Shown one piece after another: positions 1 to 53,153 of a stretch of 53,153 nt of DNA. The notes under the pieces are model-generated. The model worked only from the letters and a program-made list of their open reading frames with translations, made no database searches and was not told the origin of the DNA. The DNA is from Methanosarcinaceae archaeon (GTDB lineage Archaea > Halobacteriota > Methanosarcinia > Methanosarcinales > Methanosarcinaceae): contig JBQVLY010000001.1 in the NCBI GenBank assembly GCA_052361065.1, positions 1-53,153 of the forward strand. The letters are read 5' to 3'. A program made the translations under genes and the position numbers. The stretch's first letter is position 1; every line of letters begins with the position of its first letter.

Positions 1-208
1 CAATTATTTCAAAAAGGGTCAGGAAACTCAACCTTTAACCAAAATAGAAATATATCGGCAGGGGAATTAATAGTAATATATAGCTGGCGCATGGGGGCAC
101 GACGATATTAGGATTATCAATACCGGGCAGTGCTGTATATAGGAGATAGTAAAACTTATATTCTATGGAATAGTCTATAATGATTAATAATTTAAATATG
201 GTGGAAAT

Positions 209-556
209 ATGAAATTTGGAGAAATACTAAAAGATACCGGAGCTGAAGGTAAGGAGAAACACCTCCCTGTTATTGAGATAGGTAAAGGACGCGGAAAAAG
301 CGCGGTAGATGTTGTACGGGTATTTGTAGGTAAGGAAGTACCGCATCCAAATACAATCGAGCACCACATTGTGTGGATAGAACTATACGGAGTGAAACAA
401 GATGGACAGGTAATTGATCTTGGCAGGGCAGAATTTGCACCTGCATTTACAAATCCAAATGTTAGATTTCAGGTACCTGTTACGGAATTTAAGGCTTTTT
501 GTGCACTTTCTTATTGTAATGTCCATGGCTTATGGCAAAATTGTATGGAGTTATAG
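209..556 (+). CDS. sor: superoxide reductase (neelaredoxin / desulfoferrodoxin centre-II family)
   Basis: 115-aa ORF. KHLPVIE, HPNTIEHHIVWIEL and C-terminal CNVHGLW fit the His/Cys iron-site pattern of 1Fe superoxide reductases. It lies directly upstream of rubrerythrin. Confidence 0.8.
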   Translation: MKFGEILKDTGAEGKEKHLPVIEIGKGRGKSAVDVVRVFVGKEVPHPNTIEHHIVWIELYGVKQDGQVIDLGRAEFAPAFTNPNVRFQVPVTEFKAFCALSYCNVHGLWQNCMEL

Positions 557-574
557 TCAAATCAAGGTGGTACA

Positions 575-1069
575 ATGACAACACAAAATAACCTGAAAGA
601 AGCTTTTGCCGGAGAGTCGCAGGCGAATAGGAAATACCTTGCTTTTGCAGAAAAGGCTGAACAGGAAGGATATACTTCAGTAGCAAAACTATTCAGGGCA
701 GTGGCAGCCGCCGAGACTGTCCATGCTCTAAACCACCTGCGGGTAATGGGTGCAATAGGCAGTACTGCCGAGAACCTGAAAACTGCGATAAAAGGAGAGA
801 ATGAAGAGTTCCGGAAAATGTACCCGGAATTTATAAAAGAGGCAAAAAAAGAAAAGGCACCAGATGCAGCAATCCTGAGTTTTGATGTAGCTAATAAGGT
901 TGAAGAGATCCATTCAGGTTTATATAATGAAGCTCTGGATAACCTCGGAAAAAACAAGCAAGTTAAATATTACGTCTGCCAGATATGTGGCAATACGGTA
1001 GAAAACAACCCGCTTGATAGGTGTCCTATCTGTAATGCACCAAGTGAAATGTTTAAGAAGATCGACTGA
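575..1069 (+). CDS. rbr: rubrerythrin
   Basis: 164 aa. N-terminal NLKEAFAGESQANRKYLAFAEKAEQEGY di-iron four-helix motif plus a C-terminal rubredoxin-like CxxC...CxxC (CQICGN...CPICNA). Confidence 0.9.
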   Translation: MTTQNNLKEAFAGESQANRKYLAFAEKAEQEGYTSVAKLFRAVAAAETVHALNHLRVMGAIGSTAENLKTAIKGENEEFRKMYPEFIKEAKKEKAPDAAILSFDVANKVEEIHSGLYNEALDNLGKNKQVKYYVCQICGNTVENNPLDRCPICNAPSEMFKKID

Positions 1070-1080
1070 GGTGCCAATAA

Positions 1081-1512
1081 ATGCCTAAACTAATAATAAT
1101 ATATGGGACCGGAACCGGGAATACCGATAAAATAGCAAAGGCTATTGAAGATGGAGCAAAAAATGCAGGAATGGAAGTAACCATGAAAAAAGTGGAATTG
1201 GGTACTCCGGTTGACATTGAAAATGCAGATGCTATAGCTGTAGGTTCTGCCACATATAGGGGAGCAGCCATGCCCAGCGTTATCAATTATATAAAGGAAA
1301 TGGCAAACCAACCCCTTGAAGGGAAGATCGGGGCTACTTTCGGATCATACGGCTGGAGCGGAGAAGCACCTGATGTCATAAGTAAAATGCTTGAAGACTA
1401 TGGTATGGATGTAATTAAGCCCAGCATTAGAATTAAATTTCAACCTTCCAGTGAAGGTATCGAAGAATGTAATAAACTGGGAAAACAAATTGCAGAAAAA
1501 ATTAATAAATAA
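1081..1512 (+). CDS. flavodoxin-like protein (resembles the FprA C-terminal flavodoxin domain)
   Basis: 143 aa. IIIYGTGTGNTDKIAKAI FMN phosphate-binding loop and FGSYGWSGEA motif. Confidence 0.75.
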   Translation: MPKLIIIYGTGTGNTDKIAKAIEDGAKNAGMEVTMKKVELGTPVDIENADAIAVGSATYRGAAMPSVINYIKEMANQPLEGKIGATFGSYGWSGEAPDVISKMLEDYGMDVIKPSIRIKFQPSSEGIEECNKLGKQIAEKINK

Positions 1513-1600
1513 GTTAATGTTTCGACAGCACACACAATAGCAAAAGAGCTGCCGGATATATTGATTAAGATTAATAAATTATGAATCAGAGGTGAGCAAT

Positions 1601-2041
1601 ATGTCAAAACTTGCAGTAGTATATCTAAGTACAACAGGTAATACAAAGTTAATGGCTGATGCCATAGCAGATGGTGCCAGGTCAAGAAATGTGGATGTAG
1701 ATATAAAGAGTTTCTACGAGTGGGAAACAAAAGAGGCTGCGGCTGCTGATGCAATAGCCATTGGCTCATCTACATTTCATTACACCATGCTACCCCCGAT
1801 TGAAAAGTTCGTAGATGAACTGGTAGGAGTTGTAGCAAAAGGAAAAGATGGAGCTGTTTTTGGCTCATATGGATGGAGCGGTGAAGCCCCAACAATGATC
1901 GCAGAAAAGATGAGAAGTGGTGGTATGAATATACTGGACCCTGTACTAAGAGTTCAGTATAAGCCAAACGAAAAAGATATCAAGGAATGTCATCGGCTAG
2001 GTATGGATTTAGCAGAAAAGATAAAATCAATCAAAAAATGA
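1601..2041 (+). CDS. flavodoxin-like protein, tandem paralogue of the preceding gene
   Basis: VVYLSTTGNTKLMADAI and FGSYGWSGEAP motifs. The ORF track starts at GTG 1592, but ATG 1601 follows AGAGGTGA and is the likelier start. Confidence 0.75.
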   Translation: MSKLAVVYLSTTGNTKLMADAIADGARSRNVDVDIKSFYEWETKEAAAADAIAIGSSTFHYTMLPPIEKFVDELVGVVAKGKDGAVFGSYGWSGEAPTMIAEKMRSGGMNILDPVLRVQYKPNEKDIKECHRLGMDLAEKIKSIKK

Positions 2042-2456
2042 TGTTTTTAAGTTATCCGCTTCAAACTGAGGGTAATTGACTTCATTTTGAAATCCAAAGC
2101 CACTTAGACACTTGATTTTAATCGTCATACCTAACAGCTGCTGTTGGGAGTTTAATTTCTACATTGAAATGAATCTGTGAAACAGCACCGCACCATGTTA
2201 CGCACGTGGTGGTGGCACCTTTCTTATTTTTGACTCATAAAACCATCTGCACCACAATATAACGGTACACTTGCTAAAAAAATACAAAAATCGAATATTC
2301 GGCTAAACACAATCTGGCAAATACTTTCATAGTGCATCAAAAACAGATTGATCCCAAAGTATTGTAGTTCCAATAGGGGTGTCCGGGAGTCAATTAAATT
2401 GATTGATATTAAAATAACCTATTAAAAAACGTACATAAAAATTAAAAGAAAAAATG

Positions 2457-2652
2457 TGGGGCTGGTGAGATTTGAACTCACGATCGACGGGTCTCTCCGA
2501 ATCACTGTCATTTCAACAGCATTCTATGTGAGCACATATCAGTGCTCCAACGGTTCCTCACTGACCTGCCCCGTCGGGTAGATCTCAGTAGACCCGTTGT
2601 TCATCATTTATCCGCTGGAGCCCATCGCCATGCCGGGCTAGGCCACAGCCCC
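2457..2652 (-). tRNA. tRNA-Trp(CCA) with a 122-nt intron at the canonical 37/38 position
   Basis: Hand-folded. Acceptor GGGGCTG/CAGCCCC, T-arm GTGAG-TTCAAAT-CTCAC, anticodon stem ATGGG/CCCGT, loop CTCCAG|A. 5' exon runs 2652->2615, 3' exon 2492->2457. No CCA is encoded. Confidence 0.9.
2493..2614 (-). ncRNA. box C/D guide RNA embedded in the tRNA-Trp intron
   Basis: Read in order: ATGATGA (box C), 12 nt, CTGA (D'), GTGAGGA (C'-like), 12 nt, CTGA (D). Both 12-nt guides are complementary to the host pre-tRNA (see finding). Confidence 0.75.
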
Positions 2653-2941
2653 ATATCCATATTGAATAGTATCCGTTCAATGCATCTTATCAAAGATATA
2701 TTTAGCGGTGACGCTGGAGCTATGAGATATATTATTATCTTCAGGAATTGTTTGAAAAGCCACTGATTGAAACAAAGAAAAAAAGCAATGCCCCTCTGTG
2801 GTTAATTTTCGTTGCCATGTTCCATTTATCCAAAATATATCCAAAAGTCCCAAAAATAAATCAAAACTACAGTAAACAATCGACAAATCTTCCATCTTTT
2901 TAGTAACTTATATATCATCCCTACATCAAATATCCCATTAA

Positions 2942-4441
2942 ATGCCAGAAAAATACCGCACCCTCCCCCTGAAAAGCAACATCCAAAACCTCATACCCTG
3001 CACCCACGGCGGGCTTATAAAAAAGACCGCACAACAGCACGGCATTCGGGAACAAGAAATTCTAGACCTTAGCGCAAGCCTTAATCCAACAGGAAGTCCT
3101 TTTGGGTATCCTGCAAAAAATCCATACTTAAACCTGCAGGATATATTGCAAAAAGCGATTAAGCAAACCAGCCAGTATCCTGACAACAGATACATAGAAT
3201 TCAGGACTGCTGCAGCACAATTCATTGGTAACGGAACCCAGCCGGACAACATAATTCCTGGCAATGGTTCATCAGAAGTAATACGTCTTGTTGTTGAATG
3301 TACCATTGAAAAAGATGACATAGTACTGATCCCACAGCCCACGTTTGCCGAATACGAACAGCAATGCAGGATATTCGGGGCAAATATCATCCATACCAGC
3401 CAGTATGACATCACTAATATCACGGACGACCTGCTTGAAAAAGCGAGTATACTATTTGTATGCAATCCAAATAATCCAATAGGGACACTGATCTTTAAAA
3501 AGGATATGCAGGTTCTTGCAAAGCGATGTGAAAAAAACAGGACCCTTCTTTTTGTTGACGAGGCATTTATCGAACTATCCGACCCCGCCCAGAGTATTGC
3601 GGACATTGCATCAGGGAATGATTATGTATTCGTGCTTCGTTCACTCACCAAATCCTTCGCAATACCAGGCATAAGAATAGGGTTCGGGGTCGCATCCCTG
3701 AAAATGACAACAATTCTTGATGCTGCAAGACTTCCATGGAACCTAGGATCCATTCCGGATGCGGTAGGCACTGAACTTCTGAACATGAACGGGGGTTACA
3801 ACAGCCCTTATTTCATAAGATCACGGAAATTGATCAAAAAAGAACGGGACTATCTTACACAACGAATCTCCGGCATACGCGGGCTATCACCAGTATCAAG
3901 CAATGTCAATTATATATTAGTAGATGTAAGTGATTTCCTGATGGATTCGGACGAACTCACACAGCGCCTGGCATCCCACGGTATACTTATCAGGGATTGC
4001 AGTTCTTTTCACTCATTTGGAAATGATCATGTTCGGATCGCAGTACGGACGCGGGATGAAAATGACAGGTTCATAGAAATGTTCGGGGAAGTACTAAATG
4101 AATGGGCCAAACAGCACGCTGAAGAAAAACTTAAAAACACACTGGAAGCTGTTGCCAGTGGAACACACACAGGAAGAGACACATGTGAATATTACCCCTG
4201 CCACTTTAAAGAGCAGGACTGCACCTTTTGTTTCTGCCCATTTTATGCATGCGAAAATAAACGAACAGGTGGCAAGTGGATAGAACGCTCAAGCGGCGGC
4301 AGGGTATGGAGTTGTGTGAATTGCCACATAATACACAAACCTGAGGTTGCACAACGTATACTTGACATTCTCATGGAAAACGGGAACACTGAAAACAACT
4401 TGAAAAAAGCATGGGATCAAGTAATGGAGCCGCTTTTATGA
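2942..4441 (+). CDS. cobD: L-threonine-O-3-phosphate decarboxylase (CobD, class I/II aminotransferase fold) with a C-terminal Cys-rich domain
   Basis: 499 aa. NPNNPIG and SLTKSFAIPGIRIG (PLP lysine region) are typical of the HisC/CobD family. The C-terminal ~90 aa hold 11 Cys (CEYYPCHF...CTFCFCPFYAC...CVNCH). It is the first gene of a cobalamin operon. Confidence 0.8.
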   Translation: MPEKYRTLPLKSNIQNLIPCTHGGLIKKTAQQHGIREQEILDLSASLNPTGSPFGYPAKNPYLNLQDILQKAIKQTSQYPDNRYIEFRTAAAQFIGNGTQPDNIIPGNGSSEVIRLVVECTIEKDDIVLIPQPTFAEYEQQCRIFGANIIHTSQYDITNITDDLLEKASILFVCNPNNPIGTLIFKKDMQVLAKRCEKNRTLLFVDEAFIELSDPAQSIADIASGNDYVFVLRSLTKSFAIPGIRIGFGVASLKMTTILDAARLPWNLGSIPDAVGTELLNMNGGYNSPYFIRSRKLIKKERDYLTQRISGIRGLSPVSSNVNYILVDVSDFLMDSDELTQRLASHGILIRDCSSFHSFGNDHVRIAVRTRDENDRFIEMFGEVLNEWAKQHAEEKLKNTLEAVASGTHTGRDTCEYYPCHFKEQDCTFCFCPFYACENKRTGGKWIERSSGGRVWSCVNCHIIHKPEVAQRILDILMENGNTENNLKKAWDQVMEPLL

Positions 4442-5436
4442 TAATTACCCCTATACCGGATACAGGTGACCTGTTTTCCATTCTTTTGCTTGCATTTGCA
4501 TTCGACATCATGATTGGTGAACCACCAGCAGCACTTCATCCGGTCGTCTGGATCGGAAAAGTAATTAATATACTCAAGAATGCTGCGCCGGTTGCACACA
4601 GAAAAATCTACGGTATATTCCTTGCAATGGCCACAATCACTTTTGCATCCGGTATCGGATATCTGGCAATGGTAATATTGCTTAATCCGGCTGTGCCACA
4701 AACTCTTGGGTACCTTATAGCAGCCTATTTTCTAAAATCAACATTTTCTATTCGAAGTTTACTTGCACCTGCCCAAAAGATACATGATGACCTTGTGAAT
4801 GAAAATCTGAAAAGTGCCCGCTTAAAACTTCCGATATATGTAAGCAGGAATACTTCTAAACTCAATACCGGACAGATGTCATCCGCTGTCATTGAATCTC
4901 TGGCAGAGAACTTTGTTGATGGATTATTAAGCCCGATATTCTACTATGTCCTGCTAGGGCCATTCGGACTTGTTGGCGCATATGCCTACAAAGCCGTGAA
5001 CACACTCGACTCAATGGTTGGGTACAGGGATGATACTCATTTGGAACTGGGTTTTTTCTCTGCAAAGTTGGATGATGTTCTAAACTGGATACCTGCGCGT
5101 GTATCTGTGTTATTCATCGCAATAGCGGCATTGTTTGTAGGCATATCTGTAGATGGGGGCAGGATGGCAGGTTTTGCCCGTGCCATAAAAAGTGCAAAAG
5201 TTGAAGGACACAATACGCCATCCCCGAATTCGGGATACCCTATTGCAGCCGCATCAGGTGCGCTTGGAACACGTCTTGAAAAGCCAGGCACCTATGTTAT
5301 TGGAGATAGGTACATACAGCCAGAACCTAAAGATATAAAAAGAGCATCGCAGTTGATAGGAACTGCTTCATTTTTATCAGTTGCCGTGTTCTGTATTTCC
5401 ATTTATGTATTTGCGAACATGTTGGATATATATTGA
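4438..5436 (+). CDS. cbiB: adenosylcobinamide-phosphate synthase (CbiB)
   Basis: Membrane protein with AFDIMIGEPPAALHPVVWIGK and LDSMVGYRD motifs. ATG 4438 overlaps the cobD stop (ATGA). The ORF track gives a longer form from 4411. Confidence 0.85.
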   Translation: MIITPIPDTGDLFSILLLAFAFDIMIGEPPAALHPVVWIGKVINILKNAAPVAHRKIYGIFLAMATITFASGIGYLAMVILLNPAVPQTLGYLIAAYFLKSTFSIRSLLAPAQKIHDDLVNENLKSARLKLPIYVSRNTSKLNTGQMSSAVIESLAENFVDGLLSPIFYYVLLGPFGLVGAYAYKAVNTLDSMVGYRDDTHLELGFFSAKLDDVLNWIPARVSVLFIAIAALFVGISVDGGRMAGFARAIKSAKVEGHNTPSPNSGYPIAAASGALGTRLEKPGTYVIGDRYIQPEPKDIKRASQLIGTASFLSVAVFCISIYVFANMLDIY

Positions 5437-5474
5437 ATGAATATGACTAATATTTACATCTATGAGTGATCATC

Positions 5475-6089
5475 ATGAAATTATCAGAAATAAAATCCAG
5501 AGACTACAAAGGCGATCAACCCAATAAACCGGAAGGGGAGATCACACACGATATACTTGACATATTAGAAGATGACGGCATAACCGTTGATGTGCTACTG
5601 GATACAGCAATGAAATTGTACTTCCCGCATCCCGGTATTGAAACACAGGAATTGGCTGAAAACAGATTTCGAAAAGAATTGATGATCGCATTATCCGACC
5701 CGAATCTTTGCATTCTGATATATTCAGGTATCCTGCTTGAGCGTGAAGGAATAGCAGGAACACTGCCGAATATCAGCGCAAGTTCATACGAAAAAGATCT
5801 AACATTTATCATAGCTGATGAGGTCATCGGCATGAGCATAGCAAAGTATATCAGCGGTGACAAAGGCATGTTCGAGTATGTAAGGTTTGATAAAGAAAAA
5901 CCCGGGATACTTTCAAAAATGGGACCGTTTATGGATGATGTAATTGCCGGGTTAATTGGCGGAGTGTCTGCTAATATGTACACAAGAGGAATGGCAGAAG
6001 CAAGCACAAATGAAGATGATGAAATAGAAGACGAACCTGAAAAAAAGAAAAAATACAGCAGTAACATTGGCGGTGTGATAGCCGGATGA
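5475..6089 (+). CDS. cobZ: PgpA-family phosphatase, probable alpha-ribazole-5'-phosphate phosphatase (CobZ-like)
   Basis: IADEVIGM and FMDDVIAGLIGGV resemble PgpA motifs. It sits between cbiB and cobS, where I recall the Methanosarcina mazei CobZ being encoded (not verified here). It has an acidic/Lys-rich tail. Confidence 0.55.
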   Translation: MKLSEIKSRDYKGDQPNKPEGEITHDILDILEDDGITVDVLLDTAMKLYFPHPGIETQELAENRFRKELMIALSDPNLCILIYSGILLEREGIAGTLPNISASSYEKDLTFIIADEVIGMSIAKYISGDKGMFEYVRFDKEKPGILSKMGPFMDDVIAGLIGGVSANMYTRGMAEASTNEDDEIEDEPEKKKKYSSNIGGVIAG

Positions 6090-6916
6090 GTGCGTTTTTG
6101 CTTGCAGTACGATCAGGTTTTGGATTCCTTTCAACTATTCCGGTAGGGATTACAATGGAAGGGCTTGATGAATTGATGAAGAGAAGTTATCTTTTTGCAT
6201 TCGTAGGCGCTGTACTTGGCCTGATTATTGGTGCATCTGCCTTTGTGTTTGAGATAATTTTTCCACCGCAGATCAGTGCTGTTTTTATCATTGTATCTAT
6301 CTATTACCTCACAGGCTTAAATCATCTGGACGGCCTGGCAGATTTTGGTGATGGTGCAACAGCACATGGTTCGCTGGAGAAGAAGATCAACGCTTTAAAG
6401 GACATGTCGCTTGGGGTCGGTGGTGTGGCATATACCGTAATTACACTTATTGCGCTGTATGCATCCATAATAGCACTGCAAGACAGAGCCGTATTGCTGC
6501 ATCATATAGGAATTGATGCGGCAACAGTTGTTTTTGTGACCATGTTCATTGCAGAGGTTAGCGCAAAACAGGCAATGCTCACAATAGCCGCATTCGGAAA
6601 GCCCATTCATGAGGGTCTGGGATCAATGGCAATAAACAATACAAACATGTCGAAATTTACAATAGGATTGCTATTCAGCGCTCTGGTTTGTATGCTTGCG
6701 TCCGGTATTATCGGATATTTGGCCGTAGGAATTGTGGCACTTTTTGCATCCATTATCTCTGCACTTGTTATACTAAACATTTCCAACCGCCATTTTGGTG
6801 GTATCAACGGGGATTGCATAGGCACAGCAAATGAGATCGGGCGTATAATAGCAGTGATGGCGATCGTTGTCATGCTGCGAAATGGCATGGAGATATTTTC
6901 ATGGATGCTATTGTAA
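6086..6916 (+). CDS. cobS: adenosylcobinamide-GDP ribazoletransferase (cobalamin synthase CobS)
   Basis: Polytopic membrane protein with GLNHLDGLADFGDG and GGINGDCIG motifs. The start overlaps the cobZ stop (ATGA). Confidence 0.9.
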   Translation: MSAFLLAVRSGFGFLSTIPVGITMEGLDELMKRSYLFAFVGAVLGLIIGASAFVFEIIFPPQISAVFIIVSIYYLTGLNHLDGLADFGDGATAHGSLEKKINALKDMSLGVGGVAYTVITLIALYASIIALQDRAVLLHHIGIDAATVVFVTMFIAEVSAKQAMLTIAAFGKPIHEGLGSMAINNTNMSKFTIGLLFSALVCMLASGIIGYLAVGIVALFASIISALVILNISNRHFGGINGDCIGTANEIGRIIAVMAIVVMLRNGMEIFSWMLL

Positions 6917-7503
6917 TGGCAGGTGGCCTGGGCAAAAGACTTGGTATGGGTGAAAAACCATGTATTAAGATCATGGGCAAACCTCTTATTAGTTATGTGT
7001 TGGATACACTTGAAGAATCGAAGAAAATAGAACGTATTTTTGTGGCTGTATCACCTGCTACACCAAACACTGAAACGGTTGTGTTGAACTATTACAGTGG
7101 GCGCATAAAGGTTATCAGGACTGCCGGCGGGAATTATGTAGGAGATATGGTGTGTGCTGTTGAGAGTGCAGGCATTATTGAGCCGGTTTTAGTTATTATG
7201 TCTGATCTGCCGCTTATTGGTCCTGCCCTTATCGATTCGATTATCAGTGAATATGAAAAATGCGGCAGGCCCGCAATGTCAGTGCATGTCCCGATCTCTA
7301 TTTGCAGGAGTCTTGGTATTAGGCCGGATACCGTATTCAACAGGAATGGGAACCTGATTGTTCCTACCGGCATAAATATACTGGATGGAAAGAATATACA
7401 GCAAGAGCAGGAAGATTTCAATCTCATCCTGGAGATTCCGGAACTTGCGTTGAACATAAATATGGTAGATGACATAAAACGATGCGAGGATTTGTTGAAA
7501 TAA
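6901..7503 (+). CDS. cobY: adenosylcobinamide-phosphate guanylyltransferase, archaeal type (CobY)
   Basis: N-terminal AIVMAGGLGKRLG nucleotidyltransferase loop. 200 aa. Last gene of the cob operon, overlapping cobS by 16 nt. Confidence 0.75.
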   Translation: MDAIVMAGGLGKRLGMGEKPCIKIMGKPLISYVLDTLEESKKIERIFVAVSPATPNTETVVLNYYSGRIKVIRTAGGNYVGDMVCAVESAGIIEPVLVIMSDLPLIGPALIDSIISEYEKCGRPAMSVHVPISICRSLGIRPDTVFNRNGNLIVPTGINILDGKNIQQEQEDFNLILEIPELALNINMVDDIKRCEDLLK

Positions 7504-7961
7504 TCGATTAATATCTACTTTTTGGTGTGTATGGGTCTCACCCTCGATATGATCTGCCCTTCTCCTAACATTTGATAAATGTGATTTTGGTTATGACAAA
7601 ATCGGCTTAAAATATTACACTTCAATCAAATTTTTTAATTCCATCTCCGGATATTACCTGATAATTTTTACCGGAGAGTCCTTTTGGTCCTTAATTCCGC
7701 TTTTTTAGGCACGTCTTTGAAATTCCAGTTGTAATATACATAATATCGATGCTCCGATATATTCAGTTTCGTTTAAATGATCCGGCGCCTGAAAGTTGAC
7801 ACAACACACACCATATCTCCTACAGGATTGCTGAATAGTTAATTAATAGAGACTGTCGTAAAAGTGGTAAAATCGAAACAGTTTGATTAATATTTGTAAG
7901 TAAAACGCTATGCTGCGTAGTGAACAATTTATTTAATAAATAAGAACCCCTCTAAAATCCA

Positions 7962-9395
7962 TCATTTTTTCCAGAATTCCGGGGTAAGCAGCACAATAAC
8001 AGTAAATACTTCAAGCCGTCCAATCCACATATTTGCAATCAGTACAAGTTTGCCAAGCGGATGTACAATATCATAATTTGTCATCGGACCAACCATGTTA
8101 AATCCGGGACCAATGTTCCCAAGAGTTGCAATAGATGCCGTCAATGAACTGACAATATCCATTCCCAATACAGATAATATTCCTGCACTGATAATAAATA
8201 TCATAAGATAAATGACCACAAAAGCGATACTGGATTGCATAACATCATCCGGTACACTCTTGTTGTTTAATTTAATAGGTTTGATAGCTTTTCTATGAAT
8301 TGATTTAAACAACTCACGGCGCCCGCATTTTAACAATAACAATATCCTTACAACCTTTATACCACCGGCTGTTGAACCCGCTGAACCGCCGATGAACATA
8401 ACAGTGAACAGTACCATACGTGCAGAATCTGACCACAGGTTAAAGTCCACAGTGGCAAAACCTGTTGTAGTAGTAATAGATATTACCTGGAACACTGCAT
8501 ATCTCAATGAATCAAATATCGTGTAATCCATATCACGCCACAGCAGCATGGTAAGCAGGCCACTTGCAAAAAGAACTATTGCTAAATAAAATTTGAACTC
8601 ATCATCATTCACCAAACTTCTTTTATTCACATATAATGTCCTGTAATGAAGTGCAAAATTTGCACCTGCAATAAACATAAACAGTGTAATAATTCCCTCT
8701 ATCACAGGGCTGTTAAAAGATTTGATGCTATCGGTATATGGTGAAAAACCACCACAAGCCATAGTCGTAAATGTGTGGGTCAGTGCATCATACAGTGACA
8801 TTTTTGCAAGTAAAAGTAATGCGACTTCAACAAGGGATATCACAACATAGGCCATCCAGAGAGTCTTCGCAGTTTCCCTGATTCTGGGTTTTATTTTATC
8901 TTCAGTAGGACCTGGAACTTCCGCACGAAACAACTGGCGTCCGGCAACACCAAGTTTTGGGAGAATAGCAATGAACAACATGATAATCCCCATACCTCCG
9001 AGCCATTGTGTCATACTGCGCCAAAACAGGATACTTCTTGAATGGCTTTCAATATCAACAAAAACAGTTGCACCAGTGGTTGTGAAACCTGACATTGATT
9101 CAAAAATTGCATTAAGTGGGGATATTCCATCAAACAAAAAAGGGATTGCACCAAAAATGGCAGCAGCAAGCCATCCCATGGCTACGATCGCAAATCCGTC
9201 CCTTTGTTTCCATTCTTCGTCTGATTTATACGCAAGAGATAGAACAATGCCAGTTAGGCCTGTCACCGCAACTGCAATACTAAACGGATACAGTGGTTCC
9301 CCATAGTAATATGCTACAAATAGCGGAACTATCATTATCAATCCTAAAAAACGTAGCAATCCACCCAGAACATTAAGGACCGTCTTATAATTCAT
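7962..9395 (-). CDS. trkH: Trk-type K+ uptake protein, membrane subunit TrkH
   Basis: Polytopic, with repeated pore-loop motifs (SGFTTTGAT, TMACGGFS, TTTGFATV, AGSTAGGIKV). The MNYKTVLNVLGG start at 9395 avoids overlap with trkA; the ORF-track start is 9431. Confidence 0.9.
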   Translation of the reverse strand: MNYKTVLNVLGGLLRFLGLIMIVPLFVAYYYGEPLYPFSIAVAVTGLTGIVLSLAYKSDEEWKQRDGFAIVAMGWLAAAIFGAIPFLFDGISPLNAIFESMSGFTTTGATVFVDIESHSRSILFWRSMTQWLGGMGIIMLFIAILPKLGVAGRQLFRAEVPGPTEDKIKPRIRETAKTLWMAYVVISLVEVALLLLAKMSLYDALTHTFTTMACGGFSPYTDSIKSFNSPVIEGIITLFMFIAGANFALHYRTLYVNKRSLVNDDEFKFYLAIVLFASGLLTMLLWRDMDYTIFDSLRYAVFQVISITTTTGFATVDFNLWSDSARMVLFTVMFIGGSAGSTAGGIKVVRILLLLKCGRRELFKSIHRKAIKPIKLNNKSVPDDVMQSSIAFVVIYLMIFIISAGILSVLGMDIVSSLTASIATLGNIGPGFNMVGPMTNYDIVHPLGKLVLIANMWIGRLEVFTVIVLLTPEFWKK

Positions 9396-9408
9396 CAGAA
9401 TCACTTGT

Positions 9409-10743
9409 TTACTTGAACAGACGCTCAACATCTGAAATTGCAGATGGAAGTGAGAATACCACTACATGATCCCCTTCTTCAATCACATAATTCCCACCAG
9501 GCACAATTGTTTCATTTTTATGGACGACCATGCTGATAAGTGCCCCTACCGGGAATTTAATCTTATTTAATGGTTTACCTGTAATCTTTGATTCGTTTAA
9601 CACGGTATATTCAATTATATCGGCTTTTTCACCTTCGATAGTTGTAAGCGCTTCAATACCAGTCCCCATTGTCAATTTTAACACTTCATTTACAGTTGCT
9701 TCCCTTGGACTTATGGCACTATCAATACCAACCATCTCAAAAAGCGGTACGTACTCGGAACGGTCAACTCTTGCGATAACTTTTTTTGCACCAAGTTGCT
9801 TTGATAGAAGTGCACAGAGCATGTTTTTTTCATCGCTATCTGTAACTGCGATGACCACGTCCATCTCATGCACATCTTCTTCCTTTAACAGGTTAATATC
9901 TGTTCCATCACCATGTAGCACCAGAACCTTTGGCATTTCATCAGCCACACACTCACACCGTTCCCTGTTGTTATCAATAATCTTAAGGTCCATATTATTT
10001 TTGTTGATCAACTTTGCAAGGTAAAATCCCACGACTCCCCCGCCTATGATCAATATCTTGCTGCGCCTTCCGGTAACTTCGCCAAAAATTCCCCTGATAT
10101 CCTTCATCGTATCGGTTTTTCCAATAACCACCATGTGGTCGTTCGCTTTTATAGTGTCACTACCATGTGGGATGATAACCTCTGCATTCCTAAAGAGTGC
10201 ACTCACAATGCAACATTCGGATAATTGAAGATCTCGCATTTGTTTCCCGACAAGTATATTATCCGGCCTGACTACAAACTCCATCATTTCCACTTTACCG
10301 TCTGCAAAAATCTCCGAATCAATAGCAGAAGGAATGGATAACACGTCAGCTACCTCTGATGCAAGAGCAAGTTCGGGACAGATCATAATATCGATTCCTA
10401 TCTGTGTGCGTTTTGCCACAGGCTTATCAATATAATCAGGATTAGTCACCCTTGCAATCGTTTTTACTGGTCTTTTGTCTTTTACTATTAGTTTGGCAGC
10501 CATACATACAACAATGTTTACCTCATCGTTTCCAGTCACCGAAACCAAAAGATCAGCATTTTCCAGAACATTTGAAAGAATTGATACATTTGCGCCGTTA
10601 CCATGGATAACCTGTACATCAAGTTCATCAGCCCTTTCACAAGCACCTTCATCTAAATCGATGATTACCACATCATGTGTCTTGTAAAGGGATTTTACAA
10701 TATGATAGCCCACTTCCCCTGCACCAACGATTACAGCTTTCAT
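9409..10743 (-). CDS. trkA: Trk system NAD-binding subunit TrkA (two RCK domains)
   Basis: MKAVIVGAGEVGYHI and a second ILIIGGGVVGFYLA Rossmann loop. 444 aa. Confidence 0.9.
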   Translation of the reverse strand: MKAVIVGAGEVGYHIVKSLYKTHDVVIIDLDEGACERADELDVQVIHGNGANVSILSNVLENADLLVSVTGNDEVNIVVCMAAKLIVKDKRPVKTIARVTNPDYIDKPVAKRTQIGIDIMICPELALASEVADVLSIPSAIDSEIFADGKVEMMEFVVRPDNILVGKQMRDLQLSECCIVSALFRNAEVIIPHGSDTIKANDHMVVIGKTDTMKDIRGIFGEVTGRRSKILIIGGGVVGFYLAKLINKNNMDLKIIDNNRERCECVADEMPKVLVLHGDGTDINLLKEEDVHEMDVVIAVTDSDEKNMLCALLSKQLGAKKVIARVDRSEYVPLFEMVGIDSAISPREATVNEVLKLTMGTGIEALTTIEGEKADIIEYTVLNESKITGKPLNKIKFPVGALISMVVHKNETIVPGGNYVIEEGDHVVVFSLPSAISDVERLFK

Positions 10744-10961
10744 GATATTCCCTCAAACCAATTAAGTTGATATTGACAAGAAAATGCTCCCTGTGGTCGC
10801 ATTTATATGGAGTACAACAATTATACTTTATACACAATGAGAAACTACTAGTTAATGTTTGGATTTACTTTGGATATATATTTACACAAATTATGAAATA
10901 AATGAACATATCATAACATGGAATATGCTTTATTATCAGTATTAGTGTTTATACTTTGCTC

Positions 10962-10999
10962 TATTAAAACATCATTTAAATATTAAAACATCATTTAAA
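10962..10999. repeat. perfect 19-bp tandem duplication (TATTAAAACATCATTTAAA x2)
   Basis: Read directly in the AT-rich spacer upstream of trkA and downstream of dnaJ. Confidence 0.9.
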
Positions 11000-11070
11000 T
11001 TAAAAATATCAAGTTGAAAAAAGTCATTCAATATCTCATTAATGTTATTATGTGAAATTTAACCCAAAAA

Positions 11071-12213
11071 CTATACTTCAAATGCATCTTTAACTTTCTT
11101 GAATATCCCTTTACCACTTTTGCTTGATTGTTTGCTGTTGTCATTGCTGATTTTGTCAAACTCTTCGAGAAGGTGTTTCTGCTCACTTGTTAACTTGGTC
11201 GGAGTCTTCACAATTACCCTCACGTGCTGGTCACCCTGCCCATATCCGTGCAGATGCGATATACCCTTACCTTTTAACCTGAATACTGAATTTGTCTGTG
11301 TCCCTTTTGGCACATCCATTTTGACCTTACCATGAAGGGTATTTACCATAACAGATGCCCCAAGTGCAGCCTGAGTGAAGGATATGGGTAACGCACACAC
11401 AATATCATCTCCAACACGTTCTAATTTGTCGTGTGGTTTGACATGTATCACTACGTAAAGATCACCTGGTGGTGCACCCGGACTTCCTGCTTCTCCTTCG
11501 CCATGCACCTTCAGGCGAATACCGTTATCCGCGCCCGCTGGTACTTTCACCGATATCTTGCGAACCCTCTTGATCTTGCCTGTGCCCTTACATGCAGGAC
11601 ATGGTGATTCGATTACCTGTCCGTTTCCATGACATGTATTGCAGGTAGCAGTTGTCATAATTCGCCCAAATGGCGTGTTCTGTACACGATTTGTTTGCCC
11701 GCTTCCGTGACAGGTGGGACAATTCTTCGGACTTGTTCCTTTTTTTGCACCACTGCCACCACAGGTATCACAGTTTTCAGCTCGTGGTACATTGATATTT
11801 GTTTTAATTCCAAATGCTGCATCCTTTAAATTGATCGAAAGGTCATATCGTAAATCCGAACCCCGCATTGGCCCCTGTCTTCGGTGTCTTCCTCCACCGC
11901 CACCACCGCCAAATAACATGTCAAAGATATCACCCAATCCGCCACCAAAATCGGCATTCCTGAATATATCCTCTGTAGAATAGTGACTATCTATGCCTGC
12001 ATGTCCGTATCGGTCATATTCTAAACGTTTTTCCTTATCTGACAACACTGCATAAGCTTCGGATATTTCCTTGAACTTTTCTTCTGCATCAGCTTCTTTG
12101 TTCTTGTCAGGATGAAATTTCATGGCAAGTTTGCGATACGTTTTCTTAAGCTCCGCTTCTGATACATCTTTGGAGATACCGAGTATTTCATAATAATCAC
12201 GTTTAGTGGACAT
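11071..12213 (-). CDS. dnaJ: chaperone DnaJ (Hsp40)
   Basis: J domain with HPD (KFHPDKN), a Gly-rich linker and four CxxCxGxG zinc-finger repeats. Confidence 0.97.
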
Positions 12214-12310
12214 GAATCATTCCTTATATACCTATAAAAAGAATATGCAGGACAATACATTTTAAGTTGCATCATCCTTTTTTTCTTTCTGTTATTCTTA
12301 TGCAATAAGG

Positions 12311-14167
12311 CTATTTATCTTCATCGACGACTTCATAATCTGCGTCAACAACTGTCTCTTCGGAGGTATCCTCGCCTTTTGAGGTACTTTCGTCACTATC
12401 AGCCGCATCCGCAGTTGCTTCATCCTGAGCTTTTTGGTACATTGCAGCGGACACCTCATATATCGAGGTCTGGAGTATTTCGGTCTTTTCCTTGATAACT
12501 TCAATATCCTCACCTTCAAGCGCTTCCTTGAGTTCGGATGTTGCCGCCTCAATAGCAGATTTTTGTTCATCGGTTGCGATATCATCAGCTTCTTTCAAAA
12601 CTTTTTCGGAAGCATTCACAAGTGCTTCTGCATTGTTCCGTATCTCGACCTCTTCTTTGCGCTTTGTATCTTCTGCGGCATGCAATTCAGCATCATCTAC
12701 CATCTTCTTAATCTCATCATCAGACAATCCGCCAGGCTTCTGTATGGAGATAGACTGTTCCTTTCCGGTTCCAAGGTCCTTTGCATTCACATGCAGGATA
12801 CCATTGGAATCAATATCAAATGTAACTTCGATCTGTGGCAATCCTCGTGGCGCAGGTGGAAGACCATCAAGCATGAACCTGCCAAGTGTCTTGTTAGCAG
12901 AAGCAATTCCACGCTCACCCTGCAAAATATGGATCTCTACGGATGGCTGGTTGTCTGCTGCTGTTGAGAATGTCTGGCTTTTCTTTGTAGGGATTGTTGT
13001 ATTACGCTCAATAAGCGGTGTTGCAACACCACCAAGCGTCTCAATTCCAAGGGAAAGTGGGGTTACGTCAAGTAGAAGTACATCCTTCACATCCCCGGCA
13101 AGCACACCTGCCTGAATAGCAGCACCAAGAGCCACTGCTTCATCGGGATTAATGTTCTTGTAAGGATCCTGTCCTGTGAATTTTCTGACAGTAGCAAATA
13201 CTGCAGGAGTTCTTGTAGAACCACCTATCAGGAGTACTTTGTCGATATCAGCAGGTTTAAGTTTTGCATCCTTAATTGCCTGCTTCATAGAAACCAGTGT
13301 CTTATCCACAAGATCTTCTGTCATCTTGTCAAACTGCGCTCTTGTTATGTCAACATCAATGTGTTTTGGCTGCCCGTTCGCATCTGCAGTGATAAACGGC
13401 ATGTTCACGTTTGTAGAAGGAACTCCGGACAGTTCGATCTTTGCCTTCTCTGCTGCATCTTTTAAGCGCTGGAGTGCAGCCTTGTCATTGGACAGGTCAA
13501 TACCTTCTTCCTTTTTGAATTCTTCAACCAGATGGTCAACGATCCTGTCATCAAAGTCGTCTCCACCAAGTTTAGTATCACCACTTGTTGAGAGTACTTC
13601 AAAAACACCATCACCAAGTTCAAGCAGGGATACGTCAAAAGTGCCACCTCCAAGATCGTAAACAAATATTTTCTGGTCGCCTTCTTTCTTATCAAGACCA
13701 TATGCAAGTGACGCAGCGGTAGGTTCATTAATAATCCTCATCACTTCAAGTCCGGCAATGGTTCCGGCATCCTTTGTAGCCTGTCTCTGCGCGTCATTAA
13801 AATATGCAGGTACGGTAATTACAGCTTGTGTGATTGTTTCTCCGAGATACGCTTCTGCGTCTTCTTTCATCTTTCGGAGGATCATTGAAGAGACTTCCTG
13901 GGGTGTATGGTCTTTGCCATTGAGATTTACTACATAGTCAGGTTCGCCAACGTGTCTTTTGATTGAACTTACTGTATTATCAGGGTTTGCGATCAACTGT
14001 CTTTTGGCAACCTGTCCTACAAGTTTCTCTCCTTTTTTTGAGAAACCCACAACTGATGGAGTTGTTCTTCCACCTTCGGCATTTGGGATTATGGTAGGTT
14101 CCCCGCCTTCAATGACTGCCATGCATGAATTAGTTGTACCAAGATCAATTCCAAGTATTTTTGCCAT
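12311..14167 (-). CDS. dnaK: chaperone DnaK (Hsp70)
   Basis: [14 protein letters not shown] start at 14167, preceded by [17 protein letters not shown] motif and acidic C-terminus. The ORF-track form from 14272 is an upstream extension. Confidence 0.97.
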
Positions 14168-14207
14168 ATTATTACCTCTTGTTAGTTTATTCGTGATTAT
14201 AAATTTG

Positions 14208-14816
14208 CTAATTGTTATTCGTTGTTTGCTTTTTTCCAGACTTGTTCTGATCGTTTTCAGGTTTTTTTGCAATCGTGACCATTACAGGTCTTATGACTCT
14301 TGAATGCAACATGTATCCGGGTTTGTGGACATCGATAATAGTATTGTCAGGGTATTCATTGGTTTTAATGTGGAGCATTGCTTCGTGCAGGTGCGGGTCA
14401 AACTCTTCACCCCTGCATTCGATTTTTTTAACTCCTTCTTTTTCAAGTATCGAAATAAACTGTTTCAGCACCATTTCAATACCATCGATTACGGATCCAA
14501 TATTTTCATTATCTGCCGACTTTGCAGAATCCAATGCGCGTTCGAAGTTATCACAAACTTCAAGCATATTTATCATAATACTCTCAGTTGCATATTTTCG
14601 AAATTCTTCCTTTTCACGATTGCTCCGTTTCCTGAAATTATCAAATTCCGCACCAAGGCGAAGCAGTTTGTCATTGAGTTGTGCGGTCTCATCATCAATT
14701 GGTATTGATTGTTCTTCGACCTGTTCGCATTCATCTGCATTTTCCGATTCAGGAACCATGTTATTTTCTTCAAGATTTTCGTTACCCATTAATTCATATC
14801 CCCGTCTGGAACGCAT
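14208..14816 (-). CDS. grpE: nucleotide exchange factor GrpE
   Basis: Acidic N-terminus, [19 protein letters not shown] and FDPHLHEAM motifs. First gene of grpE-dnaK-dnaJ. The start could also be the ATG at 14789. Confidence 0.93.
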
Positions 14817-14915
14817 AAAGTTTTAGTTTTATTGAAACAAATGATTGTTTGTACTTCTATAAAAACATTGCGGATGAAAACCAAGTATTATGTAGTTCTG
14901 AATAGAACTATTTTT

Positions 14916-16790
14916 TCAAAACTTTTTTTCCAGTAACCTTGCCTTCCCAACAAATCTCATAACAGTTATCACAAAAGTGGCATGAGCCCATGTAAGAGGG
15001 CTGACACTTAAGGGACTTCCGTCAAAAGGATTCAGTTGTTCTGCAAGAATTCCGGTCTGTGTCGCATGATCTGTGGCCCACAGCAGTATCTCCCTTGGTT
15101 TTTGCAGGTCATTGATGCTCTTTGCCTTCTGGATATGCCATTGGGCTACCCAGAGGGTACATATAAACCAGGGATTGCCTGGTATTACCTCATTATCATA
15201 TTCCGTTACCTGGTGATACACATCCTTATAGAATCGGGCGATACCACCTATGTTCGTTTTTACGGACAATTTTCTTTCTATGGTTTCCATAGTATTAATT
15301 ACCCTTATGTCATCAGGGGGAAGTACCCTGAACTGGGACACAGCATACAGGCTGGCATCTACAGTCTCATCCCTTGGGTTGATGCTTCGCAGGAACCGTC
15401 CCAGCTTTTCATCATAGAGATGTTTCTCTATCCCCTCTTTTACCTCCTGAGCAGCCGTGTTGTATTTTATTACCAGTTCATCATCCCCATATAATTCTGC
15501 AAAACTGGCTGCACACTTCAGACCGGCATACACGGTCGAAGATGTGTAGGTATGGACTGCCCTGTTCTCTTCCCACAGGTTATAACTGGGCTTTGGAAGC
15601 CCGGTTGCACCATCACGATACCTTGTCATAAAATCAGCAGCCGGCTTTATTATTGAGAAATATAATGGATTTACGGTCTCAATACATCCGGTAATCTTGT
15701 AATGGTTCCAAAGTGCCACAACTATAAGCGCAGTGCTGTCTTCCTGTATTGGAAGCTGGATACTTCCATCAGGAGCGATCCATGGCATCCAGCCGCTTGC
15801 AAGTGTGCCTGTGGGATTGTACTTCTGCAGGAAATATCCATGCTCACTGATAAGATCATTACAATACTCAAAAAATACATCCACAATTCCGGAATGACGT
15901 GCCATGTCCATTGCCATGGCAATAAACGCACTGTCCCGCGGCCACATGTAACTGTATGAATCCATGTTGAACCGTTTAAGGATATCACTATCATTAGCAG
16001 CAATGATTGCCCCGCCATTATCGATCTGCGACCTTATGATAAGCAGGCTGTGTTTGAACAGGCCTGTCACCTTTGCAGGAAGGTCATAAAAATCATAATT
16101 TTCTTTGTTCACCCAGGAATGATAATACTTCTCGGCTTCGACCATCATTCGCCCGGGAGTTCTTTTGCTGATCAATTCATTGATCCGCTTGACATCAAAA
16201 AATGATTTCCCTGCTGCTATCCAGTAATATTGTGTTTTTGTCTCACCAGCAGCAATATGCTGGGTGAACCTGATGAAACTGTTCACTTCCCCTATCTGTA
16301 TGGAATTCATATTAAGTTCTGCTGACCTTATTGCACCGGATTTATAATTTTCTTTTGGACCTATCTCATAACGATCGAAATTCGGTAAGCCACTTATAAG
16401 AAAATATCGGGAGCGCTGGTAATGTATTATGGAACGCAATGCCGGGTCATATATGCTTGTATCCCCCATCGGTTGCTCATAAAGTGCAATGTCATGTGAG
16501 AAGAGTAAATTTAGTTTGATATCCTTTGTATCAGTATTTGTAATTTCGATCCTGCGAATGAACACGTTTTCGAAAGGATGAACACATTCATTAAATCTCA
16601 GGTCAATGTTGAGCCGATCGTTGCGGTAATGGGAATCGGTTACTAACGTCTCTTCCTTATAACCAAGCCGGTAGGCCCAGTCAGTCCCTATCAGGGAGAC
16701 CATACCCATATTTTTCCCATCAATCACCACCCCTACACGACAGTGGCGGTTGTTTATGTGGTTCTCATCCCCTACATGAGGAAAGTACAT
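14916..16790 (-). CDS. glycoside hydrolase family 15 (glucoamylase/glucodextranase-like)
   Basis: 624 aa. YSYMWPRDSAF, LWEE and (alpha/alpha)6-type motifs. A conserved-looking N-terminal segment continues in frame upstream of the first ATG without a canonical start (see finding). Confidence 0.85.
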   Translation of the reverse strand: MYFPHVGDENHINNRHCRVGVVIDGKNMGMVSLIGTDWAYRLGYKEETLVTDSHYRNDRLNIDLRFNECVHPFENVFIRRIEITNTDTKDIKLNLLFSHDIALYEQPMGDTSIYDPALRSIIHYQRSRYFLISGLPNFDRYEIGPKENYKSGAIRSAELNMNSIQIGEVNSFIRFTQHIAAGETKTQYYWIAAGKSFFDVKRINELISKRTPGRMMVEAEKYYHSWVNKENYDFYDLPAKVTGLFKHSLLIIRSQIDNGGAIIAANDSDILKRFNMDSYSYMWPRDSAFIAMAMDMARHSGIVDVFFEYCNDLISEHGYFLQKYNPTGTLASGWMPWIAPDGSIQLPIQEDSTALIVVALWNHYKITGCIETVNPLYFSIIKPAADFMTRYRDGATGLPKPSYNLWEENRAVHTYTSSTVYAGLKCAASFAELYGDDELVIKYNTAAQEVKEGIEKHLYDEKLGRFLRSINPRDETVDASLYAVSQFRVLPPDDIRVINTMETIERKLSVKTNIGGIARFYKDVYHQVTEYDNEVIPGNPWFICTLWVAQWHIQKAKSINDLQKPREILLWATDHATQTGILAEQLNPFDGSPLSVSPLTWAHATFVITVMRFVGKARLLEKKF

Positions 16791-16867
16791 GTCCCGTATG
16801 CTTGCGTTCTCATCAAGATTTACCAGCAGGGATCCATTCCCGATAACAAGTGGTTTTGGTATTTTAT

Positions 16868-17106
16868 CACAACCTTTACAGTCACAACCTTTACAGTCAC
16901 AACCTTTAACTGTGATTAGTACTATATTAATTGATAGATATTTAATGCTTGGAACTTAATGAGCTTTTTAGTTATATATAGTATTATTTATTTTCACAAC
17001 CTTTACAGTCGCAACCTTTAACTGAGATTAGTACTATATTAACTAATAGATATTTGATGCTTGGAATTTAATGAGCTTTTTAGTTATATATAGTATTATT
17101 TATTTC
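16868..17106. repeat. nested tandem repeats: 15-bp units (CACAACCTTTACAGT) inside two ~112-bp tandem copies (16883-16994, 16995-17106)
   Basis: Direct reading. Both 112-bp copies end in GAGCTTTTTAGTTATATATAGTATTATTTATTT and differ at only a handful of positions. Confidence 0.9.
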
Positions 17107-17176
17107 ATATGCGCAGGTAAACTACGAGCATTAGCGAGTAGTTTATTGTTCATAACTTTGTAAAGGGGGATAAAAA

Positions 17177-18712
17177 ATGGAAACAAGACAGCAAAAGGCA
17201 GATGATATGAGTATTGGTTTTATTTCGTATGAGTTCCCACCAAAAGTTTTTGGAGGGGTTGGGGTTCATGTGAGCGAACTTACAAGGCATCTTGCTAAGA
17301 GTATCGGGCAGGTGCATGTGTTTACATCATATGTTGAAGGATTAAATGACCAGAAAGTAGACGGTGTGTATGTACACAGGTCACCTAAACCTTTAGTACC
17401 GGAATCAAATCGTTCCAGCAATATCTATAAGAGAATAACATCAAATTGTAACATACCAGGGATAATGGATAGGTACATTTCCAGTGAAAAAACGGGCATG
17501 GTGTGTTCGCATGGGGGATTGAAACAAATGGCTGCAGCAGAAGCAAAAAAAAGTACCCATTTGCCCCTGTTAATGACTACCCGGAGTGTTGCCTCCGGCA
17601 AATTCGATTCAGATGAATTGATCGGTGTTAGTGTTATGGAGCAAGATATGGCGGGTGTGGCAGGCAGTCACATTGCAGTATCAAAATCCATGCAAATGGA
17701 ATGTAGCCAGGAATTTGGTGTAGAAGTGTTGAATGGCCGGAAAGTCAAAAGTGTATATGATCAAAGGTCACCTGAACTGTTAGTACCGACATCGAACTAT
17801 TCTAAAAAGGATCTTGAAAGAATAATAAACAATATTAACGTGGCAAAAATGGTGAATACAAACCTTTCGGATTCAAAACTTGACCTGTTACATTCACACG
17901 GGGGATTGATCCAGATGGCTGCAGCAGAAGCAAAAAAAAGTACCCATTTGCCCCTGGTTATGACGGCTCACAGTACCGAGATCAACAGGGTCATGCCAGA
18001 CAATTTAAGCATTCTTATGGAACAAAATGTTATGGACATGGTAGACAGGTTCATTGCAGTATCTAACTCAATACGAAAGGAACTGAACCGGACTTTTGGT
18101 ATTGGTTATAACAAGATCACGGTAATACCAAACGGCGTGAATACTACAATCTTCAAGCATCAGAATACTGATGATACACGCAGGAAATACCAACTTGATA
18201 ACAGGTTTATCGTGTTGTTTGTTGGAAGGGATGATCCGCAAAAAGGAGTGGGGAATCTGATCAAAGCCGTGAAGGATCTTGCCGTGCAGATACCTGAAAT
18301 TATGCTTGTCATGGTTGGCCAGCGGGATATTTATTCTGATAAACATATTCTCTGCCTCCCACGTGTCAGCAGAAGTGAACTTGTCAAATTATATTCCCTT
18401 TCCGATGTGTTCGTGCTGCCCAGTGTTTATGAACCGTTTGGTATTGTTCTCTTAGAGGCTATGGCATGCGAAACCCCGTGTATTGGATTTAGGATTGGTG
18501 GCATACCTGATATTATAGACCATGACAGGACAGGGCTTTTAGTAGAGCCGGGAAGTTATGAGGGGCTTTCTGATGCGATCGCCAGATTGTACCATAATCC
18601 TGAAAAACGTCAAAGAATGGGCAAAAATGGAAGGGATAGGGTAATTTCATTGTTTGACTGGAATTCTATCTCGGCGAAGACCATTGAAGTGTACCATAAG
18701 GTATTGAATTAA
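17177..18712 (+). CDS. GT4-family (GT-B) glycosyltransferase with an internal partial duplication
   Basis: N-terminal GGVGVHVSEL, C-terminal EPFGIVLLEAMACETP E-x7-E region, RBS AAGGGGGA. A segment of ~129 codons is duplicated in frame. Confidence 0.85.
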   Translation: METRQQKADDMSIGFISYEFPPKVFGGVGVHVSELTRHLAKSIGQVHVFTSYVEGLNDQKVDGVYVHRSPKPLVPESNRSSNIYKRITSNCNIPGIMDRYISSEKTGMVCSHGGLKQMAAAEAKKSTHLPLLMTTRSVASGKFDSDELIGVSVMEQDMAGVAGSHIAVSKSMQMECSQEFGVEVLNGRKVKSVYDQRSPELLVPTSNYSKKDLERIINNINVAKMVNTNLSDSKLDLLHSHGGLIQMAAAEAKKSTHLPLVMTAHSTEINRVMPDNLSILMEQNVMDMVDRFIAVSNSIRKELNRTFGIGYNKITVIPNGVNTTIFKHQNTDDTRRKYQLDNRFIVLFVGRDDPQKGVGNLIKAVKDLAVQIPEIMLVMVGQRDIYSDKHILCLPRVSRSELVKLYSLSDVFVLPSVYEPFGIVLLEAMACETPCIGFRIGGIPDIIDHDRTGLLVEPGSYEGLSDAIARLYHNPEKRQRMGKNGRDRVISLFDWNSISAKTIEVYHKVLN

Positions 18713-19071
18713 ATTTGTCCGGTCAAACGTTGCAACACACACTCAGCCGTAGCAGATATGTGGGTATAATGATTAATTTGGAGAGGTAAATTCATGGTTT
18801 TTTTTCAAGTTTGGGGACATCCTAAACTTATACTCTTTGACCGACATATACAACGACAGTAATATAGTCTTAATTATACGTAGAAAAGCGTATACCCTCA
18901 GGTATGTTTAACAAAAGATTTTTTTTGATAAGTATCCCGGTTGTGCGGGGTTTGCAAATCATATGATTATAAATCCGAGGTCTTACATGCGCCCCTGCGT
19001 CCCAGGGATAAATAAACTCATTCAACATATCACATAGAACAAGTATAGAATGATAAATTTAGAAGCAAACT

Positions 19072-19650
19072 TCATAAAATTAGTTGAATATCAGGTAGAT
19101 TATTTAATATACACTCGTATTTTTTACATTTTAATAATCTTCTCACAATATTTGGTAATGGCTCCGGCCATATTTCAAGAAGATCTGCTTCGCCTTTTAA
19201 TTTTACTGTAAAGGCAAGATGCTCAACAGGTGGATTAAATTGTGCATTAATATCTTCTTTATTGCCTCTTGGATCAATACGGTACCATCCAATCTTAGGT
19301 AGAAATACTGCAGTCAAACCATGAAGACAAAAAGGAGGGCCATTTTTACCTATGCTTAATCGCTGATAGCATAAACCAGAAGGGATTTTATTTGCTCTCA
19401 AAAAAGCTGCTAACAAATGACTTTTTGCATAACAGAAGCCAGTTTTATTTTCCAATACTTCAGATGCTTTCAAGGTCACCGGGTTCATTTGAAAATCAGA
19501 ACTATGATATATTTCATCTCTAACCCATTCAAAACAACTTTTTGCAATTTCAATTGGATTATCCAAATTATTTGATAATTCAAGAGCTTGTTCCAAGACT
19601 AAAGGATGATGCCAGTCAATTATATCTGTTGATTTTAGATATACTTGCAT
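19072..19650 (-). CDS. transglutaminase-like cysteine protease family protein
   Basis: 192 aa. GFCYAKSHLLAAFLRANKIPSGLCY (catalytic Cys region), HGLTAVFLPKIGWYRIDPRG (His/Asp region). Confidence 0.75.
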   Translation of the reverse strand: MQVYLKSTDIIDWHHPLVLEQALELSNNLDNPIEIAKSCFEWVRDEIYHSSDFQMNPVTLKASEVLENKTGFCYAKSHLLAAFLRANKIPSGLCYQRLSIGKNGPPFCLHGLTAVFLPKIGWYRIDPRGNKEDINAQFNPPVEHLAFTVKLKGEADLLEIWPEPLPNIVRRLLKCKKYECILNNLPDIQLIL

Positions 19651-19826
19651 TTGCTATCTCCATTGAATACCAAAACCTTGTACTTTTCTTTTGGATGTGC
19701 GCCTATTCTGGAATTTGAAAGGATTGATTCAAAATCACACTATTTGACCTGGCATTTATTCCCCATCCTGCAGTCAACGACTCCGGGCTACAAGCCCGAA
19801 GCATCAAGGCGGGCGCATGAGGATTT

Positions 19827-20501
19827 CTATCGCTCTTCATCGCATTGGTTTCTGTCAAAAACGGGGGGCTGAGATGCCACAGAGGAGGTTGAAGCCACTG
19901 ATGGTGCACTTTCAGCATCTGTTTTTTCTTTGAGTTCAGGTAATCCAATTCTGCTTAAATAATTCGAAAAACGTTGGGACAAAGATTCTCGAAAAAGCAT
20001 ATTAATAGTAACTAAATAATGCTCCACATACATCATATATAGAGCATCTCTTGGAATAGTGTAGTAATGTTTAAAATCAATTACTAATCGCGGTACTTGC
20101 AATGCTTGATTTTGTTCTAAATAATGGAATCTTGTATTGTTTTGCTGTAAAATCTTATTATAACTATCACCACCCCATTTGTTCATTTTCAATCCATTGG
20201 ATTTTAAGTGATCACCATTCTTGAATTTTTCTGCATTGTAAGCAGGGCATGCCAAAACGGTGGGCAGATATTTATCATGTTTTGCAGCGGCTGGTTCCGA
20301 TCTGTTGTTGAAGTCCCATTCAAGATCACAATCTTGAGTCATTACGATGATATACGGCAGACTTGCTTCAGAAATTTTATAATCACCTGGTGTATCATCT
20401 ATATTCCAATCAATAACATCTATATTTCGAAGTATATCTCCCTGACAGACTCGTTTCGAAGTATGCTTTACATACATTGAATCAATCTTGCTTAGAGACA
20501 T
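19827..20501 (-). CDS. hypothetical protein (CQGDIL ... IVMTQDCDL motif), third gene of an overlapping triplet
   Basis: 224-aa ORF. The start overlaps the upstream 56-aa ORF by 20 nt. I recognise no family. The Ser/Ala/Pro-rich C-terminal tail differs from the rest of the protein. Confidence 0.6.
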   Translation of the reverse strand: MSLSKIDSMYVKHTSKRVCQGDILRNIDVIDWNIDDTPGDYKISEASLPYIIVMTQDCDLEWDFNNRSEPAAAKHDKYLPTVLACPAYNAEKFKNGDHLKSNGLKMNKWGGDSYNKILQQNNTRFHYLEQNQALQVPRLVIDFKHYYTIPRDALYMMYVEHYLVTINMLFRESLSQRFSNYLSRIGLPELKEKTDAESAPSVASTSSVASQPPVFDRNQCDEER

Positions 20502-20649
20502 ATCCCAAAACCTTTTTTTTCACTTCCGTCTTCTCATATTTTTCAAAATCAATATCTACATTGAAAGGATATGCCTCTTCTTTTTTTTGGGTTTTTGGTG
20601 CAAATGTTCCTACTTCGCCAAAGTAATCATCTGTTTTGTTATAAGACAT
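20482..20649 (-). CDS. small hypothetical protein (55 aa, Lys/Glu-rich)
   Basis: ATG 20649 lies 9 nt after GGGAG and overlaps the upstream gene's stop by 11 nt. Its own stop lies inside the next gene's start region. The 100-aa ORF-track form runs through the upstream gene and is unlikely. Confidence 0.45.
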   Translation of the reverse strand: MSYNKTDDYFGEVGTFAPKTQKKEEAYPFNVDIDFEKYEKTEVKKKVLGYVSKQD

Positions 20650-21382
20650 TATTTTCATCTCCCATACGCTGTAAGTTCTCTGTATAGGTGCTCTGTTCAA
20701 ATAAGTTTTTAATTTCTTCATGCAGTATATTAATTTGACCAATGATAGACGAAATATCGCTTTCATTTTTTGAATAACAATCATAATCGAGTAAAAATTC
20801 CTTCTTTGCTATTGGATTTGGATACTCGCTATTAAACCACCCATACTGGAATCTGACATCATAATCAGACTTATTTAATTCCATGACCCCAACATGCCTT
20901 GATAGTTCACTTCGATCATTGATGAAATTAAGACTACAAATAAGTGGTTCTTTAATAAGTTCAGTCCAATCAAATGGATTTCCTTCATCAATAATTATCT
21001 GATTTATATAACGAAGTCCTGTCTTCGATACTTTTATAGATGAGCTCTGCTCTCCCAAATTTTGAATTACTCTTTGTACAAGCACTTTGAACTCGTTAAA
21101 ATTATTATATTTTTTAAGGTCAAAAATAATTGCACTTGGTTCTAAAATTAATGAGTTATTTGTTGCATTATTGTGAAGTAAAAATGATTTATACCGCCGC
21201 TCTTGTGTGGTTTTTTGAGCTTGGTCAATAGTCATTTCTACAGATACTATATCTCGAGTTTCGAACTCGGGAAGAATATCTGAAACAGCTCCCTTTATGT
21301 CATCCAATACCTGCTGAGAACGATCTATTTCGCCTAAAAAGTCCAACCTTAATATTACTTGCTTTAAAAAATTGTCTGGCAT
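20639..21382 (-). CDS. hypothetical protein, possibly TIGR04255-like
   Basis: 247 aa. The N-terminal FLKQVILRLDF and central TGLRYINQI resemble, from memory, the uncharacterised TIGR04255 family. This is unverified. Confidence 0.6.
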   Translation of the reverse strand: MPDNFLKQVILRLDFLGEIDRSQQVLDDIKGAVSDILPEFETRDIVSVEMTIDQAQKTTQERRYKSFLLHNNATNNSLILEPSAIIFDLKKYNNFNEFKVLVQRVIQNLGEQSSSIKVSKTGLRYINQIIIDEGNPFDWTELIKEPLICSLNFINDRSELSRHVGVMELNKSDYDVRFQYGWFNSEYPNPIAKKEFLLDYDCYSKNESDISSIIGQINILHEEIKNLFEQSTYTENLQRMGDENNVL

Positions 21383-21601
21383 ATCATTCCTCTATGGTAA
21401 CTTACTGTAATATTAACGTATATACACCTATCTATCTAATCTCAATAATCAGCTACAAATCCACTTCCGTCCATTATATTTTAGACAAAATGGTTTTTCT
21501 GGTTCAAAATATCTCAACGGATGCGCGAGAACGAGCGCTTAGGAAATAACCATTCCCGTACTAAATAGTACAGGGTCTTCATATGCTTAAATACAATCAA
21601 T

Positions 21602-23830
21602 TCATTTTCCATCCTTCTCAACCAACTCCGCATCCGTAATAGCTACCCTTGCCGTGTACTCATCCGGATCATAAACCTCACATTCCTTGATTTTAATCCT
21701 TTTCTTATACATCGGAGCATCCAGCACAAAACTCTCAAACTCCCCACCCTCTCCTGAGATATTCAATCCGATCTTCTCATTCAACCGCACAAGCTTATCA
21801 ACATCTTTTTCCGTAATCCTGCGCCCGACCCAACTCTTATCTAACCCATAGGCAGCAATGCTACTGAAAATAAACTCATACCCGAGCTTTAGCAAATCCC
21901 GCATCTCAGTTTCCTGGTCAATATGCCATAGCGGCGAAAAGACCTTAAGACCAAGCTCGTTGCATACCCGCTCAATTCTCTCTCTCTGGTAATTCGAATA
22001 CAAGGCTCCTGTGACCACGCCTTCAATACCATACTTCCCTTTCGCCCGCATGATCGCGCTCTTCATATCCAGAAGCTCGGCTTCCTTCTCGCCTTTTGTA
22101 ACCTGTTCAATGATAGGGAAACCCATAGCTTGCGCCTGCAGGCGGGCAAGGTATATGTTTGGTGTATGGAACATATAAGAATCAGGATTCTCACTCCTTA
22201 TGGTTATCAGGCACTCAATGGAATAGTTCTGCTCCTGCATGATCTGCAGGGCATAATTGCTGTCTTTTCCGGAACTGAACAGGACACCAAGTTTCAGGTT
22301 TGGCTGCGAATAGAATTGTTTCAGGTACTCTGTCTTTGAATCACATCCGGTTTTCTTTGCCAGTTTTGCAATTGCCTTATCGAACCTGCTGCCGTACTGA
22401 GCCGCCTGTTTCCTGCGCTCTGTAAACTCATGCGGAATACCAATATTTTCACCAACCATGCGCAGGATGAGCTTATTCTGATTCTGCTCATGATCACTAT
22501 CAATCCCAGTTCCAATCCCGGTTTCAATATCAATCTTATATCGTGGCGGGATCTTGAGACAGTATTCCACCAACCTTTTATCAAGATACGGTACACGAAG
22601 CTCGATACTGTTGTTCATGGAAACAACATCATCCCTGTACGTATTCTTCTCATATATCTTCAGTATATCTACATAACAATCCCTGTTGACATCGGTCGAG
22701 TGCCTGTGCCTGTCATATCCTGCAAACAACTCATCAGCACCCGACCCGGAGAACATGACCCGGATATCATCTTCTGCTGCTGCTTTGCAGGCGGCATACA
22801 TTGTCAGCCCGACACCGACCTTGGGAACATTTGTATCTTCGATAAGCGGAACCACAGTCTTGAGATAATCTTGAACCCCAAGGATGTCAATCTCTCTTAC
22901 TTTGAGTGAAAATCCCAACTCATAAGCCACCTTTTTTGCATACCGGACATCCGGTGACTCTACTTCCCCCTTCAATCCAACGGTATAACAGGTGAAATCC
23001 ACAAATTGCTGCTTTCCAAGCTGCTTACACATATATGTGAGAATGGTAGAATCTACACCACCGGAGAACAGGATACCAAACGGTTCATTAGGGATACGAA
23101 TGGAGACTGCATCGTAAAGGAGTTTTTCAACATCCGCGCGGATGGTCTCAACAGGCATTTCATGTTCCGGCATTATGGAAAAGAATTCGCGGCTGAATTT
23201 TGTGGTAGTGCCATCCTCTATGTCATAACACAAAATCTCGCGCGGGTTCAGCTCTTTAATGGAAAGAAAATTGACAGCATCAAGAGCCTTTTTCTCAGAT
23301 GCAAATGCAAAACCGGAATGTGTACTATACCATATGGGTTTTATACCAAGTACATCACGGATAATGTACACTCTATCATTGAGCCAGTATGCAAAAGAAT
23401 ATACTCCGATGATCTCACGAAGTGTGTTATCTATTATACGGATGATATCCGGGGGGGTTTCACTTTTAATTTTGTCGGAAATTGGTTTAATCTTTTTCTC
23501 GATCAGTTGTATTAAAAGATCAGAGTCATTTTTCGCATCTATATCATATTTTTCGCTCAATTTTTCCCAGTTGTATATCTCACAATTAGCAACTATCCGA
23601 CCCATATACACGATCGGCTGGGGTACGAAATTTACCATGGAATGCAGTGTGTGGCCAAGTATGTTTATGTCTTTTGGAATTGAAAACGAATCAATATCAT
23701 TCGTATAATCCAGCCAATCCGCACCGCAGACACCCGCACCATCCTTGCCCCGTTTTTTGAGGATAGCAAGAGCTCTGTTTGTATATTTGGCTGCATCCTT
23801 TGTATTAAAAAAACCTGTAATTCCGCACAT
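21602..23830 (-). CDS. asparagine synthetase (glutamine-hydrolysing)-like protein fused to a Dph6/MJ0570-type ATP pyrophosphatase domain
   Basis: 742 aa. MCGITGF Ntn-amidotransferase start, first PP-loop LFSGGVDST, SGSGADELFAGY. After ~residue 515 come a second PP-loop LFSSGKDS and the GEGGEFESFVLDAP motif typical of the diphthine-ammonia ligase family. Confidence 0.8.
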   Translation of the reverse strand: MCGITGFFNTKDAAKYTNRALAILKKRGKDGAGVCGADWLDYTNDIDSFSIPKDINILGHTLHSMVNFVPQPIVYMGRIVANCEIYNWEKLSEKYDIDAKNDSDLLIQLIEKKIKPISDKIKSETPPDIIRIIDNTLREIIGVYSFAYWLNDRVYIIRDVLGIKPIWYSTHSGFAFASEKKALDAVNFLSIKELNPREILCYDIEDGTTTKFSREFFSIMPEHEMPVETIRADVEKLLYDAVSIRIPNEPFGILFSGGVDSTILTYMCKQLGKQQFVDFTCYTVGLKGEVESPDVRYAKKVAYELGFSLKVREIDILGVQDYLKTVVPLIEDTNVPKVGVGLTMYAACKAAAEDDIRVMFSGSGADELFAGYDRHRHSTDVNRDCYVDILKIYEKNTYRDDVVSMNNSIELRVPYLDKRLVEYCLKIPPRYKIDIETGIGTGIDSDHEQNQNKLILRMVGENIGIPHEFTERRKQAAQYGSRFDKAIAKLAKKTGCDSKTEYLKQFYSQPNLKLGVLFSSGKDSNYALQIMQEQNYSIECLITIRSENPDSYMFHTPNIYLARLQAQAMGFPIIEQVTKGEKEAELLDMKSAIMRAKGKYGIEGVVTGALYSNYQRERIERVCNELGLKVFSPLWHIDQETEMRDLLKLGYEFIFSSIAAYGLDKSWVGRRITEKDVDKLVRLNEKIGLNISGEGGEFESFVLDAPMYKKRIKIKECEVYDPDEYTARVAITDAELVEKDGK

Positions 23831-24502
23831 TTACCCGGTTGTATATAATTTGTAACTTTTCGCATTCACAATGTAGCAAATCATATAAACCTCTTACCAA
23901 TATTCATCTTGTGTCGTGTCAACTATCAAGTGTCAAATTATTTTATCGAAACTGAAGAAATCAAAGCATCAGTCTCGCCGAATAAGAAATATCGTGTTTG
24001 TTTAGCGATTTTTGACGCCGAAGCAATCCTCCGGAGACGGTACATTCCCAAACCACTGGCGCGAAAGATAGCGTTTTCGCGGCATTTCAATTTATGACCT
24101 AAATATAGAATAACGCAGAATAGCGTTTTTACACACCAATGTTATTAAAAATGTTCAGGTTTATTTGGCCGTGATATATTTTTCATAATGTTTAGAGTGC
24201 GCCGCCTGCGGCGGTATTACTGCGCAGGGTATTGCAGTATAGGCTGTGCATCAAGATTTTATCGAAACCACCTATACAAATACGAAATATCTCTTATTTT
24301 TTCCCTCTTCCTGGAACCGACTTGCGACTTCCATCATATTCGACTCAAGCCTCCCATAACCTTTGTCGGACAGCAGTTTTAAGTTTTGTGGTGAAAATTT
24401 CCACCTAAAATTACCACTTTTCCCATTGAAAATTGACCCACCCTATATCCTAAACACTCCTGTTTTATTGCAGGAGGTATTTGATGATCTCAATGAAATT
24501 TG

Positions 24503-24543
24503 AATAATAACAATAACAATAATAATAATAATAATAATAATAA
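24503..24543. repeat. (AAT)n microsatellite, imperfect at the 5' end, 8 perfect units at 24518-24541
   Basis: Direct reading: AATAATAACAATAACAATAATAATAATAATAATAATAATAA. Confidence 0.9.
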
Positions 24544-24688
24544 GGAACCAAAAGAGGAAAAAGAGCAATTGCAAATGAACTTTATTTATCGAGAAACAGG
24601 AAAGTTTACCGTACAAAAGTTATTGTATAATCTATAGGTACAACAAAATAAAATAAAATGAGAAAGAGATTGTATAATAAATACAATC

Positions 24689-25480
24689 TCATCTTAATTC
24701 AATGGTACCCTGTGGGCACTTTTCAACACAGGCACCGCATCCTGTGCACTTCTCCTGATTAATCTCTGCTAAGAACTTGGTAACCGTTATGGCTTCCTCG
24801 GGACATGCTTTTACACACAGCTTACAACCGATACACCCAATAGTACATGCTGCTTTGACGGCTTTACCTTTGTCATGTGAGCGACATTGCACATGCACCT
24901 TTTCGGACGCTGTTGCAAGCACAAGTATATCATTCGGACATGCCTCTACACACAAGCCACAACTTTTGCAGAGGTTAGCATTAAGTTCAGGGAGCCGTTT
25001 ATCATTAATTATGAGAGCATTAAACGGACATGCCCTCACACATGTGCCCCTACCCATACAGCCGTAACTGCATCCTTTCTCACCATCTGAAAGCATCATC
25101 ACTGCATTACAATCTTCAATACCTTCGTAATCAAACCTGTCCACGCAGTTCAAACCGCCGTTGCAACGCACATATGGATACTCCTTTTCAGATTCGGAAA
25201 TATCCTGGCCCATAATACCGCCAATAGCTTTTACTGCACCAAAACCACCTACCGGACATCCGTCGATCGGTGCATTTTCATTGACTACTTTCTCTGCAAA
25301 ATCGGCACATCCGGCGTAACCACATGCCCCACAGTTTGCACCAGGCAAGACTTCCACCACCTCTTCAATTAAGGGGTTGGTTTCCACCTTGAATATCTTG
25401 GATGCTGCCACCAATATGACACCTACTGAAAGTCCGAGACCTCCAAGGACTGCCATTGATTGTATGATTAAACTGGTCAT
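24689..25480 (-). CDS. rnfB: Rnf complex subunit B (polyferredoxin)
   Basis: N-terminal TM helix, CGACGYAGC cluster, then several CxxCxxCxxxCP ferredoxin motifs. The start overlaps the rnfA stop (ATGA). Confidence 0.92.
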   Translation of the reverse strand: MTSLIIQSMAVLGGLGLSVGVILVAASKIFKVETNPLIEEVVEVLPGANCGACGYAGCADFAEKVVNENAPIDGCPVGGFGAVKAIGGIMGQDISESEKEYPYVRCNGGLNCVDRFDYEGIEDCNAVMMLSDGEKGCSYGCMGRGTCVRACPFNALIINDKRLPELNANLCKSCGLCVEACPNDILVLATASEKVHVQCRSHDKGKAVKAACTIGCIGCKLCVKACPEEAITVTKFLAEINQEKCTGCGACVEKCPQGTIELR

Positions 25481-26064
25481 ATGGGAATCACCTTGAAGTA
25501 GTTAACAAAAGCCATTGACAACATCGTTGCAACCAGAAACGCATGTGGAAGTCCCTGTATGGCACCCGGAACATTGACATATTCCGCCCGTTCCCGAATT
25601 GATGCCATCATCAGCATGGCAATCATATAACCAAGACCGGCTGCTATAGCGAATACAACACTGTACACAAACGGATAATCGTTCATCACATTTAGCATCA
25701 CCACTCCCAGTACCGCACAGTTCGTTGTGATTAAGGGCAGGAATATTCCCAATGACCGATACAATGGTGTCACGTGTTTCCTGAGTATAAATTCTACTAG
25801 CTGCACAAGAGCCGCAATGACCACAATGAAGCAGATGAGAGTTAAGAATTCAAGCTTCAAAGGAACTAAAATATAGGTATAGAGCCCAAATGATGCAACA
25901 GCCGCCATGGTCATAACAAATATGACCGCTCCTGACATCCCGGTTGCACTCTTTAGATCCTTTGTAACGCCCACGAATGAACACAAGCCAAGGAATTGTA
26001 TCAAAAGGAAGTTCTTAACAAACACACCATTGATCAATACTGCAATCAAAGATTCTTCCACCAT
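25477..26064 (-). CDS. rnfA: Rnf complex subunit A
   Basis: FVKNFLLIQFLGLCSFVGVT motif. ATG 26064 is preceded by GAGGTGG; the ORF-track start 26082 is a TTG inside rnfE. Confidence 0.92.
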   Translation of the reverse strand: MVEESLIAVLINGVFVKNFLLIQFLGLCSFVGVTKDLKSATGMSGAVIFVMTMAAVASFGLYTYILVPLKLEFLTLICFIVVIAALVQLVEFILRKHVTPLYRSLGIFLPLITTNCAVLGVVMLNVMNDYPFVYSVVFAIAAGLGYMIAMLMMASIRERAEYVNVPGAIQGLPHAFLVATMLSMAFVNYFKVIPI

Positions 26065-26065
26065 T

Positions 26066-26680
26066 TTAACCACCTCTTGCAAGTTTTTTTGCCTTGCGGT
26101 AATTCACGATAGCCATCAATATTGCTATTGTCAAAAATGCACCAGGTGGCATTATCATAAAGGTTGCAGGATTTATTGGAACAGTTATCAATGTATACCC
26201 GAATGGTGCGATCGCACCGGTTCCGAGAATTTCCCTGATAGCACCCATAAGCACCAGTACAAGTAAGAACCCTGTAGCACTTCCAAGTGCATCAATTAAT
26301 GAATAAAAGACATTGTTCTTGTTTGCATAAGCTTCAGCACGTCCGATAATGATACAGTTGACCACTATCAATGGAATGAACACGCCCAACTGCGTGTACA
26401 TATCAGGCGTAAATGCTTCCATTGACATATCAACAATTGTCACAAACGTGGCTATTATTATAATAAATATCGGAAGTCTGACTGATGCCGGTATCTGTTT
26501 TCGAAGTGCTGAAATTATCACATTCGAACAGATCAGTACAAACGCAGCACCTGCCGCCATACCTATACCATTTTCAACTGATGTCGTAACTGCCAGTAAT
26601 GGACACAGGCCCAGTACAAGTCCGAATATAGGATTGTCTGTCGTAATCCCTCGTATATATTCATCTACTACTTTACTCAT
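26066..26680 (-). CDS. rnfE: Rnf complex subunit E
   Basis: NPIFGLVLGLCPLLAVTTS motif; polytopic. Confidence 0.92.
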   Translation of the reverse strand: MSKVVDEYIRGITTDNPIFGLVLGLCPLLAVTTSVENGIGMAAGAAFVLICSNVIISALRKQIPASVRLPIFIIIIATFVTIVDMSMEAFTPDMYTQLGVFIPLIVVNCIIIGRAEAYANKNNVFYSLIDALGSATGFLLVLVLMGAIREILGTGAIAPFGYTLITVPINPATFMIMPPGAFLTIAILMAIVNYRKAKKLARGG

Positions 26681-26684
26681 AAGA

Positions 26685-27251
26685 TCACACCTGCTTCTTT
26701 AAATCATCAACCTGCCCACGCAATGCATCTACCACAGCCTGTGACGAGATTGTAGCACCGGTGATTGCATCAATCTTTCCACCATCGTTGGTGAGCATTA
26801 GATTTTCCATTGCAACGTCCTTAAACTGGCTCGTGAAATCTGGATCAACAATCAATGCACCCAGCCCGGGTGTTTCGGAATGCTTCATAATTGTTATTCC
26901 GGTTATTCTGGTGAATTTCGCATCCACTCCTCCAGCAACCTGTATCATCCCCTGGGATCCGATCTGATCCCTGAAAAACGCATATCCGACCGTGTTACCT
27001 GATGCATCCAGTGCACGGTAATACAGTATCTCCAGATCACCTTCTTCATTGATCACCTTATCGCCATACACGCTTTCAAAATCCGCAGCTTCTGGGACAA
27101 TCTCTAATAAGGCACCCTTTTGCGCCAGATCATAGTTTATTTTTAACTGTGCCTGGGTCGGACCGTAAGTAACACCTAATAGGGCAGCCGCAATGACCGA
27201 GATCAGCATCATTTTCCCAATAATAATTATGACACTATCGTTCTTGCTCAT
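26685..27251 (-). CDS. rnfG: Rnf complex subunit G (FMN-binding)
   Basis: Single N-terminal TM helix. C-terminal DAITGATISSQAV carries the S/TGAT covalent-FMN threonine motif. Confidence 0.92.
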   Translation of the reverse strand: MSKNDSVIIIIGKMMLISVIAAALLGVTYGPTQAQLKINYDLAQKGALLEIVPEAADFESVYGDKVINEEGDLEILYYRALDASGNTVGYAFFRDQIGSQGMIQVAGGVDAKFTRITGITIMKHSETPGLGALIVDPDFTSQFKDVAMENLMLTNDGGKIDAITGATISSQAVVDALRGQVDDLKKQV

Positions 27252-28102
27252 TCCACATCACCTCCAAAAGGCTTTGGTAATGTCTTAATCTCAATATACG
27301 GTGCAATACAGTTTGCAAGCATTAGTGCATAGAATGTCCCTGTCACATAACTTGCATAATATCCATACATAACTGTCAGGACACCGCAGACGATTCCATA
27401 GATAATACGTCCTTTTTTAGTAATCGGTGTTGTTGCAGAATCAGTTGCAATAAACAGCACTCCGAACAGGTAAGCACCTGTGATCACATAGGAAAGATCA
27501 TCCTTTAACAAAAAGACCAGCAGCAATGTTGTTACAAAATAACTGAGTGGAACTCTCCATTCAACATATCTCATTAGTATGAGTACCACACCACCGATCA
27601 ATGCAATTGGAGACACACCAACCAATATTCCTGCTCCGTTTTCCAGAATAAGATCTGTTAATGCTACAATATGAGGTGTTGACTTCGTGGTCATAATCGA
27701 AGTCCATGAAAGACTTAAGAATACCCACGATACCAATACCGGATTGAACATATAGGAACCAATACCCCCATATGCATGTTTTACTATCGCAATAGCAAAG
27801 AACGAACCTATTATCGCAATCCAGATCGGGGCATCATACGGAAGGATCAATGCAAGCATCAGTCCTATTAGTACTGCATGTCCATCAGCTATGGTAATTT
27901 CCTGATTAAACATTTTTTGGATACCGACTTCAGTTACAACCGCTGTTATTACGCTTGCAAGAAGTATTCCAAGTGCGGGTAATCCGAAGAAATAGATTGC
28001 AATCAGACTCACAGGTACAAGTGCAAGCACTTTACCCCACATTATCTTATTAACAGATACACCCATTAATTTATGGGGTGGAGCTGAAATTGTCAGGGTC
28101 AT
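27248..28102 (-). CDS. rnfD: Rnf complex subunit D
   Basis: Polytopic NqrB/RnfD-like protein with FIATDSATTPIT motif. 284 aa, which is short. Overlaps rnfG by ATGA. Confidence 0.88.
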   Translation of the reverse strand: MTLTISAPPHKLMGVSVNKIMWGKVLALVPVSLIAIYFFGLPALGILLASVITAVVTEVGIQKMFNQEITIADGHAVLIGLMLALILPYDAPIWIAIIGSFFAIAIVKHAYGGIGSYMFNPVLVSWVFLSLSWTSIMTTKSTPHIVALTDLILENGAGILVGVSPIALIGGVVLILMRYVEWRVPLSYFVTTLLLVFLLKDDLSYVITGAYLFGVLFIATDSATTPITKKGRIIYGIVCGVLTVMYGYYASYVTGTFYALMLANCIAPYIEIKTLPKPFGGDVE

Positions 28103-29404
28103 TTAGATACCTCCTTCACAAGATTCGCATCCGAGTGTCAGGTTCGACGATTCTTTTTCTGCCACGTCAGCATACGCTTTTTCGATTGCGACCTTTGCAT
28201 ATTTGATCAACTGCAACAGCGGTATTTTCGAAGGACATTCCACTGTACAAAGACCACATTCCACACAATTCATAACATGCATCATCCTACATTCATCGAA
28301 TTTACCCTTATCTGCTAAAATTGCCACACGGGTAGGAAGTATATCAACAGGACACACATCAACACACCGGGCACAATGGATGCATGGTACGGGTTGGATA
28401 GACCGAATCTCAGAGGGAGACTGTATGAGAATCCCTGCCGTCTGCTTTACAACCGGTACTTCATCTGTATACTGGGCAATGCCCGTATACAGCCCATTGA
28501 CTATTATCTTTCCGGGCTCACCGATACATCCACCACATTCCTCAAATATATCCTTAAACCTTGTACCTATAGGCACAAGTATGGACTGTGGACTACCCAC
28601 CGGACCATACACCGACACTGGCATAAGCATTGAGGGTCTGCCATTTACCACAGCATCATATACCTCATAAGCCGGATTTACTCCGCAAACAGCAACTTTA
28701 ACATCCTGTGGTGTCCCACCCATCTGGTTTCTTGCACCCAGAATATCGAACACAAGAAGATTTTCCATATTTAAGGTATATGAAATCTTTAGTGGTACAA
28801 CATGAATATTGCTTTTAAGGTTAAGGCCGGACAATATCCTGAATGCCTCCTTGTTGTTTTTGTTAACAGCAATGATTGCTCTCTTTGCACCGGATGCCTT
28901 CATCAGGAATTTTAAACCTTCATAGATTTGCTGGGAGTATAGATTAATACCCACACATCCTGCGATCATGGATGATTCATAGGTGACGTTCAAGATGATA
29001 GTATCTATATTTTCAATAACCTCGCATGTAGGTGTACCGTATATCTCGACAACACCAGCATCCTTTATGATCTGTTTGATATCGGACTGATCAGGATTCT
29101 CCATTGGATTGAACCCAACCGAATACTGCTGCTCGTCAACTGTGATCACTATGCTTAGTACCTTGTTACCAGAGGGATGAGGCAAATCATCGATCGCGGC
29201 CACAGTTCCGGAAACACTTGCGTGTACCGGTGCGGATCCGGGACCCACTGCTTCACCTATCTGTTGTCCGGCGAGAACAGTATCGCCCACCGAAACAAGA
29301 GGTTTGCATGGTGCTCCTTTGTGCTGACGTAAGGGTATCACAACATCTTCCGGAAGTTTCGTCAGAAAGTTGATCTTTTCCAGAGTATTATAATTACTTC
29401 CCAT
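28103..29404 (-). CDS. rnfC: Rnf complex subunit C
   Basis: IPLRQHKGAPCKPLVSVGDTV N-terminus and two C-terminal CxxCxxCxxxCP clusters. ATG 29404 follows GGAGAA just after the cytochrome stop; the ORF-track start is 29440. Confidence 0.92.
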   Translation of the reverse strand: MGSNYNTLEKINFLTKLPEDVVIPLRQHKGAPCKPLVSVGDTVLAGQQIGEAVGPGSAPVHASVSGTVAAIDDLPHPSGNKVLSIVITVDEQQYSVGFNPMENPDQSDIKQIIKDAGVVEIYGTPTCEVIENIDTIILNVTYESSMIAGCVGINLYSQQIYEGLKFLMKASGAKRAIIAVNKNNKEAFRILSGLNLKSNIHVVPLKISYTLNMENLLVFDILGARNQMGGTPQDVKVAVCGVNPAYEVYDAVVNGRPSMLMPVSVYGPVGSPQSILVPIGTRFKDIFEECGGCIGEPGKIIVNGLYTGIAQYTDEVPVVKQTAGILIQSPSEIRSIQPVPCIHCARCVDVCPVDILPTRVAILADKGKFDECRMMHVMNCVECGLCTVECPSKIPLLQLIKYAKVAIEKAYADVAEKESSNLTLGCESCEGGI

Positions 29405-29405
29405 G

Positions 29406-30920
29406 TTACTGTTCTCCTGTCTGGTCATTTGAATTTCCAACCAATTCCGGCTGACCCTCCGCCTCTACTGGTTTTGGTCGAGGATCATATTTTTCCACTT
29501 CGATCGACAATACAGAATAGTCCCCGGGAGATGCAGGATCTGCATCATAGCCCAGAGCTAACCAGTCTACCGGAGGTCTGTATTCATGACATATCGTGCA
29601 CTCGATCGGCTCCGCAGTGAAGTGAATACTGTCCAGGATATTTGTTCCTGATGCACAGTGACAATTACCACAGGTTAGCGGATCTGCCAGACCGACTTTT
29701 GTGCTGGCGATATTATGGCTGACCCTGAAATACAGGTCCTGCTGACGCAATACTGCATTCGGATAATCCGGCTGACCATTATTGTCACCATCGTATGCGT
29801 GTATCTCACCCAACGAAACTTGACCGTTATTATCAGCATCTGCTGCTTTCACATCGGCCAGTGCTATCGGATCACCGATAGATGTACTGGTATCAGGATT
29901 CGTCCTGACTTCAGCATTTGTCCCTGCATCCCACCAGGTTATAGCAATAATATTGAACGGTACCAGTTTTACACCAGGATCATCCTTGCTGTCCGGAACC
30001 GGAAGTTTATCATTATCCATTCCGTCCGACCATTCAAGTACAGGCCTGATCTCGGAATCCTTGTATATCTCTTCCTTTACACCGTTTGCCCAGTTAACAG
30101 ATCCAAGCACGGTTTCTGCCGGAAGCATGGGTATGTGACAACCATCACATGCAACTTTCGCATAGTGTGCGCCATCAATGACCATTCCGTGGCTTATACC
30201 CTCATGACAATCAATACATTCCTTCATATCTTCGCTGCTGTTAGCAGGATCAGATATGCCGGCCCTGCCAATCTGGTGGTCCGTTGTAATATGACAATCC
30301 GAGCATGCCACCGAATAGCTGGCATGTACATCATATTGATCATAATCACTCTGGGTCCATTTAACACCGGTCTTTTTGGAATCACCCGAATGGCATGTGT
30401 ATGCACAAGTCCGGGTTGTTGAAACACCATAAGACACAGGTTGACTTGTCAAAATAGCCTCTACTGCATCAAAGTTTGCTTCGGTGTACCTGCCCTGTGC
30501 AATAGCCCTGCCGCGTGCATCCCAATCGTACTTTCCGGTCGGGTCGTGGCAGATATTGCAATCAACATCCATTCCTTCGCCGCCATCAATTGTTTCAAGA
30601 GGTCCACCGCCCGGATGATAATTCATATATGACTTTGCCCAGTCATCTTCACTGCCAGGCTCAATCTCAAACCTTGTGAGGTACGACATGCCACTGTACA
30701 TACTTTCTTTAAAATCTCCTGCACGCTGTACATGGTAAGATGCTACAACATCATCGTACGCATTTCCGTGACAGCCGCCACATTGAAGATCGTCCCACCG
30801 TCCATCGCTCAGGTAATGTGGAGCAATGGCCTGATCTCCGCTATGTCCTAAATTGCCCATATAAACACCGGCAATCAGTACAACAATAACAACTGCTGTT
30901 TTTATTAATAATCCATTCAT
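29406..30920 (-). CDS. mmcA: multihaem c-type cytochrome (MmcA-like), 7 CxxCH plus one CxxxCH
   Basis: N-terminal signal/anchor helix. CGGCH, CNICH, CAYTCH, CSDCH, CIDCH, CDGCH, CGNCH and CTICH read directly. Sits immediately upstream of rnfC, as in Methanosarcina acetivorans. Confidence 0.9.
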   Translation of the reverse strand: MNGLLIKTAVVIVVLIAGVYMGNLGHSGDQAIAPHYLSDGRWDDLQCGGCHGNAYDDVVASYHVQRAGDFKESMYSGMSYLTRFEIEPGSEDDWAKSYMNYHPGGGPLETIDGGEGMDVDCNICHDPTGKYDWDARGRAIAQGRYTEANFDAVEAILTSQPVSYGVSTTRTCAYTCHSGDSKKTGVKWTQSDYDQYDVHASYSVACSDCHITTDHQIGRAGISDPANSSEDMKECIDCHEGISHGMVIDGAHYAKVACDGCHIPMLPAETVLGSVNWANGVKEEIYKDSEIRPVLEWSDGMDNDKLPVPDSKDDPGVKLVPFNIIAITWWDAGTNAEVRTNPDTSTSIGDPIALADVKAADADNNGQVSLGEIHAYDGDNNGQPDYPNAVLRQQDLYFRVSHNIASTKVGLADPLTCGNCHCASGTNILDSIHFTAEPIECTICHEYRPPVDWLALGYDADPASPGDYSVLSIEVEKYDPRPKPVEAEGQPELVGNSNDQTGEQ

Positions 30921-30935
30921 CTTTCAAACCACCTG

Positions 30936-31301
30936 TTAATAATCAACCGCCTTATCCGGATCATATAGTGGATGTTCTCTCTTTGAAAAATAGTTACACA
31001 TAGGCTTTATAAGGCCCAGCACCATAGCAATTATCTGTGTCACGACGAGGAACATTGCAATATTCAATCCGATATTGCCAATCATGAAAAGAGCTTCATG
31101 TTCCATAAGATTCGTTTTAGTCAGATCCGGCGTTATAATTGCAGGGTCTATATAAGTCTGCCATTCAACGATCGGTAGAAGTATGTTCGTGTGCATGATG
31201 TACGTGTATGACATGCACAGGTACACATATATAAGGGAAACCAGAGAAACGATGGCAAGTATTATGCCAAAGATCCTTAATGGATTCTTTTTATGACTCA
31301 T
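30936..31301 (-). CDS. small integral membrane protein, unknown function
   Basis: 121 aa with hydrophobic segments. 4-nt overlap with the upstream cytochrome b gene; lies 15 nt upstream of the cytochrome c start. Confidence 0.6.
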   Translation of the reverse strand: MSHKKNPLRIFGIILAIVSLVSLIYVYLCMSYTYIMHTNILLPIVEWQTYIDPAIITPDLTKTNLMEHEALFMIGNIGLNIAMFLVVTQIIAMVLGLIKPMCNYFSKREHPLYDPDKAVDY

Positions 31302-31975
31302 TTGGAATCACCTTCCATAACCTCATCATACCATTGCGTATACTCATGCTGGACCTCATGCGCATCCATGTATCCTGTAAACATTGTTTTATCAACCGGG
31401 AAGCGCGCTGGTGTGAGATGTACCACATAGAAATGCAGCAAAATACCGGCTAAACTCAGTATTGCAAAACTGCCGTGTACAAATTTCAAGGAAAGAATTA
31501 TCGACTTAGGTAGGATTGATGTGAAAAACCATGGTATCCATATAACAATTCCTGTAACTCCCATGATCAGGGCATCAAAGATTGCAACACTGAAAATATC
31601 GATCTTTTCAAGCCAGTTGTATTTGCGGTATCCTTCGGGCTGCTTTCCGATGTGGAATGCATATAAGACATCTTTTACAGCTGCTTTGCCATCATGGAGA
31701 CCTGGAAGCACATTTTTCAATGGTGAGAAATCGATGAATGCCAGGTAGAGTGCAAAATAGATTGCATAATATATAGCTGATGCAACGAGTGCAATCCCCG
31801 CAACCCGGTGTATATACATCATCTTTGAAAGACCTATAAGTTCCGGAATCCACCCAAGTTCTTTAGGAAATATAAGAGAGATTCCTGTGAGATATAATAT
31901 CATAATCGAAAGTGCACACACTGTATGTACTCCAATCTGTGCTTCTGAAAAACGTTCTATCATCTTAGCTGACAT
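31298..31975 (-). CDS. di-haem b-type cytochrome (FdnI / Ni-Fe hydrogenase cytochrome b family-like)
   Basis: 225 aa, four to five TM helices. ERFSEAQIGVHTV...LTG N-terminus. His17, His56, His167 and His181 (Hx13H in the last helix) match the four-His ligand pattern of this family. Confidence 0.75.
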   Translation of the reverse strand: MSAKMIERFSEAQIGVHTVCALSIMILYLTGISLIFPKELGWIPELIGLSKMMYIHRVAGIALVASAIYYAIYFALYLAFIDFSPLKNVLPGLHDGKAAVKDVLYAFHIGKQPEGYRKYNWLEKIDIFSVAIFDALIMGVTGIVIWIPWFFTSILPKSIILSLKFVHGSFAILSLAGILLHFYVVHLTPARFPVDKTMFTGYMDAHEVQHEYTQWYDEVMEGDSK

Positions 31976-31986
31976 GATTCACCTCA

Positions 31987-32226
31987 CTAATTTCTAATAA
32001 GTCTAAGATGTACAATTAATGTCAGGAATGTCAGGAAGCATGATCCACATACAACAATAAGTGTAAGACCAAGCTTTAGCAAACCAAGTAGTTCATATTC
32101 GGTACTTGTCATTAATGGAAGCGATGTGTCCGGTGTATTGTATGTTGACACTAAACCCATGACCAACCACACAAGTACAATGGTAATAACACATGCTATA
32201 AAACTAATATTTGATTTTGTAACCAT
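31987..32226 (-). CDS. small membrane protein (two TM helices), unknown function
   Basis: 79-aa hydrophobic ORF, 11 nt upstream of the cytochrome b gene. Confidence 0.5.
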   Translation of the reverse strand: MVTKSNISFIACVITIVLVWLVMGLVSTYNTPDTSLPLMTSTEYELLGLLKLGLTLIVVCGSCFLTFLTLIVHLRLIRN

Positions 32227-32264
32227 TTTTATTCTCCTGTAAACACCATCGGATGTAAAACCGA

Positions 32265-32666
32265 TTATTCAGCTGCCATTTCAAGTTGTTTAATTACTAC
32301 AGCGATTGTATTTCTTAAGCGCTGCTCATTCAGTATCTTCAGATCCGATGATACATACTTGTTAATTTCAAACTTTTTCGGAATTTCCTTCCTATTGAGA
32401 TCCAATGATTTTTCAAGCGTTCCTTTTTCAGGAGATATTCCCCAAAAACTCACATTTAAGAAAACTCCCATTACATGCGCTTTTATTTCGATCCTCTCAA
32501 GGTGTGATTCGGGTTTTATGTACACCATGTTGTGGGACTCAACGCCAAAATTTTCTTCGATTCCATTCCAGCCGTGCTCTTCCATTAATTGATGAATGGC
32601 AACGATGAGATACTTATCTTTCGCTGACGCCGCTGTATCACCTTTTCCTGTGCTGTGGTCACTCAT
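32265..32666 (-). CDS. hypothetical soluble protein at the head of the cytochrome/rnf cluster
   Basis: About 133 aa from MSDHSTGK; the ORF track gives an upstream start at 32696. I recognise no motif. Confidence 0.5.
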   Translation of the reverse strand: MSDHSTGKGDTAASAKDKYLIVAIHQLMEEHGWNGIEENFGVESHNMVYIKPESHLERIEIKAHVMGVFLNVSFWGISPEKGTLEKSLDLNRKEIPKKFEINKYVSSDLKILNEQRLRNTIAVVIKQLEMAAE

Positions 32667-32794
32667 AATAATACATCCTTTATAACAATAATACAATTAT
32701 AAATTCTATATAAGTCACTGGGCGACAATACTTATATCTTTCGAAATTCACTCAGTAACGATGGTTTAATAGCAATAAAATACTATGGTTATGT

Positions 32795-33844
32795 ATGAAC
32801 TCAAAAACTGCTGTAATTATTGGATTAATGCTAGTTTCCCTGATATCATTACTATCGGTAGGATGTGTGGATCAAAAAACGGGTGAATATGAACTTATAA
32901 ATGGCACAAAACCTTATCGTGAATCCCGGGACATAATGGATACAATTGTTACCATTGAAGTCCTTGATAATAATGAAACACATGCATTGAAATCCATAAA
33001 TCTGGCATTTGATAAGATATATCATATAGACAACCTTATGAGCTCATATAAGAATGACAGCGAACTTAGCATCCTGAACCGTCAGGGGTATCTGGACAAT
33101 GCAAACCCTGACCTTGTCTGTGTGCTTGAACGTTCAATATATTATTCAGAGGTCAGTGATGGCGCTTTTGATATTACCATAAAACCCATACTTGACCTGT
33201 GGAAAAGCAAGTACAGCCCTGGTGGCACATACATGCCCCCTATTCCTTACGAGATCAACGAGACACTGGAACTTGTTAACTATTCAGGTATTGTGTTTGA
33301 TGGCAGCAACATCTCACTCCGACCAAACATGAGTGTAGTAGTTGGTGGTATTGCAAAGGGATATTCTGCTGACATGGCAATTGAGTCTCTAAAACTTGAT
33401 GGCATTACAAATGGTTTTGTGAACGCAGGGGGAGATGGGAGATTTATTGGTCTTAACGAACAGGAGATGCCATGGGAAATCGGGTTGCAGAATCCGGATA
33501 AAAGTGGCGGAGCAGTCATAATAATGCAACTAAGTGATATGGCTGTCGCAACAAGCGGTAACTATGAACGCTATTTTAATGATGCTGCAAAGGTATCTCA
33601 CATTTCAGACCCAAGAACCGGATATTCATCCATTGAATTAATAAGTGCCACAGTAATCACTGATAATGCGATGGATGCTGATGCTCTTGCAACAACTGTT
33701 TTCGTTCTGGGCGAAGAGGAGGGAATTAGTTTGATCGAGTGTCTTGATGGCGTTGAGTGTCTAATAATCACAGATGACAAGAGGATAGTGCGCTCAAGTG
33801 GGTTTGATAAATACGAGATCGAACAGGATAAAATAGCCGAATGA
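32795..33844 (+). CDS. apbE: FAD:protein FMN transferase (ApbE family lipoprotein)
   Basis: Signal peptide with lipobox-like LLSVGC. MDT..., GGIAKGYSAD and VATSGNYERYF motifs. Confidence 0.88.
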   Translation: MNSKTAVIIGLMLVSLISLLSVGCVDQKTGEYELINGTKPYRESRDIMDTIVTIEVLDNNETHALKSINLAFDKIYHIDNLMSSYKNDSELSILNRQGYLDNANPDLVCVLERSIYYSEVSDGAFDITIKPILDLWKSKYSPGGTYMPPIPYEINETLELVNYSGIVFDGSNISLRPNMSVVVGGIAKGYSADMAIESLKLDGITNGFVNAGGDGRFIGLNEQEMPWEIGLQNPDKSGGAVIIMQLSDMAVATSGNYERYFNDAAKVSHISDPRTGYSSIELISATVITDNAMDADALATTVFVLGEEEGISLIECLDGVECLIITDDKRIVRSSGFDKYEIEQDKIAE

Positions 33845-33896
33845 AGATCCCCACAGCAGAGCTGTGGGGTATTATAATAAAATAAATTTACATGTT

Positions 33897-34427
33897 TTAC
33901 TTTTTGTCCGGATCAGTTTTTTGCTTGTGAAGTATCCATCCGGAAGAATCGATTTTTCCATTTGGTAACACGACTATTGTATCATCACTCATCCTTAATC
34001 TTGATTTTCTTAGCGTAACATCAATTATTACACCTCTGCGGTTTAGTGTCTCGATTTCATCACCAATATTAAAGTGTTTATCTAACAGGATGAATATTCC
34101 TGCAATTGCATCACTTAAAATATTCTTAACAGCTAAAGCTACAGCAGCACCAACCAAAAATGAAGCGCCCATAATGGGCATCAATATCTCTTCTAATTCA
34201 AGTTCGGCAACAATGAATAATATAACACCAAACCATAAAATATATTTTACAATTCTTTGCAAAATATTATTTATATCAGAAGATAAATTGAAAACCAATA
34301 ATGAATTTTTGACAGCCCTGTTTACAATGCCAATTAAGAACCAGGAAATTGGCAAAACTATGATTATTTTCAAATAGGGTTCAACCATTATGAGTAACTC
34401 GGATATTTTTTGTTCCATATATTTCAC
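33897..34427 (-). CDS. small MscS-family mechanosensitive channel-like protein
   Basis: TM helices followed by IAGIFILLDKHFNIGDEIE...GVIIDVTLRKSRL. At 176 aa it is shorter than canonical MscS. Confidence 0.65.
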   Translation of the reverse strand: MKYMEQKISELLIMVEPYLKIIIVLPISWFLIGIVNRAVKNSLLVFNLSSDINNILQRIVKYILWFGVILFIVAELELEEILMPIMGASFLVGAAVALAVKNILSDAIAGIFILLDKHFNIGDEIETLNRRGVIIDVTLRKSRLRMSDDTIVVLPNGKIDSSGWILHKQKTDPDKK

Positions 34428-34474
34428 CTGTTCAATTAATTAACCAATTTCAGATGATTTAAAACTCGGGTAAT

Positions 34475-34681
34475 TCATAGTTTTTCCTTTGCCGTATTCA
34501 AAGATGCGGTAGATCCATCCATCTTATCGGCAGCAAGCAGTATCTCCTTAGCAGCATCCCCAAAACCGGCAGTTTCTATTTTCACAGCCCATTCCCTGAA
34601 ACTTTTACTGTGACTTTCATTATGCTCAATCCAGTGTCCAAGAAGGTGTGTAAGTTTAGCTTCATCTATTTCTTCAGTCAT
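34475..34681 (-). CDS. small helical His-rich hypothetical protein
   Basis: 68-aa ORF (HLLGHWIEHNESH). No family recognised. Confidence 0.4.
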   Translation of the reverse strand: MTEEIDEAKLTHLLGHWIEHNESHSKSFREWAVKIETAGFGDAAKEILLAADKMDGSTASLNTAKEKL

Positions 34682-34716
34682 TGTATCACTCCCTTAATAT
34701 TACATATTATTGTTAA

Positions 34717-35958
34717 TCAAACGTTTCGCGGATCGCTTATCTCCCCGGTCAGCGCCGATGCGGCTGCTGTCGCAGGTGATGCAAGATAGATATATCCCCC
34801 TGTTCCCATTCGTCCTTTAAAATTACGGTTTGCGGTTGAGATGCATACTTCACCTTCAGCAATTACTCCCATGTGCGCACCAAGACAAGGTCCGCATCCC
34901 GGTGTTATAAGAGCTACTCCTGCTTGTAAAAGTGTTTCAGCAATGCCGTTTTGAATCGCATCAATCAGGACACTGCGCGATGCAGGTGCAATAACGGTCC
35001 TGACCACGACCTTCTCACCTTTGAGTATATCTGCCGCAACCTTTAGATCCTCAAGTCGTCCGTTAGTGCATGTACCTATGAACACCTGATCTATCTTCGT
35101 GCCTTCAACTTCCGGGACACTGCAGACGTTATCTACTTCATGCGGTTGGGCAACCTGCGGCTCAAGATCGGTAACATCAATATCATACTCCTTAATATAT
35201 GCTGCATCCCTGCCAGCATATACAGGTTCGTACTCCTCTACCGCCCGCTCTTTAATATAATCAAATGTGATCTCATCTGGCGGTACAATACCTGTCTTTG
35301 CCCCCATCTCGATTGCCATGTTAGAAAGTGTCATGCGTCCTGACATTGAAAGCGATTCAATGGTGTCACCGTAAAACTCCACCGCCCTATAGGTTGCACC
35401 GGCTGCACCGATCGTTCCTATTATATTGAGTGTCAAGTCCTTTGCAGATATGCAGTTGCCAAATTTACCGTTGACTGTAATTTTTATGCTCTCCGGCACC
35501 TTGAACCAGAGTTTCCCCGTAGCAAATATTTCTGACATATCGGTTGCACCCACTCCCGTACCAAAGGCACCGAATGCTCCATATGTGCACGAATGCGAAT
35601 CCGCACCCACAACAAGTTTTCCGGGTAAGGCGAACCCATTCTCAGGGAACACCTGATGACATATTCCTTCGCCGATCTCGTAAAAGTTCGATATTCCCTG
35701 TTCACATATCCACGAGCGTATGTCATGCTGCAAAGCTGCAGCGGTTTCATTATTCGCGGGAGAAATGTGGTCAAACGGTATCACGATCCTGTCAGGGTTC
35801 CATACTTTTTCAATTCCCATCTCCCGAAATGACCTGACTGCAAGAACACTTGTACCGTCATGCGCCATTGCATAATCTACATTTGCAGTCACAAAATCGT
35901 TGGCTTTTGCCTTTTTACCTGATGCACGGCTAAATATTTTCTCGCTAATTGTGCTCAA
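34717..35958 (-). CDS. aconitase-family dehydratase large subunit (3-isopropylmalate / homoaconitate dehydratase, LeuC/HacA type)
   Basis: 413 aa. [22 protein letters not shown] and PGCGPCLG Fe-S ligand motifs. TTG start. Confidence 0.88.
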
Positions 35959-36074
35959 AGATACAACTCCTGTTAAATCGTGGTATAAGGTAAGCAGGTA
36001 AGGTTAATAGTTATTTGCATCCGGCACGGCATTATTTATATAGTCTCAGCAATTTTATTAGAATTGTTAAAGAC

Positions 36075-36178
36075 AAAAATGAGGGACAATTTCCCCCTCC
36101 TTATACATTGCCTTTATTCTCATAAATTTTCTCCATCCTTTCCTTCAAATTGTTTGATCAGATATATATATATTCATC
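36075..36178 (+). repeat. ~100-bp dispersed repeat, copy 1
   Basis: Aligns at high identity by eye with the reverse complement of 46939-47037. Shared core: ATACATTGCCTTTAT..CATAAATTTTCTCCATCCTTTCCTTC.AATT.TTTGATCA. Confidence 0.8.
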
Positions 36179-37352
36179 AGCAATTCGCAGATCGCCCAAA
36201 AATGCCCTTATTCATAATTGCCATCTTCAATAATACCGGCGAAACAATAATTGAGACAATTACCATCAGCACTATTGCAGAAAAAACTTCATCCCCGATG
36301 ATACCCATGCTCCTACCAGTTGATATAACCACAAGCTCAACACCAGCCCGCGGCATCATACCCAGACCGAATACCAGGCTGTCATGGTAATCAAAGCCAA
36401 TCAGCCTTGTTCCGATAAAACCGCCTATAAGTTTACCCAGTAGTGCCAGTACAACCACAAAAGCAGCGAATAAACCGGCTGTTCTTACAATTTCAAATTC
36501 AACAGACATTCCGATAAATGCAAAAAAGATCGGAACAAAAATCCCATAAGCAAGTCCGCTCACCTTGCTTTGTACATCACTAATCTTTGCAAGCGGGACA
36601 TCCGATAGAAGAACACCACCTATAAATGCCCCGATCACAGCATGCAGCCCGAACACTTCTGCAAGATAAGCTGAAAAGAGTGCTATTATTATTACAAATG
36701 CAAAAATGGATTCCTTGACATGCATTTTCTGGACGCATGTAAAAAGACGCGGGAACACCTTCAAACCAAAGAAACCCATTATTGCCATGTACCCAACAAT
36801 TTTTGCTGCAATTATAAGGATCTGCATGCCGGATGGGATCTGGTTATATGTTGCCATTGTTACTACGATTAAAAGCAGGAAGATGCATATAATATCATCA
36901 AATATGGCAGAGGTTAGCATCATCGTTCCGGGCCGGCTTGAAAGAGAATCAGAGTCGATCAATGTCTTGACCACGACCCCGATACTTGTCGGGCTGAATG
37001 CAACTCCCATGAAAATACTCTGCAAAAATCCAAGTTTGAATATCAATCCAAGCAGGAAACCAAAACCAAATGCAAAAAACATCTGCAATATGGTCGGGAT
37101 AAGTGCTTTTCCGGATGCACTGCGCAACTGTGTGATATGGACTTCCCTGTAGCCTGCCGTAAATAGCAGGAATATCGCACCAAGTTCGGCAAAGAATGAC
37201 AGCACATCGCTATCCGGCTCTATAAACAATACACCAATTACAACTCCTGCAAATATCTCCCCCAGTATTGCAGGATAACCTGCTCTTTCAATGACTTCCC
37301 CGAAGACTTTTGCTAAAAACACGATGAGAAGGATCAGAAGTAGATCATCCAT
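36177..37352 (-). CDS. cation:proton antiporter (CPA2, Kef/NapA-like)
   Basis: 391-aa polytopic protein with the Na+/H+ exchanger-type N-terminus AKVFGEVIERAGYPAILGEIFAGVVIG. Confidence 0.8.
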   Translation of the reverse strand: MDDLLLILLIVFLAKVFGEVIERAGYPAILGEIFAGVVIGVLFIEPDSDVLSFFAELGAIFLLFTAGYREVHITQLRSASGKALIPTILQMFFAFGFGFLLGLIFKLGFLQSIFMGVAFSPTSIGVVVKTLIDSDSLSSRPGTMMLTSAIFDDIICIFLLLIVVTMATYNQIPSGMQILIIAAKIVGYMAIMGFFGLKVFPRLFTCVQKMHVKESIFAFVIIIALFSAYLAEVFGLHAVIGAFIGGVLLSDVPLAKISDVQSKVSGLAYGIFVPIFFAFIGMSVEFEIVRTAGLFAAFVVVLALLGKLIGGFIGTRLIGFDYHDSLVFGLGMMPRAGVELVVISTGRSMGIIGDEVFSAIVLMVIVSIIVSPVLLKMAIMNKGIFGRSANC

Positions 37353-37832
37353 TTAACCTAGGCCCCTTGTTCTGTAAACTTCATTTATGACATCACGTTT
37401 GGATACAATACCGACCAGTTTTCCGTCATCGATCACGCAGGCACGATCGATGCGATGCTTTAGCATCATCTCAGCAGCATCGCACAGATCAGTGTCATAA
37501 GAAATTGTTACCGGGTGTGGTATCATGATATCTTTTGCATTTTCACCAAGCGACCTGACCGCAGCCAGGTGGGTATGTTTGGTTCGGGGGACATGCTTAA
37601 ACAGCAGCACTTCCAGTACAATATTTTGGTCGATGACACCCACAAGTTCATCACCGGCGCTTAAGACCGGATACGTATGAAAATTGTGCTCTTCAAATAT
37701 CCCGATCACATCTTCAACGGGATCCTCTTCTGCGACGGTGATGACATCTTTCGACATGATCTCAGCGATACTTACGCCAATACATTTGTTTTTCGCAGAA
37801 TCGGATAGACTTTTGGTTTTACTTGTTGTCAT
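37353..37832 (-). CDS. CBS domain pair protein
   Basis: 159 aa with two CBS-like repeats (IMSKDVITV..., HPVTISYDTDL...LVGIVSKRDV). Its stop abuts the antiporter start. Confidence 0.8.
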   Translation of the reverse strand: MTTSKTKSLSDSAKNKCIGVSIAEIMSKDVITVAEEDPVEDVIGIFEEHNFHTYPVLSAGDELVGVIDQNIVLEVLLFKHVPRTKHTHLAAVRSLGENAKDIMIPHPVTISYDTDLCDAAEMMLKHRIDRACVIDDGKLVGIVSKRDVINEVYRTRGLG

Positions 37833-37870
37833 CGTTTATGCCCAAATTGTATATCTAACAAATCACGTTT

Positions 37871-38845
37871 TTACACCCAATCATAATGTCGTATAACTTC
37901 GATGTTGAAATCATACAGAAGACTGTTCTCAACATATCCAAAAAACAAACATCCTTCACATTGAGTGGATATTGATTTTCTTATCTCCTTTGACAAATTC
38001 CATATATTTTCAATACCGTTTTTGACATTACCAAGAGCAGCCTTCTTTACACGACAATTCTCCACAGTACCATCTGCTGTCACATTAAGGACAATATCAC
38101 TTGCATGGCATTTGAAATCTGTTGTGCGATCCCTGACCATGGTAAGATATGTAATTGAGTTTATGATCGGATAACCTTGCATTTTCATTTCGATTATACG
38201 CTGGACAGTATCCTGATACTTCTTCATATCCTTTATTCCGAGTTCATTCCAAACATCCTTATCAATACCCACAAATTCATAAAGAGGTTCAAACGATATC
38301 CTGACATCCAGTTCCTTTGCAAGATGGATAAGAGGTTCAATATCATCAAGGTTCTTGCCACCTATCACACAATTCATGAGCAGTGGGTTCTTTCGTCCTT
38401 CCTTTGCTTTCTTGATACCTGGTAGTATCTCATCAAAATCAATTCCTCGAATTTCCCTGTAACTCTCAATACCATCCACAGAAACAGACAGATAATCAAG
38501 ATCTTTTAGTTCATCAGCTCTCTTTTCAAGTAATTTTCCATTTGTGATAATGGATGTGATCATCCCGATCTTGTGTGCATGTTCCAGTATATCCGGCAGG
38601 TCTTCCCGAAGCAGGGGTTCAGCAGTCCATGCATTGTAATACAAAATACCAAACGATCTGGCATCGTCAAGCATGCTTATTATCTCTTTGAGACTCATCT
38701 CATCGCCATCAGCTTTCCAGTATTCACAGAACTTACATCTCATATTGCATTTCGAATTGATAGCATGAGACATTACAAATGGTCGTTTTTTGACCCTGAG
38801 TTGCCAGAGGGCTTGTGCTGTAAGTACGGGAGAGAATCCGGTCAT
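37871..38845 (-). CDS. radical SAM protein (MoaA/PqqE-like core), function unknown
   Basis: CNMRCKFCEY CxxxCxxC motif near the N-terminus. C-terminal Cys residues (CRVKKA..., CEGC). Confidence 0.8.
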   Translation of the reverse strand: MTGFSPVLTAQALWQLRVKKRPFVMSHAINSKCNMRCKFCEYWKADGDEMSLKEIISMLDDARSFGILYYNAWTAEPLLREDLPDILEHAHKIGMITSIITNGKLLEKRADELKDLDYLSVSVDGIESYREIRGIDFDEILPGIKKAKEGRKNPLLMNCVIGGKNLDDIEPLIHLAKELDVRISFEPLYEFVGIDKDVWNELGIKDMKKYQDTVQRIIEMKMQGYPIINSITYLTMVRDRTTDFKCHASDIVLNVTADGTVENCRVKKAALGNVKNGIENIWNLSKEIRKSISTQCEGCLFFGYVENSLLYDFNIEVIRHYDWV

Positions 38846-39016
38846 GATGCGTATTTTGGTTGGGAGTGTAGATATAGATTGGGTTTAAATCAAACAAAAC
38901 AAGGGTTTTTTCACCTGATTCCAATAAAACCGGAAATACACAACCAAAGTTCTTGGTTAAAGGCACAAAAAAAAGATAATAGGTGCCTGCGATCAAGCAG
39001 GCAATGTTTGAAGTAT

Positions 39017-39340
39017 TTATCCGAAGAGTGCACCAAGACCGGCCATTCCGCTCTCTTCTGCTTCTTCTTTCTCTTCTTCTTTTGATGCTACTTCATCTGC
39101 TTCCGGAGCACCTGTTGCTGCCTCGCCTGCAATTGCAGGTGCCGCTGCTGTGGGTGCTGCTGCAAATGCTGCTGTTGCCATTGCCTCTTCGATGTTAACG
39201 CCATCGAGTGCTGCAACAAGTGCTTTTGCACGGTTTTCGTCAACTACTGTACCTGCTGCCGCAAGTACGGCAGTAACTGCTTCGTCTGTGATATCTTTTC
39301 CAGCGTTGTGTAATAAAAGTGCTGCATATATGTATTCCAT
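39017..39340 (-). CDS. rpl12: 50S ribosomal stalk protein P1 (L12e)
   Basis: [17 protein letters not shown] start, Ala-rich hinge, acidic [19 protein letters not shown] tail. Confidence 0.95.
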
Positions 39341-39382
39341 CGCAAATCACCTTGTTTAATTAATTTATTAAATTAAATTCCA

Positions 39383-40414
39383 TTATCCAAAGAGTGCACC
39401 AAGACCGGCCATTCCGCTCTCTTGTGCCTCTTCATTATCTTCTTCCTTCTCTTCATCCACAATTTCTGTTGCTGCTACGGTTTCGATGACCGTTGCTGTT
39501 GTTGCTGCTGCACCAAGTACTTCTTTGAGTTCAACGTCAACTGCATTTTCATTGTTGCCCAAAGCAACCGATGCAACAGATAGCATCTGTGAATTTGCCT
39601 TACCAAGCAAAGTGTCCATCAGTTCCGGTTCGAATACTACCGCATTCACACCAACATTGCGTGATTCCGAAACAGCCTTTGAGATCAAAGTATTGATCGT
39701 TGCGCTTGTCGGATATGCAACATTAACAGACAGGTTAAACGCCTGCTGTATTGCTGTTGTAAAATTAGAGAAGTATTTATCTTCATCAATAACCAGTACA
39801 TCAGGTGTGTATATTAAACCCGCTTCATAGACTGCATTAAGATTCAACCCTACTTCCATAGGATAGATCTCAAGCCTTGTCAACATGGCTGCAAGTTTTT
39901 GGGAAACGGTCTCACCTTTCTTTACAACAGTCTTTGTTTTACTGATAACAACTGAACCACCATCAATCGCTGCAGGAATTCCTGCACCTTGCATATCTCC
40001 TAGTATAGGTCCAGGTGGGAAACTTGTCGGGCCTTTTTCCACAATGATATCTTTTGGAGAAATTGCACCTGCTTTTATTGGGGCAGGGCTTTTGCTCTGC
40101 TCAAGCAATTTGTAAAGCTTAAATGGATCCTTATTCGTAAACACCAGTGCAGTCTGCACATCGATGTGATCAACCATCTTTTGAACATCTTCACCGGATT
40201 CATCAAGTGCACGTTTGATAAGAGTATTTCTGAACACTTTTATAACAGCTATGTCCTTAAAATTTCTTCTCATAGCCTGAAGCTGTTTTGCAGGAATACC
40301 TTTGATACCGATAATTCCGAACAATGGATGTGATCGAATAAGAGATTTTATCTCTTCAACTTCATCCTTTTTCCACTGTGGGATGTGTTCTGTATGATGC
40401 ACTTCTTCCATCAT
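39383..40414 (-). CDS. rpl10: 50S ribosomal protein uL10 (P0)
   Basis: HIPQWKKDEVEE start and a C-terminal tail ([12 protein letters not shown]) identical to that of P1. Overlaps the uL1 stop (ATGA). Confidence 0.95.
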   Translation of the reverse strand: MMEEVHHTEHIPQWKKDEVEEIKSLIRSHPLFGIIGIKGIPAKQLQAMRRNFKDIAVIKVFRNTLIKRALDESGEDVQKMVDHIDVQTALVFTNKDPFKLYKLLEQSKSPAPIKAGAISPKDIIVEKGPTSFPPGPILGDMQGAGIPAAIDGGSVVISKTKTVVKKGETVSQKLAAMLTRLEIYPMEVGLNLNAVYEAGLIYTPDVLVIDEDKYFSNFTTAIQQAFNLSVNVAYPTSATINTLISKAVSESRNVGVNAVVFEPELMDTLLGKANSQMLSVASVALGNNENAVDVELKEVLGAAATTATVIETVAATEIVDEEKEEDNEEAQESGMAGLGALFG

Positions 40415-41052
40415 ATCACCCTCACAGAGTTACCCATTGTAGTCGTAATATATATCGACTTCAGGTTTTGTTTACCCTTGTCAAGAGAACGTTCTAACCT
40501 GCTTATCACAGTATCAATGTTCTCTGTAAGATCATCCACACTCATTTCGCGACTGCCAACTGCAACGTGAAATGTTAATTTATCCTTTGACCGTAACCGG
40601 ATCGAGTTCTTAGTGGTATTGATCATATCCACTACATTCCTGTCAGGTGTGAGCGGAACTGGCATTTTGCCCCTTGGTCCTAAAATTGCACCTAATGATT
40701 TACCAATAAGCGCCATATACTGGACTTCCGCAATAAAAGAGTCACATTCATTTGCAAGAGATCGTGCCTTTGACTTGTCAGATCCCAGTTCTTCTATGTC
40801 CTCTTCCGTAAGAACATAATCTGCACCTGCATTCTTTGCCTGCAGCCCGACATCACCCATTGCAAAAACCGCAATCTTTCTGGATTTGCCAAGACCTTTA
40901 GGAAGTACAACCATTTCGTCCACCCTATACTTTGGCTGGCTCATATCAAGATTTTTCAAATTGACTGCCAAATCCACACTTTCCCTGAATTTACGTTCAG
41001 GAGAATCCTCAAGTAACTGTTTTACGGTATTTACTATATCTTTTTCTGTCAT
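40411..41052 (-). CDS. rpl1: 50S ribosomal protein uL1
   Basis: 213 aa. ESVDLAVNLK and LGPRGKMP motifs; position in the L11-L1-P0-P1 block. Confidence 0.95.
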   Translation of the reverse strand: MTEKDIVNTVKQLLEDSPERKFRESVDLAVNLKNLDMSQPKYRVDEMVVLPKGLGKSRKIAVFAMGDVGLQAKNAGADYVLTEEDIEELGSDKSKARSLANECDSFIAEVQYMALIGKSLGAILGPRGKMPVPLTPDRNVVDMINTTKNSIRLRSKDKLTFHVAVGSREMSVDDLTENIDTVISRLERSLDKGKQNLKSIYITTTMGNSVRVI

Positions 41053-41274
41053 TTTGCTCCTCCCGTAGTGTGCAAATAATTATTTGCATGCAGGAACTGA
41101 TCCCACACCCGGATATGCACATGGAATATGTGGTTAATCCGGTACAGCCGCTTCGGCCTACTACGGATGTCATAAAAACCGTATGGTCTTATGGGCTCTT
41201 CAATAGGAGAGAGCTTGCTTTTAAACCTATCGGTTAACTGTATATTAAATATTGAGTGTTCCAATCTGAAGATT

Positions 41275-41760
41275 TCACCATTTTTCGGCTGCCAGCACTT
41301 CGTCGAATTTTCCTTCATCGATCGATTTCTGGCATTCTCTCGGATCAAGCCCTTCAACAGTAACACCCATCGGAATGCATGTACCGATGACCTCTTTCAC
41401 TGCAGCTTTAAGATCGTATGAAAGGATGTCATCTTTTTTCATACGTGCAACCTTTGCAGCCTGTGGTATTGTCAGATCACCGACAATAACCGTACCTGCT
41501 TCGCCTGAACCTTTTTCAATTCCGATCTCTTTCTTGATCAATGCAGATGTAGGTGGTGTCCCTATTTCGATCTCTATATTTTTATTGTCATCTATGATAA
41601 CCTTCACAGGAACCTGCATTCCATTAAAGTCCTTTGTTTTTTCGTTGATCTTATCGATCACATCTTTTATATTTACACCAAGCGGTCCAAGTGCCGGACC
41701 AAGAGGTGGACCTGGATTTGCTTTCCCGCCTGCTACTAATGCTTCAACAACATTTGTCAT
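41275..41760 (-). CDS. rpl11: 50S ribosomal protein uL11
   Basis: [20 protein letters not shown] motif. Confidence 0.95.
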
Positions 41761-41852
41761 TTTAAAATCACCTTCTGTGTTTAGTAATTAATTGTAAATT
41801 AGTAATCTGTATATCAAAATCCGTGTCTGAGAAATTCATTAAATAAACATTC

Positions 41853-42317
41853 TCAAGCATTTTCTTTCTCTTTCTTAAGAATCCTCACTGTGTCCCCACG
41901 AATGGTAATGGGTATTGGTACAACTGCATCGAATAATTCAACTGTTATCTCCTCATGACCTTCGTCAACCCGTTTGACACGAGCTTTCTCACCCTTGAAC
42001 GGACCGGATGTCACCTCTATGATAGCACCTTCAGTGATTCCCGTTACGGTAGGTTTCGGGGTCAGGAAATGTGCAACCTCAGCGAGACTGGACTGCCCTT
42101 TTACTACCATTCGTGCATGTGCAACATTCTGGATTGTAAGGTCAACAATACCGGAATCAGGTGCTTCTACAAGAACATAACCTTTAAGCTCATCCGGGAC
42201 AAGGATCGCTCTTATGTCAAAATGCTCTTTCCTCGCAATCATCGCCATCATATTGGCAACTGAACGCTCTTGATTTGCAGTAGTTTTCACAACAAAAATT
42301 GCAGCATCGTCACTCAT
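41853..42317 (-). CDS. spt5: transcription elongation factor Spt5 (NusG)
   Basis: IFVVKTTANQERSVA NGN domain and C-terminal KOW (GPFKGEKARV). The ORF-track start 42332 is a GTG inside secE. Confidence 0.9.
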   Translation of the reverse strand: MSDDAAIFVVKTTANQERSVANMMAMIARKEHFDIRAILVPDELKGYVLVEAPDSGIVDLTIQNVAHARMVVKGQSSLAEVAHFLTPKPTVTGITEGAIIEVTSGPFKGEKARVKRVDEGHEEITVELFDAVVPIPITIRGDTVRILKKEKENA

Positions 42318-42322
42318 AATAA

Positions 42323-42526
42323 TTACATCCACTGGGGCATTTCTGTAAGAAGTACATAAATGATGAATCCAACAAAACCTATGAAAATAATACCAATTCC
42401 TGCTACCTTAGCAATCATCAGAAATTCACTCCTTGATGGTTTCTTGGTCAACTTGAGTACTCTCAAGTACGATTTTATAGTCTTACCAACGTTTATATTT
42501 TTTAAATTAAATGTGCCTTCTGCCAA
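42323..42526 (-). CDS. secE: preprotein translocase subunit SecE (Sec61 gamma)
   Basis: 67 aa. LRVLKLTKKPSRSEF followed by a single TM helix; conserved position upstream of spt5. Confidence 0.88.
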   Translation of the reverse strand: MAEGTFNLKNINVGKTIKSYLRVLKLTKKPSRSEFLMIAKVAGIGIIFIGFVGFIIYVLLTEMPQWM

Positions 42527-42717
42527 AATTATTCACAACCGATTGCATGATATGTTGTTCATTTATCTATAATATGTAATATCAGACTGACGTGATTGGT
42601 TTTCAATCTTATATAAGAGTAAGGCAAATTAAATAGTTTACACCATAAAATACCTTTCGATTGAACTTATGGAATACCCCAGGAAAATCCTCATTACAAT
42701 CGGATTGAATCGCATTA

Positions 42718-42763
<46 letters not shown>

Positions 42764-42962
42764 TATATCCCACAAGAATACTTCCTGCGGTCGCATTTGT
42801 CTGAAGTACAAAAAATCATACTTTATTTACAACGAGAAACTCTTCGCTAACATTCGAATTAACCCTAAATATACAATCCATACAGTACATAAAAACAAAG
42901 ATATTCCCTTATTATTGTCAGTAAATATTGTTTAGAATATTAAAATGAAAAGGCTAACTTTT

Positions 42963-44066
42963 TCATTTTACAAAATCAATACCATATCTGCGTGTGACGT
43001 TTTGGGCACCGCCATGTCCGTATATCTGTGGAGATTTAACACCCGTAACAACTATCATCGTGCGCACTGTGTGTTCCAGTTCAGGATCAACCTGTGCACC
43101 CCATATAAGTCTTGCATTGGGGTCTATGCGACTGTATACTTCTTGCACAACGCTTTCCGCTTCTGCAATTGTCATATCCGGTCCACCTACCACATTCACA
43201 AGTGCCGATGTCGCACCAGAGATATCCACATCAAGAAGTGGGCTTCTGAGTGCTTTTTGGACTGACTCTATTGCCATATCTTCACCATCTGCTTCTCCAA
43301 GTCCGATCATAGCAACACCGCCATTTTGCATAACTGTCCTGACATCTGCAAAGTCAAGATTCACAAGACCCGGCTTTGTAATAAGTTCAGTGATACCTTT
43401 AACAGCTCTCATAAGCACCTCATCAGATACCTTGAATGCTGCCTGCAATGGCAACCTTGGAACAATCTCAAGTAACTTGTCGTTTGGAACTACAATAACC
43501 GTATCTGCAACATCCCGCAGCCTCTCAAGACCCGCCTCGGCATTGGTACGCCTGACCTGTCCTTCAACTCCGAACGGTAAAGTTACAACTGCAATAGTCA
43601 GTGCACCTGCATTCCGTGCAGCCTCCGCAACGATTGGAGCAGAGCCGGTTCCGGTTCCGCCACCAAGTCCGGTAGTGATAAATACCATATCGGAATCTGC
43701 AACAACTGCATTGATCTCATCCACGCTCTCAAGTGCAGCATCTTCCCCGATCTGTGGAAGACTTCCTGCACCAAGCCCTCTTGTCTTTTTTCGGCCAATT
43801 AGTATCTTATGGTCAGCTTCAACATGCAAAAGGTGCTGGGCATCGGTATTCATGGCAATGAGTTCTGCACCCTGTATTCCTTCATCCCTCATGCGCTGGA
43901 TACTGTTAGAACCGCCACCACCACATCCAATTACTTTGATATTTGTCTGCAGGTCACGTAGCATTGCTTCAAGTTCTGCATTGATATCCTCGTACACCGG
44001 GGCACTTGAACTAATGTGTCCCTCCTGTACAGACCGCACCAATGCCTCTTCTACGATGGATTTCAT
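42963..44066 (-). CDS. ftsZ: cell division protein FtsZ
   Basis: [20 protein letters not shown] and NLDFADV motifs. ATG 44066 follows GGAGG; the ORF-track start is 44111. Confidence 0.96.
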
Positions 44067-44100
44067 AATGTTTTCCTCCAAGAGTAAAATAGTCAATATA

Positions 44101-45636
44101 TTAAAAATCAATTGTATTTATTAATGTGATCTTTTTCCGGTTTGATTGATACACCATTTCAGGTGTTACGGTTTTCCCGTTAACTGTGACCGCCTTTCCA
44201 CTTGTCAGTTCCCCGAACATAGGTCCTGAAGGGATACCAAATTTGCGGGCAAGTTCCGGGTTGAATTTTTTATCGATAATATACAGTATATTCTCATCTG
44301 GAATATATTTGATTTCATAACGTTCTTTTAGTATTTTAATGCATTCATTTGTGAGTTCCTGCGTTACGACCCTCGCGCAATCGTCATCGATGGTGAAAAT
44401 CACATTTGCAATTATTCCATTTGAGCGTTCAATATATGCAATGTTGTAATTGTCCAAAAAAGCCCTGACACGTTTCATATCTACAGTTTCGGTTTCCTGC
44501 AATAATTCCCGATCGAACCTGAAAGCCTTAATCTCAGGATACTTACATCCTCTGTGTGGTAGACCAAGCATCAGGATCTCATTTTTCATGCCATCCGTAA
44601 TTTTCACACGTCCGTTCTGGCAAAAATCATTTGCCTTTTGGCGCACCTGTTTAAAAAATTCCCATGGAATTGCATCCATCTCCCTGATATCCCCTTCCCG
44701 TAACACCTCATATCCAAGTTCTTCAACGATCTTACCTATTCGATCACGTTCCCTGGCAGGCATGGATTTGCGGTCAAAATATATAAAATCGGCATATGAG
44801 TTATCAAATGCCTGTTTGATCAGTTCTTTGTCGATATGCTGCAACTGGTAATTAGGAAAATTGTGACCAAACGTAATATTTGTCTCAAACAAAAGTTTCG
44901 ACTGGCGCGGTGCATAATGCCCTCCGCCAAAACCCATGGCAACAGGAACTTCCCTGTTGTCAAGGGACATAATAGCACTTGCAATAATTTCCCCGGGAAC
45001 CGGATCATTCCATTGTGTTTCATTACTTCCGATCTCAACATACACTGACGGGATATTGAGATGCGTAGGACCATGGTGAGTTGATTCCATCGAAACAGTG
45101 TAATTAGTTGTTTTTGCCAGCATCTGCAAAGTCTTAAGAAGCGAACGCAGTGCATAAGGTGCCGCTTTTGCAAATTCCTGCGCCCGTCCCCCAAATTCAG
45201 CATCCGTCACATTTCCTGTGAAATGTGCGGTTAGAAGCTTGCGTCCATCATTACTTTTGTGTTTTGATGCAAAAATTATGATTTTCGCTGGCAGACCGCA
45301 ATTGATTAACTTTTCATCGATCCCATCCTGATATATGTGATATTTATCGACCTCAACTATCCTGAAGTTGTCAAACTCATATATCTGGCACACATCAGGA
45401 CAACCATCACATGTGCATCTTATCCAGATCCATTCATGCATGGACAGGAGATGATTTTTGATATTCTGGCTTGCACTGTCAAGAGTTGAGCAGATGATTG
45501 TTATCTTTGGCTCCACTGCTTCTTTTATAATCTCATCAACAGTTATATTTTCGGACCCCTTTTCTTTAAACAATCGTCCAGCTACCTCGAATATCTTGTT
45601 TTTGGTCTCTATTTTCTTTTTTTCACGCAGGGACAT
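44101..45636 (-). CDS. dtdA: D-aminoacyl-tRNA deacylase, archaeal type (DtdA), with N- and C-terminal extensions
   Basis: The core ([16 protein letters not shown] ... MESTHHGPT ... VYVEIGS) matches the DtdA family. The first 40 codons look like a truncated TetR HTH. In-frame GTG at 45516 is an alternative start. Confidence 0.75.
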
Positions 45637-45739
45637 GTTACCATCTTCTTAACATATAGTGACTATGGGTCAAATATGACTATAGTCACATATTGGTCAT
45701 TTTGGAGTTTAGTAAAAGTTTTATTCAGGAATGAGATTT

Positions 45740-46174
45740 CTAAAATTTAAGTATATTTTTAACTATCTTATAAATGTAAGTAGAAGGGTTGCTTTCGATG
45801 CTGAATATATTTATTTTATTGCTTTCATGCAAGCTCTTTAACTTTTTTGCATTTTTAATTGCTGTTTCTCTGCGACTTAATAATATCTCAAAATAGTCTC
45901 CATTTTTCAGATATTCCGGAATATATTTTTTTAGCCTATTTATTAGGTCGTGATTATTCAATGGATGCCCATAGTATTCATAATGCAAAAGATACCACAT
46001 CTCAAAAGAAGGATTTGACATGCCGATTTTTACACTTTTACCTGCATTTTTACAGGCACTAATAATCTGGGTGTTGATGTTGATGTTGCCATTGCAATCA
46101 AAAACACACCAAATATCGTCACCGTTTTTGAGATCAAGATCGTATTTTTTAATTTGACCTTTAGCAAATTTCAC
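45740..46174 (-). pseudogene. RloB-like (Toprim/OLD-type) protein, N-terminally truncated or disrupted
   Basis: DDIWCVFDCNG and KIGMSNPSFEMWYLLHYEYY match the RloB C-terminal signature. There is no proper start: the frame stays open 108 nt upstream of the GTG at 46174 into an inverted repeat. No RloA ATPase partner is present. Confidence 0.6.
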
Positions 46175-46296
46175 AAGATTTGCAGGGTCAGTATATTTTG
46201 TGTTAGGTGTTTCTATATTACTTTCCGCACATCTCGAAACCGCTTTAATCGTAATTAAATCAAACCAATTTCCCGTTGTGGGGCAAGATTAACTGA

Positions 46297-46503
46297 TTAT
46301 TCTTTTACAATTATAACATATGCTTTCCAACCCCTGTATTTTTTAGGCGCGTCAATTTTTGCAGAGTTGCCGAAAGGTGTGATCTTCTTTTCATAAATCA
46401 ATTCAACCTGTTCTCGTAAGATAAAGTCTTCAGCTTTAACCTCGACTTTTCTCATATTACTGATATCCTTGGATATCCTTAAATACTTTGTGTTATCATT
46501 CAA
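46297..46503 (-). CDS. small AbrB/SpoVT-like 'transposon-encoded protein' (DUF2080-like)
   Basis: 68 aa. ITPFGNSAKIDAPKKYRGWKAYVIIV resembles the archaeal DUF2080 family that accompanies Methanosarcina IS elements (from memory). Confidence 0.55.
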   Translation of the reverse strand: MNDNTKYLRISKDISNMRKVEVKAEDFILREQVELIYEKKITPFGNSAKIDAPKKYRGWKAYVIIVKE

Positions 46504-46558
46504 ATAGGTGTGATATTATTGCACTTAATTTAGAAAATATATTGTAAATTAAATTCAC

Positions 46559-46900
46559 TTGACTCATGTGAACAATATGAATAATGCAGAATCACTTGAA
46601 TTCGAATCGGAAACAATAGACGCATTACCGATCATAAACCACTTCATCGATAGGTTAGGTCTCGATAAAATTATAGAATATGCCATGTCGTATGCGAATC
46701 CAAGCAACCGTATTATGCCATATATATCCGTTGACATGCTTTTGAGAAATATTATAATTGGTCGTTTACCGGTTAATGGATTCAAAAAATGTGTGTCACT
46801 TTTTGACTCCCATCTTTTTAATCTCAAGTCTGAACAAGTTGATTATATCAACGATAACATCATTGATAAGGCTCTTGAAAATTCTAAATCAACAGGATAA
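46559..46900 (+). pseudogene. IS4/IS1634-type transposase, N-terminal fragment only
   Basis: 113 aa. ALPIINHFIDRLGLDKII and INDNIIDKALE resemble the N-terminal (DUF4277-like) region of IS1634-family transposases. The DDE catalytic part is absent. Confidence 0.5.
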
Positions 46901-46938
46901 AATACGATTAAAAGCCAGATGAGATGTGCGGAAAGTAA

Positions 46939-47037
46939 GATGAATATATAGGTATGATCAAATAATTGGAAGGAAAGGATGGAGAAAATTTATGTACATA
47001 AAGGCAATGTATGAGGAGGAAATTGTTCCTTATTTTC
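46939..47037 (-). repeat. ~100-bp dispersed repeat, copy 2 (inverted relative to copy 1)
   Basis: The reverse complement aligns with 36075-36178. It abuts the right inverted repeat of the IS remnant. Confidence 0.8.
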
Positions 47038-47240
47038 ATATCTGCAAATACGACACCGCTTAAAAACCGTTTTGTATTTCATGTTTATAATTGTGAGAAC
47101 GTGCCGCTCTGCGCACGGTCGCGTCGTTTTTTGCATCTGTCTGATCCCCTCCATCTAGCGACATTATATGGTTGACACGACACTAGGCATCTCATAATTA
47201 TGGTGCTCATAGGTCACAAAAGCATTCCAAAACTAAGATG

Positions 47241-50066
47241 TCAAGACACCAGCACCCGCTGCAAAAACTCCCCTGTATACGAGGTTTTAACCTGCGCAAT
47301 ATCTTCCGGTGTCCCTTCCGCAAGAACCTCTCCGCCGCCATCCCCTCCTTCGGGTCCAAGATCGATTATCCAGTCTGCGGTTTTAATAACATCCGGATTG
47401 TGTTCAATGACTATGACAGTATTGCCTCCTTCAACCAGTCGCTGTAACACCTCAAGGAGTTTCTTAACATCATCGAAATGGAGCCCTGTCGTTGGCTCAT
47501 CAAGAATATACACTGTTTTTCCTGTTGATCTGCGGCTAAGTTCGGTTGCAAGTTTAACGCGCTGTGCCTCGCCGCCCGATATAGTTGTTGAGGATTGTCC
47601 CAGTTTAATGTAACCCAATCCTACGTCAAATAACGTTTGGAGTTTTTTCTTGATCTTCGGGATGTTACCAAAAAAACCAAGTGCTTCTTCTACAGTCATA
47701 TCAAGGACATCTGCAATCGTTTTTCCTTTGTACTCGATCTCAAGCGTCTCACGGTTATATCGTTTGCTATGGCAGACTTCACACGGTACATACACATCCG
47801 GCAGGAAGTGCATCTCAATAGTAATTATACCATCACCCGAACAAGCCTCACACCTGCCGCCCCGCACATTGAAACTGAACCTGCCGGGTTTGTAACCACG
47901 CGCACGTGCAAGTTGGGTCTGTGCAAAAAGCTCCCGAATTGGTGTGAAAAGATTGGTATAAGTAGCAGGATTTGATCGCGGCGTGCGTCCAATCGGGGAC
48001 TGGTCAATAGTGATAACCTTGTCAACATTCTCAAGTCCGGTTATATTATCGTATTTACCGGGCCGATCACGTGCACGGTGGAGTTTTTGTGCAAGTATCT
48101 TGTTTAAGGTCTCATTTATCAAAGTACTCTTGCCGGACCCTGAAACTCCTGTTATGCAAACCATAACACCAAGCGGAAAATCTACATTGATATTTTTGAG
48201 ATTGTTCTGGGCCGCCCCCATGAGCGTAAGTGTACCTGTTGGACTGCGTCTGGTATATGGAACCTCTATCTTCAACTTTCCGCTCAGGTACTGGCCTGTA
48301 AGTGACTTTTTGTTTGATATTATCTGCTTTGGACTGCCTTGTGCCACAATTTCACCGCCGTGTATCCCTGCCCCTGGTCCCATATCCACTACATGATCGG
48401 CATTTTGTATTGTCTCCTCATCATGCTCGACAACAATGACCGTATTCCCGATATCCCTCAGATGCCTGAGGGTATTTATCAGGCGCAGGTTATCTCTCTG
48501 GTGAAGGCCTATGCTTGGTTCATCAAGAATGTATAGTACACCCATAAGGCTTGAACCTATCTGGGTCGCAAGCCGGATACGCTGCGCTTCACCACCTGAG
48601 AGAGTGCCGGCAGATCTACCAAGCGTAAGATAATCAAGCCCGACATCCATCAAAAATCCGAGTCTGGATTTAATCTCTTTAAGTATGAGATGGGCAATTG
48701 TATACTCGCGATGGGTAAGTTTTGGTTCGAGTTCACTAAAAAAATGAAGTGTATCTTCAACTGACATTTGCGTGATATTTATGATATTTATATTATCTAT
48801 CGTAACTGCCAGACTTGTGGGTTTTAATCGCTTTCCATCACATACATGACAATGTTTTGTATTGATATATTTGCGGACTCTTTCCTTTGTGCCTTCGGAT
48901 TCGGTCCTGTCATGCAGTCGTGACAGATAGGATATAACGCCATGAAAATGACCTTTATGCTCCCATAAACTTCCGCCTCCGCCGGTATGTATGAAAGGGA
49001 TAAGTTCATGTGTTCCATGCAGGATCATTTTCCGGAACCTGGGTTCAAGCTTTCCAAAAGGAACATCCATCGAAAATCCGAAATAGCGGGCAAGGGATGT
49101 GACTGATTGCATGTAATATCCGTCTTTTTTTCCCCACGGTTCGATCGCACCTTCGATAAGGCTTAGCGTTGGATCCGGAACGATTATTTCCGGGTCAAAT
49201 TCCATTGCCGTACCAAGTCCGTGGCATTCCTGACATGCGCCCTGCGGACTGTTAAAGGAAAATGCAGCCGGCTCCAGATCCTCAAATCCAATACCACAGT
49301 CAGGACATGCCAGATTTTCACTGAATATTAGTTCCTCACCGTCAAGTATATGGACAATGATCGTGCCGCCGCCTTTTTCAAGTGCTGTTTCAACTGAATC
49401 GGACAGGCGTTCTTTGATTCCCTCCTTTATGGCAAGCCTGTCAACCACAATCTCAATGTTATGTTTTTGGTAACGTCCGAGTTCAATGGTATCAATGTCT
49501 TCAAGTGATACAACTTCTCCATCGACACGGACGCGGGAATACCCTTCAGTTCCAAGTTCAGCGAGCATTTTGCGGTATTCACCTTTGCGTTCGCGGACAA
49601 GCGGAGCAAGAATATGGATCTTTGTACCCTTTGGAATACCCAATATACTATCAACGATCTGGTCAACACTCTGCGGCTCGATTATCCTGCCGCAGTCGGG
49701 GCAGTGGCGTACTCCTATTCTTGCATAGAGCAGCCGCAGGTAATCGTATATCTCTGTTACCGTCCCAACAGTTGAGCGTGGGTTTTTGCTTGTGGTCTTT
49801 TGCTCGATAGAGATTGCAGGCGATAAACCTTCTATGTACTCAACATCCGGTTTTTCCATGAGCCCCAGGAACTGGCGAGCGTAGGCGGAGAGCGACTCGA
49901 CATATCTTCTCTGCCCTTCCGCATAGATCGTGTCGAATGCGAGGGAAGATTTACCTGAACCGCTAAGTCCGGTTATAACAATAAGTTTGTCGCGCGGGAG
50001 CGTGATATCAATGTTCTTGAGGTTGTGTTCATTTGCGCCTTTTATTACGAGGTTGTTTAATGCCAT
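47241..50066 (-). CDS. uvrA: excinuclease ABC subunit A (UvrA)
   Basis: Two ABC ATPase modules ([28 protein letters not shown] x2) and zinc-finger CxxC pairs. The [19 protein letters not shown] start at 50066 fits homologues; the ORF-track start is 50159. Confidence 0.96.
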
Positions 50067-50708
50067 ACTGGCATTTGGATGTATGGGGTTGTAGGTAAAA
50101 CTTGCGGTGGCTTGAAGCGGCATTATGTGTAAATGTTGTAGTGATGGTAAAGTCATCAAAGTTCAGCAATATCCTTGTAGGGACGCGCTGAATATTCAGT
50201 AGTGTCCGATGTTTCTTGTAGTATATGATCTATAAGATTATGTAGTCCGAGTTAATCCGACCGTAGGGATATTTTTCCAGATCTATGCACTTAGATATTG
50301 ATAATTCCTTCAATTTTCACGGATATTTCGTAATTCATTCTACCATACACGATGCCCTCCCGATATATTATATTACTTTGATAATTTCAATTGTTAATGC
50401 TAGATTGGTCCCAAATTATTACGGCTGGTTATTATGTCGAATGGTAAATATTAAATATATATACTATTTATTATTACCAATCTAATAATAGTTTCATGTT
50501 TTTAGAGACTTATTAATATATTTCGGATGAAATGAATCATGGCAAAGAAAATTAACCACAAAGGATACAGAGTACACAGAGAATCATTGCTTTTTATCTT
50601 AGTGTCCCTCTGTGTTCCATGTGATTTTACGACCATTCCGGAAGATAATAAAAAGTCTCTGTTTTGATTTATAAACAGGGTTATTGAAAATAGACATAAG
50701 AGGATAAA

Positions 50709-51905
50709 ATGATACGAAATATCAAAGTAGAGCACCTCGTAGAGACTCCGGTGGAAAAGCAACAGATCGAACTTGTAGAGCGAAAAGGTGTCGGGCATCC
50801 TGACAGTATTTCGGATGGACTGGCAGAGGCTGTTAGCCGCGCATTGTGCAAGGAATATATTGAAAAATGCGGAGTTGTGCTTCACCATAATACGGACGAG
50901 ACACAGATAGTGGCAGGACGATCCAATCCACAATTTGGTGGCGGAGAGGTTATAAAACCAATATACACAATGCTTGTTGGGAGGGCCACAAAAGAATTTG
51001 ATGGCCAGGAGATCGCAGTTGAAGCGGTTGCAATTGAAGCGGCTCGCAAATACGTCAAAAACACAATCGCAGATATTAATCTTGAAAGGGATATGATCAT
51101 AGACTGTAAACTCGGAACAGGTTCATCGGATCTCAGGGATGTTTTCAATCGGGAACAGGTTCCATTGGCAAATGACACATCATTTGGTGTGGGTCATTCA
51201 CCGTTCTCTGAACTTGAACAAATAGTTTACAATGCAGAACGGATGCTCATTACAGACCTTAAGAAAAATATCCCGGGTATCGGAGAGGATATCAAGGTCA
51301 TGGGTCTCCGCGATGGTGATGATATGACACTTACGATAGGATGCGGTATGGTGGGTAGGCATGTGGATGACCTCGATCATTACATAAGCATAAAGGAAGA
51401 GATGCAGGATTATGTGGTTGATCTTGCTGGTAAGTATACAGATCGCAACGTTGTTGCTTATGTCAATACTGCAGATAAGATCGATGAGGGGTCAGTGTTT
51501 ATGACAGTAACCGGAACATCTGCAGAGATGGGGGACGATGGATCTGTCGGTCGTGGAAACCGCTGCAATGGATTGATTACACCAAATCGCCCGATGAGCA
51601 TGGAAGCGACCAGCGGAAAGAATCCGATAAACCATGTCGGAAAGATATACAACCTTCTCTCCACCCAGATGGCAAAGGATATTGTAAAAGCGGTTCCTGA
51701 GGTTGAGGATGTATATATAAGGATTCTCTCACAGATCGGTCAGCCGATCGACCAGCCGCTTGTTGCGAGTGCACAAATAATTCCAAAAGAAGGTGAGAAT
51801 TTTGCAGTCATCAGGGCTGAAGCAGAGGTTGTTATCGATGACTGGCTTGCAGATATCACAAAAATTACGGATATGGTGATCAATGGAAAGCTGGATACTT
51901 TCTAA
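50709..51905 (+). CDS. metK: S-adenosylmethionine synthetase, archaeal type
   Basis: 398 aa. [19 protein letters not shown]-terminus typical of archaeal MAT. RBS AGAGGA. Confidence 0.93.
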
Positions 51906-52050
51906 GTGTGTGATCAAAAGCGATATTGGGCGGATAATTGATGTGCTTTGACATCCGGCACCTGCCCGATCATTTTTTTAGTTCAATTTGGCGAAAAGAA
52001 TAAGTACCATTGTGCGTATGGGAATGGTGCATCGCCTATTGTTAACATTG

Positions 52051-52163
52051 ACCCGCCTTAACTCAGTGGTAGAGTGCGCGGCTGTAGTATGGTTCATGCG
52101 ATTTTTGTGTCGCACATACCGCGCAGGCACCGCGATGTCCCCGGTTCGAGTCTGGGAGGCGGG
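52051..52163 (+). tRNA. tRNA-Tyr(GTA) with a 41-nt intron (52087-52127)
   Basis: Hand-folded. Acceptor CCCGCCT/AGGCGGG with the archaeal Tyr C1-G72 pair, D-arm ACTC-AGTGGTA-GAGT, anticodon stem CGCGG/CCGCG, loop CTGTAG|A, T-arm CCCGG-TTCGAGT-CTGGG. Confidence 0.85.
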
Positions 52164-52223
52164 ACCTTTTAACAAAAGGCTTAAATGCAAAAACATGCAT
52201 TATGGTGTGCTTTCAAATAACAT

Positions 52224-52296
52224 GTTCGGATAGTGTAGTGGCCTATCATGGAGCCCTGTCGAGGCTCCGACTCGGGTTCGAATCCCGGTCCGAACG
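52224..52296 (+). tRNA. tRNA-Asp(GTC)
   Basis: GTTCGGA/TCCGAAC acceptor, anticodon arm GAGCC-CTGTCGA-GGCTC, T-arm TCGGG-TTCGAAT-CCCGG. 73 nt. Confidence 0.92.
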
Positions 52297-52677
52297 TTCC
52301 TACTCCTTTTTTATAGTATATAATTTATAATTTTTATATCCACGTAGCAAATCATATAAACGTATCCATTTCAAATCAAAGGGTAATAGACTACATTTTG
52401 TAAATCGAAAGATGCTTCTGCATTTGATTTAAATAATCCGAATATGCATTTCACCCTGCTTTTCGAAGTATATACTAAAAAACATATAAAGTGTATTTGG
52501 AATCAATTTCGACAAATGAGGATGAAATATCCCATCTTGCAGTCGTCGAAGGCCGTTGCCAGCCCCAAGCCTCCTAAGAACGGTACGTAAAAGTTTTCCT
52601 TCATACTGCTCAAAATCCGCCAGCCACCACAGGACACACAGCACCCGGGACAGCTAGCGGTACTAATTTATTTGCAG

Positions 52678-53153
52678 TTAATCAGATATCGCCTCCACAA
52701 GCCCCGGCACCTCTTCATCGCCAGACTTGACTATGATGCTCGATCCCTCGAAATCATCGCCGATAAGCTCGTACCGCCCGCCCAGATGTTCGGCAAGGAA
52801 CGCATCAATCACGGCGTAAAACGAGAGTCTATTCTCAGGTCTGGCAAAGCCGTGTCCTTCGTCTGTGTACAGGATATATGTCACAGGGATGTTTACATCC
52901 TGCATCGCCTGGACGATCTGGTCGGACTCTGCCTGCTTGACACGCGGGTCATTTGCACCTTGGCCGATCAGGAGCGGCTTTTTGATCTGATCCACGTAGG
53001 TCAGTGGGGATCGCCTGGTGAGAAATGCCCTACCCTTTTCTGTTCTGGCATCGCCCATGCGTGTTGCAATTAGCTCGATTTCCGGCTGCCAGTACGGCGG
53101 GATTGTTTCAAATAGTGTTGTCAGATTAGCCGGACCAACAATGTCTACGCCAC
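52678..53153 (-). CDS. S9-family (prolyl oligopeptidase / dipeptidyl peptidase-like) serine peptidase, C-terminal part; gene continues beyond the window
   Basis: The frame is open to the window edge. LLIGQGANDPRV (Asp) and YTDEGHGF (His) are the C-terminal triad motifs of alpha/beta-hydrolase S9 peptidases. Confidence 0.75.
   Translation of the reverse strand, partial: GVDIVGPANLTTLFETIPPYWQPEIELIATRMGDARTEKGRAFLTRRSPLTYVDQIKKPLLIGQGANDPRVKQAESDQIVQAMQDVNIPVTYILYTDEGHGFARPENRLSFYAVIDAFLAEHLGGRYELIGDDFEGSSIIVKSGDEEVPGLVEAISD

Follow-up and report, generated by a model that had tools for sequence, protein, structure and literature searches.

Gene content and limits of the cassette

The window analysed here is a stretch of 53,153 nt from contig JBQVLY010000001.1 (assembly GCA_052361065.1) of a Methanosarcinaceae archaeon. 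Four open reading frames, A to D, are found on its minus strand exactly where the original prediction had placed them (Table 1). B overlaps the stop of A by 11 nt, the start of C overlaps the end of B by 20 nt, and D starts 176 nt downstream of C on the same strand. The region had been judged AT-rich by eye, and the computed values agree: GC contents of 0.32-0.36 (A, 0.323; C, 0.363; D, 0.326) compare with a gene mean of 0.417 in the window (sd 0.045, 48 long ORFs), and the GC3 of D (0.19) is the window minimum. The original description, in which A, B and C are closely coupled as a single unit within a patch of foreign composition, is supported. Moreover, the same A-B-C order, overlaps included, is present at about 75 independent loci, so that the chain of overlapping genes noted at this locus is not due to chance.

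Table 1. Positions of the genes and of the cassette within the window
Feature	Position	Strand	Basis
A	20639-21382	minus	ORF, 247 aa
B	20482-20649 (ATG 20649, stop 20482-20484)	minus	ORF, 55 aa
C	19827-20501 (ATG 20501)	minus	ORF, 224 aa
D	19072-19650	minus	ORF, 192 aa, transglutaminase-like
Upstream non-coding region of the cassette, conserved	21383-21571	minus	alignment with five other archaeal copies and blastn
Transferable unit: ABC, upstream region and about 25 nt past the stop of C	19801-21571	minus	blastn

The limits of the unit were drawn by blastn. Matches to the related loci L006 (88%), L007 (84%), L005 (83%) and L001 (74%) are confined to 19801-21571, and the genes flanking the cassette are different in every locus. 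Homology upstream of A reaches 21535-21571, while at the other end it stops at 19801-19814, short of D; the ABC cassette itself measures 1.75 kb. Within the upstream region, a promoter-like block, GATTATTGAGATTAGATAGATAGGTGTATATA, is found at 21450-21419 on the minus strand, and a hexamer resembling a TATA box lies some 40 nt ahead of the ATG of A. The columns of this putative promoter are near-invariant in the alignment with the five other archaeal copies. The same region contains a Shine-Dalgarno-like sequence, AGAGGAATGAT, and a second conserved stretch at about 21500-21560. A search for terminal direct or inverted repeats flanking the cassette returned short, chance-like matches and nothing more, and Rfam and tRNA scans gave zero matches in or beside it. 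The nearest relatives of the neighbouring asnB-dph6 gene in a metagenome scan (72% and 65% identity) show no synteny to the locus.

D was correctly recognised as transglutaminase-like (Transglut_core, 6e-13), but its assignment to a single system with the other three genes has to be abandoned. That all four genes make up a single functional island is extremely improbable in spite of the common strand, the short distance and the equal AT-richness of D. No D-like gene adjoins ABC at any of 84 related loci, where the only hit was a weak one (E 3e-5) to a 544-aa protein that is unrelated; the DNA homology among cassettes does not extend as far as D; and a GC-rich hairpin (19802-19781) parts D from C. 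D was thus rejected as a cassette member and, as delimited by these comparisons, the unit consists of the three genes A-B-C.

Recurrence, spread and mobility

A search for the A-B-C order elsewhere, as had been suggested for this locus, showed that it recurs in archaea and in about 18 bacterial phyla. Relatives of C were detected 157 times in 185,579 species genomes, across the same range. Of 85 copies of C, 79 are immediately preceded by a gene of TIGR04255, the family to which A belongs, and a small overlapping ORF almost always sits in between; the remaining copies are contig-end cuts or pseudogenes. The overlap between B and C amounts to 4-29 nt in most loci. C is better conserved than A (68 of 73 loci), the identities of both proteins correlate across loci (r=0.88), and in diverged pairs A, B and C evolve under purifying selection with dN/dS values of 0.14-0.39. 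At three loci (L004, L018 and L021) A is interrupted and B and C are seemingly intact, all in MAGs where sequencing errors are possible.

Carriers include methanogens, ANME archaea, CPR bacteria and Proteobacteria, and the cassette is almost unchanged among them; to our knowledge, few defence or toxin-antitoxin (TA) modules are common to all of these groups in such a conserved form. Cultured carriers are Duganella flavida FT135W, Piscinibacter koreensis ID0723 and Methylocystis iwaonis SD4, the latter on a plasmid, and the Methylocystis plasmid copy lies next to an AbiJ-like gene and a recombinase. Two single MAGs have two copies each (L005/L014 and L016/L082). Seven IMG/VR viral contigs carry C, in each case with an A gene upstream, and tblastn with C returned one match in plasmids and none in GenBank phages. 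When viral contigs were scanned with the alignment of A, nothing was found, as the patterns derived from it were too specific. By its genomic distribution, its low GC content and the confinement of its DNA homology to 19801-21571, ABC is a self-contained, horizontally mobile cassette.

In a plain count, a minority of the 135 immediate neighbours are of the defence type, namely SoFic (2), mad2/3/8 (2-3 each), AriA (2) and R-M components. The others are heterogeneous and comprise tRNA synthetases and metabolic genes. None of the four proteins matches PADLOC-DB v2.0.0 at E<=1. Literature searches, including one for "MazF-like + TBP-like", found no description of an ABC system, and those for TIGR04255, IPR026349 and CHP04255 gave no relevant paper and no mention of TIGR04255 in the library searched. 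The impression that A, B and C match no named defence system is thereby supported. The lack of a matching PADLOC model and the heterogeneous neighbours count against a TA or abortive-infection reading.

Predicted properties of the three proteins

The family of C comprises 1928 clusters at 50% identity (E<=1e-3), and none of 1231 homologues carries a Pfam domain. Scans of Pfam, NCBIfam and PADLOC gave no match to C, and the sole match in the family scans of B and C is that of C to phrog_4575, of unknown function (E 5e-6). Comparison of C with MazF/PemK (PF02452) by sequence yielded no Pfam match at E<=1, an hhalign comparison between the profile of C and aligned MazF sequences gave a probability of 0.05, and a PDB profile search returned MglA alone at the noise level (E 0.36).

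Predicted structures, for which Foldseek searches had been recommended, connect C to MazF toxins and A to a TBP-like topology. The AF2 model of C (pLDDT 78.9) has a MazF/PemK-like fold with a helical insertion that spans roughly residues 90-123, and its tail (196-224) is disordered. Among its best 47 Foldseek matches in the PDB, 46 are MazF proteins and one is CptN; the best E value is 5e-4, with prob 1.0 for the top-ranked matches and a target-normalised TM of 0.61-0.73. C is thus predicted, on the strength of this model, to have an SH3-like barrel of the MazF/CcdB type. Several strands of C can be read as colinear with MazF, i.e., GDI, PYIIV (RPVLV in MazF), CPAY (VPCT) and LVIDFKHY, which would correspond to the C-terminal strand. 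The catalytic residues of B. subtilis MazF are R25 and T48. In the colinear reading, the Arg position would correspond to L48-P49 of C and the Thr position to Y88. In turn, the alignment of C relatives reveals an invariant set of its own (Q56, C58, D59, D63, D76, H98, R124, H126, D142, K144, H145, R177 and R184), and C, whose candidate active site is strongly conserved, may represent a new enzymatic version of the MazF-like fold. The Leu-Pro read at the position of the MazF catalytic Arg and the missing sequence similarity to MazF count against a TA reading, as does the near-neutral rather than basic character of C (median pI 6.3).

B had been proposed as a small gene coupled to its neighbours, and it proves to be a real one: a small ORF occupies its position in about 75 loci, the gene is called independently in NCBI, Logan records and a RefSeq plasmid, and its dN/dS is 0.17-0.35 in diverged pairs (0.20-0.35 for the core outside the overlaps). 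A GGGAG sequence (20663-20659) lies 9 nt upstream of its ATG, and an in-frame ATG at 20658 is a possible alternative start. The protein consists of a variable Lys/Glu-rich middle flanked by two short conserved motifs, D/E-Y-F..S.T at the N-terminus and Y-x-K-[TSG]-K-x-[KR]-[RK]-x-[VI]-[ILV] at the C-terminus, outside of which it is poorly conserved. The C-terminal Tyr, which is accompanied by a basic strand motif, is kept in 65 of the 69 sequences aligned and replaced by Phe in 3 more. B has no match in Pfam, NCBIfam, PHROGs or PADLOC scans.

The resemblance of A to TIGR04255, a family without assigned function in NCBIfam, was amply borne out. A scores 102.8 bits against the HMM (cut-off 30, E 2.5e-29), and its residues 1-240 cover profile positions 2-251 of 252, which makes it a full-length member. 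The protein is acidic (pI 4.7; the median of A proteins is 5.5) and has many invariant polar residues. Its AF2 model (pLDDT 85.7, pTM 0.84) shows the succession beta-alpha-beta4-alpha twice, a TBP-like topology. Foldseek matched it in the PDB to M. jannaschii TBP with prob 0.99, though with a weak TM of 0.30-0.39, and also to Med18/20 and CYTH; in BFVD, the matches include poxvirus VETF and a putative TBP from a virus. A PDB sequence-profile search with A gave no match, TBP included. The weak TM of A to TBP is a further point that counts against a TA reading.

Relation to known systems

The closest parallel is with MazEF and PemIK (Kis-Kid). The fold predicted for C is that of MazF, a small partner gene lies directly upstream and is translationally coupled as B is to C, and these systems are mobile, patchy and sometimes multi-copy, as is ABC. 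However, they have no detectable sequence similarity to C, which is twice as long as MazF, contains the additional helical insertion and, in an alignment made by reading, does not conserve the catalytic Arg. B contains neither an AbrB nor an RHH DNA-binding domain, and its conserved tail is basic while that of MazE is acidic, which also counts against a TA reading. Finally, a third gene, A, is obligatory in ABC.

Three-component TA systems are likewise arranged in one operon in the order regulator, small protein, toxin; omega-epsilon-zeta and toxin-antitoxin-chaperone (TAC) systems are examples. In another, paaR2-paaA2-parE2, regulation is ensured by a separate first gene, the small antitoxin being devoid of a DNA-binding domain (PMC8630535). 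In contrast to the first or third proteins of such systems, A, a 247-aa TIGR04255 protein with a TBP-like predicted fold, is neither an HTH/RHH regulator nor a SecB chaperone, and the predicted fold of C is MazF-like, unlike ParE and zeta toxins.

In GajC, the presumed nuclease effector of type II Gabija, a validated anti-phage system, the MazF-like domain is split by an insertion of five helices (PMC13069673). By this description, GajC resembles C, whose predicted MazF-like fold is also interrupted by a helical insertion. Nevertheless, the partner of GajC is the UvrD-type helicase GajB, ABC encodes no helicase, and it is not matched by the PADLOC models of GajA and GajB. Toxins of the ToxIN and CptIN systems are endoribonucleases of a distant MazF-like fold that act in abortive infection, and type III antitoxins are repeat RNAs. 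CptN ranks only 39th in the fold search with C (prob 0.66, TM 0.27-0.37). B differs from these antitoxins in being a protein under purifying selection, and the repeats found in 18600-21800 do not include a tandem array of the type III antitoxin kind.

TIGR04255 genes are not limited to ABC. Others lead a different three-gene operon, A'-X-Y, and the profile of its third gene, Y, matches the HEPN of Retron-Kva2 (E 0.0011), a HEPN protein in the PDB (9xbd, E 0.024) and Pfam HEPN (E 0.069). Since the third gene of A'-X-Y matches HEPN proteins, the family of A appears to be tied, through two distinct cassettes, to two classic toxin folds. The genes downstream of a virus-borne TIGR04255 copy are unrelated to C.

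A possible mechanism and its alternatives

The impression that this patch has the look of a defence or TA module is reinforced by the MazF-like fold predicted for C, the sporadic cross-domain spread and the plasmid and viral copies. We propose that ABC is a tripartite module of the TA or abortive-infection type, in which C would act as the effector or toxin, B would serve as an antitoxin or a tether and A would be a sensor or regulator, and give this interpretation about an even chance of being right. The obligate association of the three genes, their pattern of conservation, the pairing of TIGR04255 with a HEPN-like protein and the precedents of paaR2-paaA2-parE2 and GajC also speak for it. 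C would belong to the MazF/PemK fold class as a highly divergent member whose catalytic set, made up of Cys, His, Lys, Arg and Asp residues that are all invariant, is its own, and would most likely cut RNA or otherwise arrest growth. B, translated just before C, would be a small, largely disordered protein with a variable linker between its two motifs, and would most likely keep C inactive, either as an antitoxin or by tethering C to A. The succession of a small partner and an effector with short overlaps indeed matches the antitoxin-then-toxin order. A, which evolves faster than C yet jointly with it, would most likely serve as the sensor and/or as the transcriptional regulator that B lacks. 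C might then be released on a suitable trigger, for instance when a virus infects the cell, the element is lost or B is degraded, and a defence phenotype could ensue.

The same toxin module could also be wired differently, with A neutralising C as a large antitoxin or immunity protein and B as a mere accessory, for instance a segment of the chaperone-addiction kind, a factor for assembly or a spacer for translational coupling. The co-evolution of A and C fits such an arrangement, an acidic A could mask a nucleic-acid-binding surface, and B is short and little conserved beyond its motifs. However, B holds the classic antitoxin position right before C, it is under purifying selection and its C-terminal motif is nearly invariant across domains. 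In addition, the MAG loci with an interrupted A next to intact B and C, sequencing errors permitting, argue against A being essential for neutralisation, although not against the module as a whole. We consider this wiring unlikely.

Alternatively, no toxin might be involved at all, and ABC would form an accessory complex for the processing of nucleic acids or peptides. C would be a non-toxic Cys/His/Asp enzyme, B perhaps its RiPP-like peptide substrate and A a binding scaffold. The apparently missing MazF catalytic Arg and the invariant QDCDL, His and Asp set of C are in keeping with this idea, as are the many housekeeping neighbours, the absence of PADLOC matches and the precursor-like build of B, whose ends are conserved and whose middle is hypervariable. 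That middle, however, shows no consistent enrichment in Cys, Ser or Thr, and no conserved transporter, protease or modification enzyme is found nearby. The rare and patchy cross-domain spread, the multi-copy genomes and the plasmid and viral carriage fit a selfish or defence element better, and TIGR04255 is also paired with a HEPN-like protein. A processing complex is distinctly improbable.

Returning to the tripartite module, its small size should make the cassette easy to transplant and test. Even if ABC were merely a new tripartite TA system, this would still be of use in annotating thousands of "hypothetical proteins", and TIGR04255, curated yet functionless, gains a testable role through its link to two toxin-fold effectors. 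A more far-reaching possibility, which we regard as somewhat unlikely, is that TIGR04255 marks a hitherto unrecognised class of immune or addiction cassettes of modular design, shared by archaea and bacteria, in which a TBP-like sensor is combined with interchangeable RNase-fold effectors. These would be MazF-like in ABC and HEPN-like in A'-X-Y, and coupling in ABC would be achieved via the two short linear motifs of B. If true, this would amount to a new principle of sensor-effector coupling rather than to another toxin-antitoxin pair.

Extent and mobility of the unit

The original prediction described four minus-strand ORFs, and all of them lie exactly where it placed them (see Table), in a window that belongs to a Methanosarcinaceae MAG. 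On one side they are flanked by a GT4 glycosyltransferase gene and on the other by a gene for an asparagine-synthase/diphthamide-synthase fusion. Its reading of the gene junctions was equally accurate: B overlaps the TAA of A by 11 nt, with GGGAG 9 nt upstream, and the end of B overlaps the ATG of C by 20 nt. A 176-nt spacer containing a GC-rich hairpin separates C from D. The AT-richness, judged by eye at the time, is borne out by GC contents of 0.323 (A), 0.363 (C) and 0.326 (D) against 0.417 ± 0.045 for the 48 long ORFs of the window. The likening of A to TIGR04255 and of D to transglutaminases also stands, with 102.8 bits (cut-off 30) in an NCBIfam profile search and 6e-13 against Transglut_core in Pfam, respectively. 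B and C have no match in Pfam, NCBIfam or PADLOC.

Table. Coordinates of the genes at the window locus and of the A'-X-Y operons
Feature	Coordinates	Strand	Remarks
Gene A	20639-21382	minus	247 aa; TIGR04255 member
Gene B	ATG 20649 to TGA 20484-20482	minus	55 aa
Gene C	19827-20501	minus	224 aa
Gene D	19072-19650	minus	192 aa; Transglut_core match
A'-X-Y operons	L086:4977-6821; L095:4001-5608; L097:4001-5671; L099:4001-5588		virus vir080 and metagenome contigs

The A-B-C order, which had been proposed as something to look for elsewhere, recurs in other archaea and bacteria. Of 85 C copies, 79 are directly preceded by a co-directional TIGR04255 gene, and the two are nearly always separated by a small ORF that in most loci overlaps the C start by 4-29 nt; the remaining copies are pseudogenes or have no sequence upstream. 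No D-like gene adjoins the cassette in the 84 related loci compared, nor was any case of D linked to ABC encountered in other genomes. In blastn comparisons with related loci, the match is confined to 19801-21571, that is ABC plus ~190 nt upstream (88 % identity with L006, 83-84 % with L005 and L007, 74 % with L001). A close syntenic relative of the region, sought in genome and metagenome collections as an indel check, was not found.

The C family comprises 1231 word-indexed homologues; among 1.84 billion representatives, a cut-off of E<=1e-3 gives 1928 clusters at 50 % identity, nearly all of them free-standing proteins about 190-200 aa long. When one genome per species was scanned, 157 relatives turned up. 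Archaeal carriers are Methanosarcinales, Methanoperedens, ANME-2, Methanothrix, Methanobacteriales, Thermoplasmatales and Nanoarchaeota, and bacterial relatives span about 18 phyla, including CPR groups, Proteobacteria, Planctomycetota, Chloroflexota, Bacteroidota and Nitrospirota. Immediate neighbours vary between loci, some being of defence type (SoFic, mad, AriA, R-M, integrases) and others tRNA synthetases and metabolic genes. The cassette is also carried by a Methylocystis iwaonis plasmid, where an AbiJ-like gene and a recombinase adjoin it. It is present on seven IMG/VR contigs too, where C is in every case preceded by an A gene.

Given the conserved gene order, the absence of an adjoining D, the limits of DNA homology, the varied contexts and the plasmid and viral carriage, the unit consists of three genes in a horizontally mobile cassette of 1.75 kb, and D is a separate neighbour, AT-rich too. 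The four-gene island initially envisaged as one unit is rejected on the co-occurrence and DNA homology data. D, which has the lowest GC3 of the window (0.19), looks like a separate acquisition next to the cassette.

Upstream of the cassette, archaeal copies align almost without variation over a promoter-like block that includes a TATA-like hexamer and a Shine-Dalgarno-like sequence. Beyond this block, CGCTCGTTCTCGCGCATCCGTTGAGATATTTTGAACCAGAAAAAC (window 21500-21560, minus) is conserved in four archaeal copies (the window, L006, L011 and L001) and may represent an operator, a leader or the end of an element.

The three proteins

An AF2 model of C built with 32 homologues (pLDDT 78.9) points to the MazF toxin fold; nothing else of note matches. 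Its top 47 Foldseek PDB matches are MazF in 46 cases and CptN in one; the best E-value is 5e-4 and the TM-score normalised to the target 0.61-0.73. At about twice the length of MazF, C has a predicted helical insertion at around residues 90-123, ends in a disordered tail, and on a colinear reading carries Leu-Pro at the position of the MazF catalytic Arg. No sequence relationship between the two was detected by any method tried (Pfam, PDB profile search, hhalign). Residues Q56, C58, D59, D63, D76, H98, R124, H126, D142, K144, H145, R177 and R184 are invariant in the family alignment. The low-complexity tail (residues 196-224, window 19827-19916), ending …SAPSVASTSSVASQPPVFDRNQCDEER, is common only to the closest archaeal relatives and missing from most of the family.

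The A model (pLDDT 85.7, pTM 0.84) contains two beta-alpha-beta4-alpha repeats, the TBP topology. Its predicted fold matches archaeal TBP (prob 0.99), Mediator Med18/20 and CYTH in the PDB, and a viral putative TBP and poxvirus VETF in BFVD, all with weak TM-scores. B ranges from 38 to 115 aa among loci (median 61) and has a hypervariable middle. Its N-terminal D/E-Y-F..S.T motif is kept, and its C-terminal motif has a Tyr in 65 of 69 sequences (Phe in three more) followed by an alternating basic/hydrophobic strand. The tail of B is basic (+4) and the remainder acidic; A is acidic and C near neutral. Purifying selection acts on all three genes (dN/dS 0.14-0.39 in diverged pairs) and on the non-overlapping core of B (0.20-0.35). 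In 68 of 73 loci C is better conserved than A; the two vary together among loci (r=0.88).

Proposed function and novelty

The most economical reading, to which we give an even chance, is a tripartite toxin-antitoxin or abortive-infection-type module. In this reading the effector would be C, probably acting as a nuclease; B would serve as a labile, disordered antitoxin or tether through its two short motifs, and A would act as sensor and/or take the regulatory part that B cannot play. Two MAGs each hold two diverged ABC cassettes (L005 and L014 in MAG122; L016 and L082 in Methanothrix CSMAG_2495), in keeping with the multi-copy, paralogous behaviour that toxin-antitoxin modules typically show; the L005 and L014 copies of C are 74 % and 55 % identical to that of the window. 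It is unlikely that A neutralises the putative toxin C with B merely accessory, and more doubtful still that ABC is a non-toxic processing complex acting on B.

The toxin-antitoxin reading has a parallel in paaR2-paaA2-parE2, where the small antitoxin has no DNA-binding domain and the first gene regulates (PMC8630535); ABC may share this regulator-first layout with a small partner. A MazF-like fold with a helical insertion, as predicted for C, has a precedent in GajC, the presumed effector of the validated defence system type II Gabija, whose MazF-like domain is split (PMC13069673). The original prediction could place none of the three genes in a named system; no name for the cassette appears in PADLOC models, source annotations or the literature searched, and named B and C members are all labelled 'hypothetical' or 'uncharacterised'. 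The cassette is best classed as a previously undescribed variant of TA/Abi-like module with a predicted MazF-fold effector.

A second TIGR04255-led cassette

The TIGR04255 gene of a Methanobacteriales virus (vir080) and its relatives head a separate, tightly coupled three-gene operon, A'-X-Y. X (130-160 aa) matched no family, and Y (137-151 aa) has a conserved R...(D)Y motif. Neither matches the C family HMM, and hhalign comparisons of the C profile with X and Y of the virus copy were negative. In the PDB, the Y profile matches two HEPN proteins, one of them the component of Retron-Kva2 (E 0.0011) and the other at E 0.024; its match to Pfam HEPN is weak (0.069). From these matches it would follow that TIGR04255 proteins partner with two classic toxin folds, a predicted MazF-like one in C and a HEPN-like one in Y. 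TIGR04255 cassettes possibly form a broader modular class.

Other features of the window

A second AT-rich patch (45500-47000, GC 0.30-0.34) holds a truncated RloB-like ORF (45743-46174), whose match to the RloB profile is confined to the C-terminal part, and a DUF4277 ORF (46559-46897). DUF4277 usually sits at the start of transposases, and the patch may be what is left of a further insertion of mobile or defence type. A tRNA called by Rfam but not by ARAGORN, spanning 196 nt (2457-2652, minus), encloses the C/D-box sRNA sR3 (2537-2611, 59 bits), which suggests that the tRNA has an intron encoding a C/D-box guide RNA. Finally, the GT4 glycosyltransferase (17177-18712, plus, 511 aa) contains two near-identical segments, SHGGLKQMAAAEAKKSTHLPLLMTTRS and SHGGLIQMAAAEAKKSTHLPLVMTAHS, ~150 residues apart; Pfam also finds two stretches in it, and its N-terminal Glyco_transf_4 region appears to be internally duplicated.
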